Source of the DNA: an uncultured Erysipelotrichaceae bacterium
GTDB lineage: Bacteria; Bacillota_I; Bacilli_A; RFN20; CAG-826
DNA length: 64,000 bases
Direction of reading: 5' to 3'
NCBI GenBank assembly: GCA_900317295.1
Contig: ONGB01000005.1
Location: 340-64,339, forward strand
In this document: positions 1 through 64,000 of the stretch, piece by piece
Layout: each line of letters starts with the position of its first letter
How positions within the stretch are numbered: the stretch's first letter is position 1
Position numbers and translations under genes: made by a program
Notes under the pieces: generated by a model
The model's input: only the letters and a program-made list of their open reading frames with translations
Told to the model about the DNA's origin: nothing
Database searches by the model: none

Positions 1-917
1 GGATAATATAAAGGGAGGCCGAGAGATACGCCAAATATGGCATATACGCAAACGGCAATAGCGCATGGCAAAATAACCGCAAGAGCCCAAAAGGCAGCGC
101 ATTCTCGAAACAAATAACGCTTTTTCGTTGAAAAAAGGTATTGAATAGACCAATTTCGGCGCTGCGAGGCAGACAAGAAACGCGCGAGCACCATCATCAT
201 CGGCAGTAAAACTGTGATAGGAACAAACGAGAGCGTGCGGATAGTTGACAGGTACGATTCCATGCTCTCCGCATAATTTGCTTTGATGTTCCTTCCAATG
301 CTCGTTTTCTCGAACAAAGACGCTTGTAAAGCATCATCGCATTCGAAGCAGCATGTCAAATACGTCGCCTTAGAAAACAAACTCTCGTCAGTCACGAACA
401 CCAAAACGCGATCTATGGCCGGAGCATCATCAAACGGAGATAAATGCGGAAGCATAGACTCTAATTGACCACCATATCGATACTCAGAAAAGCCCAATGG
501 GCCAGAGTCGTTTTCGGAATTATTGAAGCCGATGGAATAAAAACATCCCGCTTCTGGCGAAAACGAACCCGGAAGCGAAAAGAAAGAACCTTCCAAATAG
601 GGTGCGCCAAAACGCCGGACATCGAACGAGGAATAGATCGCAAGATAATACCCTTTCTCATCGGACCGGACCTCGGATAAAAAAGTCGCAACATGGTCAG
701 GAGAAAAATGCGATTTCGTATCAGCGTAGTCTTCCTCATCCATCACTACATAAGCGACATCATCAAGCAAAAAGTCATATTTGTTCGTTTGCTTGCGCCC
801 ATACCCCGTAATCAAAGAAGAGGAAAAGGGCAAAATAAAAACCGACAAAAAAACGAACAATATTATGGGAAGACCTACACGCTTATTTGAAAACAGTTGT
901 TTGAATGCCTGCTTCAT
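1..917 (-). CDS. ABC transporter permease, FtsX/MacB-like (3' end cut by window edge)
   Basis: My own translation of the minus strand gives ATG at 917, open to position 1. It is absent from the ORF track because no stop lies in the window. MKQAFKQLFSNKRVGLPIILFVFLSVFILPF has an N-terminal TM helix, then about 230 aa of soluble-looking domain, then TM helices (LSFVPITVLLPMMMVLARFL, FWALAVILPCAIAVCVYAIFGVSLGL). It starts 4 nt after the stop of 921..1733. Confidence 0.55.
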   Translation of the reverse strand, partial: MKQAFKQLFSNKRVGLPIILFVFLSVFILPFSSSLITGYGRKQTNKYDFLLDDVAYVVMDEEDYADTKSHFSPDHVATFLSEVRSDEKGYYLAIYSSFDVRRFGAPYLEGSFFSLPGSFSPEAGCFYSIGFNNSENDSGPLGFSEYRYGGQLESMLPHLSPFDDAPAIDRVLVFVTDESLFSKATYLTCCFECDDALQASLFEKTSIGRNIKANYAESMESYLSTIRTLSFVPITVLLPMMMVLARFLSASQRRNWSIQYLFSTKKRYLFRECAAFWALAVILPCAIAVCVYAIFGVSLGLPLYY

Positions 918-920
918 TCC

Positions 921-1733
921 TCAATAGTTTCTATCAGGTGCAGATCCGAACGCACCATTCGAGAAAATATACGTGTTATAGGTGTATGTGTAAGCTCGGA
1001 AGGTAAACGTTTGCCACGCCACGGTATCATAAGTTCCCCACCACCAATATTCCTCTTCTTTGATTCGCGCAGTGGCTTCGAAAAAATCGCCAACCAAGCA
1101 ACCGCCAATCGTGCCACCGGAAGGGACGTTCTGAAGATCGGAAATATTGTATGTTACTGTTGTGCTCAAACTCGACGAATAGGACTCGGAATAAGAAGTG
1201 GTGAGGCCATAAGAAAAGGAAAGTTGGCTTGCGAGGCTGTTTGAAAGCGTTGCGCCGGAAACATTAACTCCAACCGATAGAGTCCTCTCACCGGAGATAG
1301 TAATCTGATAGGAAGTCGATACAGAGTTGGTTTTCGTAAAACCGTTGGTATTCGTAAAAGAAATGGATGAAAGTCCGTTCAGGCTGTATTTCGGACTCGT
1401 TTCCATAATGACTTCGTCAAAATGAAAGGAGACGGTGTGTTCGATTACCTCAACGACATGTCTGTGTTCAATCAAGCCGCCGACCCTCCATTTCTTCCCC
1501 CCTGTTCGCGAGCCGTTGTAGATTGTGTAATATTGGTCACGCAATGAAAGCGGAATGTTCGCTGAAGGAACAACGGAATTCTTTCTCTGAAGTATAAAAG
1601 GCGAAACCTGAGCTCCATCGTTGAATGTTCCCGATGACACCGGGCAAATGGATAAAACGATAATTTGCCCCAAGAATAAAGCGTTTTTCACAATGAGTAT
1701 AATATATACTCGGAAGGCAAGCCTGAACAGCAT
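921..1733 (-). CDS. secreted beta-rich Ser/Thr/Tyr-rich protein; paralog of 6572..7408
   Basis: 270-aa ORF with a hydrophobic N-terminus (IILIVKNALFLGQIIVLSIC). The S/T-rich block LSFSYGLTTSYSESYSSSLSTTVTYNISDLQNVPSGGTIGGCLVGDFF aligns by eye with LGFSHSFGYSYTSTKERSISDTITWNIDQVPNGKDFTIGLVGTYYV of the 6572 ORF. Confidence 0.6.
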   Translation of the reverse strand: MLFRLAFRVYIILIVKNALFLGQIIVLSICPVSSGTFNDGAQVSPFILQRKNSVVPSANIPLSLRDQYYTIYNGSRTGGKKWRVGGLIEHRHVVEVIEHTVSFHFDEVIMETSPKYSLNGLSSISFTNTNGFTKTNSVSTSYQITISGERTLSVGVNVSGATLSNSLASQLSFSYGLTTSYSESYSSSLSTTVTYNISDLQNVPSGGTIGGCLVGDFFEATARIKEEEYWWWGTYDTVAWQTFTFRAYTYTYNTYIFSNGAFGSAPDRNY

Positions 1734-1861
1734 TTTATCCTGAACACACCAGCAATGATGTTGTTACTTGACTGAGTGATTGCAACAGCCCGGCCACCCT
1801 GGCCCTCTTTTTTCTTCTTTTCCCTCTTTTTTTGGCTATCATGTCCTTCCCCGCCGCCCCA

Positions 1862-2470
1862 ACGCAAAGAAAGGACAAAGAGCAAACGAAAGAGAAAAAA
1901 GAGGCTGGGGCACGACGACAGGATCAACCTCCAGGCCGCCATCGCCAAGGGGCTGACCCTGGCCCAGGCCGCGAAGCTGCTGGGCAAATCCAGATCCGCG
2001 GTCTACTGGGAGATCGGCGACAACACCACGGCCAAGGACTGCAGGCACACGTGCTCCCACTGCCGCAAATCCTGTCCCGAGGCCGCCCTTCCAACGCGGG
2101 CGCTGCCCGCTGTTTGAGGCCCGCGGATGCGAGAGGTGGAAGGCCTGGCCCTGCTGCTGCAACGGATGCCCCGAAAGGCAATACTGCGCGGACCGGAAGC
2201 GCTTCTACGGCATTAATCTCAACGGGGCGAACAAATCGCAGGTCAGCAACAGCCGAACTCCAACGTTTCCTCGGCCTCGTCTACAGGGTCATGGGGTCCG
2301 GCTCCGCGGTCGTCAGCCGGATAGCCCATCTCGATAAACGTGACCGAAAATGGACTGGGGCATCCCTCGCCTCCGCGGATCCGTCGCCAATAGAATCTTC
2401 GACTCTGGCGCCCCGCCTAATTATAATATCCAGGTTCCCCGGCTTTTGTGGCACAATCCAGCGCTAATAA
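1862..2470 (+). pseudogene. IS30-family transposase, N-terminal part only, frameshifted and truncated
   Basis: RLGHDDRINLQAAIAKGLTLAQAAKLLGKSRSAVYWEI is an HTH typical of IS30-type transposases. The Cys-rich stretch (CRHTCSHCRKSC, then CERWKAWPCCCNGCPERQYCADRKRFYG) continues only after frame changes. No DDE catalytic part follows. The segment is GC-rich compared with its flanks. Confidence 0.6.
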
Positions 2471-2521
2471 AAGCCGTAACAAACAGGAATTAAATCACAA
2501 GCCTGGTCAAAAGAAAAAAAC

Positions 2522-3166
2522 TCAGTCTTTCTTTTTGATGCCAAGTCGTTCCGAAGACAAAATAAAGAAAGCTTGAAGCCCCGTTTTGAGCTTATCGGCT
2601 TCCTCTTTCAGTTCTTCCAAATAAGATGTGTTCTTTGTCTTTCCCACCTTTTTGAATTTGCCGATTAGTTGTATTAGTAGTTCGGAAAACATACATAGAA
2701 GCAGGGCGATTGTTCTCCTTGGACAATCTAAGTTTTCCACATCCGATATTTGGAAAGGTTCCTTTGAAACGTTTTTGCTACTTGTATCAGTATTATCCGG
2801 CTGATTCTTATCCTGATTTAACTGGGCCCTTGACTCCACAATCAAATCGGCCTTTCCGCTAATGCTCGCCTTGCCACCAAACAAGGCCAAAGCATCATGA
2901 ACGGCTCGGTTTATTTCAATGGATGACACGTCGGTTCGCCCATTATCGCGCAATTCTATTGCCACTGCGAGCATCAAACTCGCGGGCTTAGAAATGTCCA
3001 TATAAATCGACATTCGGACGGAGACTTTATCTGCGACCATAGCCTGTCGGAGAGAGCATATGCCTATAATCAACGCCAAAAGAGCCAAAAAAGCGGAAGC
3101 AATGGATACCCATAAACTCGGATCGCTTAAGACTGCGCCGCAAAAAGAAAGAAGCATAAAAGCCAT
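2522..3166 (-). CDS. hypothetical membrane-anchored protein
   Basis: 214-aa ORF with N-terminal hydrophobic helices (MAFMLLSFCGAVL, WVSIASAFLALLALIIGICSL) followed by a soluble part. Low-GC codon usage. No family recognised. Confidence 0.5.
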   Translation of the reverse strand: MAFMLLSFCGAVLSDPSLWVSIASAFLALLALIIGICSLRQAMVADKVSVRMSIYMDISKPASLMLAVAIELRDNGRTDVSSIEINRAVHDALALFGGKASISGKADLIVESRAQLNQDKNQPDNTDTSSKNVSKEPFQISDVENLDCPRRTIALLLCMFSELLIQLIGKFKKVGKTKNTSYLEELKEEADKLKTGLQAFFILSSERLGIKKKD

Positions 3167-3172
3167 GGTTAA

Positions 3173-3385
3173 CTATTTTTTCTTTTTGGTTGGATCGGGG
3201 CGCGGAAAAGGAGCATCACTGGGATCGACGCTATGATCGTGGATGCTTCTACTCGGAATGTGTGATTCATTCAATGGACGCCTGTTCGGGTTAACGGGGA
3301 CTTCCGGAGGGCGTTTCGTGTTAGGCGTTCTTTTATTTGCGGAATTTGCAACCATGTTTGTTCGGTTTTCTTGTCTTGTGCTCAT
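3173..3385 (-). CDS. hypothetical small basic Pro-rich protein
   Basis: 70-aa ORF ending 7 nt before the start of 2522..3166. The sequence is low-complexity (P/N/R/K rich), so its coding status is uncertain. Confidence 0.3.
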   Translation of the reverse strand: MSTRQENRTNMVANSANKRTPNTKRPPEVPVNPNRRPLNESHIPSRSIHDHSVDPSDAPFPRPDPTKKKK

Positions 3386-3532
3386 ATCGTGCTCCTAAGA
3401 ATGCTAGATTATAGGCGGCATAGCTATGCAAAATGATTTAGTTCTTCGATTTAATAATTATCGATTTCCCTTTATGTTTTGTAAACGGGTAGACTCTCTT
3501 ACTGGGCTTGGGGGTTCATCCGTATTCCCGTT

Positions 3533-3565
3533 TTTGGGATTTAACACCTTAAAGTTTGGGATTTA
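3533..3565. promoter_or_regulatory. direct repeat TTTGGGATTTA x2 in a divergent intergenic region
   Basis: Identical 11-mers at 3533-3543 and 3555-3565, spaced 22 bp start to start. They lie about 90 bp upstream of the 3652 start. Confidence 0.3.
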
Positions 3566-3651
3566 GGGTTTCCAAGTAGCAAGTTATTAACATACGTAAG
3601 AAGGCTTGAGTACTGTTTACACACGGGGAGCAACGAACATAATAGTGACAT

Positions 3652-5058
3652 ATGAATAGTTTTTCTTTAAGCCAGTTTTCCCGGCACTACTGCAAAAGGA
3701 AGGGCCTGGGTTCCTTCTCCTTATATTTCGAAAGCGACGGAGAAGAGTTGATAGCTCACAAAATATATTTTGATCCAGTGACATTTTTGGATTTCATCCG
3801 AGATGTGCCGAACGCAAGACTAAACCTTCGAGATGTTCCTCAAATAGTTGCACCAATCGAACTTCGAAATGCCATCATTCAGGCAACCCGCGACAAAGTG
3901 ATTAGAGATGATACCGTCAACGAAAAAATACAGCAATTTATGGCGGTGCACGGCGATAGCCTTGAGACTAACGAGAGATTGCTTTACTTTGCCCAAGGAG
4001 AAAAAGCCGATCGTGCCGAAGAACTGGCGGATAGTCTTAACGAGATATTCTATGGCCTGGCATTTGATTCCAAATCGCGCAGTAATACCCGAAGCGCTCT
4101 TTTCGATGATATCGAAAGGGCTTTTAGCCTGTACGAAGAGGCGGCGAAAGACCCCAAGATTCTTCAAAGTCCCGTCGTTGAGGAGAATATCGATACCGAA
4201 CCAGAACAATATGAGTTTAGGATCTATTCCGTTGGGCAAGCCAATTGCTCGGCGCTGATTCGATACATCGATCAGGACAAAAAGGATTATCGAGTCATCG
4301 TGGTATTCGATTTCGGACGAGCCCGCAGAAAGAGGTCTGCCAATCCCTCCCTCCAAGAGATGATCAATAAAATCGACGACCGCACAACCATACTCATATC
4401 CCATTTTGATAACGACCACATCAACAACATTACCAACTACACGCAAAAGAAGACGGATCGTTGGTTATTCCCGCCGTGCACAAACATGCGATCGCAGAAG
4501 GCAAACTTACTCTTCTATGCTCTTTTGAAATGCGCACAACGGAAAACCAGCAACGGATCGATCAGCATCTATAAAACGCCTTTTAACCTATCTCCGCAAA
4601 TACGCATCACGCAATACAAAGGCACGAGAAAAGGAGACCCTTACCAATCGACCGTTTGCAATTCCGCCTGCCTTGTCACATCCATCCGCGCCGAACACGT
4701 TTCAATCCTTATACCTGCGGACGCTCTCTATGAGGAGTTTGATGCGAGTGTGCAAAACGAATCCTATACACACATACTCATCCCCCACCACGGCTGCTAT
4801 TATCCGCTTGCGGCATGCGGGGCAATATCCAAAATGCTTGATAGCGAAAGAGTACACGGTGTCGTCCAATGTGGAACCAATCGCTATGGCCATGCAAACG
4901 TAGAACACCTTCGCCGATATCGTGACGTGCATTATTTCTATGGGACCAAATTCTATCAAGATAGAAACACCGTCGCGAAAAAACCAAGAAATGCTCACGG
5001 TGGATATGGCGATTACTATTTTATTTCGTTTAATGGTATCAATTGTGGTTACCGTTAA
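3652..5058 (+). CDS. metallo-beta-lactamase-fold protein (ComEC C-terminal-like) with an unknown ~190-aa N-terminal region
   Basis: 468-aa ORF. MBL-like motifs occur in order: FRIYSVGQANCSALI, ILISHFDNDHINN (HxDxDH variant), NSACLV, ILIPADA, LIPHHG. The N-terminal ~190 aa match nothing I recognise. Confidence 0.7.
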   Translation: MNSFSLSQFSRHYCKRKGLGSFSLYFESDGEELIAHKIYFDPVTFLDFIRDVPNARLNLRDVPQIVAPIELRNAIIQATRDKVIRDDTVNEKIQQFMAVHGDSLETNERLLYFAQGEKADRAEELADSLNEIFYGLAFDSKSRSNTRSALFDDIERAFSLYEEAAKDPKILQSPVVEENIDTEPEQYEFRIYSVGQANCSALIRYIDQDKKDYRVIVVFDFGRARRKRSANPSLQEMINKIDDRTTILISHFDNDHINNITNYTQKKTDRWLFPPCTNMRSQKANLLFYALLKCAQRKTSNGSISIYKTPFNLSPQIRITQYKGTRKGDPYQSTVCNSACLVTSIRAEHVSILIPADALYEEFDASVQNESYTHILIPHHGCYYPLAACGAISKMLDSERVHGVVQCGTNRYGHANVEHLRRYRDVHYFYGTKFYQDRNTVAKKPRNAHGGYGDYYFISFNGINCGYR

Positions 5059-5204
5059 GGACAATCATTTCAAACATTATTCTCGTGCCGAACACCCTCA
5101 GTGGCTCTATTAACCAAAAGCGTTTTCTCGTCCTGTTAATCAGTCACATTCGCGTTCTTCTTACCGAAGAAAGGGAAGACGAGGAGGAAGGAGCATAGAT
5201 ACTA

Positions 5205-5229
5205 GAAAACCCCTCAAAGAGGGGTTTTC
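5205..5229. terminator. rho-independent terminator (bidirectional type)
   Basis: Perfect hairpin GAAAACCCCTC-AAA-GAGGGGTTTTC with flanking A/T runs, downstream of the MBL-fold gene. Confidence 0.7.
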
Positions 5230-5352
5230 ATCATTGGTTTGCTCATTACGGCTTACGCCGGCACCAATAAAGCCATACCATACTTTTTGATGCAGCAAAA
5301 ATATGGTCTACAATTAGGTGACAGTCATTAGGCAGATTTCGCAAAAAAACAA

Positions 5353-5654
5353 TTATTTCGCCACGGCGACGCGGACCGTCACGTAGTCTTTTTCCTCCTT
5401 CTTCCTTGCCCTGCCCTCCTGAACGAAGATGTAGTGCTTCCAGAACAAAGGGAAGGAATGAATTACGGAGTATTCCTCGGCGGGGTCGCCCTGCTTCCCC
5501 TGCTCGCCGAAGGACGGCTTGAATACATCGCATAACCGTTCAGATATGCCTCCAAAAGCCTCTCGTCGCTGTTTTTAATAGCCTTAATATTTACGCATAC
5601 GCATGTACTACCTTTTTCTTGTAGATGTCGTAGTATAAGCAGCCAATCATTCAA
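5353..5654 (-). pseudogene. possible degraded small gene (frameshifted)
   Basis: MNDWLLILRHLQEKGSTCVCVNIKAIKNSDERLLEAYL is in one frame. A protein-like tail, VFKPSFGEQGKQGDPAEEYSVIHSFPLFWKHYIFVQEGRARKKEEKDYVTVRVAVAK-stop, is in another frame and has no start codon of its own. Confidence 0.25.
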
Positions 5655-5679
5655 AGGGCCAAAGGGGGAGGGGAAGCGC

Positions 5680-5885
5680 CTACAAAACGTTGGCTACTGC
5701 ATTTAGATGGCAATTTTGAGATAGTGCTCTACTAAAAAATATGCAAAATCCGTGCGGTAATCGTGCGGCGAATAAACGTATCTTTGAAAAAAGTCTCAAC
5801 GGCGCCGAGACAATTTCGTTTGGCGGAGCACGATGCGGGATGGTTGAGCTCTGCTTTCTCGGCGTCTTCATCTCCATCACTTCCA
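5680..5885 (+). repeat. diverged copy of the IS30-family 3' end region (matches 9856..10075)
   Basis: Anchors ATAGTGC, CGGTAATCGTGCGG and CGATGCGGG occur with the same 34- and 76-nt spacings as at 9897/9931/10007. CGGCG..CTTCAT follows in both copies. Confidence 0.4.
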
Positions 5886-5967
5886 GCCCAAAGTGACCTC
5901 ACGCGGTTTAGGTGTGAAATCCAAATTTTCTTCGTTGGCCGATGCCCCTTCGATAATGCTTACGGAA

Positions 5968-6486
5968 TCAGCCCAAATAGAAATCAAGGAGCGCTTTGAT
6001 TTTGCCTCGGATGACCGTGGGGTCGGACAGGCGTTTGTCGACGAATGAGGTGAACGCCATATTGACGATCGCCCCGCTTAGCAGGCAGAAATCGTATCCG
6101 TCTATTTCGTAGTCGCTTTGAAACTCCCGCGCCAGCGCCTCCTTCAGGCTTTCCATGCAAAGCAGGAAGGCGTACCTCGAGGAGGCGAGGTTGCGCAACG
6201 CCTCCTTGTTCTTCTCGTTGAATGATGCGACGGCCTCGGACAGGGCCGCGGACCGGCCCTCGCGGAAGTCCAGGCTTTTGAATTCGGCCTCTATCCTATC
6301 GGCGAATATGTGGCAGAAAAAGTCGTCCTTGGTCGGGAAGTGGGAATAAAACGTCACCCTTTTCACACCGGCCTCAAGGCAGATGTCGCCGACGGCGATA
6401 TCCTCCAGCGCCCGGCCCTTAAGCAATTTGAACGCCGCTTTCGCGAGGCGCTCGTCAGTCAATCTTCTCTGTTCTTTTTTGGTCAT
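5968..6486 (-). CDS. TetR/AcrR-family transcriptional regulator
   Basis: 172-aa ORF with an N-terminal HTH (AAFKLLKGRALEDIAVGDICLEAGVKRVTFYSHFPTKDDFF). It is divergent from the 6572 gene. Confidence 0.85.
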   Translation of the reverse strand: MTKKEQRRLTDERLAKAAFKLLKGRALEDIAVGDICLEAGVKRVTFYSHFPTKDDFFCHIFADRIEAEFKSLDFREGRSAALSEAVASFNEKNKEALRNLASSRYAFLLCMESLKEALAREFQSDYEIDGYDFCLLSGAIVNMAFTSFVDKRLSDPTVIRGKIKALLDFYLG

Positions 6487-6487
6487 G

Positions 6488-6554
6488 GGATAATCATATA
6501 CAATTTATAGGTTTTGTACATTTTCTTTCGTATCCTGGATGATACAATTTCAGG
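6488..6554. promoter_or_regulatory. direct repeats in the TetR/6572 divergent intergenic region (candidate operator or promoter elements)
   Basis: GGATAATCATATACAATTTATAGG (6488-) and GGATGATACAATTTCAGG (6537-) share the ATACAATTT core at 6498-6506 and 6542-6550. Confidence 0.3.
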
Positions 6555-6571
6555 CTCTTCAGGAGGAATTT

Positions 6572-7408
6572 ATGAAAAAACGTTACTACATCACCATCTT
6601 TAGCGCCATAGCGTGCCTCACCATCGGCGCGGCATCTTGCGGCCTTCTCGCCAAAACCCCTTTGGAGGTATCGGCGCAATCATCTTATTGGAAGGACACC
6701 ACCATGAATGAGATTTCCGAATTGCCCGCTTCTTATGTCGGGCAAAGCGGGAACGGTTCCTTGAAGAAAGGGGACTCCTTTAACCGGAGAGGGGTCAGCA
6801 ATGGCGCCGTTGAAGCTGCCCAGATTGTCGCTACGGGCGGATATATCTACGACGAGTATAACTACAAGGTAAATAAAATCACCGAAATCAAAGGGGTTTA
6901 TTCCTACCAAAGCCCTTGGAAAAATAAGGACTCCGTTATCAATCTGCAGCAAAATTACACCTACGCTGAAACAGATAGTTGGTCTTTTCACAGCGACTAC
7001 AAATATGATTTCGAGACTATGAAGCAAATCGGAGCCAAACTCGGATTGGGCGACATAGGGCTTGAGGCGAAATCTTCGAACTCCCTTGGTTTCTCTCATT
7101 CGTTCGGCTACTCCTACACAAGCACAAAGGAAAGATCCATAAGCGATACCATCACCTGGAACATCGATCAGGTTCCAAACGGAAAGGATTTCACCATCGG
7201 ATTAGTTGGCACATACTATGTCGTGGATTACTCCTACAATTGGAAAACGGTTTGGTCGACCTCCTTCATGCTTTGGATTCCGGCAACCAACCAAAGGGAA
7301 AGTGGCAACGCAAAATGCATTATTGCCAATCCTGCTAATTTCACATTGACCCTTTTGGTAAAAGAAGGTAAATATGCCAGCCAGAATCTTTACAAATACC
7401 TCATCTAA
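6572..7408 (+). CDS. secreted or lipoprotein-like beta-rich protein; paralog of 921..1733
   Basis: Start moved to ATG 6572 (GGAGGA 5 nt upstream). MKKRYYITIFSAIACLTIGAASCG is a signal or lipobox-like N-terminus. The mature part is S/T/Y/N-rich. The stop lies 4 nt before the ABC ATPase start. Confidence 0.65.
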   Translation: MKKRYYITIFSAIACLTIGAASCGLLAKTPLEVSAQSSYWKDTTMNEISELPASYVGQSGNGSLKKGDSFNRRGVSNGAVEAAQIVATGGYIYDEYNYKVNKITEIKGVYSYQSPWKNKDSVINLQQNYTYAETDSWSFHSDYKYDFETMKQIGAKLGLGDIGLEAKSSNSLGFSHSFGYSYTSTKERSISDTITWNIDQVPNGKDFTIGLVGTYYVVDYSYNWKTVWSTSFMLWIPATNQRESGNAKCIIANPANFTLTLLVKEGKYASQNLYKYLI

Positions 7409-7412
7409 CCCC

Positions 7413-8315
7413 ATGGAACCGATCATCGAAGCCCGCGAAATAACAAAGCGATACCGCAAAGCAAGCGTTGTGGATGGAGCATCCATCCGCGTCCTTCCTG
7501 GACAAATCATCGGCCTCATCGGCCCAAATGGCGCCGGAAAGACCACCTTGCTCCGTCTACTTAGCGGGCTGGTCGTCCCAGATTCCGGGGAGATTTCCTA
7601 CTATGGCCAGAAGAAGGGAAAGGGCTTTGAGTCCGCCAAATCCAAGATCGCTGTCACGGCGGACGGTCCTAGCCTTTATCCGCTGCTTTCCGCCAAAGAC
7701 AACATCAAGGCCTATGCCCTAGGCCGCGGCTTCCCGATAAGCGACGACGAGGTGGAGGATGCCCTGCGCTGCGTCGGGCTAGAACCTGGTAAAAAGGTCG
7801 CGCGGAATTTTTCCATGGGCATGAAGCAACGCCTCTCCATCGCGATGGCCCTCTCCGGAGGGTGCGAGGCGATTCTTCTCGACGAGCCGTTCAACGGTCT
7901 TGACCCGATGGGCCTCAAGCAGATTGTCACGCTCATCCGGAGGATCAACGCGGAGAGGGGGATCGCCTTCCTCATCTCCAGTCACAACCTTCCCGAGCTC
8001 GAAGGGCTTTGCGAGAGCTTCGTCTTCTTGGAGAAGGGGAAGGTCAAGAAAGCTTTGTCCAAGGACGAGTTGAAGAAGAAGGAACGGCGCATCGTCTCGT
8101 TCCTGGCCAAGGACGCCGAAGGATGCCGCAGGCTCCTAAGCGAATCCTCTCTCTCCTTCGAGAGGAAGGAGGGATTCTTCCGCGTCGATTGCGACGGCGA
8201 CCCCCTCGGCCTCGTCGATTCGCTTAGGCGTGGCGGCGTTGAGATCAGCGACCTCTCCATCGAGAGGGAGGGCCTATTGAGCGTGTATTCGGAAGGGAGG
8301 GCCTACGATGAATAG
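7413..8315 (+). CDS. ABC transporter ATP-binding protein (ABC-2/DrrA-like)
   Basis: Start set at MEPIIEAREITKRY. Walker A GPNGAGKTT, signature FSMGMKQRL, Walker B ILLDEPFNGLD. Confidence 0.9.
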   Translation: MEPIIEAREITKRYRKASVVDGASIRVLPGQIIGLIGPNGAGKTTLLRLLSGLVVPDSGEISYYGQKKGKGFESAKSKIAVTADGPSLYPLLSAKDNIKAYALGRGFPISDDEVEDALRCVGLEPGKKVARNFSMGMKQRLSIAMALSGGCEAILLDEPFNGLDPMGLKQIVTLIRRINAERGIAFLISSHNLPELEGLCESFVFLEKGKVKKALSKDELKKKERRIVSFLAKDAEGCRRLLSESSLSFERKEGFFRVDCDGDPLGLVDSLRRGGVEISDLSIEREGLLSVYSEGRAYDE

Positions 8316-9228
8316 CGTCAAGCTCGTCTTCTTCCGCGCGAGGAAAAGCGCGTTCTATTGGGCCTCCGTTGCCGTTTTCGGCGTGCTCGGTATCGTCTCC
8401 GCGGCTCTTTCCGCCTCCTCCTTCAAGGGGAGCGGGTGCCTGGCCCATCTATTGCTTCTTCCTTTGGGGATGGTTCCCTTCTCCAGCGAGAGCATCTTCT
8501 CCTCGGCCTTCCTCCCGCCCTTCCCCTTCTTCCTCCTCTCGATCGGCTTCGCCTCGGTCTTCTGCGGGGAGGAGTACCGCCTCGGCACGATCAAAAGCCA
8601 AGCCCTAAGTGGCAAAAGCAGGGCAAGGGTCTTCCTCTCGATGCTTCTTGCAGCCCTGTTGCTCGCCCTTAGCCTCGTCGTCGCCTTCCAATTATTCGCC
8701 AGCCTGTTCTCCCTGTTCCTCGGCGTGCCTTTCTACCCCGAGGAGGGAATCCTGCTCGGGAACGGCGGAATGAACCCGTCTACCTTGGGAAGGGGCCTAT
8801 GGCTCTCTGCGTTCCTGGAGAGCTATGGGGTCATCTTGCTCGCCTACCTCTCTTGCTTCTGCGCCTGCTTCGCCTTCGCCTCAATCGCGAAAAACGGATG
8901 GATGGGGGTGGTCTTCGGCGCGATCTTGTTCGTGGCCATGTTCGCCATAGGCATGGCGTTCTTCTCCTCCGCGAGCGCAAGCCTATCGCCCGACGGTGCG
9001 AAGCCCGCCCCGGCGATGGCGGAGCTATGGCTTCCCCATTTCTGGCTGCGCTGCTTCTATGCGCTGGGGCAGAACTGCGTCTATGAGTTCCTCGGCGGGG
9101 GTGATTTCGCGACGCGCCACGACCTCCACGGCTTTCTCGTTTTGGCGGCGACCTTAGAACCCGCCTTGCTCTTGGTTTCTTCGCTGGCTTTCGGCGCCAT
9201 GGCATTCCAAAAAGTCGACCTTAGGTAG
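8308..9228 (+). CDS. ABC-2-type transporter permease
   Basis: 306-aa polytopic hydrophobic ORF that overlaps the ATPase stop by 8 nt. Confidence 0.75.
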   Translation: MNSVKLVFFRARKSAFYWASVAVFGVLGIVSAALSASSFKGSGCLAHLLLLPLGMVPFSSESIFSSAFLPPFPFFLLSIGFASVFCGEEYRLGTIKSQALSGKSRARVFLSMLLAALLLALSLVVAFQLFASLFSLFLGVPFYPEEGILLGNGGMNPSTLGRGLWLSAFLESYGVILLAYLSCFCACFAFASIAKNGWMGVVFGAILFVAMFAIGMAFFSSASASLSPDGAKPAPAMAELWLPHFWLRCFYALGQNCVYEFLGGGDFATRHDLHGFLVLAATLEPALLLVSSLAFGAMAFQKVDLR

Positions 9229-9372
9229 GCCACAATACCACCAAAGGCAGACATTTTGTAGAACGCCACCCAATTCTCTAAGCTAAACGCCAAATTATTT
9301 GGACAAGGGGAGCCCCGTTTAGAAAGCCCGTTGCATATAATCTGGCGTTTTGGCCATTTATCGCGACGGGCC

Positions 9373-9406
9373 GTTGCGAAAAAGCGTATGCGCGCTCTTT
9401 CGCAAC
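9373..9406. repeat. strong imperfect hairpin, not followed by a T-run
   Basis: GTTGCGAAA-A-AGCG-TATGCG-CGCT-C-TTTCGCAAC, with 13 paired positions, about 145 nt after the permease stop. Confidence 0.4.
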
Positions 9407-9669
9407 GCGCTCGGCTAATGACATTGGTCCGGGGTCCGGCATCGTCTTTTGCCATGTCGTCTTTCCACCTAGGAATTTGTCTATTCATTATTCTCTTGAA
9501 CGTATGCATCTCATTTGTTTGCACATCTTTTTCGTTTATCAATTCGGGACCAAGATTGGTTTTGGAAAGAACAAATACAGTGTGGTCCTTTCGGACGGTC
9601 TGGCCAACGTTTGCCCTTCAATCGATGATGTGCGTCTTTAGCACCGCCCCATGCTCCCTTTTAATCCTT

Positions 9670-10075
9670 GCTCTTATGTCATTCTCATTTGTACGGTTAC
9701 GTCACGCAAAGAAAGGACAACGAAGACATGAAAGAGAAAAAGAGACTGGGGCACGACGACAGGATCAACCTTCAGGCGCTACATCTACGCACGGGAAGGG
9801 CCGAAACGGGATCCAAAGGTACATGTACCCCTTGGATGCAGAAGGCACTTCACCCCGCTAAAAAGGATGTCAGCAGAAAGCGTGTCGGAAATTTGTATAG
9901 TGCGCCGAAAGAAAAGTTCGGAAATTCGTTCGGTAATCGTGCGGTGATTTTCCCCAAAATATAAGAAAACGCCGAACTAGTCGACGTTTTTGGGAACAAT
10001 GAAGCGCGATGCGGGGAGTTAGATTACCACCGAATGTTTCTTCGGCGACATCTTCATAATCCCCATTTTTATCGC
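9670..10075 (+). mobile_element. miniature internally deleted IS30-family derivative (5' and 3' gene ends fused)
   Basis: 9704-9777 repeats 1862-1936 (ACGCAAAGAAAGGACAA...CTGGGGCACGACGACAGGATCAACCT). The ORF 9668..9964 joins MKEKKRLGHDDRINLQA to an IS30-like C-terminal tail, SRKRVGNLYSAPKEKF. The downstream part matches 5680-5885. Confidence 0.45.
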
Positions 10076-10107
10076 CCACTTTAAATTTTGCCTAACGTAT
10101 GGCGGGG

Positions 10108-10141
10108 AACAAAAAGGAAACAGAAGCATCCCGATGTTTCC
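10108..10141 (-). terminator. rho-independent terminator of the ATPase-TOPRIM-helicase operon
   Basis: Minus strand: GGAAACA-TCGGGATGCTTC-TGTTTCC followed by TTTTTGTT, 16 nt after the stop at 10157. Confidence 0.6.
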
Positions 10142-10156
10142 GCGATGGCAATCGAG

Positions 10157-10513
10157 TTAAGCGTCTTTTGAAACAAGCCCGGATTTAATAAAAGATTCTA
10201 ACAAATGATAGTCGTTGTTCGGCTGGGGAACCAGTTGCTCAAGCACATTAACTTCGGTTTCGGGGGACCAGTATATGGAGACATCTTTTTTTGCTCTGGT
10301 TATCGCGGTATAAAAGACGTTTTTTGTGATGAAATCAACCATGTTCTTAGAAATGACAATTCCAACATCATCATATTCAAGGCCCTGAGATTTATGAATG
10401 GAGATGGCGTACGCGGTTTGAAACGGGATCTCTTTGACGTGTCCTTGATGGCTGCCCCCGCGTCGTTTATTAACGATGACGATCATATAATGCTGGCCGT
10501 TTTCTTGGACCAC
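10157..10513 (-). CDS. SF1 helicase C-terminal segment (UvrD_C_2-like); separated from 10624..12918 by a frame change
   Basis: YAISIHKSQGLEYDDVGIV and FYTAITRAKKDVSIY are SF1 motifs V/VI. This frame stays open upstream to about 10650 (LYVKEFFADRLDESVKGQIDSVTISDDGYEASFKIRLDKPVDGSPNYKV), so it overlaps the end of the upstream ORF. Confidence 0.7.
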   Translation of the reverse strand: MVQENGQHYMIVIVNKRRGGSHQGHVKEIPFQTAYAISIHKSQGLEYDDVGIVISKNMVDFITKNVFYTAITRAKKDVSIYWSPETEVNVLEQLVPQPNNDYHLLESFIKSGLVSKDA

Positions 10514-10623
10514 TTTGTAATTGGGCGATCCGTCGACTGGTTTGTCTAAACGGATTTTAAACGACGCTTCATATCCATCGTCCGAGATGGTAACAGAATC
10601 AATTTGTCCCTTTACGGACTCAT

Positions 10624-12918
10624 CTAATCTGTCTGCAAAAAATTCTTTGACGTAAAGATCACGGGATCGTTTTTCTTAAAGCATCGTTGTCTCCACAAAA
10701 TCACGTTTTCCGGATTGCCGCTTTGAAGAAGCCTGTTTAAGAAATTAATGCCATAAATTCCCTCGTAATTTAAGCAAAGGATAACGTCATGTTTACTTTG
10801 CGAACTCACAATATCTTTACAAAGCGGATGAACAATATGATTCTCTGCCAGTATTGTTCTTATGACCTCTATATCGTGTTCATTTTTAAGGCCACGAACT
10901 CTATTCCAAAGGGTCCGAAGCTGCGGGATGCCCGTACGATAACTATTGGCCAAGTTATAGGCGAAGTCTTCGTAGACAAAATACCCGAACCAACCGCCAT
11001 AGTCCACGGGCTCTAGTTGTTCTGGGTCGCCTGCAAAGATGACACCGGCATTAATTGCTATACATTTCCGTAACGCTCGAGTAATATCACGATTCGAGAT
11101 GACGGAGCATTCATCGAATATCACCCATTTCGTATCTGGTTTTGGGTTTTTGCAAAGAAAGGTTTTTAATGACCAACAATTTGTATTGGCCCTTTTTCGC
11201 AATGTGTCAGAAAGACGACCAAGTGCCGCGTTTGCGTTTGCGACGAAACATACGCGGTCGTCTTTCATCATCTCGCAGAACAATTCGATGGTCTTTGATT
11301 TGCCGGTCCCAGCAGGACCATGAAGTAAAGCGACTTTTGAAGAAACAAAAGCTTTTTTTAAGAAAGCCCGTTTAGCAGGATCATCAATCGTTGCGGTTTT
11401 TAAGAAAAGATCGGCTTTTTGTGGGTAATCCAAAACACCCTGCTTTCGAAGCTGTTGGACGTGTTCGCGTATCTCTAGGATTGATTGGACCTTGTCTACG
11501 GAATAAAGATATTGGCCTGCAATCCCAATTCTCAAAGATTTCACTGCGTTTGAAATAGTGTCGTTGTAACGATTGACTAGCATTGCAATCTCTTCGGTTT
11601 TTGCCTTTTCATCCTCCCCTGAGCACAAGAAGAAAAAGTTTTGTACGGGAATGAAGAGTTGTTTGCTATACGCAGGGTGGCGATGTAAGCGCATCGGGAT
11701 TTCTGCTTCGGGCTTTTTGTCTAAGAGGTTAGCACGAACCATCATTGGAATTGATGTAATCGAATCCGGCAAACATGCCACTAAAGGCTGTTGCTCAAAT
11801 GTGTAGCACTTTGTCCAGAAAAAAGAGTCTCCATAGCGTTTGCCATCTTCTGGGGCTCGGCATGATTTGACGGTGCTTTCGCGCATAGAACAAAGCAAAT
11901 AACGAAGCGTCCGCCGAAACGGGAACCCTGAATTCGGCTCGATTAATCTCTTCAGGTCTGAAAGAATTAGGTAGAGTTCGTTCTTTGGGTTGTTTCCAGT
12001 TATCAGGTCGAGCGCTTTTTCAAATTTTTCGTTTTCCAGAAGGTCCAAAACCATCCACGCTTTATCGGTTAACAAGCGCATCAAGTTACCATATGCCACC
12101 CCTTCGCCTTGTATGATGTGGCGCAGGCCAGATAACGCAGCTATATTGTTTAGTATCTTGTATGGTATGGCCACCACATAATCCAAGATGACCATAACGT
12201 TAATTTGAATGCCTAAGCACACGATGTCGACGTTTTTGTATTCTGTCACTCGAATAGGATACGGAGTTTTTATTTCTTTGATAGAAAAGGCGAGAAAGGA
12301 TGTATGTTTAGAGGCTTCTTCGCCGTACACCGCTAAACCGACTTCATAAAACGACATGCCATCAAGGTGCCTGAACGAATGCTTTGTAACTACATATCTC
12401 TCATCATCGTCTGAACGGGAGTTCGCTTCTTTTTTTATTCCCTTAAGCAAACTTGAGTACGTCAATTTGGAGTCTTCGTCCAAATCCAATGGGTAAAACT
12501 GAAAACGCTTGATAATCTCAATTCCAAATTCATCCAAAACAAATTGCTTGATGTCCGGCACATGTCTGGCGATAGGCAAAAATGTGCGCGTTCCTTCATC
12601 GACCTGATAATTGGCGTCGTGATGCGCGGCATTTGACATTTTGTACCATTCATCAATCAGCCTGTATTGTTTGTTGGCGGCACAGTAGTTGATGGCCCGT
12701 TTAGTACACTCCATTCCTATACTGGAATTGAAATCTTCGGGCTTTTCCTTCTCGAAAACCATTTTGGCAATCGTGATAATCAGCGTTCGAAACTCATCTT
12801 TGATTGCCGCAGATACTCGCTCCCGATCCTCGACGCTGTTGATCACATCATCTAGTTGTTTGTCAATGCGATCGCTGGCGCCGATGAGTTCCTGCTTCAG
12901 CGTTTCGGCCGATTTCAT
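10624..12918 (-). CDS. large protein: ~520-aa unknown N-terminal region fused to an SF1 RecD/Dda-like helicase core (AAA_30-like)
   Basis: Walker A LLHGPAGTGKSKT, motif II VIFDECSV, motif III AGVIFAGDPEQLEPV. Nothing recognisable precedes the Walker A motif. The start lies 8 nt after the TOPRIM gene stop. Confidence 0.75.
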   Translation of the reverse strand: MKSAETLKQELIGASDRIDKQLDDVINSVEDRERVSAAIKDEFRTLIITIAKMVFEKEKPEDFNSSIGMECTKRAINYCAANKQYRLIDEWYKMSNAAHHDANYQVDEGTRTFLPIARHVPDIKQFVLDEFGIEIIKRFQFYPLDLDEDSKLTYSSLLKGIKKEANSRSDDDERYVVTKHSFRHLDGMSFYEVGLAVYGEEASKHTSFLAFSIKEIKTPYPIRVTEYKNVDIVCLGIQINVMVILDYVVAIPYKILNNIAALSGLRHIIQGEGVAYGNLMRLLTDKAWMVLDLLENEKFEKALDLITGNNPKNELYLILSDLKRLIEPNSGFPFRRTLRYLLCSMRESTVKSCRAPEDGKRYGDSFFWTKCYTFEQQPLVACLPDSITSIPMMVRANLLDKKPEAEIPMRLHRHPAYSKQLFIPVQNFFFLCSGEDEKAKTEEIAMLVNRYNDTISNAVKSLRIGIAGQYLYSVDKVQSILEIREHVQQLRKQGVLDYPQKADLFLKTATIDDPAKRAFLKKAFVSSKVALLHGPAGTGKSKTIELFCEMMKDDRVCFVANANAALGRLSDTLRKRANTNCWSLKTFLCKNPKPDTKWVIFDECSVISNRDITRALRKCIAINAGVIFAGDPEQLEPVDYGGWFGYFVYEDFAYNLANSYRTGIPQLRTLWNRVRGLKNEHDIEVIRTILAENHIVHPLCKDIVSSQSKHDVILCLNYEGIYGINFLNRLLQSGNPENVILWRQRCFKKNDPVIFTSKNFLQTD

Positions 12919-12926
12919 TTGGAAAT

Positions 12927-13622
12927 TTATTCCTTCCCGCGATATGTATCCACCAGAGCCTTGGCATCCTCGGTCAGGGATTCATAATTATCAAGGAGAA
13001 AATAGACGAGGTTCGACGTCGCCACCAGTGAATTCGTTCCATTTTTAATGTAATTCCAGCTGTCTTGGAATGAATGAGAATGAGATTTTTCCGCCACAAA
13101 GAGAGCACGTACCAAAGCCTCATGATTGTTTTGAGTGTTCTTGTACATTCTAATTGCCGCCGATTTCTTGAAGGCATCTGAGGGGTTTTGATTATTGTCA
13201 AAGACATGGTCGATATTACATGAGTTGTAATAAAGCATGATGTGTCCGCTTGCGAGCAACCTATTTATCGTTTTGGCTTTTTGCCGATGCTCGGCGCGAA
13301 CAGATTGCGGATCCGCTGCTTCAATATGGTCGGAACAATAGACGATATGTCCGTTTCCTTGCTTTATTAGTCCTTCATCGATGAAGCAGCCATCAGTATC
13401 GCAAACCTGCACTATCATGTCGAAATCCGAGAAAACATAGAGTTTGTCTTTGGCAAGGAGGGCCGCGATTTCCCTGTCGGTATCCTCCGCGTAAGTTTTT
13501 GACTTTAAGATGTCGGTTCCAAAAGGAACGATTTCAAGCTTGCCAGGGTCAAAAAGACCCTTCAATGCCGCTAGGCGCTGACGGTCGAAAGGGCCTTCTA
13601 CGAGAAACAGGCATCGCTTCAT
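12927..13622 (-). CDS. small TOPRIM-type protein (RloB/DUF4435, AriB/AbiLii-like)
   Basis: 231 aa. Conserved Glu in the first strand (CLFLVEGPFD, E9) and a DxD motif 66 aa later (VQVCDTDGCF). YYNSCNIDHVF resembles the RloB SNPCFE region. ATGA start/stop overlap with the ATPase gene. Confidence 0.6.
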   Translation of the reverse strand: MKRCLFLVEGPFDRQRLAALKGLFDPGKLEIVPFGTDILKSKTYAEDTDREIAALLAKDKLYVFSDFDMIVQVCDTDGCFIDEGLIKQGNGHIVYCSDHIEAADPQSVRAEHRQKAKTINRLLASGHIMLYYNSCNIDHVFDNNQNPSDAFKKSAAIRMYKNTQNNHEALVRALFVAEKSHSHSFQDSWNYIKNGTNSLVATSNLVYFLLDNYESLTEDAKALVDTYRGKE

Positions 13623-15025
13623 CTGCTTTGCTCCTCCGGCGAAGACAAGCCAGCCACGATATCCTCGGTATTGACCATGTCGAAAAGTTTTGTGCCATCC
13701 TTTAATCCGGTCGCGATATATCTATAGTAAAGGTCGCGAAGGTTGTTGGTCTCGTGCACGTTAGTTATTTGCGTGAAAGCGTTATTGCTGTCCGTTGTCG
13801 AAAAGAAAACATGTTTATGGCTTAGTTTTTCCAAAACACGCATGTTATGCGATGTGAATATTAATTGTCCCATTCCAAAACTGCCAAAGGCATAAACGAG
13901 TTCACCAAGCAAGTATTCAAAGATGCCGCTGTCAAGCTCGTCGACAACCATCGTGCACCCTTCGTGGTTATAAGCATCAATAAACCCAGAAAGGATAGAG
14001 ATAATCTTTTTGATTCCGTTGGATTCGTATTGCAAAGGTACTGGCCCATTGCCTCGATTCGATGCCAGAACGAAATTGATGAAGCTGCTCTCAGGATCCA
14101 TCTTTCGGGGGTCGGGAACCATAACATTGATAATCTCGACTTTATAATTTGGAATGATGGCGGGCATAACCTTGTTTATGCGGTCTAAATTAGTTTTTAA
14201 AACTTCAAACTGAGCCCTTGGTAATTGATTTATCGCAAAAGGAATAAATAGATCCTGGCAAATAAATCGGGAAGGGTCATCCCCTTTTTCTTCCTTGAGG
14301 CGGAGACGAATGCCAACCTGATCGTTTTCGTTAAAATAGCTAATCGAATAAATAGCAAGACGAGATTCCGCGAATGTTTGTAAGTCAACAACCAGATTGT
14401 AATAATCGGGGAATGCCTCTTTGTTGCCTTCTAAGAGTGCTGAAAGATTTTTGCTGAAGACCGATGAATAAACGGCGGTCATGCCTTCGTTCTCATTCCC
14501 CGTGTCATGGACACATACATATTGGTAAATCGCCTGGTCTTTGGCGTCCATCCTCTTGAGGAAGGTAGGGTTAATCTTATCGGGGGCCGTGAACGAGAAA
14601 AGATTGGCCTTCCTTTCACGCTCGGCAAATTTCGTAAAAGAAAGTTTCTCGCTATAGACGCGGACGGACCTATTTTTTGCTCGCCCGATTTCGATTTCGT
14701 AAGTAGCGTAAGAATATGTATCACCGCGGCGCACCAAAAAATCTATCGCGATGGTAAAGGATTCGAAACCAGTTTGAATGTAATCGCAGATGGTGGGGTG
14801 CAATTCCCTGCCCGAAAGCAGAAACTGAATAATGCGCAAAGCTAGCAAAGCAGAAGTTTTTCCGGATCCGTTTTGCCCATAAATCCCCAAAAGCGGGGAT
14901 AGAGAAACATCATCGATAATCCCTTTTTCGACTTTTTTCTTCTCGGAGAAAAAAACTTCTCCAAATCCGATGTTCCGAAAATGAGACAAACGCACCGATT
15001 CTATTCTTACAATGCCAATTTCCAT
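13619..15025 (-). CDS. ABC/SMC-like ATPase of the AAA_15/AAA_21 type (AriA/AbiLi/RloA/OLD-N-like)
   Basis: 468 aa. N-terminal IESVRLSHFRNIG...LLGIYGQNGSGKTSALLAL (Walker A). C-terminal ESNGIKK signature-like motif, Walker B MVVDELDSGI, and H-loop LIFTSHN. Confidence 0.8.
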   Translation of the reverse strand: MEIGIVRIESVRLSHFRNIGFGEVFFSEKKKVEKGIIDDVSLSPLLGIYGQNGSGKTSALLALRIIQFLLSGRELHPTICDYIQTGFESFTIAIDFLVRRGDTYSYATYEIEIGRAKNRSVRVYSEKLSFTKFAERERKANLFSFTAPDKINPTFLKRMDAKDQAIYQYVCVHDTGNENEGMTAVYSSVFSKNLSALLEGNKEAFPDYYNLVVDLQTFAESRLAIYSISYFNENDQVGIRLRLKEEKGDDPSRFICQDLFIPFAINQLPRAQFEVLKTNLDRINKVMPAIIPNYKVEIINVMVPDPRKMDPESSFINFVLASNRGNGPVPLQYESNGIKKIISILSGFIDAYNHEGCTMVVDELDSGIFEYLLGELVYAFGSFGMGQLIFTSHNMRVLEKLSHKHVFFSTTDSNNAFTQITNVHETNNLRDLYYRYIATGLKDGTKLFDMVNTEDIVAGLSSPEEQSR

Positions 15026-15497
15026 ATTGCACTCCTCAGGCCGTTATAGTAGCAGTATTTTGTCAATATTTCAATAAAATGGTATAAAAAATACAAGATT
15101 TTTAAAATATTGTTAGTTAGCAAGTAAATCGCAACATCCGGCCGCGGCCTGTCGCGTTTCTCCCGCGAATTCACTTTTTGCTATCATTTTGATGCCCTTC
15201 AGACGGGGAAGGGAAAGGAAACGAAAGCATATAAAACACCTAAGACACCACGACAGGGTGCTCATCGAGTTCGAGATATCCGAGAGACTAGCGCGCCCGA
15301 AAACATGACCGCAAGAATCAATAGAAGGTTTGTCTTTTTCATTTGTCGTGTCCCTCTAATCCGCCACAAAACTGGCATTGACACTGAAGGTTCCAGCAAA
15401 ACTGCTGGAAGTGCGTCTTACTCGTAAAGAAACCCCTTCTTTCAGTTTTGTTTTAGCACCAAAAAAGAAAACAATCGGCTTATCCTAAAAGGGTTGA

Positions 15498-17039
15498 TCA
15501 ATCGCCGAAATCGAACCGCACTTTCGCGTGGTCCGCCTCCACTTCTTCAATATGGATGGAGAAATCGAAAGCCGACCCGTCGTGGAAGGAGAAATCCGCA
15601 TAGGTTTCTTTAGAGAATTCGCCGCCTTTTTGAAATAAGACATCGCGGCGAGAAGCGTTTTTCCCTGCGACGTTTTTATCGGAGGCGATGAAGTATTCCG
15701 GGAAGGTCGCGGTGTCGCTGGAGGCGTCCATCATCTGGATGAGATAGGAGTCGTTTTTGTATCTTCCGTCGCGGGGCTGCCCACCGCTATTGTCGTTATG
15801 TAGCCCTAAGACGTATCCTCCGCTTAAATCGGTAGACGGGGAGAAATAGGAGGTCGGGTTCACGAAGCCCGGCAAGAAGACGCCCAAACGCGCATCGACG
15901 TGATAGATCCGCACGCCGGATTTGTTCATCATCCGCATCGCGTTGTCCGAACGGGATTTGCCATCCAACCGGTTCAATCCCACAGGCGCGTAGAAATCGA
16001 CGAGAAGATATTCGTCGAACGGGGTGCCATTAAAAGAACGCTTCACGATCGCGCATTCCCCGTTATGGGCGAATTGATGGAGGGAGAGTTCGCAAGAGGA
16101 AGTCACATAAATCGGCTGGACCCAGTTCAGGAACATCTTGGAGAAGGCGTTCTCATCCCCGAGGGAGCAATCCATCATGTCCGCCCTCCCCAAAGGGGAA
16201 AGCCTGGAAAAGGCGCCGGATTGGAAGGTATCGTAATAGTCCTCTAAGCCGAATAGGTGCCCGGTTTCGTGGACGCAGGTATGGGAATCGACTGCGTTCC
16301 CGGAGGGATAAAGCATCGCGTAGGAGCTCCAAGACACGGGCGCGGGGTCATTGATCGTGAAGGCCCAGAACATCGAAGAACGGTCCGCTCCGGAGGAAGA
16401 GGTCGCGAAAGGCGCGGTATAGATGAAATAGACGGGAACGATCGGATTCCCGGTCACGGGATGGGTGAAGGCGTAGCCGACACTGGGGTCTTCGGGGAAA
16501 TTCGCATCATGCCAGGCGATCGCCTCGGCGTAGATCTGCTCCAAGGCGGCTTTCGTCGAAGCCGCGCCGGTTTTGCCCCTCAAGGCTTCATAGGAGAGGC
16601 TAGGCCTAAAGAAGGCGTGGTCCACGCCGCCTTTGATCTGCAGCCTTCCATAGGAACTCTTCTCGAAATAGGAGACCACGGAGGGGAATTGGTCTTGGTA
16701 GTCCTTCCCGAAGAAGGCCTGTTCAATATGGGAGATTTGCTTTTCTTTCCCCGGGTATTCCGCGAAATCGACGGGGATGACAAGAAGCTTCTGCTCCCCG
16801 GTGGAGGGAATATTCGCCTTCTTCGCGTGGGAAAGCGTCGCGTTCGGCACGCGGGGAAGATCGCCGGAGACGCAATGGATGGAGGCGAATTCGCTTCTTT
16901 TTTCATAACCCTCCCCTACTTCTTCAGGGAAAGGTTCTTCATTCAGTTCCCCGTATTCATAAGCGGCATATGGCGGGCGCGAGGATATGCACCCGCATAA
17001 CGCGAGCACGCATAGAAGTAAGACGGGGCGCTTGCTCAT
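15498..17039 (-). CDS. M6-family (immune inhibitor A-like) zinc metalloprotease lipoprotein
   Basis: Lipobox MSKRPVLLLCVLALCGC. Zinc site VHETGHLFGLEDYYD (HExxH plus downstream acidic residues). Confidence 0.75.
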   Translation of the reverse strand: MSKRPVLLLCVLALCGCISSRPPYAAYEYGELNEEPFPEEVGEGYEKRSEFASIHCVSGDLPRVPNATLSHAKKANIPSTGEQKLLVIPVDFAEYPGKEKQISHIEQAFFGKDYQDQFPSVVSYFEKSSYGRLQIKGGVDHAFFRPSLSYEALRGKTGAASTKAALEQIYAEAIAWHDANFPEDPSVGYAFTHPVTGNPIVPVYFIYTAPFATSSSGADRSSMFWAFTINDPAPVSWSSYAMLYPSGNAVDSHTCVHETGHLFGLEDYYDTFQSGAFSRLSPLGRADMMDCSLGDENAFSKMFLNWVQPIYVTSSCELSLHQFAHNGECAIVKRSFNGTPFDEYLLVDFYAPVGLNRLDGKSRSDNAMRMMNKSGVRIYHVDARLGVFLPGFVNPTSYFSPSTDLSGGYVLGLHNDNSGGQPRDGRYKNDSYLIQMMDASSDTATFPEYFIASDKNVAGKNASRRDVLFQKGGEFSKETYADFSFHDGSAFDFSIHIEEVEADHAKVRFDFGD

Positions 17040-17090
17040 GAGCGCTATTCTAAACTAACGGGGAGAAAACATAAACACGCGCAGGCATAC

Positions 17091-17116
17091 GAAAACCCGC
17101 CTCTTGCGAAGCGGGT
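17091..17116 (-). terminator. candidate terminator after rpoC
   Basis: Minus strand: ACCCGC-TTCGCAAGAG-GCGGGT followed by TTTTCG. The T-run is short. Confidence 0.5.
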
Positions 17117-17136
17117 CATTCGTTTTCGAATTCGGC

Positions 17137-21249
<4,113 letters not shown>

Positions 21250-21268
21250 GGTTCGCTACCTTCCTTTC

Positions 21269-24200
21269 TCAGTCAACTTTGTCGCCGGCGTAGGGGTTGA
21301 GCCCCGCTTCGGCCACTTGCTCCGCAAGGGACTCGGGCGCCGCGTCTGCCGCAGAGAGGGTGAAGTCGCGGGCGAAGTCCTTGTGGATGTTGGAATTGGA
21401 TTTGCGTTCTTCGATGAGGGACTGCTGGGCCAGCTTGTCCATATCGATCGTGTTGCCTTCTTTGTCGAAGAGCTTGACCGACATGCAGAGGCCTTTGAGT
21501 TCCTTGTTGAAGACCTTGAAAGCCTCAGGCATGCCCGGGGTCGGGATGGGCTGGGACTTGATGATGGATTCGTAAGCGTGGGCGCGTCCAACGCGATCGT
21601 CGGATTTGATGGTGATCATTTCCTGGAGCGTGTGCGCGGCGCCGTAGGCCTCGAGGGCCCAGACTTCCATCTCACCGAAGCGCTGGCCGCCCTTCTGGGC
21701 CTTGCCGCCCAAAGGCTGCTGGGTGACGAGGGCATAGGGGCCGGTGGCGCGGGCGTGGAGTTTGTCGTCGACCATGTGCACGAGTTTGATCATGTACTGG
21801 ACGCCGACGGAGATGCGTTCGGAGAAGGGCTCGCCGGTGCGGCCATCGTAGAGGACGGTCTTGCCGTCTTCGGAGATGTGCGCCTTCCTCATGAGGTCAA
21901 AGACCTCTTCGTTGGTGACGCCATCGAAGGCCGGGGTGGCCACGCGCATATGGAGCTTGCGGCAGGCCAAGCCGAGGTGGACCTCCAAAATCTGGCCGAT
22001 GTTCATACGGGAAGGAACGCCCATCGGGGAGAGGAGGATGTCGATCGGGGTGCCGTCGGCGAGGAAGGGCATATCCTCGACCGGGAGGATCTTGGAGATG
22101 ACGCCCTTGTTGCCGTGGCGGCCGGACATCTTGTCGCCTTCGGAGATCTTTCTCTTCTGGACGACGTAGACGCGGACCATCTCATTGACGCCAGCGGGGA
22201 GCGGGTCTTTGTTCTTGCGGGAGAAGACCTTGACGGCGTGGACGATGCCGGCGCCGCCGTGGGGGACGCGGAGGGAAGTGTCCTTCTTCTCCTTCGTCTT
22301 CTCGGCGAAGATGGCTTGGAGAAGCTTCTCTTCGGGGGTCGGGTCTTCTTGGGATTTCGGGGTCGCTTTGCCGACGAGGATGTCGCCTTCTTTGACTTCG
22401 GCGCCAGGGATGATGATGCCGCGCTCGTCGAGGAAGGCTTTTGCCTCTTCGCCGACGTTGGGGATATCCTTGGTGATTTCCTCGGGGCCGAGTTTGTTCT
22501 CGCGGCACTCGATTTCGTATTTCTCGATGTGGATGGAGGTGAAGACGTCATCCTTGACCATCTTTTCGGACATGATGACGGCGTCTTCGTAGTTGTAACC
22601 ATTCCAGGTCATGTAGGCGACCAAGACGTTCTGGCCGAGGGCGAGCTCGCCGCGGTCCATGGCCGGGCCGTCGGCGATGATCTGGTCGGCATCGATATGC
22701 TGACCGACCTCGACGATCGGGGACTGGTTGATGCAGGTGCCGCCGTTGGAGCGGTCGAATTTCTGCAAATGATAGGTACGGCCGATGACTTTGATTTCCT
22801 TCGCGCCGCAGGAGGCGACGATGCCCTCCGCGGTCACTTGGGCGGCCAAGCCGTTGGTGTTGATGATGACTTCGTGTTCGAAGACGTGATCGCCCTTCTT
22901 CACGCGGCGGGCGGTGGCGAGGTCGGCGACGCCCTTCTTGAGAGTGTAGCTGCGATCCTCGGTCCCTTCGTCGACGATGATGCGGTTCTTCTCGATCTGG
23001 ACGATGATCCCAGGATGCTCGGCCTGGCAGCAATAGCCTTCGGGGCCGATGACGATCATGCCTTTGGCGACAACGTCGCCCTTCTTGGCCTTCTTGGAAT
23101 AGGGAAGCGCGGAAGCGTGCTTCTCTAGTTCGGTGTAGGAAATGAAGGAGCCGTCATCGACGATGATGGTCGAACCATCTTTGTAAAGGACGGTGCCGGG
23201 GGCTTCGGAGACGACCGCGAGACCGGAGTCTTTGGCGATCTTCTCCTCCATGCCGGTGCCGACATAGGGGGTGTGCGGGCGGAGCAAGGGCAACGCCTGA
23301 CGCTGCATGTTGGCGCCCATCAACGCACGGGTGGCGTCATCGTGGGCGAGGAAGGGAATGCAGGCCGCGGCGATCGAAACGATCTGCTTCGGCGAGACGT
23401 CAACATAGTTGACAAAGCCCTTGGCGATGGAGAGGTTGTCCTCATCGTGACGGACGACGACGTCCTCATCGATGATTTCCTTGACGGTCTCATTGCCCTG
23501 ATATTCCGGATCGACCTCCGAGCGGAGCAGCGGTTTGGAAAGGGCGATGTTGGCCTCAGCGATATAGAGCGAACGCTCGTCATCGGCGGAGAGGTAGACG
23601 GTCTCGGTCTCGGAGACGAAGACGCGATCCCCGATGCGGTAGACCTTGCGGTACGGGGTCATGATGAAGCCGTGCTCGTTGATCTTCGCATAGGAGCAAA
23701 GGTTGTTGATAAGACCGATGTTCTGGCCTTCCGGAGATTCAATCGGGCAGATACGGCCATAGTGGGTATAGTGGACGTCGCGGACTTCCATCGAGGCGCG
23801 GTCGCGGGTCAAGCCGCCGGGGCCCAAGGCCGAGATGCGGCGCTTGTTGGTGAGCTCCGCGAGCGGGTTGGTCTGGTCCATGAACTGGGAGAGCTGGCCC
23901 GAAGCGAAGAATTCGCGGATCGCGGTGGTAAGCGGGCGGATGTTGATGAGCGACTGCGGGGTCGCGGTGTCCGGATCGGAGATGGACATCTTCTGCTGGA
24001 CGGCCTTCACCATCTTGGAGAGGCCGATGCGGAACTGGTTCTCGAGCAATTCGCCAACGCTGCGGAGGCGGCGGTTGCCGAGGTGGTCGATATCATCGAA
24101 AACGCCGATGCCGTCCATCAAATTGACATAGTAGCTGAAGAAGGCGACCATGTCGGCGGAGGTGATGCGCTTCACGGTGAGGGTGAGGTCGGTGCCGATG

Positions 24201-25342
24201 ATCGAACGGACGACCTTCTTGCCGGTCTCGCGGTCCTTGACCTCGACTTTGACGAGGTTGACCTTGTTGAATTCGTCGATGGCCGGGTTGACCGGGAGGC
24301 TCTTGACGTGGGCGCCGTTTTCGAAGAATTTCTGCTCTTTGAGCTCTTTGACTTCGGCGGCGGTCAGTTTGTGGCCTTTTTCGAAGACGATTTCGCCGTC
24401 GGCGGAGACGAGGTTCTCGGCGAGGACCTGGTCCGGGAGGCGGTTATAGATAGAAAGTTTCTGCGCGTATTTGAAGCGCCCGGCGCGGCCGAGGTCATAA
24501 CGCTTGTCATCAAAGAAGCGCTCGCGGAGGAAGGCGACGCGTCCGGCGGCGGTCGAAGGTTCGCCGGGCTTCAGTTTCCCGAAGATGCGGGCGAGGGCTT
24601 CGTCGGCGGTCTGGATGCTTTCGTCTTTCTTGAGGGTCGCTTCCATCGAGGCGGAATCCCCAAAGAGTTCTTTGAGGTCCTTCTCCTTTTCGATGCCGAG
24701 GGCGCGGAAAAGGATCTGGGCCGGGAACTTGAACTGGCGGTCGACGCGGATGTTGAGGATGCCCCTGGTATCCGATTCGGTCTGCAGCCAAGTGCCGCGG
24801 GAGGGGATGATCTCGCCATAGTAGAGATAGGCGCCGGTCTTGCGGTCCTGCTCCATGGAGAAGTAGGCGCCGGGGGAACGGACGATCTGCGAGATGATGA
24901 CGCGCTCGGAACCATTGATGATGAAGGTGCCGGATTCGGTCATCAAGGGGATGTCCCCCATGAAGACTTCGGCCTCTTTGATCTCACCGTCGGCGAGATG
25001 GAGGTTGAGGGTGACTTTGAGCTTGCTTGAATAAGTCAAATCGCCGGTTTTGCACTCCAAAGGAGTGTATTTGGGCGCTTCCAAGCGGCAGGACACGTAT
25101 CTCAGGTCGAGCGAGTTGGAGTAGTTCGGGATCGGGAAGATCTCTTTGAGCACGCTGTCGATGCCGGTTTGGAGGAACCAGGAATAGGAATCGGTCTGGA
25201 CCTCGACGAGGTTAGGCAAAGACAGGCGGCCGGAGATCTTCGAGAAGTCGATGCGCCCGTTGACGCCGACGGGATAGTTTTCGCCATCCGGGTTTTTGTA
25301 GTCGGTGTTCGGGATGAACTTGTCGTTTTCTTCGTTTGGCAT
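21269..25342 (-). CDS. rpoB: DNA-directed RNA polymerase subunit beta
   Basis: Start moved to ATG 25342 ([15 protein letters not shown] upstream), because the ORF-track start at 25486 would overlap the upstream gene. Motifs [12 protein letters not shown] and [15 protein letters not shown]. Confidence 0.97.
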
Positions 25343-25352
25343 TGTTTGCTCC

Positions 25353-25949
25353 TTATGCGTGGGCGGATAGGACGCGGAACCCCTTCTTCTGCGCAAGCCT
25401 CTCGACTTTGGGGAACAAGGTCTTGAGGTAGGCTTCGGCGGATTCGGCGCCTTGCTTTTTACGGATGACGAGGATGAGCTTACCACCTTCTAGAAGGTGA
25501 TCTACGGCACCCGCGTACATCGCGTACGTAACCTTTTTTCCCGCGCGAATGGGCGGGTTGGTCACGATGGTGGAGAATTTCTTGTCAATGTTGAGGTAGA
25601 CGTCGCTATGGACGATCTCGACCTGCTCCGACACGCCGAGGGCGGCGGCGTTTTGCCGGCAGCATTCGAGGGCCCGGTCGTTCACGTCGGCTAAGACGAC
25701 ATGGCGAGACGGGTCGAGGTGGGCCAGGATTAGTCCGAGTGGTCCGACTCCACACCCAAGGTCCAGGATTTCATTTCCAAGATCGGTCTTGGCGATGGTT
25801 TCAAGCAGCAAACGGCTACCATCGTCGAGGCCATCTTTCGAAAAGACCCCAGAATCGCTTTTCAGGAGGTATTTTTCCCCGAGCAACTCGAAGGAGATGC
25901 GCAGGTCTTCGTGAGCCAAATTCTCATCGTTTTCGAAGTATTGACCCAT
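25353..25949 (-). CDS. class I SAM-dependent methyltransferase (small MTS domain, YbxB/RsmC-like)
   Basis: Start set at [11 protein letters not shown] (GGGAGGG upstream). Motif [13 protein letters not shown] and motif [12 protein letters not shown]. It occupies the same position as B. subtilis ybxB, between rplL and rpoB. Confidence 0.8.
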
Positions 25950-25964
25950 GATTTTCACCCTCCC

Positions 25965-26010
25965 ATAAAAACGCAAGACCCCGCCCAAAGGGAACGTCCA
26001 ATGGGCGGGT
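25965..26010 (-). terminator. candidate attenuator hairpin between rplL and the methyltransferase/rpoB genes
   Basis: Minus strand: ACCCGCCCA...TGGGCGGGGT, then 6 nt, then TTTTTAT. The T-run is not adjacent to the stem, so this is at best a weak terminator. Confidence 0.35.
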
Positions 26011-26033
26011 TAGCTTGTTTAATAGGAAACCAA

Positions 26034-26411
26034 TTACTTGATTTCGACTTCGGCACCGGCGGCCTCGAGAGCTTTCTTGTGCTCTTCGGCTTCGACGGGC
26101 GAGATGTGCTCTTTGATCGGAGCGGGGACGGCATCGACGACCTTCTTGGCATCCATCAAGCCAAGGCCGGTGATGGCCTGGACGGCTTTGATGACGGCAA
26201 CTTTGGAAGCGCCGACGCCTTTGAGGATGAGGGAGACTTCGGCCGGTCCTTTGGCGACGGCTTCTTCTTCCTCGGCGGCCGGGGCGGCGGCGACGGCCGC
26301 GGCGGCGGTGACGCCGAAGGTTTCTTCGACGAGTTTGATGAGGTCGTTCAGTTCAAGGACGGTGTACTCCTTCAACGACTCGACGATCTCTTCTTTGGTG
26401 AGTTTAGCCAT
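26034..26411 (-). CDS. rplL: 50S ribosomal protein L7/L12
   Basis: 125 aa with an Ala-rich hinge and a typical C-terminal domain ([19 protein letters not shown]...[10 protein letters not shown]). Confidence 0.95.
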
Positions 26412-26427
26412 GGTTAGATCCTCCTAA

Positions 26428-26940
26428 TTAGTTGGCTGCCGCAGCGGAAGCTGCCGGCTGTTTGTCCGCGACGGCCTTGACGGTGGCCGCGAATTTGGTG
26501 ACGGGTGCCTTGAGGCACGATAGGAACATAGAGAGCATGCCGTTCTTATCCGAGAGCTTGCTGATTTCCTTGACCTGTTTGGCGTCGAGGACGCGTCCTT
26601 CGGCGATGCCGCCTTTGACCACGAGGGCTTCATGGGCACGGGCATACTTCAGGAGCACTTTCGGACCGTTGGACAATTCTTTCGAGAAGACGAACGCGTT
26701 GGGGCCTTCGAGCGTTTCGCCCAATTCGGGCTGCTTCAGCTCGGCGAGGGCGCGGCGGACCATCGTGTTTTTGTAAACGGTGAGGGTGGCGCCTTCCTTC
26801 TCAAGCTTTCTGCGGAGTTCGCTGATCTCGGCGACGGTGAGTCCTTGGTAAGAGACGACCGTGAAGGAGCCGCTGTTCTTCAAACCTTCTTCGATTGATT
26901 TCACAGCGTTCTTCTTGGCTTCAAGAGCTTGCTGATTCAT
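26428..26940 (-). CDS. rplJ: 50S ribosomal protein L10
   Basis: 170 aa in the conserved position upstream of rplL. SFTVVSYQGLTVAEISELRRKL is typical of L10. Confidence 0.93.
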   Translation of the reverse strand: MNQQALEAKKNAVKSIEEGLKNSGSFTVVSYQGLTVAEISELRRKLEKEGATLTVYKNTMVRRALAELKQPELGETLEGPNAFVFSKELSNGPKVLLKYARAHEALVVKGGIAEGRVLDAKQVKEISKLSDKNGMLSMFLSCLKAPVTKFAATVKAVADKQPAASAAAAN

Positions 26941-27101
26941 GTGTTTCTACCTCCTTTCTGCAAATATGTGGAAGCTTCTATATAACTAGTGAGTTTGTGA
27001 ATGCTTATTCCTCAGCAGGGTGATGTTATTAAGGCAATTGCCCCCGGCTATCTTAGGTATACGAAGCGTTTCACCAATAGGTGGACGGAACTATATGCGA
27101 C
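26941..27101 (-). promoter_or_regulatory. long rplJ 5' leader (candidate L10 autoregulatory leader)
   Basis: 160-nt non-coding gap between rplA and rplJ ending in AAAGGAGG. Assigned by position only; the structure was not verified. Confidence 0.35.
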
Positions 27102-27794
27102 TTAGTTCCTGCCGGCGAAGGTCACTTTGACGCCCGGACCCATCGTCGAGGAGACGACGCAGTTGCGGATGTAGGTGCCTTTGACGGTCGACGGACGGGC
27201 CTTGACGATCGCGTCGGTGATGGCGACGAGGTTGTCGAGGAGGTCCTTTTCGGAGAACGAGACGCGCCCGATTCCGATGTTGAGGTTGCCATCGCGGTCA
27301 ACGCGGTAGGCGATTTTGCCGCGCTTGATGTCAGCGACGGCGGCTTTGACGTCCATGGTGACCGTGCCGGTCTTGGGGTTGGGCATCAAGCCTTTCGGAC
27401 CGAGGACGCGGCCCATTTTGCCGAGCTCGCCCATCATGTCCGGGGTGGCGACGATGATGTCGAAGTCGAACCAGTTTTCGTTCTGGATCTTCTGGAGCAT
27501 CTCAATGCCGCCGAAGAATTCCGCGCCGGATTCCTTGGCTTCCTCGAGCTTGGTGTTGGTGACGACGAGGACCTTCTTGGTCTTGCCGTTGCCATGCGGG
27601 AGGGTGATGGTGCCGCGGATCAATTGATCGGCGAGGGTGGGGTTGACGTTGAGGCGGAAGGAGATATCCACCGACGCGTCGAACTTGGTGACGCTCGTTT
27701 CTTTGACGAGTTTGACGGCCTCTTCAAGGCTGTACAGTTTGGAAGCATCGACCTTCTTAGAGGCGGCTTCGTACTTCTTAGCGATTTTGCTCAT
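27102..27794 (-). CDS. rplA: 50S ribosomal protein L1
   Basis: 230 aa; MSKIAKKYEAASKKVD...GPRGLMPNPKTGTV-like core (LGPKGLMPNPKTGTVT). Confidence 0.95.
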   Translation of the reverse strand: MSKIAKKYEAASKKVDASKLYSLEEAVKLVKETSVTKFDASVDISFRLNVNPTLADQLIRGTITLPHGNGKTKKVLVVTNTKLEEAKESGAEFFGGIEMLQKIQNENWFDFDIIVATPDMMGELGKMGRVLGPKGLMPNPKTGTVTMDVKAAVADIKRGKIAYRVDRDGNLNIGIGRVSFSEKDLLDNLVAITDAIVKARPSTVKGTYIRNCVVSSTMGPGVKVTFAGRN

Positions 27795-27810
27795 GTTCGT
27801 TGCCTCCTAT

Positions 27811-28218
27811 TTACTTAATGGCGATGCCCATCTGACGGCAGGAGCCCGCGACGATCTTCTTCGCGGCCTCGAGGTCTTCGCAGTTGAGGTCGGGCAGTTT
27901 GTACTGGGCGATCTCGGTGAGCTGCGCGTCGGTGATCGAACCGACGATCGTTTTGGCGTTGCCCGATCCTTTCTCAAGCCCAGCGGCTTTCAGGATGAGC
28001 GGGGCGACCGGGGTGGTCTTGATGACGAAGTCGAAGGACTTGTCTTCATAGGCCGTGATGATGACGGGAACCACTTGGCCCCTCCTGTCACCGGTCTTCG
28101 CATTGAAATCGGTGCAGAACTTGGCCATGTTGACCCCGGCGGAAGCGAGCTTCGGTCCGGGATGGGCGTCGCCGCCCGGAAGTTCCATTTTGACGACTTT
28201 GGCGATACGTTTTCTCAT
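27811..28218 (-). CDS. rplK: 50S ribosomal protein L11
   Basis: Start set at MRKRIAKVVKMELPGG (GGAGGAAATGAC upstream). Confidence 0.93.
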   Translation of the reverse strand: MRKRIAKVVKMELPGGDAHPGPKLASAGVNMAKFCTDFNAKTGDRRGQVVPVIITAYEDKSFDFVIKTTPVAPLILKAAGLEKGSGNAKTIVGSITDAQLTEIAQYKLPDLNCEDLEAAKKIVAGSCRQMGIAIK

Positions 28219-28312
28219 GTCATTTCCTCCTTTCGGAAATTGCATTTAGTGGTGATCGGGCCGTCGTCAGCGACCCTCCCACAAGTTGCGCGTTGTGAAA
28301 ATGCGCCCGTGT

Positions 28313-28342
28313 ATGATACGCGTGGCAAAAGGAGGCTGTCAA
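28313..28342 (-). promoter_or_regulatory. candidate sigma-70 promoter for rplK-rplA
   Basis: Minus strand: TTGACA, 18 nt, TATCAT, about 95 nt upstream of the rplK start. Confidence 0.5.
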
Positions 28343-28368
28343 GGCTTTTCTAAAGAAAGGGAAAGGTT

Positions 28369-30297
28369 TTAGGAATTGGCCGAAGATTTCTTTGGTTTGG
28401 AGAAGCCCAAGGCCAAAGAACCGAGGATCGTGAGCAACGCCAATCCGGAATCCCCAAGCGCGGAGACCCATAGCGGCAATTGCCAGCCCCCATCGATGGA
28501 GGCCCAGAGGTTGAGCCCCATCAAAATGGCTTTGACGGATAAGGCGAAAATGATGTTGAAGATGACGCGATGACGGGTTTTCCTAGCGATATCCAAAAGG
28601 GCGGGGATCTTCATCAAATCGTCGTCCATGATGACGATGTCCGCGTTGGCGACCGCGAGGTCAGACCCGAGCCCGCCCATGGCGATGCCCACGTCCGCTA
28701 GGACGATCGAGGGGGCGTCGTTGATGCCGTCGCCCACGAAGGCCACCGCGCCTTCTTTTTTGGAGATTTCTTCGCGAATGCGGGAGGTTTTTTCATCGGG
28801 GAGCAAGCCCGCTTCGAAAGCATCGACCCCGATTTCTTTCGCCGTGGATTCCACGACAAGGGGGCGATCTCCGGAAAGAAGCAAAGTGCTGATGTTCTTT
28901 TGGTGGAAATGCGAAATGGCCTTGGGGGCGCTTTCCTTCACTTGATCTTCCAAACGGACGCATCCTTGATAGACATCATCGACATAAAGGCAGACCAAAG
29001 ACCCGGCTTTTCCTGCGTGGGCAGAGGCGTCTTTTGGGGTGCCGGCTTCGATCTTTTTGCCCCGATAAACTAGGCGGACGCCAAAGCCAGGAACCTCCTG
29101 ATAGTCGGAGATTTCTTCTTCCTCATAGGCTTTTTGGAACGTTTGGGCGATGGCTCTTCCCATGGGGTGGGTGGACCGGGATTCGGCGGCGCAGAGATAT
29201 TCTTTGAAAAGGGCTTCATCCAGGTCGCCAAGTTGGATTTCCGCGACGGAGAAATGGCCTTCGGTGAGCGTGCCGGTTTTGTCAAAGGCGATGAGCCGCA
29301 GGGTATTCAACGCGTCGAAGAAACCCGCCCCTTTGACAAGGATTCCTTGCTTGGAGGCGAGCCCCAATCCCGCGACATAAGCAAGGGGAACGGAGATGAC
29401 AATGGCGCAGGGGCAGCTGAGAACTAGGAAGCTAAGTGCGGTATAAATCCAACTGGCCCAAATATCGGCATTCCCCGCGCCTAAAACCAAGGGCGGGACC
29501 ACGGCCACCAGCGCGGCGATCGCGAACACGATCGGGGTATACACCCGCGCAAAGCGGCGGATGAAACGGACGGTTTTGTTCTTTTCCTCGCTGCCGTTTT
29601 CGATGCTTTCCATCAAGCGGGCGACCGTCGAATCCTCATACTCTTTTTCGACGCGGATCTTCAAGGAACCCGAGGCCAATAACGTCCCCGAATAGACGGG
29701 GCTTTCTTTCTCTTTCCCCACAGGGACGGCTTCCCCGGTCAAAGAGGATTCGTCCATTTCCCCTGTTCCTTCCATGACGATGCCATCGCAGGGGCATTTC
29801 TTTCCGGCGCCCAGCACGACGAGATCGCCGACATGGAGATCGACGGGGGATTTCGCGATGAGTTTATCCTCTTCTAAAACGAGGGCTTCCTCTTTCCGTA
29901 AATCGATCGCGGAGACGATGGCTTTCCGAGAACGGGATTCTGCCAAATTCTCAAAAACCTCACCCACTTGATAAAGCAGGATAATCAAGACGGCTTCGAG
30001 GAATTCATTGTGGCCCGGCCCATAAAAGCGCAACGCGAACGCGCCTAAAGAGGCCAAGATCATCAATGTGCATTCGTTGAAGAATTCGCGCTCTTTGAAC
30101 ATCGCTTCGAAGGCTTCGATGTAGATGTCATAGGAGATGAGGATATAAGCCGTCCCCATCACCATCAGGCTCACCCACCAGGGGAAATTGGCTTCGTTCC
30201 AATAAAAATACCCGGCGAGTGCCAAACCCAAAGCCACCGCGCAGCGCAGGGCGAGGATCAGAATCGATTTGAAAGAACGTTCCTCTTCCATCGTCAC
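28369..30297 (-). CDS. heavy-metal P1B-type ATPase (Cd/Zn/Co-type), no N-terminal metal-binding domain
   Basis: 642 aa. CPC motif (LSCPCAIVIS), phosphorylation site FDKTGTLT, hinge GDGINDAP. No CxxC HMA domain at the N-terminus. Confidence 0.9.
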   Translation of the reverse strand: MTMEEERSFKSILILALRCAVALGLALAGYFYWNEANFPWWVSLMVMGTAYILISYDIYIEAFEAMFKEREFFNECTLMILASLGAFALRFYGPGHNEFLEAVLIILLYQVGEVFENLAESRSRKAIVSAIDLRKEEALVLEEDKLIAKSPVDLHVGDLVVLGAGKKCPCDGIVMEGTGEMDESSLTGEAVPVGKEKESPVYSGTLLASGSLKIRVEKEYEDSTVARLMESIENGSEEKNKTVRFIRRFARVYTPIVFAIAALVAVVPPLVLGAGNADIWASWIYTALSFLVLSCPCAIVISVPLAYVAGLGLASKQGILVKGAGFFDALNTLRLIAFDKTGTLTEGHFSVAEIQLGDLDEALFKEYLCAAESRSTHPMGRAIAQTFQKAYEEEEISDYQEVPGFGVRLVYRGKKIEAGTPKDASAHAGKAGSLVCLYVDDVYQGCVRLEDQVKESAPKAISHFHQKNISTLLLSGDRPLVVESTAKEIGVDAFEAGLLPDEKTSRIREEISKKEGAVAFVGDGINDAPSIVLADVGIAMGGLGSDLAVANADIVIMDDDLMKIPALLDIARKTRHRVIFNIIFALSVKAILMGLNLWASIDGGWQLPLWVSALGDSGLALLTILGSLALGFSKPKKSSANS

Positions 30298-30599
30298 TCC
30301 CTTTCAAGGATTTCAACGACGTGTTCGTTCGCCACTTGGAGAAGTTCGATGACGTGATGGTCGGCGAGGGAATAGAACACCCAGGTCTTCTCTTTGCGCG
30401 TCGAAACGAGGTTGGCTTTTTTCAAAACGGCCAGCTGATGGGAAATCAAAGACTGGCTCGCCCCCACCGCTTCCACGATTTCGTTGACCGACTTCTCCCC
30501 ATCGGAAAGGGCGTACATGATCTTCAGCCGCGTGGAGTCGCTGGCGATGTTGAGCATGTTTTCCATGCCGTCGATGATGTTGTCGTTTGGGATGGGCAT
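30294..30599 (-). CDS. ArsR/SmtB-family metalloregulator
   Basis: 101 aa. Winged HTH region: STRLKIMYALSDGEKSVNEIVEAVGASQSLISHQLAVLKKANLV. Overlaps the ATPase start by 4 nt. Confidence 0.88.
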   Translation of the reverse strand: MPIPNDNIIDGMENMLNIASDSTRLKIMYALSDGEKSVNEIVEAVGASQSLISHQLAVLKKANLVSTRKEKTWVFYSLADHHVIELLQVANEHVVEILERE

Positions 30600-30611
30600 A
30601 GGGGCCTCCTT

Positions 30612-30669
30612 AATATGAACACTCGTTCATGTTTCGACATTATTATATGAACGGTTATTCATATTTCAA
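30612..30669 (-). promoter_or_regulatory. promoter with two ArsR-type operator palindromes
   Basis: Minus strand: TTGAAA (30664-30669), 16 nt, TATAAT (30642-30647). IR2 ATATGAA-N6-TTCATAT (30645-30664) lies between the hexamers. IR1 ATGAAC-ACTC-GTTCAT (30615-30630) lies next to the RBS. Confidence 0.6.
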
Positions 30670-30681
30670 GCAAAATAATAA

Positions 30682-31188
30682 TCAGAGATCCAAAGACGTG
30701 ATCAAAGCGTCGTCATAGGCGTTCCTTAGCTCGATGACGCCTTCTTTTATGAGCGCGTACCCGGGCCCGTCATCGCGGGGCAGGGCGATGGAACCTGGAT
30801 TTAGATGAATGATGCCTTGAAAGGAATAAAGCTCTTTCCTGTGGGTATGCCCGTTCACCAACACGGACCCCGGCGGGAAGCTTAGGTAACTGGGATGATG
30901 GGACAAATGGAATTCGTGACCCGAAAAAGATAAGCGCCTAAGCTCGGGCAACGGGAACCCCAATTGATTGGCGTCCCAACGGAAGTCGCAATTGCCCTCC
31001 ACCGCCAAAACGGGAATGCCGATCTCCTTTAGGCCGCGGACGCAATACTCTTCATCGACGTCGTATCCGCCGTGGAGGATGTCGCCCAAAAGCAAAAGGC
31101 AATCCGGCTGGTGTTTTTTCACCAAGCCCTGGATGCGCTCCATGCCGCGCTTGGAGCCGTGCAGATCGCTAACCACGAGGTAGAGCAT
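30682..31188 (-). CDS. YfcE/MJ0936-family metallophosphoesterase
   Basis: 168 aa with motifs VVSDLHG, GDILHGG, GNCD, GHTH. Confidence 0.85.
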   Translation of the reverse strand: MLYLVVSDLHGSKRGMERIQGLVKKHQPDCLLLLGDILHGGYDVDEEYCVRGLKEIGIPVLAVEGNCDFRWDANQLGFPLPELRRLSFSGHEFHLSHHPSYLSFPPGSVLVNGHTHRKELYSFQGIIHLNPGSIALPRDDGPGYALIKEGVIELRNAYDDALITSLDL

Positions 31189-31347
31189 GTTTCGATTTTG
31201 CCACCGAAACCCATTTTTTCAATGCGGTGATACAAAAATTTTTTGAACTTTTTTCTTTGATGGCGTCTAGAAAATTTGGAAACCCGCAAAAATTGTTCGC
31301 CAAATTTGCTCCTTGCTGGGTATAGGAAGGGTGAAAGGCAAAAAACC

Positions 31348-32484
31348 ATGATCGCCCACAAAGTTCTCCTCTACCCCAACCAAGAAGCAGAGGCATTCCT
31401 TCAGAAACAATTCGAGTATGCCCGGCGGGACTATAACCGCCAATTGGAGACCATCGTGCGCGGCATCCAAAGCGGGAAGGTGGACTTATTTAACCTAAAG
31501 AAATGGATGGATGCGGTATACGCTCAGGCAAAGAAGGCGCCGGATTTCTATGACGGGGAAAGCTACCACTACCCCGATATCATTGGGTGGAACAAAAAGC
31601 GGGTTCAAGCGGCGGCCGAGGATTATTTGGCCAACCCATTAAACAAACCGAAATACCTAAAGCATTCAAGATATCGGAAGATCTTCCGTTTGACCTCCGC
31701 TCCGTTGGACGCGCAACGCTTTTCAGTCAGCGAAGACCACCACCTTTTGCTGGGAGGCATGCATCGCATCAAGATGGCGGAGCCCCTGCGCTTCCAAACC
31801 CGCCCCATCGCCTGCGAGATCAGCTTGCGGAACGGTCGTTATTACGCCTCCTTCCTTTTCGCGGAAAACCTTAAACCCTATTTATTGACCGGCAAAACCG
31901 CCGGGGTCACCGTCGGAAGCGCGAGCCTAGTGGCCGTGGCCGATAGCGACGGGAAGAAGGTTCGTTTCGCTTTGGACGCTAAAAAGAGAACCAGAATACA
32001 TAAACGGATCCGTCATTTGGAAAAGATGCTTTCTCATAAGGAAATCGGGTCAGCCCAATACGAGAAAACAAGGGCAAAACTCATGCGGGCAAAGCGAAAA
32101 GAGGAAGACATCATCCGGAATTTCGTTGAGCAGACTAGCCACACGCTCGTCAAAGCCTATGATCGCATCGGAATCGACGATGCCTCTACGCAAATCCGAT
32201 TGATTCAGCACGCCTATGCGAAACCCTATTTGCAAGAACCCTTTTCCGCTTTGTCCAACCGATTGCAAAGCAAGGCGAAATCCCACGGAAAGACGGTCGT
32301 GAAAGTCAAAGACAGACGATCGTCCGCACCCATATGTTCTCAATGCGGGGAGAGAAATAGGAAAACGAAAGGTCTCTCCAACCGCAGATGGGCTTGCCCT
32401 CATTGCGGGGCGGTCCATGATAGCGACCTCGAAGGCGCTGAGAGATTGTGTAAGGAGGCCCTAAAACAAGAAAGACGTATTTAG
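31348..32484 (+). CDS. TnpB-like (IS605 OrfB / Cas12-ancestor family) protein; RuvC-I Asp apparently replaced
   Basis: Start set at MIAHKVLLYPNQEAEAFLQKQFEYARRDYN, a typical TnpB N-terminus. C-terminal Zn finger CSQCG...CPHCG followed by HDSDLEGAERL. The expected GxDxG strand reads AGVTVGSASLVAVADSDG. Confidence 0.75.
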   Translation: MIAHKVLLYPNQEAEAFLQKQFEYARRDYNRQLETIVRGIQSGKVDLFNLKKWMDAVYAQAKKAPDFYDGESYHYPDIIGWNKKRVQAAAEDYLANPLNKPKYLKHSRYRKIFRLTSAPLDAQRFSVSEDHHLLLGGMHRIKMAEPLRFQTRPIACEISLRNGRYYASFLFAENLKPYLLTGKTAGVTVGSASLVAVADSDGKKVRFALDAKKRTRIHKRIRHLEKMLSHKEIGSAQYEKTRAKLMRAKRKEEDIIRNFVEQTSHTLVKAYDRIGIDDASTQIRLIQHAYAKPYLQEPFSALSNRLQSKAKSHGKTVVKVKDRRSSAPICSQCGERNRKTKGLSNRRWACPHCGAVHDSDLEGAERLCKEALKQERRI

Positions 32485-32662
32485 AAAGACTTGCCAAGAA
32501 AGATTCCGGGCGGGGAACGCCCATTTGAGAACGCACGAGGGGCCCACCCAGACCCCGATTACCGCGTTGAGGCTAAGCCTAGGCCATTGTCCACCGGCTG
32601 ATGCGATGCCATTCCAGTCATATTTTCCATACAAAAAGGGGCGAATCCTCTATAATGCCCCC

Positions 32663-33262
32663 ATGACCATCCAACATTTCGAAGAACTGCTCGACTGCTT
32701 CGACTACACCGTGCGCAATTGGTTGCGCTTCGATGCCAACGAAGGACAACGGAACGACGCCATCACCATCTGCGCCGCTTCTGCTTTCCTATTTGATAAC
32801 CTCTTCGCCAAGAAAAACGAAGGGGCGGCCTTAACCGCCGCGGCGGCGAAAGAATTCTCCTCTTCGGACGCCTTTGATCCGAAGGCCTTGCCGGCGATGG
32901 CGACGAAGATGCGCCTAGCGATGTCTGGCGACGATTTTGAGATGGGAAAATCGCCGTTGCGCGATTATCTCCGTTGGATCTCGCCCACCGAGCCTTCCGT
33001 CATGACCGCCTATGCCGATTACGAAGGAAAGCTCGCCCTCCAAACCGCAGAAGAAATCACCAATCTCCTCCTGCAGGAAAACGACGCGCACGAATCCCCG
33101 ATGCATGTCGCGGAACTGGTGTTCCTGAACGTCTTCCAGTTATTTGATTCGTTCTACAAAGAGTTCTACGGAGTCGCGGGATTCCGGGAAAAGAAATCCC
33201 ATGCCTGCTTCGCTTCCGTCATTGAATCGATGGAGAACATCCGAAAAACGATCGCCGATTAA
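32663..33262 (+). CDS. hypothetical protein
   Basis: Start set at ATG 32663 (MTIQHFEELLDC), 6 nt after a TATAAT at 32651-32656. No recognisable family. Confidence 0.5.
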   Translation: MTIQHFEELLDCFDYTVRNWLRFDANEGQRNDAITICAASAFLFDNLFAKKNEGAALTAAAAKEFSSSDAFDPKALPAMATKMRLAMSGDDFEMGKSPLRDYLRWISPTEPSVMTAYADYEGKLALQTAEEITNLLLQENDAHESPMHVAELVFLNVFQLFDSFYKEFYGVAGFREKKSHACFASVIESMENIRKTIAD

Positions 33263-33265
33263 TAG

Positions 33266-33297
33266 AAAAACGAGCCCCTTGCTGGAGGCTCGTTTTC
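33266..33297. terminator. bidirectional rho-independent terminator
   Basis: AAAAACGAGCC-CCTTGCTGGA-GGCTCGTTTTC, between the convergent 32663 gene and nusG. Confidence 0.7.
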
Positions 33298-33304
33298 TTT
33301 TGCA

Positions 33305-33880
33305 TTAGATGCGCTCGATTTCGGAGAATTCGACGTCGACCGGGGTGCTGCGCCCGAAGAAGATCGTCTCAACGCGGCAGGCGCCGGTCTCTTTGTCGAT
33401 GGAGATGATGGTGCCTTCGGTGCCTTCGAGCGGACCATGGATGATCTTAACGGCGTCGCCGACGTTATAGCGTTCATACATGCTCTCTTCGATGAGGTTC
33501 ATCCTCTTGAGGACGGGCTCGATTTGCTCTCTCGGGACCGGAGCGGGCTTTTGTCCGCCGCCGGAGGAACCGACGATGCCAGTGACGCCCGGGGTGTTAC
33601 GGACGATATACCAGGATTCATCGGTCATGATCATCTCGACGAAGAAGTAGCCGGGATAGTAGTTCTCGGTTTTGGTCTTGCCAGTGGGTTCGCCGTCTTT
33701 GAGGACGGGGACTTCATGCTCGGCGACCAGGACGCGAAGGATCAGGTCCTTCATGTTCATGGAGTCGATACGGCGGATCAGGTTCTCGGCCGTTTTCGCT
33801 TCGTGTTTGGAATAGGTGGTGACGATGTACCACGCTTTGTCGCCTAATTTGGCGGCTTTGTTTTCTTCAGCCATGTTCAA
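33305..33880 (-). CDS. nusG: transcription termination/antitermination factor NusG
   Basis: 191 aa with NGN (WYIVTTYSKHE) and KOW (VGDAVKIIHGPLEGTEGTI) regions. Confidence 0.95.
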   Translation of the reverse strand: MNMAEENKAAKLGDKAWYIVTTYSKHEAKTAENLIRRIDSMNMKDLILRVLVAEHEVPVLKDGEPTGKTKTENYYPGYFFVEMIMTDESWYIVRNTPGVTGIVGSSGGGQKPAPVPREQIEPVLKRMNLIEESMYERYNVGDAVKIIHGPLEGTEGTIISIDKETGACRVETIFFGRSTPVDVEFSEIERI

Positions 33881-34072
33881 TTACCTCTGGAACGCATTTC
33901 TCAATTGGTTGATCAGCGAGGCGGCGGTCAAATCCTCCAAGGTGAGGAAGAGGGCCGCGAAGGCGCTGATGATGATGACGACGACGATGGCGGGGATGAG
34001 CTGATCGCGCTTCGGCCAGCGGATGCGCCGTCCTTCTTTAACGACTTCTTTGGTGTACTTTACTGGATTCAT
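33881..34072 (-). CDS. secE: preprotein translocase subunit SecE
   Basis: 63 aa with a single TM helix (LIPAIVVVIIISAFAALFLTL), in the conserved position before nusG. Confidence 0.9.
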   Translation of the reverse strand: MNPVKYTKEVVKEGRRIRWPKRDQLIPAIVVVIIISAFAALFLTLEDLTAASLINQLRNAFQR

Positions 34073-34081
34073 AGTACCTCC

Positions 34082-34231
34082 TTATTTGCTCTGCTTGTGG
34101 ACGGTGTGCTTTCCACAGTGCGGGCAGAATTTGCTGAGCTCAAGACGTTTGGGGTCTTCTTTGCGTTTCATCACGGTGTAGTTTCTGCTCAAGCATTCCG
34201 TGCAAATCAAAAAAACCTTTTCCCTACCCAT
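34082..34231 (-). CDS. rpmG: 50S ribosomal protein L33
   Basis: Own translation (below the ORF-track size cutoff): [49 protein letters not shown]. Confidence 0.9.
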
Positions 34232-34255
34232 CTTTTATTCACTTTCAGCGTGGAA

Positions 34256-34284
34256 ATCATAGGCGCATAGGCGGGGGTTGTCAA
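34256..34284 (-). promoter_or_regulatory. candidate sigma-70 promoter for rpmG-secE-nusG
   Basis: Minus strand: TTGACA, 17 nt, TATGAT, about 25 nt upstream of the rpmG ATG. Confidence 0.5.
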
Positions 34285-34322
34285 TGCTTTCCACGAGGGT
34301 TTTCTTTCGTGGAATCGCATCG

Positions 34323-35165
34323 TTATTTGCTGGGATCGTTTTCCCCGCCAACGAGCCCCTTTTTCTTCCTTCTTTTTCTTTTCCACCGCCCCATCTTCCC
34401 AGCGTTTGCTTTCACCGAAGCGAGCCCCTTTAGATATGAGCGATCTAACCCCAATAGATCTTGGGCTTGAGAGGAAACCAAATAGGCTTGGACGTCTCGA
34501 ATGGCGTTTTTCACCCGATAGATCGTGCAGCGGAGCTTTTTGGCGATTCCCGTGACGGCAAGCCCCTCCATCCGGAGCTGGATGATCCTCGCCGTCCATG
34601 GGTCGAATTGTGGAGGCAGATGCAAAAGGAATTCCAGCTGTTCCGCGACCTCCACTTCTTCTTCCGGCGCGGGGAAGGAGGACGGAATGATGTCGCATAG
34701 GCAAGGTGTCTCCGGATCGTTAGGCACAGGATGACTCAGTGAAAGATACCCTTTGCTCCGGTTGAGGTAATCGTCTTTTCGAAGGAGATTCAGCAAGGCG
34801 TTTTGGAAAATCCGGTTGAAATAGGTGCGGAATTTGCATTTGCCGGGGACATAGCTATTCAAAGCCTTCATGAAACTGGTCAGAAAAAGGCTTTCGATGT
34901 CTTGGGGATCCATCTTGGCCACATGGGCGCGGCCGAGGGTCGCATACGCCAAGAAGACATCGTCCCCTTCATAGCGTTTGAAGAGGTCTCCCCAGTAGCG
35001 GCGGTCATGGAGGGCGCCGATCAGATGAAGGTCTTCGTCCGTCAGTTCCTCCAGTTTCAAATTGCCGGCCTTTTCCCGCTTTTTGATCAAGGCCAAGCGC
35101 TTATGCAAAAGTTCTTTGATCTGCGCCGGGGCATGAAAAATCCCGGCTCGTTTATCGGTAATCAT
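34323..35165 (-). CDS. sigma-70-family sigma factor (SigH-like by position), with a basic C-terminal tail
   Basis: 280 aa. Region-2-like DIESLFLTSFMKALNSY...FRTYFNRIFQNALLNLLRK. Region-4 HTH IIQLRMEGLAVTGIAKKLRCTIYRVKNAIR. Sits where B. subtilis has sigH, upstream of rpmG. Confidence 0.7.
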   Translation of the reverse strand: MITDKRAGIFHAPAQIKELLHKRLALIKKREKAGNLKLEELTDEDLHLIGALHDRRYWGDLFKRYEGDDVFLAYATLGRAHVAKMDPQDIESLFLTSFMKALNSYVPGKCKFRTYFNRIFQNALLNLLRKDDYLNRSKGYLSLSHPVPNDPETPCLCDIIPSSFPAPEEEVEVAEQLEFLLHLPPQFDPWTARIIQLRMEGLAVTGIAKKLRCTIYRVKNAIRDVQAYLVSSQAQDLLGLDRSYLKGLASVKANAGKMGRWKRKRRKKKGLVGGENDPSK

Positions 35166-35221
35166 TTTATTTAATGGCGAAAAAAGCGAATCTCGCTTTC
35201 CCCCTTTCTCAGTAATAAAAA

Positions 35222-35938
35222 TTAAAGCCTACGAAGTAGGTCGATCTGGGAAATGACGATCCCCGCCGAAACGGAGGCGTTGAGCGAATTCACGTGCCCG
35301 TGCATGGGGATTTTGACGATCTCGTCGCATTTGGATAAAACGGCATGGGAGATGCCGAAGCCTTCCGAGCCGATGACCAAAGCCATCGGACGGCGATAGT
35401 CGACCGATTCGACATTCTTCTCGGCGCTGCCTTCCGCCGCCACGATGCCATAGCCGGCATCCCGAAGTTCTGAAATCGCCTGATTGAGGCTCGGCACCAC
35501 GGCGACGTCGACATATTCGATCGCGCCGGTGCTGACGCGGGCGACCGTCGCATTCAAGGGGACCTCCCCTTTGCTTTTGACGATGAGCCCATCGACCCCA
35601 AAGGCATCGCAGACGCGCAAAACGGCGCCGAGGTTATGCGGATCTTGGATTCCGTCGAGGATCAAAACCAAAGGAAGGGGTTTGCCCTGGGCTTTGGCGA
35701 TGATGTCGTGGACGGAGCAAGGTTCCTTTTCGGCGCTGAGGGCCACGATTCCCTGATGTTTGTTGGCCCGGCTTAGAGTGTCCAACTCCTGTGCGCTTGC
35801 CAACTTGACAGGTATTCCTGCCTTTTTCGCTTCGACTACGAGGAAAGATTCCTCCTTGGAAGCGAGGTAATAAAGTTGAGAGACATTGCCAACTCTCAAA
35901 GATTCGCGAATGGAATTGATTGAGGTCAAAACGATCAT
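35222..35938 (-). CDS. rlmB: 23S rRNA 2'-O-methyltransferase, TrmH/SpoU family (RlmB-like)
   Basis: 238 aa with SpoU motifs (LILDGIQDPHNLGAVLR, LVIGSEGFGIS, IPMHGHVNSLNASVSAGI). Confidence 0.88.
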   Translation of the reverse strand: MIVLTSINSIRESLRVGNVSQLYYLASKEESFLVVEAKKAGIPVKLASAQELDTLSRANKHQGIVALSAEKEPCSVHDIIAKAQGKPLPLVLILDGIQDPHNLGAVLRVCDAFGVDGLIVKSKGEVPLNATVARVSTGAIEYVDVAVVPSLNQAISELRDAGYGIVAAEGSAEKNVESVDYRRPMALVIGSEGFGISHAVLSKCDEIVKIPMHGHVNSLNASVSAGIVISQIDLLRRL

Positions 35939-36041
35939 GCCGTTTTACCTCCCTTCGCCCAAAATCAGGGGCGATTTCGCATGGTTTTCTTTAGAAATAC
36001 CGGAAACATCATTCAGGGGGCGGCCGGATTTCGAAGCCATT

Positions 36042-37388
36042 TCAGAAGATCCCCCTTTCGGTCAAATACTGCCGAAGGGCGTCGCTCTTGACGAAATCCT
36101 TGGCGGCTTTGGCCTCCATATATTGGTCATAGATGACCTTGTCTTCTTCGGTCAAAGCGGGATAGGGCGCCTTGATGCCGAGGATAGAAAGCTCGTGGCG
36201 GATGCGGGCGAACAGAGACCCGAGCAAATCGATGTCGATTTCGCGGGTGCGAAGCGCTTGGTTGGCGGCCTTGAGGTCGGCATAAACCGCGGTCAAGGCA
36301 TTCGGGGTGTTCAAATCGTCGCATAGGGCATCGAAGAAATCGTCTTCCCCCGTGGGGGAGAGAAGCGAAAGGTCAACGTCGGCCAATTGAAGCTTCACGG
36401 CCAATTGTTTTTGGGTGGTGAGGATGCGTTGATAGTTTTTCACGGCTTCCCCGATCGTTTCCTCGGTGAAGCTTAACGGCGTGCGGTAATGGGTGTTGAG
36501 CACCATCAAACGCAAAGGCATGCCGCCGAATTTGGCGATGACGTCTTTGGCCAAAACCACATTGCCGAGGCTTTTGGACATCTTTTCGTTATCGATGTTG
36601 ATGAATCCGTTATGGATCCAATACTTGGCCAGCGCGTTCCCATTATGGGCATAGGACTGGGCGATTTCGTTCTCGTGATGCGGGAATTTCAAATCGAAAC
36701 CGCCGCCATGGATATCGATGTAACCGTTTTGCTCTTTGAAAAGCGAGTCGATCATGACGCAGCATTCGGTGTGCCAGCCGGGCCGCCCTTCGCTCCACGG
36801 GGTGTTCCAACGGATGCCTTCGCTGGTCTTCTTCCACAAAGCGAAATCCAAGGGGCTTTCTTTCTGCGAGTTGACCTCGATGCGCGCTCCGGAAATCAAG
36901 GATTCCGGCGTATTCCCGGAAAGCTGACCATAATTCGGCACGGAAGCGACGCGGAAATAGACATCCCCTTGGGATTCATAGGCCGCGCCTTTGTCAATGA
37001 GGTCTTGGATGTATTGAATCATCTGCCCCATGTAGACGGTGGGCTTTGGGGTATAGTCCGGTTGGAGGCTCCCCACTTCATCCACCAAGCGGCGGAATTC
37101 GGCGATGACGGATTCGGTCAATTCCTTCTCCGGAATGCCTAGTTCCTTCGCGCGGTTGATGATTTTGTCATCGACGTCGGTGTAATTGGAAACATAAGTC
37201 ACTTCATATCCCAAGGCGAGGAAAAGGCGACGCCACATATCGAAGACGATGACGGGGCGCATATTCCCGATGTGGGGATCGTTATAGACGGTAGGTCCGC
37301 AGACATAGATGGACACCTTGCCTTCTTGCAAAGGCTCGAAGGTCACCATTTCGTTGCCAAGGGAAGAAAATAAACGGACGGGTTTCAT
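36042..37388 (-). CDS. cysS: cysteine--tRNA ligase
   Basis: 448 aa with HIGN (DPHIGNMRP) and KMSKS (EKMSKSLGN) motifs. Confidence 0.96.
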   Translation of the reverse strand: MKPVRLFSSLGNEMVTFEPLQEGKVSIYVCGPTVYNDPHIGNMRPVIVFDMWRRLFLALGYEVTYVSNYTDVDDKIINRAKELGIPEKELTESVIAEFRRLVDEVGSLQPDYTPKPTVYMGQMIQYIQDLIDKGAAYESQGDVYFRVASVPNYGQLSGNTPESLISGARIEVNSQKESPLDFALWKKTSEGIRWNTPWSEGRPGWHTECCVMIDSLFKEQNGYIDIHGGGFDLKFPHHENEIAQSYAHNGNALAKYWIHNGFINIDNEKMSKSLGNVVLAKDVIAKFGGMPLRLMVLNTHYRTPLSFTEETIGEAVKNYQRILTTQKQLAVKLQLADVDLSLLSPTGEDDFFDALCDDLNTPNALTAVYADLKAANQALRTREIDIDLLGSLFARIRHELSILGIKAPYPALTEEDKVIYDQYMEAKAAKDFVKSDALRQYLTERGIF

Positions 37389-37440
37389 ATCCCGTCCATT
37401 TTACTATTGTTTCCCTCCCACAGGGAGGGCGACTTGCGTT

Positions 37441-38094
37441 TTATTTCAAAATGGTCAGCAAATCTTCCGGTTTTCGGAAAACATAGGCGCATCTGGCCAG
37501 GACTTCTTCGGTGTATTTCCCATACCCCCATAAGCAGATTCCGCAGGGGATATGCGCGTTCTCCGCGGTCTGCACATCGACGACGCTATCGCCGACATAG
37601 ACGCAATCCGCTGGCGAAATCGCATAGTTTTCGAAGATGCGCTGCACTTGGATGGGGTTTGGCTTCACCGGATCGCCTTCTTGGTGGCCCGCCACCGATT
37701 CGAATAGCCCTTCTGGAAAACACTTCGCGATGATGGCTTTGGCTAAGGCGTGCGGCTTATTGGAGGCGATAAACAAACGCATCCCCCGCTTCTTCAATGC
37801 TAAGAGGGTTTCGCTCATCCCTTCGAAGGGCGCGGTGGTGTTGCCTTGGTAGAGGCGGTATTTCGGCATATAGGCTTTCTTAAGCTGGAGGAAAGCCTCT
37901 TCGTCCTCACCTTTTTCTTTTAAGGCGCGGCGCACCAACATATCCGCCCCGTCGCCGATCAGGGTTTTGGTCCCTTCTAGATCGAAAGAATAGTCATAGC
38001 CGCATTCGCTTAACGCGCAATTGATCGCGTCGCGGATATCGGGGAGGGTGTGGAGCAAGGTACCGTCCAAATCGAAGATGATGGCCTTTTTCAT
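37441..38094 (-). CDS. HAD-superfamily hydrolase (phosphoglycolate phosphatase-like)
   Basis: 217 aa with motif I IIFDLDGTLLHT and motif IV VGDSVVD. Confidence 0.85.
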   Translation of the reverse strand: MKKAIIFDLDGTLLHTLPDIRDAINCALSECGYDYSFDLEGTKTLIGDGADMLVRRALKEKGEDEEAFLQLKKAYMPKYRLYQGNTTAPFEGMSETLLALKKRGMRLFIASNKPHALAKAIIAKCFPEGLFESVAGHQEGDPVKPNPIQVQRIFENYAISPADCVYVGDSVVDVQTAENAHIPCGICLWGYGKYTEEVLARCAYVFRKPEDLLTILK

Positions 38095-38152
38095 AACGCG
38101 GCTATTATAGCAAAAAACGCATGCATGCCCCTGCTATTTTCTAAAAGAAAAC

Positions 38153-38177
38153 CCCTCCGAAGAGGGGATTCTTGTTG
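38153..38177 (-). terminator. rho-independent terminator after rplQ
   Basis: Minus strand: CCCCTC-TTCG-GAGGGG followed by TTTTCTTTT. Confidence 0.75.
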
Positions 38178-38188
38178 CGTCTAGTCGC

Positions 38189-38590
38189 TTAGTCGACCCA
38201 CTTGACGAGGACGACTTCGGCGGAATCGCCGCGGCGCTGGCCGAGCTTGAGCGCGCGAGTGTAGCCGCCGTTGCGGGAAGCGAATTTCGGGCCGAGCTCG
38301 CTGAAGAGCTTGTCGAGGGCTTCCTTGCCGTTAGCATCGACGTAGCCGGTGCGGACGGTTTGGGCGGCCAAACGGCGGGCGTGCAGATCGCCGCGCTTGG
38401 CGAGGGTGATCAGGTGGTCGGCGAGGGACTTGAGTTCCTTGACGACGCCCGAGGTGACTTTGACTTCGCCACCGACGATGAGCTCGGAAACGACGTTCCG
38501 GAGCATCGATTTGTTCTTCGAGGCGGTGTATCCGGCCTTGAAGCGAACGCCGGCTTTGCCGTGGACGTTCTTTCTTCCTTGTGCTGCCAT
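38189..38590 (-). CDS. rplQ: 50S ribosomal protein L17
   Basis: 133 aa; LITLAKRGDLHARR and NGGYTRALKLGQRRGD are typical L17 blocks. Confidence 0.94.
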   Translation of the reverse strand: MAAQGRKNVHGKAGVRFKAGYTASKNKSMLRNVVSELIVGGEVKVTSGVVKELKSLADHLITLAKRGDLHARRLAAQTVRTGYVDANGKEALDKLFSELGPKFASRNGGYTRALKLGQRRGDSAEVVLVKWVD

Positions 38591-38593
38591 TGG

Positions 38594-39592
38594 TTATTCT
38601 CCTACGTAGTCGCGGAAGTGCAGGCCGATCTCGGCGAGCTTCTCCTTGACTTCTTTGAGCGATTTCTTGCCCAGGTTGCGGACCTTCATCATCTCGTCCT
38701 CGCTCTTTTGGGTGAGTTCCATGACGGTGGTGATGCCAAAGCGCTTGAGGCAGTTGTTGCTGCGGACGCTGAGGTCGAGCTCCTCGATGAGCATGCTCTG
38801 ATACTTGTTCTCCTCGGTCTTCTTCTCCTCTTTGAACATCTTGCCTTCAAGGGCGGAGTCGATGAGGGTGAACTTCTCAAGGTGCGTGATGAGCAATTGA
38901 GACGCGAGGGTGATGGCCTCGGCCGGCGTGTACGAGCCGTTGGTGGTCACCTCGAGGGTGAGCTCATCGAACTTGCTGTCATGGCCGACGCGGGTCGGTT
39001 CGACGGAGTAGGCGACTTTGGTCACGGGGCTGTAATTGGAGTCCGTGGAGATGACGCCGACGGTGTCGATCTTGTGCGCGATCTTGTTGGCTTCGGCGGT
39101 GACGTAGCCACGGCCTTTGCCGACGTAGATCGTCATCGCGAGGTGGCCTTCCGCGTTGAGGTGGGCGATCTCGAGGTCGCCGTTGACCACGCTGATGAGG
39201 GCCGGGCACACGAGGTCGGAGGCTTTGACGACGGTCGGGCCTTCGACATCGAGGGTGATGCGATGGATGTCGTTGGACTCGTCATCGATTTGGAGGACGA
39301 GGTCCTTGAGGTTGAGGATGATGCCGGTCACGTCTTCGTCGCAGCCGCGGATGGCGGTGAACTCATGACGGACGCCTTCGATTTGGACGGCATAGACGGC
39401 CGCGCCGGGGAGGGCGCTCAGCAAGACGCGGCGAAGCGCGTTGCCGAGGGTGATGCCAAAGCCACGCTCCAAGGGCTTGATGACGAATTTGCCATAGTGT
39501 TCCTTGGGATCGTCGATGACATTCACGACTTCGAAGGGCTCGAACGGGCTGGGGAGATTGGATTGAATTTCGGCGTTTTTAGCGGTTGCCAT
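38594..39592 (-). CDS. rpoA: DNA-directed RNA polymerase subunit alpha
   Basis: 332 aa; GNALRRVLLSALPGAA N-terminal domain and C-terminal domain (LSVRSNNCLKRFGITTV). Confidence 0.96.
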   Translation of the reverse strand: MATAKNAEIQSNLPSPFEPFEVVNVIDDPKEHYGKFVIKPLERGFGITLGNALRRVLLSALPGAAVYAVQIEGVRHEFTAIRGCDEDVTGIILNLKDLVLQIDDESNDIHRITLDVEGPTVVKASDLVCPALISVVNGDLEIAHLNAEGHLAMTIYVGKGRGYVTAEANKIAHKIDTVGVISTDSNYSPVTKVAYSVEPTRVGHDSKFDELTLEVTTNGSYTPAEAITLASQLLITHLEKFTLIDSALEGKMFKEEKKTEENKYQSMLIEELDLSVRSNNCLKRFGITTVMELTQKSEDEMMKVRNLGKKSLKEVKEKLAEIGLHFRDYVGE

Positions 39593-39639
39593 TTTTATTC
39601 CTCCTTTATGGTTAGAGCTATGTAGCGCGAAGCGCGGGA

Positions 39640-40035
39640 TTAGCCGCGGGAGCGCTTGGGCGGACGGCAGCCGTTATGCGGCACCGGGGTCGTATCTTCG
39701 ATGGAGAGAACTTGGAGGCCGACGGTGGTCAAGGCGCGGACGGCGGATTCACGGCCGGGGCCGGGGCCTTTCACTTCGACGTCGACTTGGCGGAGGCCCT
39801 GGTCGAACGCGGTCTTGCCAGCGGCTTCGGAAGCGAGCTGGGCCGCGAACGGGGTGGCCTTCTTGGCGCCCTTGTAGCCGAGTGCGCCGGCCGAGGACCA
39901 GGCGATGACGTTGCCCTGGACATCGGTGATGGTGACGATGGTGTTGTTGAAAGAGCTGTGGATGTGCGCGACGCCCTTCGTATAGGAGCGTTTGATCTTC
40001 TTCTTGCGCGCGTTGGTTTTCTTCGCTTGTGCCAT
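39640..40035 (-). CDS. rpsK: 30S ribosomal protein S11
   Basis: 131 aa; [18 protein letters not shown]...[12 protein letters not shown]. Confidence 0.96.
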
Positions 40036-40048
40036 GTGATCTTACTCC

Positions 40049-40423
40049 TTACTTGGTGGCCTCTTTCTTGTTGGCAATGGTCTTCCTCTTACCTTTGCGG
40101 GTACGGGCATTGGTGCGGGTGCGCTGACCACGGACGGGAAGGCCCTTCTTGTGGCGAATGCCACGGTAGCAGCCGATCTCGGTGAGGCGCTTGATGTTCA
40201 AGCTGGTCTCGCGGCGGAGATCGCCTTCGGTGTGGTGTTTGGCAACCTCAGCGCGGAGCGCGGTGAGCTGCTCATCGGAGAGGTCTTTGGTCCGAATATC
40301 TTCGGAGACGCCGCAGGCGGCGCAGATTTTCTTCGCGGTCGTGTCGCCGATGCCATAGATGTAGGTAAGGGAGACGACGATGCGCTTCTCATTGGGGATA
40401 TCAACCCCGACAATACGTGCCAT
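40049..40423 (-). CDS. rpsM: 30S ribosomal protein S13
   Basis: 124 aa; [26 protein letters not shown]. Confidence 0.96.
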
Positions 40424-40446
40424 GTTTGGTTAATTTTCCTTTCTGC

Positions 40447-40560
40447 TCAACCCTGGCGCTGTTTGTGCTTGGGGTTGGGGCAAATGACCATGACTTTGCC
40501 ATGGCGCCGAATGACGCGGCATTTGTCGCAGATCGGCTTGACGGACGGTCTAACTTTCAT
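40447..40560 (-). CDS. rpmJ: 50S ribosomal protein L36
   Basis: Own translation: [37 protein letters not shown]. Confidence 0.92.
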
Positions 40561-40583
40561 AATTCTTTTGCTCCTAGTTAGGG

Positions 40584-40805
40584 TTAGTTCCTGTAGCGGA
40601 ACGTAATACGCCCACGTGTTAAATCGTAAGGTGAGAATTGGACGGTGACCCGATCACCGGGGAGAATTCGAATGAAGTTCATTCGGATTTTACCCGAAAC
40701 GCAGGCTTGGACCACCGCTCCATTGGCGAGCTTCACCTTGAAGTTGGCGTTGGGGAGACACTCCAACACCGTCGCCTCGACTTCGATGCAGTCTTCTTTG
40801 CTCAA
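40584..40805 (-). CDS. infA: translation initiation factor IF-1 (TTG start inferred)
   Basis: (M)[23 protein letters not shown]...[19 protein letters not shown] lies 7 nt upstream of the TTG at 40805. The ORF-track start at 40826 would place this SD inside the gene. Confidence 0.88.
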
Positions 40806-40822
40806 ACGGTTTCCTCCTTTCA

Positions 40823-41572
40823 TCAAAGCTTGGTCAATATCTCGCAGCCGTCTTTGGTGACCACGAGCGTGTTCTCATAATGGCTGGTGAGCCCGCCGTC
40901 TTTGGCGACGACGGTCCAACCGTCTTTGAGGACGCGGACATCATTCTTATGCTCGAAGATCATCGGCTCGACGCAGATGGTCATCCCCTCGCGGAGGATC
41001 GGCCCGGTGCCGGGCGTCCCATAGCAAGGGATGTAGGGATCTTCGTGCATATCGCGGCCGATGCCGTGCCCGGTATATTGCTGGGCGACGGAGCAGCCGT
41101 ACTTCTTCGCGGTGGTCTCGATCGCATGACCGAGATCCCCCACGTGCGCCCCTGGTTTCACCAGGGCCATAGCATTATCGAAGCATTCCTTGGCGATTTC
41201 AATCATTCTTTTTTGCCGCTCGCCGATGATGCCGACCCCATAGGTCCGGCAGGCGTCGCCGCAGTACCCGTTCTTCCTGGTGACCAGGTCGAGCGAGATG
41301 ATGTCTCCATCGCGGAGGATTTTTTTCTCGGAAGGGATGCCGTGGAGGATGACCTCGTTGACCGAGGCGCATACCGAGGCGGGGTAGCCGTAGTAGCCTT
41401 TCTCCGCCGGTTCGGCCCCGTATTTCCGCATGACGCGCTCCACTTGTTCATCCAAGTAAGCGGTCGACACGCCGGGGACGACCAGGGGCCCCACTTCTTC
41501 GAAGACCAAGGCCGCCACGCGACCCGCCTCTCGCATGAGGGCGATTTCGCGTGGGGACTTGATGATGATCAT
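40823..41572 (-). CDS. map: type I methionine aminopeptidase
   Basis: 249 aa; metal ligand context [16 protein letters not shown]. Confidence 0.94.
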
Positions 41573-42222
41573 TTAGAAGCCTCGAGGAGGGTTTGGATCT
41601 CCTTGAATAGGTTGTCGGCTCCGACCATGCCATCGAAATGGTGGTAGAGGCCTTCCTTCTCATAGAAATCGATGAGGGGTGCGGTCTGCTTGTAGTAGTT
41701 ATCCAAGCGGACCTTGAGGGATTCAGCGTTGTCGTCTTTGCGCTGGATGAGCTCCGCGCCGCAACGATCGCAGATTCCTTCTTTCTTCGGCTTCATGTCG
41801 GTGATGTGATAGGAAGCGCCGCATTTGGGGCAGACGCGCCGCCCGGCGATGCGACGGACCAATTCTTCGTCCGGCACGGAGATATCGATCACGAGATCGA
41901 TGGCCCGCCCGATTTCGGGGCCGAGGACCTTGAGGGCTTCCGCCTGCGGGATCGTGCGGGGGAAACCATCGAGGAGGAAGCCTTCCGCGCAGTCATCGCG
42001 GGAGAGGCGTTCCTTGACCAGGCCGATGGTCAATTCGTCCGGGACGAGGTCGCCCCGTTCGATGATCGCTTTGGCCTGAAGCCCGAGCGGCGTGCCCTGC
42101 GAGATCGCCTCGCGGAACATGTCGCCCGTGGAGATGTGCGGGAGCTTGAACGCATCGACGATGCGCTTGGCTTGGGTGCCTTTACCCGCTCCCGGGGGGC
42201 CCATGAGGATGATGTTTGCCAT
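41569..42222 (-). CDS. adk: adenylate kinase (Zn-lid type)
   Basis: 217 aa; GPPGAGKGTQ P-loop and CPKCG...CDRCG lid. Confidence 0.96.
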   Translation of the reverse strand: MANIILMGPPGAGKGTQAKRIVDAFKLPHISTGDMFREAISQGTPLGLQAKAIIERGDLVPDELTIGLVKERLSRDDCAEGFLLDGFPRTIPQAEALKVLGPEIGRAIDLVIDISVPDEELVRRIAGRRVCPKCGASYHITDMKPKKEGICDRCGAELIQRKDDNAESLKVRLDNYYKQTAPLIDFYEKEGLYHHFDGMVGADNLFKEIQTLLEASK

Positions 42223-42223
42223 A

Positions 42224-43582
42224 TCAGTAGGTGCCTCCTTGCACTTGTTCGAAGGATTTGCCGGCGAGCAAGCCGTCGATTTGGTTGTTCAACTCGATGC
42301 AGACGCCGACGATGATGATCATCCCGGTGCCGCCGATGGCGAGCGACGTGTCGCTGCCGAAGACCCCGGAAAGGGTCAACGCGATCGGAAGCAAGGAGAT
42401 GACGGCTAGGGCGATCGCCCCGATGCAGGTGACGCGGTTGAGGATCTTCGAGACATAACGCTCGGTTTCCTTGCCGGGTCGGACGCCGGGGATGTAGGAG
42501 CCGGACTTCTGGAAGTTGTCGGCGAGGTTCTCCGGGTCGATTTGCATCTGGGAGTAGAAGAAGGTGAAGGCGATGACCATCACCCCGTAAATAATCGCGC
42601 CCCAGGGCATTTGCCATGTTTCGCCGTCGAACCACGGCATGGTGTACATGGACGAATAATTGAAGATCTGCAGCCATTGGGCGCCCGCCGCTTCCGCGCT
42701 GATGAACGATGCGACGACCGAAGGGGCCATCATGATCGAAGAGGCGAAGATGACGGGGATGACGCCGGCGCTATTGACCTTGATCGGAAGGAAGGAAGCG
42801 CGGGCCATGGAAGCCGTTTGGCCGCTCTTGCCGGCGTGCTGGACGGGGATCTTGCGGCGAGCAAGCTCGAAGAAGACGACCCCGGCCGTGATGGCCAGCA
42901 AGGCGAGGATGTAGAGGAAGAATTGGAACGAGCCGCGGATCAGGGCGTTGCTGCCCATCCCTTGGTTCTGGGTAATCCACTTCCCCCACGCGGTGCGGAT
43001 TTGGATCGGCAGGCTGCGTACGCAACCGGCGAAGATGATGACGGAGATGCCGTTCCCTAAGCCCTTTTCGGTGATCTGGTCGCCTAGCCACATGGTGAGC
43101 ATGGACCCGGCGAGGAGGATCGTGACGATGTAGAGATAGGTGAAGAACCCATTGTCGACAAAGTCGATGTAGGAGGAATTCTTCATCGTTTGGATGATGC
43201 CGTAGGCTTGCACCGCCCCGAGCAATAGGGTGAGGTAACGGGTCGCCATTTCGATCTTTTTGCGACCGTATTGACCCTGTTTGGAGAGTTCCGTCAGGGC
43301 CGGCAACACGTCTTTGGAGAGCAGCTGGACGATGATCTGCGCGGTGATGTAGGGGGATACCCCAAGCGCGAATATCGAGAAGTTCGATAGGGCGCCGCCG
43401 CCGAGCAGGTCCATCATCGCCAGCGCGTTGCCGGAATTCATCGCGTCCGTGAGCTCCGGTTTCGGAGTGACTCCGGGCACGGTGATGGCCGCCCCGATCC
43501 GGAGGACGAAGAGAATCATGACCGTGAAGAAAATGCGGCCGACGATTTCTTTGTTTTTAAAGATCGAGACGATTTTTTTCAT
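42224..43582 (-). CDS. secY: preprotein translocase subunit SecY
   Basis: 452-aa polytopic ORF in the conserved spc-operon position. Confidence 0.96.
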   Translation of the reverse strand: MKKIVSIFKNKEIVGRIFFTVMILFVLRIGAAITVPGVTPKPELTDAMNSGNALAMMDLLGGGALSNFSIFALGVSPYITAQIIVQLLSKDVLPALTELSKQGQYGRKKIEMATRYLTLLLGAVQAYGIIQTMKNSSYIDFVDNGFFTYLYIVTILLAGSMLTMWLGDQITEKGLGNGISVIIFAGCVRSLPIQIRTAWGKWITQNQGMGSNALIRGSFQFFLYILALLAITAGVVFFELARRKIPVQHAGKSGQTASMARASFLPIKVNSAGVIPVIFASSIMMAPSVVASFISAEAAGAQWLQIFNYSSMYTMPWFDGETWQMPWGAIIYGVMVIAFTFFYSQMQIDPENLADNFQKSGSYIPGVRPGKETERYVSKILNRVTCIGAIALAVISLLPIALTLSGVFGSDTSLAIGGTGMIIIVGVCIELNNQIDGLLAGKSFEQVQGGTY

Positions 43583-44037
43583 CAGGCGATCACCTTGGCT
43601 TCGCCGCCGAGGTCCTCAATGGCCTTTTTGGCGGAGGCCGAGAACGACTTGGCTTCGACGATGAGCTTCTTGGTCAGCTTGCCGTTGCCGAGGATCTTGA
43701 CGCCATCGAGTTCCTTGCGGATGATGCGCTTTTCAAGAAGGACGGCGGCATTGACCACGGCCCCATTATCGAAGTACTTCTCGAGTTTGTCGAGGCTGAC
43801 GGTGGCATAGACGGTCTTGACGCCGGTGTGCGTCTTGCGCGAGCCGAATTTCGGCAAGCGACGGGCGATCGGGGTCTGGCCGCCTTCGTAGCCATTGGAC
43901 TTGGTGTGGTTGTGCGCACCCTGGCCCTTCTGGCCTTTGCCGGCGGTTTTGCCGTTGCCGCTTCCGCGGCCGCGGCCTTTGCGGAAAGCGTCCTGGCGGG
44001 CGCCTTCGGCGTTACGTAGATCGTGGAGGGAGGACAT
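43582..44037 (-). CDS. rplO: 50S ribosomal protein L15
   Basis: 151 aa; Gly/Lys-rich N-terminus and GGQTPIARRLPKFG. Confidence 0.94.
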   Translation of the reverse strand: MSSLHDLRNAEGARQDAFRKGRGRGSGNGKTAGKGQKGQGAHNHTKSNGYEGGQTPIARRLPKFGSRKTHTGVKTVYATVSLDKLEKYFDNGAVVNAAVLLEKRIIRKELDGVKILGNGKLTKKLIVEAKSFSASAKKAIEDLGGEAKVIA

Positions 44038-44783
44038 TACTTATCTCCTTTCGGAGCGGCTTCGGCCTTCTTGGCTTCGGCGCTCTTCCTCGCGGCGCGC
44101 TCGGCGTCGCGTTTGGCTTTGATCTGCTCCGGCGTCTTTTTGCCGCGGAGGACCATGATCTTGTCGTACTCCTTCAGGGTCTGGAGGCCGGCGGAGACCG
44201 CGCGGACGACGTTCATCGGCTGGCGGGAGCCGTAGACCTTGGCGACGATGTTCTTGACGCCGGCGAGCTCAACGACGGCGCGGACGGCGCCGCCGGCGAC
44301 GATGCCGGTGCCGGGAAGGGCCTTCTTGAGGACGACTTTGGTGGACGCATACTCACCGATGACGTCATGGGCGATGGTGCCTTTGACGATCTGGACGGAG
44401 AGCATCGTTTTCCTCGCGGCGGCGAGGGATTTCTTGATCGCGTCGGGAACTTCGCCGGATTTGCAGGAGGCAAAGCCGTACTTGCCATGGCCATCGCCGA
44501 CGACGACGAGGGCCGAGAAGCGGACGTGCTTGCCGCCTTGGACGGTCTTGGAGACGCGGTTGATCGCGACGACCCTCTCAAGGAGGTCGTCTTGCGGGCC
44601 GGCGTTGCGGCGGAATCCGCCACGGCCACCCCTGCGTTCGGAGGGACGGCCGGTGTGGGAGCCGTTCTTGCGGTCGCCAGGGCGCGGGGCCGAGACGGAA
44701 CCGTGGGGCTCAATGCCGGTTTCTTTTTCCTCGGAGGGCTCGACGGCCTCTTCCGGGGCGATGACTTTGTTTTCTTCTTCCAT
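44037..44783 (-). CDS. rpsE: 30S ribosomal protein S5 with N- and C-terminal low-complexity extensions
   Basis: 248 aa. The S5 core (LERVVAINRVSKTVQGGKHVRFSALVVVGD...) is flanked by E/P/G-rich N-terminal and K/A/E-rich C-terminal tails. Confidence 0.93.
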   Translation of the reverse strand: MEEENKVIAPEEAVEPSEEKETGIEPHGSVSAPRPGDRKNGSHTGRPSERRGGRGGFRRNAGPQDDLLERVVAINRVSKTVQGGKHVRFSALVVVGDGHGKYGFASCKSGEVPDAIKKSLAAARKTMLSVQIVKGTIAHDVIGEYASTKVVLKKALPGTGIVAGGAVRAVVELAGVKNIVAKVYGSRQPMNVVRAVSAGLQTLKEYDKIMVLRGKKTPEQIKAKRDAERAARKSAEAKKAEAAPKGDK

Positions 44784-44794
44784 CGGGATTCTCC

Positions 44795-45151
44795 TTAGAA
44801 CTTCAAGCCGGCTTCGCGGGCGGCGTCAGCGAGGGCCGCGACGCGGCCGTGATAGAGGTAGCCGCCGCGGTCGAAGGCGACGATTTCGATGCCTTTGGCC
44901 TTGGCCTTTTCGGCGAGGTCTTTGCCGACTTTGGCGGCGGCTTCACAGTTGCCGCCGTTTTCAAGTTTCAGCTGGACGGAAGAGCTCGAGACCAAGGTGA
45001 CGCCTTTGGTGTCATCGATGATCTGGGCTTCGATGTTCTTGTTGGAACGGAAGACGCAGAGGCGCGGCTTTTCGGCGGTGCCTTCGATCTTCTTGCGGAC
45101 GCGGGCGTGTTTGCGGAGGCGGGCGTCGTTTCTAGGTTCTTTGTCGATCAT
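44795..45151 (-). CDS. rplR: 50S ribosomal protein L18
   Basis: 118 aa; [36 protein letters not shown]. Confidence 0.95.
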
Positions 45152-45172
45152 AGTTGCTTATCCTTTCTCCGA

Positions 45173-45727
45173 TTACTTCTTGCCACCGGTGGCGGCAGCG
45201 CGTTTGCCTTCCTTGCGGATGATGTGCTCGCCCTTGTACTTGATACCCTTTCCACCATAGGGCTCGGGGCGCTTGGTGTCATGGATGAGGGCGGCGATTT
45301 GGCCGACTTTCTGTTTGTCGATCCCCTCGACGGTGATGTGCGTTTCGTCGCTGCAGGAGATCTTGACCCCGTCGACGGTGGGGATCACGACTTCGTGGGA
45401 GAACCCGACGTTGAGGACGATCGAGGTCCCGCGCATAGCGGCGCGGTAGCCGATGCCGACGATTTCGAGTTCTTTCTTATAGCCATCGTGGACGCCGGTG
45501 ACGGCATTCGCGATGTTGGCGCGCACCGTGCCATGCAGGGTGCGCTCTTCCCGCTCATCGCCCTTAACGGTGCAATGGACGGCGCCGTCCTTGACCTCGA
45601 CGCTCACGAGGCTGGGGATAGCCACGCTTAATTCGCCTTTGGCTCCTTTGACGGCAAAGACGCCATCTTTGACTTCAGCGGTGACGCCTTCGGGAAGAAC
45701 GACGGGTTTGAATCCGATACGAGACAT
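45173..45727 (-). CDS. rplF: 50S ribosomal protein L6
   Basis: 184 aa; MSRIGFKPVVLPEGV... Confidence 0.95.
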   Translation of the reverse strand: MSRIGFKPVVLPEGVTAEVKDGVFAVKGAKGELSVAIPSLVSVEVKDGAVHCTVKGDEREERTLHGTVRANIANAVTGVHDGYKKELEIVGIGYRAAMRGTSIVLNVGFSHEVVIPTVDGVKISCSDETHITVEGIDKQKVGQIAALIHDTKRPEPYGGKGIKYKGEHIIRKEGKRAAATGGKK

Positions 45728-45747
45728 ATTCTTTTCTTCCTTTCAAC

Positions 45748-46143
45748 TTACCAGACGTAGCAGAGGATTTCTCCGCCGACGCCGGCTTTGCGGGCCTCAC
45801 GGTCGGTCAGCAGGCCTTTGTCGGTGCTGACGATCGCGATGCCGAGCCCGCGGAGGACGCTCGGGATCTTATCGGCTTCCTTGTAGACGCGGAGGCCGGG
45901 TTTCGAGATGCGTTTGAGCCCGGAGATGACGCGCTCTCCGGTGGCGCTGTATTTGAGGTTGATGAAGAGGTTCTTCTTGCCCTCTTCTTCTTCCACGCGG
46001 AAGTCGTTGATGAAGCCCTCTTTCTTGAGGATTTCGGCGATGGCGACTTTCTGCTTCGAGGAAGCCATGGAGACTTCATCGTAGCGGAGCGCGTTGGCGT
46101 TGCGGATGCGGGTGAGCATGTCCGCGATGGGATCTGCGTTCAT
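45748..46143 (-). CDS. rpsH: 30S ribosomal protein S8
   Basis: 131 aa; [13 protein letters not shown]. Confidence 0.96.
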
Positions 46144-46162
46144 TGTGATTCAATCTCCTTTC

Positions 46163-46348
46163 TTACCAAGAGGCTTTCTTCATGCCGGGGATTTCGCCCT
46201 TGTAGGCGAGCTCGCGGAGGCAGATGCGGCACAGCCCGAAGCGGCGCAGGACGCCATGGGGGCGGCCGCAGCGCTTGCAGCGGGTGTAGGCGCGGGTGGA
46301 GAACTTCGGTTTGCGTTGTTCTTTGTTGATCAAACTTTTCTTAGCCAT
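46163..46348 (-). CDS. rpsN: 30S ribosomal protein S14, zinc-binding type Z
   Basis: 61 aa with CKRCG...CRIC. Confidence 0.95.
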
Positions 46349-46357
46349 GGTTTCTCC

Positions 46358-46975
46358 TTATTTGCGGAAGGGCATGCCGAACTTCTCGAGGAGGGAAGCG
46401 GCTTCCTTGTCGCTGCGCGCGGTGGTGACGATGACGACGTCCATGCCGCGGACTTTGTTGACTTTGTCGTAGTCGATCTCGGGGAAGATCAATTGCTCTT
46501 TCACGCCGAGGGTGTAGTTGCCGTGCCCGTCGAACGAGTTGCGGCTGATGCCGCGGAAGTCGCGGACGCGGGGGAGGGAGATCGAGATGAGCTTGTCGAA
46601 GAACTCATACATGCGGATCCCGCGGAGGGTCACCTTGCAGCCGATCTGCTGGCCTTCGCGGACCTTGAAGGTCGCGATGGACTTCTTGGCTTTGGTGATG
46701 ACCGGCTTCTGGCCGGTGATCTGGGTGAGCTCGGCGACGGCGTCATCGAGGGCCTTGGCGTTCTGCGTGGCATCGCCGACGCCCATGTTGACGACGATCT
46801 TCTCGAGGCGCGGGGCCATCATCGGGGTGGAGTAATTGAACTCCTTGACGAGGGCCGGGCGGATCTCCTCTTTGTATTTCTTGATGAGGCGGTTTTCGTA
46901 TTTCACGGTTTCCACCTCTTCGGCCGCTTTGGCTTTCTTGGGAGCCGCTTTGACGGCTTTCTTTTCTTCTGCCAT
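46358..46975 (-). CDS. rplE: 50S ribosomal protein L5 (K/A/E-rich N-terminal extension)
   Basis: 205 aa; L5 core from [20 protein letters not shown] onward. Confidence 0.94.
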
Positions 46976-46992
46976 GTTCTGCTGCTCCTTTC

Positions 46993-47298
46993 TTAGTCAA
47001 GCTTGTTGCCCGCGTTGCTCACGCGGATCTTCTTCCCGTCGACCTCTTTGATGTGGACGCGGGTTCTCTTTTTGGTTTTGGGGTCGATGAGGGCGACTTT
47101 GCTCGCATCGATCGGGGCGTAGATGTCGACGATGCTGCCCTCGGGGACGGCCTGGGTCGGCTTCTTGTGCTTTTTGCGGACGTTGACGCCTTCGACAACG
47201 ACCTTGTTGAGCTTCGGGTAGACGCGGGCGACCACGCCTTCCTTGCCCTTGTCGGCGCCGGAGATGACGACGACCTTATCACCTTTTTTGATGTTCAT
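46993..47298 (-). CDS. rplX: 50S ribosomal protein L24
   Basis: Start set at [21 protein letters not shown] (AAGGAG upstream). The ORF-track start would overlap rplN. Confidence 0.93.
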
Positions 47299-47311
47299 GC
47301 TCTGTCTCTCC

Positions 47312-47593
47312 TTATAGGACCTCGACGGCAAGCGAGACGATCTTCATGAAGCCTTTCTCGCGGAGTTCGCGAGCGACGGGCCCGAAGACGCGGGTGCCGA
47401 GCGGGTTTTTGTCTTCGTCGACGAGGACGATGGCGTTGTCATCGAAGGCGATGGTGGAGCCGTCGCGGCGGAGAAGCGGATGCTTCACGCGGACGATGAC
47501 GCCTTTGACGACTCCGCCGTATTGGCGGATGACGCGGACCGAACGGGCGCCGGAGTTATCGGCGACCACGAGGTTGGTCTCGTTGTGGATCAT
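47312..47593 (-). CDS. rplN: 50S ribosomal protein L14, unusually short (93 aa; internal ~29-aa gap relative to B. subtilis and E. coli L14)
   Basis: [27 protein letters not shown] joins directly to [10 protein letters not shown]...[12 protein letters not shown]. Both ends are canonical L14. Confidence 0.85.
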
Positions 47594-47931
47594 TATTTGG
47601 CCTCCTCAGAGGTTTCGACCTCTTTGACGCCTTCCTTTTCCTCGAGGTTGGCCTCAACGGCTTCGGCATCGAGGATGACTTCGGCCTTCTTGTCGACGGA
47701 GACGAGGCGGAACCTTTTCAGCTTCGACATCGGGCGGCAGGCGGAGATGGTGACGGTGTCGCCGACTTTGGCGAGGCCGTTCTCATCGTGGGCGTAGTAC
47801 TTTTTGGAGTAACCGACGCGCTTCCCATAGATCGGGTCATTGCGTTCGGTGGAGACCGTCACGACGATCGTTTTGGCCATTTTGCAAGACGTGACGACGC
47901 CTTGAATGGACGTGCGATGATTTCTTTCCAT
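47593..47931 (-). CDS. rpsQ: 30S ribosomal protein S17 (acidic C-terminal extension)
   Basis: 112 aa; [16 protein letters not shown]...[29 protein letters not shown]. Confidence 0.94.
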
Positions 47932-47945
47932 AACGTTCTCCTTTC

Positions 47946-48143
47946 TTATTTGATCTCCAGCTCGCGCTGGCGTTTGACGGTTTTGGCTTTCGCGAGGTCC
48001 TTGCGGACGTAGTGGAGCTGTTCGCCGTGCTCGAGGTTGCCGACCGCTTTCTTGCGGCGGAGCTCGAAGAGCTGTTCTTGCAGCTCGTAGATTTTGGCAT
48101 CGAGTTGCTCAGGGGTCAGCTCGCGCAGTTCTTTGATTTCCAT
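47946..48143 (-). CDS. rpmC: 50S ribosomal protein L29
   Basis: 65 aa; [27 protein letters not shown]. Confidence 0.94.
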
Positions 48144-48559
48144 TACTTGCTGGCCTCCTTGGCGATGACTTTGGTCTTAACCGGCAGTTTGTACCCGGCG
48201 AGGCGGAGGGCTTCCTTCGCGATTTCCGGGGCGGTGCCGCCGATTTCGAACATGACGGTTCCGGCCTTGACGACCGCGGCCCATCCTTCGGGGTTGCCCT
48301 TACCGGAGCCCATACGGACCTCGGCGGGTTTCTTCGTCATGGAGAGGTGCGGGAAGATGCGGATCCAAACCTTGCCGGTGCGGTCCGTGTAACGGGAGAG
48401 CACGATACGAGCGGCTTCGATCTGATGGTCGGAGATGTAGGCGCCTTCGAGGGCGACGAGACCGTAATCCCCGAAGTCGACTTTGGTGAGGCCTTTGGCC
48501 TTGCCCTCATAGGAGAGACCGTGGGGGCGGCGGTACTTAACGCGTTTTGGCTGCAGCAT
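48143..48559 (-). CDS. rplP: 50S ribosomal protein L16
   Basis: 138 aa; [13 protein letters not shown]. Confidence 0.96.
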
Positions 48560-49307
48560 CTTGGCTTCCTCCTTTGCGTTCGGGCCTGTCGCCGCGGCGC
48601 GGCGGACGGCGATCGTCGTGGAAGCGACCCGCGTTGGGCGAGGGCTCGTTGACGAATTCTTTGTCCTGCTTGTTCAAGGAACGGCAGATCCAGACTTTGA
48701 CGCCGATGCGGCCATAGGCCGTGTAGGCATCCACGTGGGCGAAGTCGATGTCGGCGCGGATGGTGTGAAGGGGGACGACGCCCTCTTTGTAACCTTCGGC
48801 GCGGGCGATTTCGGCACCGCCGAGACGGCCGGAGCAAAGGGTCTTGCAGCCCTTGGCGCCAGCGCGGCGCATCCTCTGGATGGCCTTTTTCATCGTGGAG
48901 CGGAAGGCGGCGCGGTTCTCGAGCTCGCCAGCGATCCACTGGGCGACGAGGTTCGCGTCGAGGTCGGGATTCTTGATCTCGACGACGTTGAGGCGGACCT
49001 CACCGGATTTAACGATCTTCTTCAAAGCCTCGTTGAGGCGCTTGATGTTGGCGCCCTCTTGGCCGAGGACTTCGCCCGGGCGGGCGACGAAGAGGTCGAT
49101 TTTGACGTTGTGGCCTTTGTCGGTTTTGACGCGGCCGATCTCGATGCGGGAGAGCATCGCGGATTTGCACTGCTTCTCAAGGAATTTGCGGATGGCGATG
49201 TCCTCGACGAGGAAGTCACCATACTCTTTCTTCGGAGCGTACCATTTCGAATTCCAGTCGCGGTTGATGCCAATGCGCATGCCGACGGCGTTGACTTTAT
49301 GTCCCAT
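48537..49307 (-). CDS. rpsC: 30S ribosomal protein S3 (basic C-terminal tail)
   Basis: Start set at [13 protein letters not shown] (GGAGGG upstream). The 3' end overlaps the rplP start by 23 nt. Confidence 0.93.
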
Positions 49308-49320
49308 TGATTGGCCCTCC

Positions 49321-50169
49321 TTAGTTCCTTTCTTTGACAGTGATGCGGACGTTGGCATTCCGCTTGATGATGCCGGAGGCGGAGCCTTTGGCGCGCGGGA
49401 TGTAACGTTTGATCTTCAGCCCATCGCCGACTTGGATCTCGGAGATGTAGAGCTTGTCTTGCTCAAGGCCGAAGTTGTTGACGGCGTTGGCCGAAGCGGA
49501 GCGGATCAATTTCTCGATGGGCTTCGCGGCGACGCGGTTGCAGATGGCGAGGATGCCGAGGGCGTCCTTGACGTCTTTGCCGCGGACGAGGTTGGCGACG
49601 AGGCGCACCTTGCGCGGGGTGATGCGGACATCACGGGCGAAGGCGTGGGCTTCGGTGACCGCGGGTTTCGCGGGTTCTTCCTTAACCTCTTTCTTGGCCT
49701 TTTTGGATTCCTTGGCGGGTTTCTTTTCCGCTTTGGCTTCCTTCTTGGCGGCTTTCTTCTCTTCTTTGACCGGTTCCTTCACCGCTTCTTCCCCTTCGGG
49801 GAGCTCGACATCGGCGGATTCGGCGTTCTTGGCGACCGAGGCGACGCCGTTGCGGGCGGAGGCGGCGGAGTTATACGGTTCGGAGGAGAGGAGGGCGGAG
49901 CCATCTTCCCCTTCGAGGCGGAAGCGGAATTTCTCCGCTTTGTCGAAGTAGATGACGAATTTCGGGGCCTTCTCCTCTTTGACGGTCTTGTTGGTTTGGT
50001 TTTCCGTCGGGGCGGAGGCGGCGATCTTCTTGACCTCTTCCACGGCCGCTTTGGCTTCGTCCAAGGACTTGAAGACCTTGGAGGCGCCGATGGGCTGGGA
50101 ATTGGGGGCGATCAGCATGAAGTTGAAGCCGGTGTCCGTTTTCTTGATGAGAAATTTGCTGTTAGCCAT
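49321..50169 (-). CDS. rplV: 50S ribosomal protein L22 with an N-terminal tandem YegP/DUF1508-like module and a Lys-rich linker
   Basis: 282 aa. The C-terminal ~110 aa are canonical L22 (ARDVRITPRKVRLVANLVRGKDV...). The N-terminus holds two DUF1508-like repeats (KFLIKKTDTGFNFMLIAPNSQPIGASKVFKSLDEAKAAVEEVKK and KFVIYFDKAEKFRFRLEGEDGSALLSSEPYNSAASARNGVASVAKNA). Confidence 0.9.
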   Translation of the reverse strand: MANSKFLIKKTDTGFNFMLIAPNSQPIGASKVFKSLDEAKAAVEEVKKIAASAPTENQTNKTVKEEKAPKFVIYFDKAEKFRFRLEGEDGSALLSSEPYNSAASARNGVASVAKNAESADVELPEGEEAVKEPVKEEKKAAKKEAKAEKKPAKESKKAKKEVKEEPAKPAVTEAHAFARDVRITPRKVRLVANLVRGKDVKDALGILAICNRVAAKPIEKLIRSASANAVNNFGLEQDKLYISEIQVGDGLKIKRYIPRAKGSASGIIKRNANVRITVKERN

Positions 50170-50180
50170 GACTTCTTACC

Positions 50181-50468
50181 TCACTTCTTGGCGGCCTGAT
50201 CACCGGCGTTGTTGCCGTGATGGCCGGGGAAGGTGCGCGTCGGCGCGAATTCGCCGAGCTTGTGGCCGACCATGTCTTCGGTGACATAGACGGTGATGTG
50301 CTCGTGGCCGTTGTAGACCGCGAAGGTGTGTTCGACGAAGGCGGGATAGATCGTCGAGCGGCGGGACCAGGTTTTGATGATCTCTTTTTTGCCGGCTTTG
50401 TCCATGGCTTCAACCTTCTTGAGAAGGTATTCATCCACGAACGGCCCTTTCTTAAGCGAACGAGACAT
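50181..50468 (-). CDS. rpsS: 30S ribosomal protein S19
   Basis: 95 aa; [19 protein letters not shown]. Confidence 0.96.
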
Positions 50469-50485
50469 GTTCTATCTCTCCTTTC

Positions 50486-51316
50486 TTACTTAGACGCGCG
50501 GCGCACGATGAGCCGGGTCGAGTTCTTCTTTTGACGGCGGGTCTTGACGCCCTGGACGCGCTTGCCCCACGGAGAACGGGGAGCATCGCGGCCGACGGGG
50601 CACTTACCCTCACCACCGCCGTGCGGGTGGTCGACCGGGTTCATGGCGGAGCCACGGACGGTCGGGCGGACGCCGTTCCAGCGGGATTTCCCGGCTTTGC
50701 CGAGATTGACGAGCTTCCAATCTTCGTTGCCGACGATGCCGATGGTGGCGCGGCAGGTCTTCAGAAGCTTGCGGACTTCGCCAGAGGCGAGGCGGACGAT
50801 GACGTATTTGCCTTCGGAGCCGAGGATCTGAGCGGAGGTGCCGGCGGCGCGGCAGAGCTGTCCGCCTTTGCCGGGCTGGAGCTCGACGTTATGGATGAAC
50901 GTACCTTCGGGAATGTTCTGGAGCTCGAGGCAGTTGCCGATCTTGATGTCGGTGGCGACGCCGGAGATGACTTTGTCGCCGACCTTGAGGTTCTGCGGAT
51001 GCAGGATGTAGGCCTTGACGCCGTCGGAGTAGACCACAAGCGCGATGTTGGCGTTGCGGTTGGGATCGTATTCGATCGCCTTCACGGTCGCGGGGATGTC
51101 ATCCTTGCGGCGACGGAAGTCGATGATGCGGTATTTCCGCTTGTTGCCCCCACCGATGTGGCGGCAAGTGATTTTGCCCTGATTGTTGCGGCCGCCCGTC
51201 TTCTTGAGCGTGACGACCAACGATTTTTCAGGAGCGGCTTTGGTGATGTCCTCGAACGTGGAGTTCGTCATAGCGCGACGGGACTTCGTGTAAGGACGAT
51301 AAGTTCTGATAGCCAT
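50486..51316 (-). CDS. rplB: 50S ribosomal protein L2
   Basis: 276 aa; [13 protein letters not shown] and [18 protein letters not shown]. Confidence 0.97.
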
Positions 51317-51392
51317 TTTCTTTCTCCTATAGTGGATGCTTTACCTTTATATCCTTATTTATATAAATACGGGTACGCGGGAGGGTGTTTCC

Positions 51393-51803
51393 TTACTCTT
51401 TGAAGAGGTCGATGGCGCTGCCTTCGGCGACGCTGACGACCGCTTTCTTGAAGCCGGAGATCGTCCCGGCATAACGTCCGCCACGAGTGGTCTTCTTGGC
51501 GATTTGGTTCACGACTTTGACGTCGGTGACCTTGACCTGGAAGATGTGTTCGAAGGCGGCTTTGATCTCGATCTTGTTGGCAGAGCCGAGGACCTTGACG
51601 GTGACCTTGTTGGCGTTCTGCATGAGAGCCATCGTTTTCTCGGTGATGAGCGGTTCGATGATGACCTCGAAGTCGTGCGCGGTCGGCTTCGGGAAGGCTT
51701 TCTTCTCTTCCTTCACCGGCTCGGCTTTGACGGCTTTCTTCTTGGCCGGGGCCTTTTTCGCGGGTTTTTCCGCGGCGACGACCTTTTCTTCTTTTTCAGC
51801 CAT
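51393..51803 (-). CDS. rplW: 50S ribosomal protein L23 (K/A-rich N-terminal extension)
   Basis: 136 aa; L23 core from DFEVIIEPLITEKTMAL onward. Confidence 0.92.
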   Translation of the reverse strand: MAEKEEKVVAAEKPAKKAPAKKKAVKAEPVKEEKKAFPKPTAHDFEVIIEPLITEKTMALMQNANKVTVKVLGSANKIEIKAAFEHIFQVKVTDVKVVNQIAKKTTRGGRYAGTISGFKKAVVSVAEGSAIDLFKE

Positions 51804-51804
51804 A

Positions 51805-52452
51805 TTACTTCAGAGCCTCCTCGATTTTCTTGACCCCGTCCTTCGAAACGATGATGTTGTCGAAGTAGAGGACGTCATACACCGCGATGTTGTCGACTTC
51901 GGTGAGGCCGACGTTGGCGATGTTGCGGGCGGAGAGGACGAGCTTCTCTTCTTCTCCGTCGATGACCACGAGGTTCTTCTTGCCCTCGACCTTCAAGGCC
52001 TTGAGGGAAGCGGCGAACCCTTTGGTCGAGACTTCCTTGAGATCGAAGGAATCGATGACGAGGAGTCCTTTTTCAGCGACCTTCTCAGAGAGAACGCCTT
52101 TGAGCGCGAGCGCGTGAGCTTTCTTATTCTGAGAGAGCTTGTAGTTTTGGGTGCCATCCGGTCCGAAGACGTTTCCGCCGCCGACCCAGACGGGCGATTT
52201 GACGTCGCCGGCGCGGGCGCGGCCGGTGCCCTTCTGGCGATAGGGCTTGCGGTTGGTGCCATGGATCTCATGGCGCTTCTTGGTTTTCGCGGTGGCTTGG
52301 CGGAGATTGGCCTGGTAGACGGTGACCGCGTCATGGATGACTTGCGGGTTCACGTCCTTGACGCCGAAGACGTCGGCGCTGACTTCCACCTTGCCGGCTT
52401 CTTCGCCCTTGAGGTTGAAGACGCTTAAGCTGATTTTCTTAGCGGCAGCCAT
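51805..52452 (-). CDS. rplD: 50S ribosomal protein L4
   Basis: 215 aa; [25 protein letters not shown]. Confidence 0.96.
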
Positions 52453-52454
52453 GG

Positions 52455-53138
52455 TTATTCTCCTTTCTTGGTGAGGTCAAGGACTTCCTTGACGACCGGT
52501 TTCTTGAATTGGTGGCGAACCGGGGAGCGGAGCATGACGATGCTCTTCTTCGCGCCGGGGACGCCGCCCTTGACGAGGATGTAGCCCTTCTCAGGGTTGC
52601 TCTCGACGATGGTGACGTTCTGGACGGTCACATGGGACGGCCTCCAGTGGCCGGACATGTGCTTGCCGGGGATGATGCGGTTGTTGTCGCGGCCGTTGTT
52701 GGCGACAGAACCGATGCCGCGGTGGTAGCCAGAACCGTGGCCTTTCGGGCCGATGTGGTTGTGGTAGCGTTTGATGACGCCGGTGTAACCATGGCCTTTG
52801 TGGTAGCCGAGGAGATCGACGACTTCGCCAGTAGCGAAGAGGCTGCAGTCCAGGGTCTCGCCAACGTTTTTGCCATAGATTTCGTCGCCCTTGAGCTCGT
52901 AGAGTCCTTCTTTCGGGGAGACGCCAGCCTTCTTGTAGAGGCCTTTCTCGGCGGAGTTGGCACGGCGTTCGGCTTTGTCTTCATAACCGACGACGAGGGC
53001 TTCATAGCCATTCTTCTCAACGGTCCTCTTGTCGACGACCACGTTGGGCAAGACTTCGATGACGGTGACCGGATACATGGTCCCGTCGGCGGCGAAGACC
53101 TCGGTCATGCCCACTTTGCGTCCAATGATGGATTTCAT
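52455..53138 (-). CDS. rplC: 50S ribosomal protein L3
   Basis: 227 aa; MKSIIGRKVGMTEVF. Confidence 0.96.
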   Translation of the reverse strand: MKSIIGRKVGMTEVFAADGTMYPVTVIEVLPNVVVDKRTVEKNGYEALVVGYEDKAERRANSAEKGLYKKAGVSPKEGLYELKGDEIYGKNVGETLDCSLFATGEVVDLLGYHKGHGYTGVIKRYHNHIGPKGHGSGYHRGIGSVANNGRDNNRIIPGKHMSGHWRPSHVTVQNVTIVESNPEKGYILVKGGVPGAKKSIVMLRSPVRHQFKKPVVKEVLDLTKKGE

Positions 53139-53152
53139 GATGTTGGTCCTCC

Positions 53153-53464
53153 TTATAGTTCAATGTTGATGTCGACGCCGGAGGGGAGATCGAGCCTCCT
53201 CAACGAATCGACGGTCTCTTTGGTCGGTTTCGTGATGTAAATCAACCTTTTGTGGGTGCGGATCTCGAATTGTTCGCGGCTATCCTTGTACTTGAAGGTA
53301 GCGCGGAGAATCGTGACCACTTGCTTTTCGGTCGGCAGAGGGATGGGGCCCTTCACCGAGGCTCCGGTTTTCGAGGCAACAGCCAGGATCTTCTCGACGG
53401 ACTGGTCGAGGATCGCGTGGTCGTAAGCCATTAAGCGAACTCGGATCGCTTTTTCTTTCGCCAT
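53153..53464 (-). CDS. rpsJ: 30S ribosomal protein S10
   Basis: Start set at [16 protein letters not shown] (AAGGAGGA upstream). The longer ORF-track start has no support. Confidence 0.95.
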
Positions 53465-53594
53465 GAATGTTCCTCCTTGAATGTTCTCAGGCTTCCAGCG
53501 TTTGCTCATCGCGAATTCCCCGATCACCCTTTCATGACAACGCCTGTCGGTGTATCGGCAACCTCGCGCTTCAACACAAGCGCCAGCGAGTAAG

Positions 53595-53624
53595 ACAATA
53601 CGCGTATAGGAACGCACTTGCAAG
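53595..53624 (-). promoter_or_regulatory. candidate S10-operon promoter
   Basis: Minus strand: TTGCAA, 18 nt, TATTGT, about 130 nt upstream of rpsJ. Confidence 0.4.
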
Positions 53625-53714
53625 AACTTTTTTTCAAAAACTTGAAAGTATTAGGAATGATGGGCACTTTTGCTGTTTTTTGGACCGAAAAACCCTCGGT
53701 GCCATCGAAGAAAT

Positions 53715-53753
53715 CCCAAAATAAAAAATTTTTGTGCACGGTGCACAAAAATT
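53715..53753 (-). terminator. rho-independent terminator after queH
   Basis: 13-bp-arm palindrome AATTTTTGTGCAC-G-GTGCACAAAAATT, followed on the minus strand by TTTTTTATTTT. Confidence 0.6.
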
Positions 53754-53778
53754 CATTTCTCAGAGGTCTATTTTGACT

Positions 53779-54477
53779 TTATTTGGAATCGTCGTTTCGC
53801 CGGGCTTCTTGCTCCGCTTTTTTCTTTGCGTCGAAAGCTAGGCGACTGGCCAACGAATACTCGCAACCGCAGTAGGTTTGGTTATATAGGCCGTAGTGTT
53901 TTCTGATCTCCGCGCCCTTTAAAATGCCGTTATTTTTCTTGAAATCGCTATGGAAATAAGGAACCGTCGGATGCTTCTTCCCCAGCTTCTCGCCGATTTT
54001 ATTGAGGACGAGGCTATCTTTCTGCCGCGAGATGGTCATGACGGTCGTGAAATAATCAAATCCATGCGCTTCCGCATATTGGTAGGCCTCCTCCATCCGC
54101 TTCTCATAGCAAAGCAAGCACCGCTTCCCCCGTTCGGGTTCGTTCGCATAGGGGCGCAGGTCTTCCATATATTTCTCGTGATCGTACTCGGGCATGATGA
54201 GCTTCACGTCGAAGCCATAATCCCTTTTCACATAACCGAGCAACGCCTCAAGCTCGCCCCTCCTCCGATAGAATTCCTCTGCGGGATAGATGTTGGAATT
54301 CCCATAGTAAATCGTCACGTCAAAATAAGGGCAAAGAAACGTCAACGGAAAACAAGAGCAAGGGCCGCAGCAGGCATGGAGCAAAAGCTTAGGTTTGCCA
54401 TGGCTTAAATCCAACTTCTTGATCTCTTCCAAAGAGACTTTGTAGTAATTGATTTTCTCTTCCCCCATGGCGGTCAA
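53779..54477 (-). CDS. queH: epoxyqueuosine reductase QueH (DUF208)
   Basis: 232 aa; [15 protein letters not shown] and CGC...YS Cys motifs. Located in an operon with queA and tgt. Confidence 0.85.
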
Positions 54478-55541
54478 TCCTCCAAGGGATTCGAGTAATC
54501 ATAGGCGCCGTGGATGAACATCGCATCGCCGAAGCTAAAGAAACGGTATCCCTGTTCCACCGCTTCTTTATAGCAAGACAAGGTAAAGTTACGACCCATG
54601 AATGCGGAAACCAGCATCACGAGGGTGCTTTTCGGCAAATGGAAGTTGGTGACTAAGGCATCGATTGCCTTGAAAACATACCCCGGGGAAATGAAGATCG
54701 AAGTGGCTTCGGAGCAGGCGACGAACCGGCCGTATTTCGCATAAACGGATTCCAGGGTGCGGACCGAGGTGGTCCCAATGGCGATGATGCGCCTTCCTTC
54801 TTGTTTGGCGAGGTTTAACCGCGTGGCGGCATACTCATCCATCTGATAGGTTTCCGCGTGCATGACATGGTCTTTCGTATCCTGGACTTTCACCGGGCGG
54901 AAGGTGCCTAATCCGATGTTCAATGTAATGTCAATGATCTCAACGCCTTTAGCCTTGATTTGCTCAAATAATTCTTCAGTGAAATGAAAGCCCGCGGTCG
55001 GGGCGGCGGCACTTCCTGGCACCTTCGCGTAGACGGTTTGGTAATCCGATTTGTCCTCGCATTGCTTTTTGATATACGGGGGCAGGGGCATCGTGCCTAG
55101 TTGATCTAAGATTTCCAAGAAGATGCCCTCATAGAGGAACTTCATATGGCGGATGCCTTCCGGGAGCACCTTCTCGCAACGGCAACGGAGCTTTCCCTCG
55201 CCGAAAGAGCAAACGGAACCAACTTTGACCGATTTGGCGTTGCCGACCAAGCATTCCCAAACATCCTCCCCTTCTTCGGGACATTCATGAAGCAAAAGGA
55301 CTTCGACTTTGCCTTTCGTCTCTTCTTTGACCCCGATTAAGCGGGCGGGGATGACTTTGGTGTTGTTGCGCACCATCACGTCGCCGGGTTTTAGGTAATC
55401 GAGAATGTCATGGAAGATCTTATGCTCAAAAGACCGTTTCTCGCGGTCGATGACCATCAGCCTCGCCTCATCCCTCTTCTTCAAAGGCGTTTGGGCGATT
55501 TGCTCTTCAGGGAGATAGAAATCAAATAAATCGATGTTCAT
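54474..55541 (-). CDS. queA: S-adenosylmethionine:tRNA ribosyltransferase-isomerase
   Basis: 355 aa; [20 protein letters not shown]...[10 protein letters not shown]. Confidence 0.95.
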
Positions 55542-55543
55542 GA

Positions 55544-56671
55544 CTAGAACCCTCGTGGGTCATCGTATTTGGCGTAGACCATCTGCTTATATTCTTCGAA
55601 CTTGTCGTTTTTGATCGCTTCCCTCGCCCCTTCGACGATGCGGATGAGGAAACGGACGTTATGGATGGAATTCAACGTCTTGGAAAGCTCTTCGTGCGCG
55701 TGATAGAGGTGATGGAGGTAGGCTTTGGTGAAATGGGTGCAGGCGTAGCAATCGCATTCCTCGTCTAACGGAGTGAAGTCTTCCGCGAACTGGGCGCGTT
55801 GGATGTTGATGCGCCCATGGGTCGTCATCAAGGCTCCGTGCCTCGCCAAACGGGTGGGCAAGACGCAGTCCATCATATCGATACCGCGTTCGATGCCCTC
55901 AAGGATGTAATCGATGGACCCGACCCCCATGAGATAACGGGGTTTATCAAAGGGCAGGAAACGGATACCATCTTCGATCATCTGGTAGCAGACATCCTTA
56001 GGCTCTCCAATCGAGGTTCCCCCGATGGAATAACCAGGGAAATCCATTTCCGCGAGGGATTTCGCCGCATATTCGCGTAAGTCACGGAAGGCGCCGCCTT
56101 GGACGATGCCGAATAAGGCCTGGTCTTCGCGGGCATGGGCTTCAAGGCCGCGCTTCGCCCAGCGGAGGGTGCGGTCGGTCGATTTCTTGACGTATTCCTT
56201 ATCCGCGGGGTAGGGGATGCATTCGTCAAAGCTCATGATGATATCCGCGCCTAAAGCTTCTTGGATGCGAATCGCTTCTTCTGGAGAGAAGAAATTGATG
56301 GATCCGTCCTTTTCGTTTTTGAAACGGACCCCTTCTTCGGTGATCTTCCGGAAGGAGGCAAGAGAGAAGACTTGGAAGCCGCCCGAATCGGTCAAAATCG
56401 GGCCTGAATAATCCATAAACTGATGTAGGCCCCCCGCCTTTTTAACGATTTCCTCGCCGGGGCGGAAGTGAAGATGATAGGTATTCGCTAGGATAACGCC
56501 GGGCTTGCAGGCCTTAACCTGCTCCATCGTCATCGCCTTGACGGTGGCGTTGGTGCCGACCGGCATGAACATCGGGGTTTCGACATCCCCATGGGGCGTA
56601 TGCAAAATGCCATAACGCGCGCCGGTGCGAGCGTCAGTATGAAGACATTCCCAATAGAAAGACTTGCTCAT
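55544..56671 (-). CDS. tgt: queuine tRNA-ribosyltransferase
   Basis: 375 aa; [18 protein letters not shown], and Zn site CDCYAC...H. Confidence 0.96.
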
Positions 56672-56708
56672 GCGGGGCTATTCTACCCTAAACGGGTAAG
56701 CCCTGCCA

Positions 56709-57233
56709 TTACCAGCGGACTTCCGCGTGGCGTATCGGCTGCATGTATTCCATGACGGCCTTCGAACGGCATAGGCCCCAAAAGATCCAATATCCAACCA
56801 CCATGACGGCCAATTCGCCGAGGCATACCCAGCCCATTTGGACCCACAACGGGATTTCTTTGGTGACGAAGAAATAGAGCTCTAGGCCGACGATGGCCCC
56901 ATTGATTAGAGGCGGCCAGATGCAGGCCACCCATAGGCGCGGGGAGGCAAAGGAAACAAGCAACACGGCGATGATTGTCGCTCCGGTGCCCATGAACACA
57001 TCGGCGAGCATCATGGTCTGCATCGGATTGAAAAGGTTGGCCAATAGGCAGCCGATCGTCAGGCCCGTCAAAAAATCCGGCCTCCAGAAGGCCAGCAAGA
57101 CCAATACTTCACTGATCCTGAATTGGATCATGGGGTAGGAAAGAGGATTGAAGACGGTGAGGACGTAGTATAACGCGGCCACCATCGCGTTTTCGGTGAT
57201 CATGAGGATCACGCGTTTGGATTTGTCAGACAT
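56709..57233 (-). CDS. queT: queuosine-precursor transporter QueT (ECF S-component-like)
   Basis: Start set at MSDKSKRVILMITENA (CAGGAGG upstream). 174-aa polytopic protein immediately upstream of tgt. Confidence 0.75.
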   Translation of the reverse strand: MSDKSKRVILMITENAMVAALYYVLTVFNPLSYPMIQFRISEVLVLLAFWRPDFLTGLTIGCLLANLFNPMQTMMLADVFMGTGATIIAVLLVSFASPRLWVACIWPPLINGAIVGLELYFFVTKEIPLWVQMGWVCLGELAVMVVGYWIFWGLCRSKAVMEYMQPIRHAEVRW

Positions 57234-57239
57234 GGAACA

Positions 57240-57285
57240 TGCCTCCTGATTTTTTAAAGCTGGGTCCCGAGGTAACAGCTCGGGA
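57240..57285 (-). promoter_or_regulatory. candidate preQ1-I riboswitch controlling queT translation
   Basis: Minus-strand RNA: AGCUG-UUACCUCGGGACC-CAGCU-UUAAAAAAUCAGGAGG. This is a 5-bp P1 stem, a loop ending in ACC, then an A-rich tail that runs into the SD, as in the B. subtilis and T. tengcongensis preQ1-I aptamers. Loop CCUC can pair with the SD GAGG. Confidence 0.55.
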
Positions 57286-57286
57286 A

Positions 57287-57314
57287 AGTATACGCGTTCC
57301 GTCCCTCCTGTCAA
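57287..57314 (-). promoter_or_regulatory. candidate sigma-70 promoter of the que operon
   Basis: Minus strand: TTGACA, 16 nt, TATACT, directly upstream of the riboswitch candidate. Confidence 0.55.
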
Positions 57315-57315
57315 A

Positions 57316-57343
57316 GAAGAAAAAGCGCAGGGTCACCCGCGCT
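57316..57343 (-). terminator. rho-independent terminator after 57363..57953
   Basis: Minus strand: AGCGCGGG-TGA-CCCTGCGCT followed by TTTTTCTTCTTT. Confidence 0.65.
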
Positions 57344-57362
57344 TGATCTATATTGTTTTTTA

Positions 57363-57953
57363 TTACCAGTATTTGACCGCCATCAAGGCCATGGCCTTAT
57401 TGACCGCGGCATCTTCTAAGTTAGGGAGGTTGGAGATGTCGAAGCCTTTTCTAGCGAGCAAAGCGCGGCCTTCTTTGCCCAAAAACCATGTACGTAGTCC
57501 CTTGTTTTCGAATTTGTTCTCATCCGTGAGGCGCTCCCATTTGGTCGGGAGATAGAACATCTGAGACCCGCGGAGCATGAAGTTCTGGGGTTCCCAGTCC
57601 AAGGCGACTTTGGAGAAACGCGCGAAACGATACAAAGAGAATAGCGCGTCGAAATAAGGTTCGGTCAGAGGCCCTTTGGAAAGGACGGTGAGGCAATCTT
57701 CTTCCGGGAAATAATCGAAGACGATGACGTGCTGCTCGTCGTCGTGGAAGCAGATCTTCGCCATGTTGATCCCGGCGTGCTTGAGTTCCTTGTAGTCGGC
57801 GAGGGCTTTGTCGTAATCGGTTTTATAGGTGCGAAGGCAATAGATCCTCCCGCTCCAGGTGGCGATATAGGTCGTGTGGTCCGGATGCTCCGCGCGAACG
57901 GACTGAAGGACAAACTTTTTATTTTTGATTTGGATGAATTCTTCCATGTCCAA
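57363..57953 (-). CDS. hypothetical protein
   Basis: 196-aa ORF with normal codon usage and its own terminator. No family recognised. Confidence 0.6.
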   Translation of the reverse strand: MDMEEFIQIKNKKFVLQSVRAEHPDHTTYIATWSGRIYCLRTYKTDYDKALADYKELKHAGINMAKICFHDDEQHVIVFDYFPEEDCLTVLSKGPLTEPYFDALFSLYRFARFSKVALDWEPQNFMLRGSQMFYLPTKWERLTDENKFENKGLRTWFLGKEGRALLARKGFDISNLPNLEDAAVNKAMALMAVKYW

Positions 57954-58143
57954 AATAGTTTACCAAAAACCCCTTATTTAATAAAGCCTTGGCGCTTTCC
58001 CCTTCGCTTTTTGTCAACAAACAAGAATGACAACCTAAGAAAAAAGTAAGGATAGCCCTCATTCCCGAGTCAAAAGGGATCCTTCGATTCTTTTTCCCTT
58101 TTTTATAGCCTCCGCGCCTAAGGAAGGGTAGGATAATTGCGTT

Positions 58144-58644
58144 ATGCGAACCTTCGTCTTGCTCTCCGCCCTCCCCGGCTCAGGAAAAAGCACCTGGGCG
58201 AAGCAGTTCGCCAAGGAGCATCCCAACACCCACATCGTCTCCAGCGATGCGATCCGCGAGAAATATTTCGGCTCCCCGCAGAACTTCAAACACGAGAATG
58301 AGGTTTGGGATATCTTCCTTAGAGAATGCAACGAATACGCAGAGAAAGAAGAAGACTGCTACGTCATCGCGGACTCCACGAACATCCTCAATAAGTTCCG
58401 CCGCTTCTATTTAGAGAACACTCCAAAATTCGATAAGCACATCCTCGTCTGCTTCCGCATCCCCTATGAAATCGCGGTGAAGCAGAATCAAATGCGGCCC
58501 AAGGAAAAGATCGTCCCGGACTATGCGATGGAAAGGATGAGAGACCAGTTCGAAATCCCTTCCGACGAGATCATCGACGCATTCGACGAATACATCGTCA
58601 TCGGCAAATCCTTCATCGCCGAAACGCTTAAAAACGAAAAATAA
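58144..58644 (+). CDS. P-loop kinase, AAA_33/polynucleotide-kinase-like
   Basis: 166 aa; Walker A LSALPGSGKSTWA near the N-terminus. Paralogous in layout to 63531..64000. Confidence 0.75.
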   Translation: MRTFVLLSALPGSGKSTWAKQFAKEHPNTHIVSSDAIREKYFGSPQNFKHENEVWDIFLRECNEYAEKEEDCYVIADSTNILNKFRRFYLENTPKFDKHILVCFRIPYEIAVKQNQMRPKEKIVPDYAMERMRDQFEIPSDEIIDAFDEYIVIGKSFIAETLKNEK

Positions 58645-58679
58645 AAACCCATCGGTTTCAATTCATCCGATGGGTTTTT
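58643..58679. terminator. bidirectional rho-independent terminator
   Basis: AAAAACCCATCGG-TTTCAATTCAT-CCGATGGGTTTTT, between convergent genes. Confidence 0.75.
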
Positions 58680-58689
58680 GCACGCTTTT

Positions 58690-59667
58690 TTAGATTTCGG
58701 CCTTAACTTTCGGCGGGAAGATCGTGAAGTAGGTAAGCGTCGCGGAAAGCAAGAAGATGATGCCGCCGGTGACGTAGCTCATGACAGCGAATTCGTATTC
58801 ATAACCGGTCGTGACTTTGTTGGTGTTGAGGCGGGCGGTCATGAAGTAGACGTTATGGGCGTCGTTAGCGACTTCGAGGTTGGAGAAGACGCCGGCCCCA
58901 GCGATGAGAAGGCCGGAGAGCGCGATGGCGCCGATGAAGAGGAAGGCATTGCGTTTGGAGATGAGGTTCTTCTTCTCCGCGCTGCCATAGCCGATGCGGG
59001 CGACCAAGGCGACAAGGCCGCTGACCAAAGCACCGAGGGCGAGGAGGCCGGATTTCAGACGGATTTCCTTAACGTTGGAGCCTTTCGCCTGAAGAGCGCC
59101 GAGATAGATGGAACCCATGGCGATGCCGGCGCCGAGCAAGACGGCGACGAGCGCGAGGGAGAGGATCTGCATGATCTCGTTGGTGTGCTCGCCTTCCCCG
59201 TACATATGCATGAGGGGGACGCTGACGCCGATGACAGAGAGGATGAGAAGGATGATGTAAACAACGATGACGAAGGCCAAATCAACTTTGGAAGAGAGGT
59301 TGGTCGAGGTCAAACGATAGAGCCACATGGCGTTGAGGAAGAAGAAGATAGCGGCCAAAGCGCCAAGGGCGATGTAGCAGCCAAACGCCTTGCGGACGGG
59401 TTCATCGCGCCCACCGGCGACGAGCGAACGGAGGGAGAAGAACAAACCGAGGCCGGAAATAATCGCGCCGGCAAAGCCGAGGCCCGCCAACAAAACGATC
59501 AAACCGACGGAGATGTCGGGCAAATCGATGCCGTCGGCGATCGGGAGCTTGGAGACGATGTGGGTGCCATAGACGAACCCAAACCAGATACCAAGGAACG
59601 CGAATCCGGCGAACAAAACAGCAAACACGATCGTGTTGATGAGACGAACTGACGGCGAATACTTCAT
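58690..59667 (-). CDS. hypothetical polytopic membrane protein
   Basis: Start set at MKYSPSVRLINTIVFAVLF (AGAGGA 6 nt upstream). About 8-9 hydrophobic helices. Confidence 0.7.
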   Translation of the reverse strand: MKYSPSVRLINTIVFAVLFAGFAFLGIWFGFVYGTHIVSKLPIADGIDLPDISVGLIVLLAGLGFAGAIISGLGLFFSLRSLVAGGRDEPVRKAFGCYIALGALAAIFFFLNAMWLYRLTSTNLSSKVDLAFVIVVYIILLILSVIGVSVPLMHMYGEGEHTNEIMQILSLALVAVLLGAGIAMGSIYLGALQAKGSNVKEIRLKSGLLALGALVSGLVALVARIGYGSAEKKNLISKRNAFLFIGAIALSGLLIAGAGVFSNLEVANDAHNVYFMTARLNTNKVTTGYEYEFAVMSYVTGGIIFLLSATLTYFTIFPPKVKAEI

Positions 59668-59782
59668 AGCAATCCTCTTTTCGAGCCACTTCATGACGGC
59701 CGAAAGCGGCCGCTCGAAAGTGCCCGTCTATTAAAAACTATCTTTTATAGATAGTCAACGAATAACCAAATAGAAAAGAGAA

Positions 59783-60922
59783 CTAAAGTTTTTCCGCGAC
59801 AACCAAGGCGGAGATCAAAGCCCAGGTCAGGTTATATCCCCCACATCCGCCCGCGATATCGAGAATTTCGCCGATGAAAGATACGCAGGATTCCTTTTTC
59901 GAAAGCAAATCAGCGTTGATTTCGCTTAACGCCACGCCTCCTAAGGTGACTTGGCTATCCTCAAAACGATAGGAGCCACCGAAATGGAATTCCAAGGACT
60001 TGGCTAACCTGGCCAAAGACGCGGGTTCATTGCCTTTGTTCCTTTGGCAAAGATAGTCCGCTAAAGGTTTGGGAAAGAGGGCTTCTTGATAAAAAGAGGA
60101 GGCACATGCATATGTTTTCCACTCTTTTTGGAGGATTTCTAACGATTTATCAGGGAAGAGGTCCAACGTCACTTTGCTCCCCTTGGGCATCCTTTTCGAT
60201 TCAAGATGTTGTTGGACATCGAACACGGCAATGCCGGAGAGACCATCGTTCTTAAAGAGGATTTCCCCTTTGGAGGTATAGCCGTCTTCAAGCCGAACTT
60301 CCCCCGTATGACGGATCCCGGATAAGGAAGCAGTCTTCTCTTGGGTTTTGATGGGGCAAAGGCTTGGGAAAGTATCGGTGATGCGATATCCATGACGGGC
60401 CAAGACGGGAAATAGCGATCCGTCGGTGCCAAGATTCTTCCCGGACTTGCCCCCACAGGCGAAAACCAAATGGTCGAACGGGAAATCTCCCTGCGAGGTC
60501 ATTAAGATTTTCTTGTCCGCGTCATAATCCTTCACCGCGGTTTCCAAACGAATCTCAACCCCAAGTTCTTTGAGGAGCTTCGCTAGATACGCGACATGAT
60601 TCGGCGCGGAAAAACTATCGGGATACAACAAACCCGCGTCTTCTAATTCAGATACCCCGATGCCAAATCCGCCTAGGAAATCCACTAGTTTTCCTGTTGA
60701 ATAAGCCTTCAAATAAGGTGCGATGAACTCCGGATGATCGTAGGCTTCTGCCTCAGGGTCGCGATGCAGAAGGTTGCATCTTCCATTGCCGGTCGCGGCG
60801 AGTTTTTTGCCTAGCTTCTTCTCACGTTCAAAAAGCGTCACCTGATAATCGGGGCGCTTCTTTTTCAAAGCGAGGGCTAAATAGATGCCGGCGGCTCCGG
60901 CGCCGATGATGGCGATTCGCAT
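59783..60922 (-). CDS. FAD-dependent oxidoreductase, HI0933/YhiN-like
   Basis: 379 aa; N-terminal dinucleotide fold MRIAIIGAGAAGIYLA and GNGRCNL. Confidence 0.85.
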   Translation of the reverse strand: MRIAIIGAGAAGIYLALALKKKRPDYQVTLFEREKKLGKKLAATGNGRCNLLHRDPEAEAYDHPEFIAPYLKAYSTGKLVDFLGGFGIGVSELEDAGLLYPDSFSAPNHVAYLAKLLKELGVEIRLETAVKDYDADKKILMTSQGDFPFDHLVFACGGKSGKNLGTDGSLFPVLARHGYRITDTFPSLCPIKTQEKTASLSGIRHTGEVRLEDGYTSKGEILFKNDGLSGIAVFDVQQHLESKRMPKGSKVTLDLFPDKSLEILQKEWKTYACASSFYQEALFPKPLADYLCQRNKGNEPASLARLAKSLEFHFGGSYRFEDSQVTLGGVALSEINADLLSKKESCVSFIGEILDIAGGCGGYNLTWALISALVVAEKL

Positions 60923-60945
60923 ATATAAAGATTAATGCATTCGCC

Positions 60946-62289
60946 TCAGTCGTTGATGTATTTTTCGATTTCCCAAGGGGTGATGAGGGTGCGGAAGCGA
61001 TCCCATTCGATTTCTTTGGCTTCGAGATACTTGTTATAGGTATGCTCGCCCAAGGTTTGATAAATCAAAGGATCGTTGCGCATTTCTTTTAAAGCGTCTT
61101 TTAGGTTCTCAGGAAGGTTCTGGATACCCATCGATTCGCGTTGCTCGCGCGAGAGGGCGAAGATGTTGTCATAAACCGGGGGCACCAGGTCTTTCTCTTT
61201 GAAGTTTTTGATGCCGTCCATACCCGCGGCCATGATACCCGCGAGGGCGAGGTAGGGGTTGCAGGTGCCATCGACGTGACGGAGTTCCGTGCGGGTGCCC
61301 ATGCCACGCGTCGCGGGAATGCGGATCATCGAGGAACGGTTCGCGTCGCTCCAGCAGACATAGCAAGGGGCCTCATAACCCGGGATCAAACGCTTATAGG
61401 AATTGACGGTCGGGTTGGTGATCGCGGAGAGGTTCCTCGCGTGTTTGATGATGCCGGAAATCCATTTCCTGCAGAGCAAAGAAAGCTTCATGGGATCGTT
61501 CGCGTCATAGAAAAGGTTGGTCCCATCCGCATCGGCGAGGGAGCAGTTGCAATGCATGCCGGATCCGTTGATCCCGGCGATGGGTTTGGGCATGAAGGTG
61601 GCCAAATACCCATGCTTTCTGGCGATGAATTTAACTACCTGCTTGAAAGTTTGAACGTTATCGCAGGCTTCCAAAACGTGGGCGAAACGGAAATTGATCT
61701 CCTCTTGGCCCGGGGCGACTTCGTGATGGACGGTCTGGATGGTGAAGTTGAGTTTTTCTAATTCCATGGCGATATCGCGGCGGACATATTCCGCGCCATC
61801 CATGGGGGAGAGATCGAAATAGGAGCCTTTGTCGACGGGATTGACGGTCGGTTGGCCGTTCTCATCCAATTTGAAAAGGAAGAATTCCGGTTCGAAACCG
61901 ACGTCCAACGCGGCGATGCCCAAATCGTTCAGGGCTTTGATCTGTTTTTTCAAAATATAACGGGGGTCGCCTTGGAAGGGTTTGCCATAGGAGGTATAGA
62001 CGTCGCAGATCAGGCGAGCGACTTTCCCATAGGTCTGATCCTCAAAGCTAAGGATCATCCAAGTATCGAGATCCGGACGGAGATACATATCCGCTTCTTT
62101 GATGCGGACAAAGCCTTCGATGGAGGACCCGTCGAACATGATGCGATTATCGAGGGCGCTCTCTAGTTGGCTAACGGAAATCTCGACGGCCTTGATGGTC
62201 CCCAAGATGTCGGTGAATTGAAGCCTGACGTAACCGACCTTCTCGTCTTTGGCGGATTTCAATATCGCCGCTTTGGTCATTTTCTTCAT
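60946..62289 (-). CDS. glnA: type I glutamine synthetase
   Basis: 447 aa; FDGSSIEGF, PKPIAGINGSGMHCN, SYKRLIPGYEAP. Confidence 0.96.
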   Translation of the reverse strand: MKKMTKAAILKSAKDEKVGYVRLQFTDILGTIKAVEISVSQLESALDNRIMFDGSSIEGFVRIKEADMYLRPDLDTWMILSFEDQTYGKVARLICDVYTSYGKPFQGDPRYILKKQIKALNDLGIAALDVGFEPEFFLFKLDENGQPTVNPVDKGSYFDLSPMDGAEYVRRDIAMELEKLNFTIQTVHHEVAPGQEEINFRFAHVLEACDNVQTFKQVVKFIARKHGYLATFMPKPIAGINGSGMHCNCSLADADGTNLFYDANDPMKLSLLCRKWISGIIKHARNLSAITNPTVNSYKRLIPGYEAPCYVCWSDANRSSMIRIPATRGMGTRTELRHVDGTCNPYLALAGIMAAGMDGIKNFKEKDLVPPVYDNIFALSREQRESMGIQNLPENLKDALKEMRNDPLIYQTLGEHTYNKYLEAKEIEWDRFRTLITPWEIEKYIND

Positions 62290-62521
62290 AATTGCTCCTT
62301 TTTGGGCAACAAACGTCCAAAATTATTCGTTTTTAGGAAAATAAGTCAATAGTTTTGTCTAAGCCGAATCAAAAACGCCTATTTTTCTAGCTTTTTTCGG
62401 GAATGGTTTTCGTGGGTATTTTCTTAAAATCCTCCGAAAATTCTCTTTTTGGGTGGTTTTGGCCTTGTTTGTTCGCCGTTTTTAGAAAACAGAATGCGTT
62501 ATTTTCTATCGTTTCTACCTT

Positions 62522-63037
62522 ATGGGAATCGGCTATAATTCCACCGGTATGTTAGAAGACCAATTGGCTGAGGCCAAATCCGCATTAAGAGACGTCAAAG
62601 AAGTCCTTTCTTCTTTCTCGATACCCATCGAGGGCACGTTCCGCGCTTTGACTTCCCTGCTTTTCCTAAGCGCGATGGAAAACGATAAGATCAATCCCTC
62701 CCGCGTGGAATTAATGGGGGCTTTGTCCAAAGACACCGACATCTCCTTCATCGACGAATTCGCCCAAATCCTAGATGTGGAAGAGGGACAGAAATTGATG
62801 TTGCTCCGTGAAAAAGCGGAATCCGCATTGCGGGATTATGAGGATTCTTTGCCTTCTTTCGCCGTTGCTTTATATCAAAAACGCAAAAAATGGATTCAAT
62901 ATCAAGACGGGCTCATGCTCATCGCCGATGCCTTTGGCTCCGCGGAAAGCATCTTCCCCGAACGTCCGAATAACGCCTTGGTCAAACCGGTGTTCGAGCG
63001 GATGATCCAACCCATCATCGGCCTAAACGAAAAATGA
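62522..63037 (+). CDS. hypothetical protein
   Basis: 171-aa ORF; no family recognised. Confidence 0.5.
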   Translation: MGIGYNSTGMLEDQLAEAKSALRDVKEVLSSFSIPIEGTFRALTSLLFLSAMENDKINPSRVELMGALSKDTDISFIDEFAQILDVEEGQKLMLLREKAESALRDYEDSLPSFAVALYQKRKKWIQYQDGLMLIADAFGSAESIFPERPNNALVKPVFERMIQPIIGLNEK

Positions 63038-63049
63038 AGCCCGCCGGCT

Positions 63050-63436
63050 TCATTTTTGTTGATTGAACTCTTTGATTCTTTGGAAGGTTTCTTCGGAAAT
63101 CGCATGCTCGATTTCACAGCAATCTTCCTTCGCCGTTTCCTCGCTTACGCCGAGGCGGCGGAGGAATTCTTCCAAGACATGATGTCTTTCTAAGGTCTTT
63201 TTCGCTACTTCGCGACCTTTCTCGGTCAATTTCATATCCCCATAATCCTTACGGGTGATGAGCTCCAAATCGATAAGTTCATGACCCATTTGGTGGACGG
63301 CGGGCTTAGAGATGCCGAGCATCTTCGCCACGCGGGTGGTTTCCAAAGGTTCATTCGACTCCTCAAGCATCAGAAGCGCTTCGAGGAAATCTTCCTTGGA
63401 TTGGCTATAGGGGTGGTCGCGTCTCATGCCACTCAT
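63050..63436 (-). CDS. DtxR/MntR-family metal-dependent regulator
   Basis: Start set at MSGMRRDHPYSQSKEDFLEALLML. HTH TTRVAKMLGISKPAVHQMGHEL, followed by a dimerisation/metal region (ERHHVLEEFL...CCEIEHAIS). The upstream part of the ORF-track ORF looks non-coding. Confidence 0.8.
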   Translation of the reverse strand: MSGMRRDHPYSQSKEDFLEALLMLEESNEPLETTRVAKMLGISKPAVHQMGHELIDLELITRKDYGDMKLTEKGREVAKKTLERHHVLEEFLRRLGVSEETAKEDCCEIEHAISEETFQRIKEFNQQK

Positions 63437-63530
63437 TTTAAGAAAGGCGGCGGATTTAGCAAGGGGAACGCCCTTTTTCGAAGGATAATCGCTTTCTTTT
63501 CCCTCGGTTTCCGTTAATATACCTATCGGT

Positions 63531-64000
63531 ATGAAGAGATTGATCCTCGTCTGCGGCCCCGCGGCCATCGGCAAGTCGACGTTCTCGAATAAGTTCTTTT
63601 CCGAGCACCCCAAAGAACGGTGCGTTATCCTCGCCGCGGATGAGGTCCGCAAGGATATGTACGGAAGCTATAAGAAATTCCCACCGGAATTCAACATGAT
63701 GATCGTCTATCGGGAGATGTTCCGCCGCGTGAAGGAACTCACCGACAAATACGAGGACATCACCATCCTCTTTGACACGACGATGCTTTATGACGAGCTG
63801 CGCCTCTTCATGCGCAGGCACATGCCCCAATTCGACGAATATCACCTCGTCTTATTGAAACTCCACGACTACTCTGTCTGCTTGCAGCGAAACCGCATGA
63901 GGGATCCGGATAAATGGGTGCCCGAGCACATCATCAAAAACATGTGCGAGCATTATGATGACCCGGGCAAAAACTGCCTGGACCACTTCGACCATTACGA
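63531..64000 (+). CDS. P-loop kinase, AAA_33-like (3' end cut by window edge)
   Basis: Own translation from ATG 63531: MKRLILVCGPAAIGKSTFSNKFF..., open to the window end. Confidence 0.7.
   Translation, partial: MKRLILVCGPAAIGKSTFSNKFFSEHPKERCVILAADEVRKDMYGSYKKFPPEFNMMIVYREMFRRVKELTDKYEDITILFDTTMLYDELRLFMRRHMPQFDEYHLVLLKLHDYSVCLQRNRMRDPDKWVPEHIIKNMCEHYDDPGKNCLDHFDHY

Follow-up and report, generated by a model that had tools for sequence, protein, structure and literature searches.

A candidate mobile defense cassette that joins an AbiL-like ATPase/TOPRIM pair to a RecD2-like helicase in an uncultured Erysipelotrichaceae bacterium

The 64,000-nucleotide stretch of contig ONGB01000005.1 analyzed here (the window) carries three genes that travel together as a 5.0-kb cassette within a narrow clade and are under purifying selection (Table 1). 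With moderate confidence we interpret them as a mobile defense cassette of about 5 kb built from two independent modules: an autonomous AbiL-like pair, consisting of an ABC-type ATPase (gene 1) and a TOPRIM-like protein (gene 2), and an accessory helicase (gene 3) that was captured once. The three-gene combination is rare and each module is of an already known type. An initial annotation made from the DNA letters had proposed a candidate undescribed system. As it supposed, no PADLOC v2 system has this gene content, and a second lineage, in a different genomic context, keeps all three genes in tight coupling. Since the modules separate in their wider families, the trio is a single-origin, narrow-clade combination of two cataloged or known-type modules and not a broadly distributed new system.

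Table 1 Features of the cassette and its borders in the window.
Feature	Position	Strand	Remarks
Gene 1: ABC-type ATPase, AbiLi/AriA class	13619..15025	-	Intact ORF, 468 aa
Gene 2: TOPRIM-like (RloB-like) putative nuclease	12927..13622	-	Intact ORF, 231 aa
Gene 3: PDC-S53-type protein, frameshifted	10157..12918	-	N-terminal ~520-aa module + RecD2-like SF1B helicase; intact length 920 aa
Frameshift site, gene 3	10637..10643	-	T6 run; 1-nt deletion, product ends at 764 aa
Promoter-like site TTGAAA-17-TACTAT, extended TG	15046..15074	-	Consensus scan; ~20 nt upstream of gene 1 start
Weak terminator-like hairpin + U-run	10108..10141	-	Just past gene 3 stop
Cassette common to relatives in other contexts	10101..15121	-	blastn vs L001, L012

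The genes are co-directional and closely packed on the minus strand as first described, with an ATGA start/stop overlap of genes 1 and 2 at 13619-13622 and an 8-nt gap between genes 2 and 3 at 12919-12926. The operon is indeed AT-rich (GC 43.5%; whole window 53.8%, rpoBC 60%), and the same holds for its upstream region, where the last 115 nt before gene 1 have 29.6% GC. Inside this stretch lies the promoter-like site, a consensus match only, followed by a GAGGAG ribosome-binding site ahead of gene 1; the scan found no more such sites than in shuffled controls. The supposed "clean terminator" is a weak hairpin with a fold energy of -13.9 kcal/mol (z = -0.89 against shuffles) that the terminator scan did not flag. 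It is kept at the cassette 3' end in the related loci L001 and L012, where the whole cassette is ~98% identical. That promoter and terminator stand at consensus level only counts against our preferred explanation. The "IS debris" reported beside the operon found no support, the 153-aa ORF at this place having no Pfam match, and the operon does not adjoin rpoC directly, as a 513-aa M6-peptidase-like gene lies in between. A 27-nt direct repeat (10103-10129, 15204-15230) was considered as att sites, but its upstream copy is missing in L001 and L012 and the repeat is therefore not a cassette feature. A 468-aa ORF at 3652-5058, considered as a second copy of gene 1, is unrelated to it.

Gene 1 encodes an ABC ATPase of the AbiLi/AriA type; Pfam, PADLOC and motifs all agree with the AAA_15/21 layout of AriA and AbiLi/RloA originally ascribed to it. 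The motifs comprise Walker A GQNGSGKT (residue 50), a signature-like SNG (335), Walker B MVVDELD (359) and the H-loop SHN (392), and the Pfam matches are AAA_21 (1e-11), AAA_23 and AAA_15. The best PADLOC match is AbiLi PDLC02335 with an E-value of 8.4e-30, covering only model positions 53-277 of 326. AriA PDLC02980 matches across the length at 2.4e-11, weaker than AbiLi, and the HEC-01A models match at 1e-8. AbiLi is also the best PADLOC match of distant members of the gene 1 family (1e-28 to 2e-29).

Gene 2 is a TOPRIM/RloB-like putative nuclease, as judged from its predicted structure. The stand-alone 231-aa TOPRIM protein with E9 and D75xD77 that had been proposed is borne out by structure and motif, not by sequence models. 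Among 32 homologs D75 and D77 are invariant and E9 is nearly so. The AF2 model (pLDDT 94.8) has the topology b1-a1-b2-a2-b3 (E2-9, H11-23, E29-36, H48-59, E69-75, E129-133), in which E9 ends b1 and D75xD77 follows b3. The Glu after strand 1, the DxD after strand 3 and the four-stranded alpha/beta core of a TOPRIM domain are thus present, and an E...DxD signature has been described for RloB and DUF4276 (PMC12065111). Using Foldseek we obtained a single significant match, an RloB-like phage protein (E 4e-4, prob 1.0, TM 0.42/0.44). Nothing in the PDB was significant by the same method, the TOPRIM of topoisomerase II/IV and the OLD C-terminal region reaching only E 0.08-0.2 (prob 0.2-0.33), and none of the 50 PDB fold matches listed is an AriB structure. 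The modest structural match (TM 0.42-0.44) and the non-significant PDB TOPRIM matches weigh against our preferred explanation.

At sequence level the 32 members of the gene 2 family gave no match beyond noise against Pfam, PADLOC, NCBIfam and PHROGs, and comparison with PF13707 RloB, AbiLii, DUF4435 and DUF4276 yielded no link. The profile found no match among PDB sequences (hmmsearch), and hhalign against a DUF4435 protein gave a probability of 0.2% with only the DxD region aligned. Gene 2 defines a TOPRIM/RloB-like family that current models of these four collections do not recognize, with more than 30 metagenome homologs and RefSeq plasmid copies annotated "hypothetical". Two-gene systems of this kind thus escape the PADLOC, Pfam and NCBIfam models tested.

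Gene 3 had been described as a single intact gene, overlooking a 1-nt deletion that interrupts it. A 764-aa ORF (10624-12918) runs into a stop, and the remaining helicase sequence is encoded in a different frame down to 10157. Adding one T to the T6 run (10637-10642) restores a 920-aa protein; at this site the orthologs have T7 in L012 and C+T6 in L001, and P0001, L012 and P0002 are intact orthologs of 920/923 aa. Past the frameshift, gene 3 differs from L012 by 0 non-synonymous and 8 synonymous changes. Because all three indels relative to L012 are homopolymer length changes, the deletion may be a sequencing error. With the helicase frame broken in the window, only the gene 1/gene 2 pair is certainly intact.

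The repaired protein matches the PADLOC candidate PDC-S53 (PDLC05035) at E 1.2e-171, aligning residues 7-909 of 920 with model positions 4-892 of 900. This end-to-end match covers the N-terminal ~520 aa that had been called unrecognizable; compared with Pfam and PDB sequences the module alone gave only noise, and a literature search for "PDC-S53" by name returned no papers. The proposed RecD/Dda-type SF1 helicase with a large N-terminal module holds, more precisely as an SF1B, RecD2-like enzyme by Pfam and fold. Its C-terminal half matches AAA_30 (7e-19), UvrD_C_2 (9e-11) and TIGR01448 RecD2, and the invariant helicase residues K540, D602, E603, Q634 and R875 are kept. The AF2 model of the ortholog P0001 (pLDDT 87.6) has RecD2 3gpl as its best fold match (E 6e-20, TM 0.70), and the top matches are RecD2, RecD, Pif1 and Dda in a whole-protein search dominated by the helicase domain. 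The N-terminal module of the window clade shares just 19-22% identity with stand-alone PDC-S53 and keeps 17 of 26 near-invariant columns, compared with 71-100% (median 93%) in the main family. Residues H101, Y176, R252, E255, G334, Q353 and H386 are replaced and the VSIRPCE motif is lacking.

The pair and the helicase differ in how they are linked. Of the metagenome and assembly loci fetched, 25 include the upstream DNA, and in each of them a gene 1 homolog lies directly upstream of the gene 2 homolog. Among pair loci the helicase is confined to the window clade (window, L001/L002, L012, L003/L004); pair-only loci with enough DNA downstream all lack it, and so does the sister pair L147, a distribution that fits a single gain. 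The PDC-S53 family comprises 196 clusters at 50% identity, and 119 of 120 genome loci, from many phyla, were confirmed. These loci were found with an IUPAC pattern for W-x-[VI]-SIRPCE-x-x-N, and in this sample of only ~14% of the family, retrieved as 8-kb chunks not centered on the pattern match, none of the 65 informative loci has the pair. An exhaustive homolog search with the gene 3 N-terminal module added to the window-clade helicase just P0002 and fragments, with the trio at every locus. Linkage of gene 3 to the pair elsewhere, as initially expected, thus fails for the family at large and holds in the window sub-clade, where all lineages are linked.

The gene next downstream of other pairs, 2-47 nt away, encodes a Dsr1-like SIR2 protein (6e-60), PDC-S49/KAP or another KAP NTPase. 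Distant pairs reside on large plasmids with XerS or tyrosine recombinase genes nearby. In three plasmid records they appear as an overlapping "AAA family ATPase" and hypothetical gene, one of them beside a PARIS-like pair and XerS. PDC-S53 family loci lie near type I restriction-modification genes, in keeping with the way PDCs are defined (bioRxiv 10.1101/2024.01.29.577857). IMG/VR viral contigs contained no relatives of the pair or of the helicase, and a tblastn search of the plasmid collection with gene 1 for the lactococcal AbiLi/AbiLii pair gave no Lactococcus match.

Evidence for mobility comes from blastn comparison of three contexts. Over 10101-15121 L001 is 97.9% identical to the window, and over 9704-15144 the identity of L012 is 98.8%; beyond the shared spans the flanks are different or rearranged. 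The cassette boundaries common to the three contexts coincide with the operon. Within the clade protein identity drops to 78% (gene 1), 69% (gene 2) and 53% (gene 3), and despite this divergence the overlaps and 8-9 nt gaps are preserved in an unrelated neighborhood. For all three genes pN/pS is 0-0.31. As only two diverged lineages have the trio, its conserved synteny may be simple inheritance. Neighboring defense genes include Hachiman-like genes (L003), a second ABC-ATPase pair (L001), and Cap4 and KAP genes (L007).

Several described systems resemble parts of the locus. Genes 1 and 2 resemble AbiL/RloAB in their arrangement as two overlapping genes and in the AbiLi-matching ABC ATPase; the ~230-aa gene 2 protein has the E...DxD signature and, as its one significant fold match, an RloB-like protein. 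They differ in that gene 2 has no PADLOC or Pfam match, PF13707 included, the AbiLi match is partial and a helicase gene is attached here. PARIS shares the split ABC ATPase and TOPRIM pair, and gene 1 matches AriA, though less well than AbiLi; gene 2 is not DUF4435/AriB and has 231 aa compared with ~35 kDa for AriB (for both systems see PMC13064643 and PMC11464382). HEC-01, an Hma-embedded ABC ATPase with TOPRIM, follows the same two-gene logic, although gene 2 does not match HEC-01B. Gabija and class 2 OLD systems combine an ATPase-TOPRIM with an SF1 helicase (PMC10568477, PMC10781630) and so resemble the operon, which also holds an ABC ATPase, a TOPRIM-like putative nuclease and an SF1 helicase-like protein. 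In contrast to the fused GajA, ATPase and TOPRIM-like protein are on separate ORFs here, and unlike GajB, a UvrD/PcrA/Rep-like SF1A protein, gene 3 is SF1B and RecD2-like with a 520-aa N-terminal module. The GajA model matches gene 1 only at residues 39-64 (E 5.7e-5) and GajB models only the last ~50 residues of gene 3, short P-loop or C-terminal motifs with E ~1e-5 in PADLOC. PDC-S53 itself shares the end-to-end match and the ~900-920 aa architecture, but it is a stand-alone single gene, whereas the window-clade protein always follows the pair, has lost N-terminal residues and is frameshifted here. Menshen (NsnABC), in which NsnA has ParB-DUF262 and NsnC an inPIN N-terminal domain (PMC12065111), was rejected: the operon has no ParB-DUF262 or inPIN protein, and NsnB matched only at 0.028.

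In the two-module explanation that we prefer, genes 1 and 2 would be the autonomous core, a two-gene ABC-ATPase and TOPRIM system of the AbiL/RloAB/PARIS class. In PARIS, a TOPRIM tRNase is set free from the scaffold that acts as sensor (PMC11464382, PMC12409363). By analogy we infer a defense role in which oligomers of the gene 1 ATPase would serve as a scaffold, restraining the RloB-like nuclease while monitoring for a phage cue. Once released in an ATP-dependent step, the gene 2 protein would cleave nucleic acid, either tRNA or DNA, and infection would be aborted. The second module, gene 3, would be a divergent PDC-S53 member with its N-terminal module and a putative 5'-3' SF1B helicase of RecD2 type, which the clade ancestor would have acquired in a single event, immediately 3' of the pair, and which would be transcribed with it. 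Most likely the helicase is an accessory partner, for example in a Gabija-like recognition of DNA ends or replication intermediates, or as a second line of defense. The analysis establishes the gene identities, the linkage patterns, the mobility of the cassette and purifying selection; the defense role, the sequestration and release of the nuclease and any interaction with the helicase are predicted. Against this explanation speak the failure of HEC-01, also an ABC and TOPRIM candidate, to protect E. coli (bioRxiv 10.1101/2024.01.29.577857), the standing of PDCs as candidates, the missing sequence-level link of gene 2 to RloB, AbiLii, DUF4435 or DUF4276, the small number of diverged lineages with the trio (two) and the absence of relatives from the IMG/VR viral contigs.

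It is conceivable, if somewhat unlikely, that two independent systems, the AbiL-like pair and a single-gene PDC-S53, are merely stacked in a defense island, sharing a promoter and co-inherited by adjacency. Each module does stand alone elsewhere, other pairs precede other single-gene defense proteins or candidates at 2-47 nt, and embedding and same-strand stacking of defense genes are common (bioRxiv 10.1101/2024.01.29.577857). The helicase sub-clade is never found alone, though, its lost family-conserved N-terminal residues and faster divergence suggest a changed role, and the exact cassette boundaries recur in three contexts. We consider unlikely an obligate three-component complex, a "split Gabija" in which the N-terminal module would have abandoned its ancestral activity and only sense or load, with the TOPRIM protein as sole effector. 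The window-clade helicase occurs only together with the pair and has diverged strongly from stand-alone PDC-S53, its N-terminal module being 19-22% identical. Nine of the 26 near-invariant N-terminal positions are lost identically in both lineages, the polar H101, R252, E255, Q353 and H386 among them, while all invariant helicase motifs are kept. The 8-9 nt spacing is too short for a separate gene 3 promoter, and Gabija and class 2 OLD are built on the same principle, an ATPase-TOPRIM with an SF1 helicase (PMC10568477). On the other side, pairs with enough downstream DNA dispense with the helicase everywhere outside the clade, L147 included, only two independent lineages are available, and, should the frameshift in the window be genuine, genes 1 and 2 can stay intact without a functional helicase.

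Very improbable is a non-immune role in DNA repair or mobile-element maintenance, such as plasmid/ICE processing or addiction. The similarity of gene 3 to RecD/TraA-type helicases, the plasmid location of distant pairs near XerS or tyrosine recombinases and the low GC and mobility of the cassette would fit such a module; the best matches are however the defense models AbiLi, AriA and PDC-S53, the neighbors are defense genes, and neither ORFs nor Pfam revealed a relaxase, replication or integrase gene in the cassette.

If the helicase works with the pair, the locus would be a natural "split Gabija" and offer a way to study the coupling of an ABC-ATPase/TOPRIM sensor to a helicase, as well as the incorporation of stand-alone immune genes into larger systems as subunits. 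Its practical value is modest, as the trio is rare and the functions of all three families are predictions from sequence, models and analogy. A further and doubtful extension is that the gene 1/gene 2 family acts as a modular "hub" that has repeatedly recruited autonomous single-gene immune proteins as a third subunit. The window helicase would then have lost its polar N-terminal residues through signaling to, or being guarded by, the pair, making it a split SF1B analog of Gabija found in no catalog. Co-transcribed third genes that would exemplify such a hub here are the PDC-S53 helicase, Dsr1-type SIR2 and KAP NTPases.

Genes 1 to 3 form a compact cassette on the minus strand of the window (see table below). 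The tight coupling described in the initial annotation was found at both junctions: genes 1 and 2 share an ATGA in which the stop of the first overlaps the start of the second, and 8 nt separate gene 2 from gene 3. The operon is also low in GC (43.5%; the window as a whole has 53.8% and rpoBC 60%), and the region upstream of gene 1 is AT-rich as noted earlier (29.6% GC in the preceding 115 nt) and contains a sigma-70-like site and a GAGGAG ribosome-binding site. Other parts of the earlier description of the surroundings did not hold. The hairpin regarded as a clean terminator is weak (z = -0.89) and was unflagged by the terminator scan, the IS debris beside the operon is unsupported, and a peptidase-like gene stands between the operon and rpoC.

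Coordinates of the cassette genes in the window and of third genes following gene 1/gene 2 pairs in related loci
Feature	Position	Strand	Length	Remark
Gene 1	13619-15025	minus	468 aa	
Gene 2	12927-13622	minus	231 aa	
Gene 3	start 12918, final stop 10157	minus		ORF from 12918 broken at 10624
Third gene, locus L019	8678-10378			Dsr1-type SIR2 or KAP-family NTPase
Third gene, locus L014	5093-6808			Dsr1-type SIR2 or KAP-family NTPase
Third gene, locus L020	1138-2901			Dsr1-type SIR2 or KAP-family NTPase

Gene 1 is an ABC-type ATPase, as annotated, with the full ABC-ATPase motif set and matches to Pfam AAA_21, AAA_23 and AAA_15. Its best PADLOC match is AbiLi (8.4e-30), followed by AriA (2.4e-11), PDC-M07A and HEC-01A. 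The proposal that gene 2 is a TOPRIM protein with the residues E9 and D75xD77 agrees with model topology and motif, whereas all sequence models are silent: gene 2 and 31 homologues gave nothing beyond noise in Pfam, PADLOC, NCBIfam (June 2026) and PHROGs. The AlphaFold model is confident (pLDDT 94.8, pTM 0.90) and displays the strand-helix order of the TOPRIM core, in which strand 1 ends with the nearly invariant E9 and strand 3 is followed by the invariant D75-x-D77. Foldseek against the PDB yielded no significant match, with the topoisomerase II TOPRIM and the OLD C-terminal region appearing at E ~0.1-0.2. Among viral models, the sole significant and full-length match was an "RloB-like protein" (E 4e-4, probability 1.0, TM 0.42/0.44). 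RloB and DUF4276 are described as TOPRIM-superfamily nucleases with the same E...DxD signature (PMC12065111), and AbiLii is a predicted OLD-type TOPRIM protein (PMC13064643). The most useful by-product of this analysis is the gene-2 family itself, a TOPRIM/RloB-like family that partners AbiLi-type ATPases and lacks a model.

Gene 3 had been read as an uninterrupted ORF, overlooking a stop at 10624 after 764 codons. The remaining helicase motifs run on in another frame to the stop at 10157, and a 920-aa protein is recovered when the T6 run at 10637-10642 is lengthened by one T. The orthologues in the related loci L012 (T7) and L001 (C+T6) are both intact at 920 aa. Homopolymer length changes account for all three indels that separate the window from L012 (98.8% identical), and 3' of the frameshift these two differ at 8 synonymous and 0 non-synonymous sites; the lesion therefore either arose very recently or reflects an assembly error.

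The repaired protein aligns end to end with the PADLOC phage defence candidate (PDC) model PDC-S53 (E 1.2e-171). The N-terminal 520 aa, previously called unrecognisable, therefore belong to a catalogued family; Pfam and PDB sequence searches with this module gave no relatives. The C-terminal half is an SF1 helicase as stated, specifically SF1B, with matches to AAA_30, UvrD_C_2 and TIGR01448 RecD2. The model of an orthologue, P0001 (pLDDT 87.6), superposes on RecD2 (E 6e-20, TM 0.70) as well as on RecD, Pif1 and Dda. When the N-terminal module served as query in an exhaustive search, 196 clusters (50% identity) were recovered, almost all of ~900 aa, in which the window clade (the window, L001/L002, L012 and L003/L004) is represented only by the orthologue P0002 and a few short fragments; the rest share ≤25% identity. 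Gene 3 is a divergent member of PDC-S53. Its helicase sub-clade has kept every invariant residue of the helicase. Of the 26 near-invariant positions in the N-terminal module it has exchanged 9, identically in both lineages, among them H101, R252, E255 (the glutamate of VSIRPCE), Q353 and H386, and conservation at the near-invariant positions falls under the range of all main-family members.

PDCs are a set of 145 untested candidates that were found inside the loci of BREX, DISARM and type I R-M systems (bioRxiv 10.1101/2024.01.29.577857). In agreement with this discovery by embedding, type I R-M genes (HsdR of ~980-1030 aa, HsdS, HsdM) adjoin main-family PDC-S53 genes in L033, L034, L066, L093, L098, L101, L110, L118 and others. 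In actinobacterial PDC-S53 loci (L027, L034, L039, L081, L082, L099, L143), an HTH(XRE) + ImmA/IrrE-like metallopeptidase gene precedes the helicase gene on its strand at a distance of 3-5 nt, and the two may form a regulated two-gene variant of PDC-S53.

We then followed the linkage outward from both ends of the operon. The gene-2 sample consisted of 35 homologues with their contigs and 15 metagenome loci. A gene-1 homologue lies immediately upstream of gene 2, usually overlapping it, in 25 of 25 loci with upstream DNA present, including L147; L026 was left out of this count because its contig begins inside gene 2. The arrangement recurs in three distant copies on RefSeq plasmids (from Bacillus and Ruminococcus albus, 24-28% identity), where an "AAA family ATPase" gene overlaps one for a "hypothetical protein", in one case beside a PARIS-like pair and XerS. 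A helicase gene directly after the pair is confined to the window clade. L147, sister to this clade in a neighbour-joining tree (gene 2 61.5-63% identical to that of the window), has no helicase, and in some pair-only loci the next gene is convergent or housekeeping (e.g. rpsJ in L009). Elsewhere the pair is followed by a Dsr1-type SIR2 protein after 2 nt (PADLOC 6e-60) or, in two loci, by a KAP NTPase after 45-47 nt, one of which matches PDC-S49; the pair thus occurs repeatedly with a defence-type third gene. From the side of gene 3, scanning genomes for a DNA pattern specific to the family gave at least 120 loci in many phyla. Among the genome loci listed, 119 of 120 are true PDC-S53 members, and in the 65 that include 2.3 kb or more of upstream sequence there is neither a relative of gene 2 nor an adjacent relative of gene 1. 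The trio as a linked unit therefore holds for all window-clade lineages, but not for L147 or, among the loci listed, the wider PDC-S53 family.

Do the three genes act together? Homology to the window stops at the operon borders (window 10101-15121 for L001, window 9704-15144 for L012) and the flanks differ, so the trio moves as a unit. The diverged trio of L003 lies in a polysaccharide-synthesis neighbourhood near Hachiman-like genes, and keeps gene order, overlap and an 8-9 nt gap at protein identities of 78% (gene 1), 69% (gene 2) and 53% (gene 3). All three genes have pN/pS values of 0-0.31. The kept order and spacing, the shared borders, pN/pS and the residue pattern of the helicase sub-clade argue for a functional unit. 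Against it stand a single origin with two diverged lineages only, the autonomy of both modules elsewhere, the other single-gene defence proteins that other pairs precede and the possible inactivating frameshift of gene 3 in the window.

Genes 1 and 2 are best read as a sensor-effector pair of the AbiL/PARIS class, and the helicase most plausibly as an accessory. In PARIS, the AriA ABC-ATPase scaffold sequesters the TOPRIM nuclease AriB and frees it upon sensing a phage protein, whereupon AriB cleaves tRNA (PMC11464382, PMC12409363, PMC13064643). By analogy, gene 1 would sequester and then release gene 2. The helicase might read DNA ends or replication intermediates while coupled to the pair, a parallel to GajB and GajA in Gabija (PMC10568477, PMC10781630), or might provide an independent second layer. 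The cassette is not Gabija, because ATPase and TOPRIM are split and its helicase is SF1B rather than SF1A; nor PARIS, because it has no DUF4435; and Menshen was ruled out because ParB-DUF262 is missing. It would work like an AbiL/RloAB pair, of which gene 2 is a putative member that no sequence model recognises. No PADLOC v2 system has the same gene content, and we found no paper describing the trio. We rate the cassette as a novel variant built from known kinds of module.

In the window the cassette lies ~2 kb from rpoC (neighbouring region, 15498-21249), and in L009-L011 the pair sits directly upstream of the S10 ribosomal-protein operon (rpsJ-rplC); both insertions adjoin core transcription or translation operons. 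A 27-nt direct repeat (10103-10129 and 15204-15230, 22/27 identical) flanks the cassette in the window; in L001 and L012 the downstream copy is within the cassette and no upstream copy was seen. Window segments 1-1796 and 5382-5698 are 91-97% identical to the cassette flanks in L012 with changed order and orientation, placing the cassette in a rearranging variable region. The 468-aa ORF at 3652-5058 (plus strand) equals gene 1 in length but is unrelated and has no Pfam match.

Downstream of the diverged trio in L003, at a distance of 1.7 kb, a Hachiman-like pair of HamA and a DEAD/ResIII helicase (14427-17343) confirms the defence-island setting. At 6025-7971 in L001, 0.9 kb beyond the trio on its downstream side, the gene of a second ABC ATPase (457 aa; AAA_21 5e-19, AAA_15 3e-12) overlaps that of a 189-aa protein with no Pfam match, and the two may represent another unmodelled ATPase and small-effector pair. 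On the Bacillus mycoides plasmid NZ_CP136374.1 (L149, 7122-9397), a PARIS-like pair (AAA family ATPase and DUF4435 protein) lies between a distant gene 1/gene 2-type pair and xerS, so that two different ABC+TOPRIM pairs stand in tandem.

Follow-up and report, generated by a model that had tools for sequence, protein, structure and literature searches.

A TnpB-derived protein with a substituted RuvC site and an adjacent omega-RNA-like scaffold at a fixed locus in gut Bacilli: a candidate TldR-like regulator

The locus and its features

The window, i.e., the whole stretch of 64,000 nucleotides analyzed in this study, comes from a 1.6 Mb assembly (91 contigs, 91% complete) of an uncultured gut bacterium in a genus of the Bacilli; one member of the subclade considered below is labelled Candidatus Enteromonas. 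Within it, a tnpB-like gene and an omega-RNA-like element lie between a divergently transcribed phosphodiesterase gene (hereafter PE) and a small downstream gene (hereafter UNK), with the following features:

30682–31188, minus strand: PE, a YfcE-family phosphodiesterase (Pfam Metallophos_2; NCBIfam YfcE subfamily), the divergent upstream neighbour
31189–31347, plus strand: upstream intergenic region from the PE start to the start of the tnpB-like gene, probably a left-end remnant plus promoter
about 31248–31261, plus strand: T-rich motif ending TTTTC-TTTGAT, recurring upstream of all 10 orthologs
31321–31326, plus strand: TATAG −10-like element, recurring upstream of all 10 orthologs
31348–32484, plus strand: TnpB-derived (putatively TldR-like) gene, 378 aa, from Pfam, NCBIfam and the ISDra2 alignment
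31909–31911, 32176–32178 and 32425–32427, plus strand: codons of T188, D277 and D360, respectively
within 32335–32406, plus strand: zinc-finger cysteines C330, C333, C350 and C353
32508–32616, plus strand: putative omega-RNA-like guide-RNA scaffold, from covariation and conservation in 10 loci
32617–32640, plus strand: putative guide, starting GTCATATTTTCC, positioned by homology with the guides of sister loci, its start and length being approximate
32651–32656, plus strand: −10 box (TATAAT) of the UNK promoter
32663–33262, plus strand: UNK, 199 aa, ATG at 32663, without a Pfam or NCBIfam family and apparently leaderless, the downstream neighbour

The ATG at 31348 is the start of the tnpB-like gene and is the same in all orthologs, which share the N-terminus MI(A/T)HK. 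The region upstream of it changes faster than the RNA region downstream, with 6 differences over 159 positions relative to L025, a strain with 99% identity recovered from another, independent metagenome. On the opposite side, the −10 box stands 6–10 nt upstream of the UNK ATG across the genus, and the putative guide extends into the −35 region of this same promoter.

A TnpB protein with substitutions in the RuvC catalytic site

The 378-aa protein scores above the cut-off for the Pfam families HTH_OrfB_IS605, OrfB_IS605 and Cas12f1-like_TNB, reaches 128.6 bits against the NCBIfam model guided_TnpB (cut-off 100) and is matched by phmmer to ISDra2 TnpB (8BF8/8EXA/8H1J) with an E-value of 6e-22. 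An AlphaFold2 model built on 70 homologs (pLDDT 90.1, pTM 0.83) retrieves ISDra2 TnpB (8H1J) and ISFba1 TnpB (8IAZ) as the top Foldseek matches, with TM scores of 0.69–0.75; Fanzor2 and Cas12f rank after the TnpBs, and Cas12m and Cas12k lower still. The modelled TnpB fold is thus intact, and the TnpB identity and zinc finger recorded in the initial annotation are borne out by the profiles, the phmmer search and the model alike. Identity to TnpB clusters beyond its own clade is about 25–30% at most.

For the catalytic residues we kept the ISDra2 numbering of the initial annotation (D191/E278/D361), and the residue equivalences follow it. The phmmer alignment sets AGVTVG against AGVDVG, IGIDDA against IIGTEH and HDSD against HDRD, such that D191 corresponds to T188, E278 to D277 and D361 to D360. 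In an alignment of 70 TnpB sequences, 65 have D at the RuvC-I position, and T is confined to this protein, P0002 and P0003; at RuvC-II, 67 have E, and D occurs in these three alone (P0002 is the 98% cluster representative of this protein and P0003 a 66%-identical relative). Hence, the substitutions originally proposed from the sequence hold in both comparisons: T188 occupies the position of the first Asp, where the ISDra2 alignment places no Asp; D277 is aligned to E278, a Glu-to-Asp change seen in 3 of the 70 TnpBs; and the third Asp, in the HDSD context, is retained as D360.

Several lines of comparison show these states to be conserved. The T188 codon, ACC, would need two base changes to encode Asp and is identical in L025. 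T188, D277 and D360 are invariant in 13 strain variants (97–100% identical) and in two members of the 66%-identical lineage, and these 15 variants, despite spanning 34% amino acid divergence, are all 378 aa long with zero indels. Around the retained D360, the RDxNAAxNI motif has decayed in its other positions (R359 to S, N362 to E, A363 to G and N366 to R) and reads SDLEGAERL; this decay was a point missed by the initial annotation. The catalytic substitutions are accordingly real and conserved, and the loss of cleavage is what they would predict at the sequence level. Against such a loss stand the retention of D360 and the zinc finger and the conservative nature of the Glu-to-Asp change. Studies of TldRs also caution that single-residue calls may be spurious and that substituted DDE sites may stay active with Mn2+ (10.1101/2023.11.30.569447; 10.64898/2026.09.22.753285).

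A covarying omega-RNA-like scaffold and the loss of mobility

At all ten orthologous loci, a conserved element begins 16–27 nt past the stop codon of the tnpB-like gene. A GGGCG/CGCCC hairpin stands at its 5′ end, followed by two nested helices, a variable 3′ module and, at the terminus, a CCATTCC-type motif. Across 11 copies, 10 of the 16 predicted pairs show compensatory changes and 96% of the cells are paired; this covariation was reached by none of 500 shuffles, and six slid registers did not come close to it either. We take the support for the structure from the covariation only, since single-sequence folding of the 3′ region was no better than shuffles (z = 0.57). An Rfam scan of 30000–35500 at E ≤ 1 matched no family, which rules out a curated RNA family. 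Conservation of the element exceeds that of synonymous sites at both short and long distances: relative to L025, the downstream region shows 0 differences over 179 positions against a synonymous divergence of 5.6% in the coding sequence, and among the species of group B (see below) about 95 nt of scaffold contain 1 mismatch, whereas the synonymous difference amounts to 0.44. We read 32508–32616 as a probable omega/guide-RNA scaffold, with the guide starting from near 32617.

This element bears on the mobility of the gene. The initial annotation saw no obvious IS200/IS605 ends, which is only half right, as the omega-RNA scaffold of the right end is clearly present. Its remark that no tnpA adjoins the gene, on the other hand, extends to the entire assembly: a search of the 91%-complete assembly for Y1_Tnp (TnpA) gave no match. 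The count of copies that it called for returned one TnpB-family gene, not several identical ones, and one copy of the RNA scaffold in the whole assembly. Because there is a single TnpB-family gene and no Y1 TnpA in the assembly, the tnpB-like gene is no longer a mobile element.

One insertion in the ancestor of a subclade

The neighbourhood of the gene is older than the gene's presence in it. Of the 58 genomes that represent the genus, 53 carry UNK (52 of them from the 57 other species), whether or not they have TnpB, and the order nusG-UNK-PE-ArsR-P-type ATPase-rplK-rplA is common across the genus. In most of the TnpB-less species the gap between PE and UNK is merely 38–54 bp, the two genes being divergent and apparently leaderless. 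Thus, the “new context” ascribed to this copy was mistaken: the arrangement is genus-wide, and sister species carry intact orthologs at the same site.

An ortholog of the tnpB-like gene is present in single copy at the locus in 10 of the 58 species (this one and nine others), and no tnpB-like gene was found in the other 48 of the 58 representatives examined. In seven to eight of the nine other bearers it lies between PE and UNK, co-oriented with UNK. Rearrangements were seen in two: in G070 the homolog is still divergent from PE, but the two together are turned round with respect to UNK; G035 has lost PE, and what separates the RNA copies from UNK there is the ArsR–ATPase pair, itself inverted. 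The ten bearers group as a clade in the trees of both PE+UNK (support 0.925) and RpoC (1.0), these markers being on the same contig region, 1–14 kb from the tnpB-like gene. By RpoC score the nine others are the nearest relatives of the host, and RpoC divergence reaches about 18–26% across the clade. A TnpB tree rooted with other TnpBs recovers the same topology, namely our protein with P0003 as one branch, and group B with P0008 together with group A as the other. The congruence of the TnpB, flank and RpoC trees points to a single ancestral insertion inherited vertically, and the simplest reading of these sequences is one insertion in the ancestor of the clade followed by vertical descent with no loss in the ten sampled descendants. 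The locus carries no newly acquired accessory gene of the kind found beside TldRs: PE and UNK occur as neighbours with or without TnpB, and they also flank the catalytically intact orthologs.

Repeated loss of the RuvC triad under continued purifying selection

The orthologs at this one site differ in their catalytic residues. Group A (G014, G063, G009, G070 and G035) has kept D-E-D; in group B (G004, G021, G029 and G032) the RuvC-I Asp is replaced by Pro and the RuvC-III Asp by Asn; and P0008, the sister of group B, has a RuvC-I Asp-to-Asn change. In our lineage the RuvC-I Asp is Thr and the RuvC-II Glu is Asp. The nuclease site was therefore lost at least twice, independently and on separate branches, after the gene had been fixed at the site.

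The dead copies are under purifying selection. By the Nei–Gojobori method, dN/dS is 0.08 between our gene and that of L025 (14 synonymous and 4 non-synonymous differences) and 0.10–0.16 within the dead group B, as compared with 0.10 for the intact pair G014/G063. What differs is where along the protein the constraint falls. In pairs of intact orthologs, the ratio of N-terminal to C-terminal identity is 0.77–0.91, the C-terminal RuvC/TNB half being the better conserved. The ratio is 1.41 between our protein and P0003 (N half 78%, C half 56% identical) and 1.46 between P0008 and group B (G021); it is 0.99 in the close dead pair G004/G021 (87–88% identical). In the two most divergent pairs from dead lineages, constraint has moved from the RuvC half to the N-terminal half, as expected if catalysis was lost with RNA holding and DNA recognition kept.

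Guides and their candidate targets

TldR guides adjoin the gene and have TAM-flanked promoter targets (10.1101/2023.11.30.569447); they can be as short as 9 nt, with targets that may lie downstream of the start site (10.64898/2026.09.22.753285). The clearest counterpart at this locus comes from group B. There, the scaffold is followed by GATGAAAAGATTTTT, 15 nt that in G029 and G021 recur exactly over the −35 region of the pyrG promoter, with 14 of 15 matching in G032 and about 13 of 15 in G004; in G029 a longer stretch matches at 21 of 23 positions. The match is preceded by ATTTTC (ATTTTT in G004), and the T-rich TTTTC also occurs at the conserved upstream boundary of the elements. At up to 3 mismatches the pyrG site is the only other match in those group B genomes; as the four species are close relatives, it counts as one observation, found post hoc. 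Two intact species (G035 and G070) have extra omega copies with the 3′ coding region of rpoA as a candidate match, and for type-2 scaffolds, here and in sister species, the candidate matches are antisense within coding regions (holB and rpoA).

In the genome of the window, exact 11–13-mers of the guide region, 16-mers at 26 offsets with at least 13 of 16 matches (up to 3 mismatches), TTGAT/TCGAT-anchored seeds, a 24-mer with up to 3 mismatches, and a 22-mer allowed up to 6 mismatches or required to match at 11 or more of its first 12 positions all gave nothing beyond chance across the 91%-complete assembly, in the missing part of which a target could lie. There are two weak leads. One is a 13-nt identity running from the scaffold/guide junction, antisense in a holB-like gene (C67:1948), for which the single-offset expectation is about 0.05. 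The other is AAAAGGGGC, a stretch of 9 nt that is identical to sequence in the −35 region of the pyrG promoter and lies 17 nt past the presumed start of the guide; when the search was confined to this promoter, 38 of 1000 shuffles did as well.

Several further candidates were rejected. Two matches were put down to chance: one of 17/18 at C59:4419, which falls within a coding region and corresponds to the conserved end of the scaffold rather than to the guide, and one of 18/22 at C90:7683, in a group of DnaA-box-like repeats upstream of dnaA. TTGAT/TCGAT, considered as a TAM on the basis of the conserved TT(T/C)GAT upstream of the gene, yielded no target, and the sister pyrG match points to TTTTC instead; TTTTC as the TAM likewise yielded no target in this genome. 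By analogy with G035 and G070 we also considered rpoA, the 3′ region of which has no match to the guide here.

A domesticated RNA-guided regulator and the alternatives

Taken together, the substitutions, the single copy, the fixed site, the selection and the scaffold bear the bioinformatic hallmarks of TldR-type exaptation (10.1101/2023.11.30.569447). With moderate confidence, we favour the reading that the locus codes for a domesticated, TldR-like RNA-guided DNA-binding regulator, predicted to act as a repressor or roadblock. It is probably a new clade of the TldR kind, its regulatory role being extrapolated from sequence comparison. We favour this role because the group B guide at the same locus matches the pyrG promoter. 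The TldR-like regulator suggested in the initial annotation thus gains from the confirmed substitutions, the single copy without TnpA, the fixed site, the purifying selection and the covarying scaffold; the part of the suggestion left without a counterpart is the TAM-flanked guide target, the best guide matches in this genome being at chance level or marginal, which counts against the role.

The mechanism that we propose is as follows. An IS200/IS605-type tnpB with its omega RNA, but without tnpA, inserted once between the back-to-back PE and UNK promoters in the ancestor of the subclade, where it was then fixed and vertically inherited. In the lineage of the window, RuvC would have been inactivated by D188T, E277D and the decay of RDxNAA, and selection persisted on the N-terminal WED/REC half, on the zinc finger and on the guide-RNA scaffold. 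The protein–RNA complex would then most likely bind, but not cut, DNA complementary to the approximately 10–20 nt downstream of the scaffold (from about 32617), and the bound complex would act as a TldR-like RNA-guided repressor or roadblock.

The intact orthologs are kept as stably as the dead ones; this equal retention makes persistence at the site independent of the loss of the nuclease, and selection may be acting on a function different from repression. More tentatively, we raise the possibility that the TnpB/omega-RNA pair was domesticated before the nuclease was lost, went dead twice at the same site and had its guides re-aimed at core housekeeping genes (the pyrG promoter in one dead lineage, the 3′ coding region of rpoA for extra omega copies of two intact species and, in this genome, a further target for which holB and pyrG are weak leads). 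If this were true, TnpB-derived RNPs would be regulators of central metabolism or of the transcription/replication machinery in reduced-genome gut bacteria, and intermediate steps of the TnpB-to-TldR transition would be visible in an orthologous context.

The main rival to a TldR-like regulator, to which we assign a low probability, is that the protein–RNA pair has been kept for another function centred on the RNA or acting in cis. It might be an antisense or small RNA with a TnpB-like stabilizing or processing partner, or it might act on the leaderless PE and UNK promoters, e.g., by binding its own guide-encoding DNA at the UNK −35. Such a function would fit the failure of the whole-assembly searches to find a target in trans, the overlap of the putative guide with the UNK promoter region (32617–32656) and the equal retention of intact and dead orthologs, in which RuvC is perhaps not needed; the antisense matches to holB and rpoA would also suit RNA–RNA pairing. 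However, the N-terminal half is the most constrained part of the protein, and in solved structures this half of TnpB holds the RNA and recognizes the TAM and the heteroduplex. Further, group B has a promoter-type match with a plausible TAM. As for action in cis, self-targeting normally fails because no TAM adjoins the guide-coding DNA.

Simple decay is disfavoured. On this account, which we think improbable, the locus would be an immobile IS remnant, a solo tnpB slowly degrading towards a pseudogene with no function for the host. The lack of TnpA, the single copy, the loss of catalytic and neighbouring motif residues, the faster evolution of the C-terminal half and the empty target searches of the assembly are all what it would predict. 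It is at odds with a frame that has remained open with zero indels through 15 variants and 34% amino acid divergence, with dN/dS values of 0.08–0.16, with the presence of the gene in 10 of 10 sampled species of a clade with an RpoC divergence of about 18–26%, and with a scaffold that is far more conserved than synonymous sites and has compensatory pairs.

Least probable, and unlikely in our view, is residual activity as an RNA-guided nuclease with another acidic residue (e.g., D199/D201 in the adjacent hairpin, or D278) in place of T188: D277, D278 and D360 are present, the zinc finger and fold are intact, rearranged RuvC sites occur in some TnpB and Fanzor proteins, and the literature urges caution over single-residue calls and the Mn2+ activity of substituted DDE sites, but what is missing here is the Asp of RuvC-I, a residue present in 65 of 70 relatives and one for which we know of no described relocation, four more near-invariant residues of the RuvC-III motif are replaced, and constraint on the RuvC half has relaxed specifically in the dead lineages.

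Relationship to known systems

TldRs have been recognized only recently, and most of their clades are without a known role (10.64898/2026.09.22.753285); the reference clades for our comparison are those associated with fliC, oppF and csrA (10.1101/2023.11.30.569447; 10.64898/2026.09.22.753285). On sequence grounds, four features by which TldRs are recognized are found at our locus: the TnpB fold, conserved loss of RuvC residues, no association with a transposon and an adjacent putative guide scaffold. The two share a TnpB fold with conserved RuvC-inactivating substitutions; both have lost TnpA and no longer behave as transposons, both have an omega-derived guide-RNA scaffold beside the gene, and in both, intact TnpB relatives branch beside the dead ones. 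With group B they further share a guide matching the −35 region of a promoter beside a T-rich motif, the pyrG case resembling the TldR arrangement, in which the guide adjoins the gene and the promoter it targets is flanked by a TAM (10.1101/2023.11.30.569447). They differ from this copy in that its guide target was not found in the whole-assembly search, and many TldRs are C-terminally truncated, whereas this protein is full length and has kept the zinc finger and the RuvC-III strand. The locus, unlike the TldR systems, is not phage-borne and lacks a newly acquired accessory gene whose paralog would hint at the target; it occupies one orthologous chromosomal site with vertical inheritance, in an uncultured clade of small-genome gut Bacilli.

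With ISDra2 TnpB and the IS200/IS605 elements (8BF8, 8EXA and 8H1J) the locus shares the domain order and fold, a guide RNA encoded at and after the 3′ end of the gene and, in sister species, orthologs with D-E-D intact. ISDra2 TnpB itself has D-E-D, whereas this protein has T-D-D; and, in contrast to the TnpBs of active IS200/IS605 elements, it is present in single copy, without TnpA, at the same site in 10 species through vertical inheritance.

A wider parallel is offered by Cas12c, Cas12m, Cas12k and the dCas12f–sigma E system, naturally DNA-cleavage-deficient relatives of Cas12 that act by binding. Like these, the TnpB-like protein would be an RNA-guided member of the RuvC family repurposed for binding, and Cas12m and Cas12k are in its Foldseek list. 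In contrast to them, it is much smaller and has a single fixed adjacent guide, with neither a CRISPR array nor partner proteins.

The combination of intact and dead orthologs at one site, two independent inactivations, a shift in constraint and a conserved scaffold makes for a clean comparative system. It allows one to ask which changes come first as a homing nuclease turns into a regulator, whether domestication precedes the loss of cleavage, and how guides are re-targeted. The proteins are compact (378–385 aa) and full length, making the comparison of intact with dead forms straightforward.

Putative guides of the nuclease-dead and catalytically intact orthologs

In group B, the four species carrying the second nuclease-dead lineage of the TnpB-like protein, the omega scaffold, the guide-RNA-like element 3' of tnpB, is followed by 15 nt that correspond to a site covering the promoter -35 region of pyrG, which encodes CTP synthase, a core enzyme of nucleotide biosynthesis. 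The correspondence is exact in G029 and G021, with 14/15 positions matching in G032 and about 13/15 in G004.

L151:1501-1523 (G029:C6:27847-27869), match site in the pyrG promoter; also in the extracted loci L152, L154 and L155

Directly 5' of this site lies ATTTTC in group B, with ATTTTT as the version in G004. Judged from sequence, the group B guide and the pyrG promoter site are a candidate guide–target pair of the TldR type, i.e., that of the TnpB-like nuclease-dead repressors. A further relative from an ENA metagenome (P0008; 390 aa, 36% identical) is sister to group B; it has an Asn at the RuvC-I position with the remaining two catalytic residues kept, and its state may be an earlier step towards the inactivation seen in group B.

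Two of the catalytically intact orthologs, those of G035 and G070, are followed by two to four tandem copies of the omega scaffold.

L095 (G035:C46, oriented 4010-4640), tandem omega scaffolds
L094 (G070:C21), tandem omega scaffolds
L100:1501-1516, rpoA candidate target

The segment after three of the extra copies matches the 3' coding region of rpoA on its antisense strand: that of G035 agrees with its own rpoA at 16/16 positions and that of G070 with the G035 rpoA at 21/22. The tandem scaffolds may form a natural array of several guides, or alternatively may be PATE-like remnants. The multiplication of the scaffold in G035 coincides with a rearrangement of the locus (L095, G035:C46:21000-31000): the phosphodiesterase gene is absent from it, and the ArsR and P-type ATPase genes, as an inverted pair, separate the unknown gene from the omega copies.

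In the genome of the window, DnaA boxes resembling TTTTCCACA are clustered upstream of dnaA (G000:C90:7640-7900), and this region is therefore likely to be oriC. The putative guide of the window's locus contains TTTTCCATA, which resembles these boxes; hence its chance-level 18/22 match upstream of dnaA.

Chromosomal context and gene starts

The block of about 5 kb between nusG and rplK (window 28246-33304) comprises the unknown gene, the phosphodiesterase, ArsR and P-type ATPase genes. It is not particular to G000, the gene order being identical in the loci inspected from throughout the genus; the ATPase is missing in group B.

30682-31188, reverse strand, phosphodiesterase gene
32663-33262, forward strand, unknown gene

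Both genes appear leaderless genus-wide (window 31189-31222 and 32651-32665; loci L028-L056), with a -10-like hexamer 6-10 nt 5' of each ATG; where TnpB is missing, most species have just 38-54 bp in all between the two divergent genes. The window at 32651-32666 is identical over 16 nt (TATAAT box, five bases, ATGA) to the start of another gene, at G000:C69:12798-12813 on the reverse strand, probably reflecting a common leaderless promoter/start layout rather than homology.
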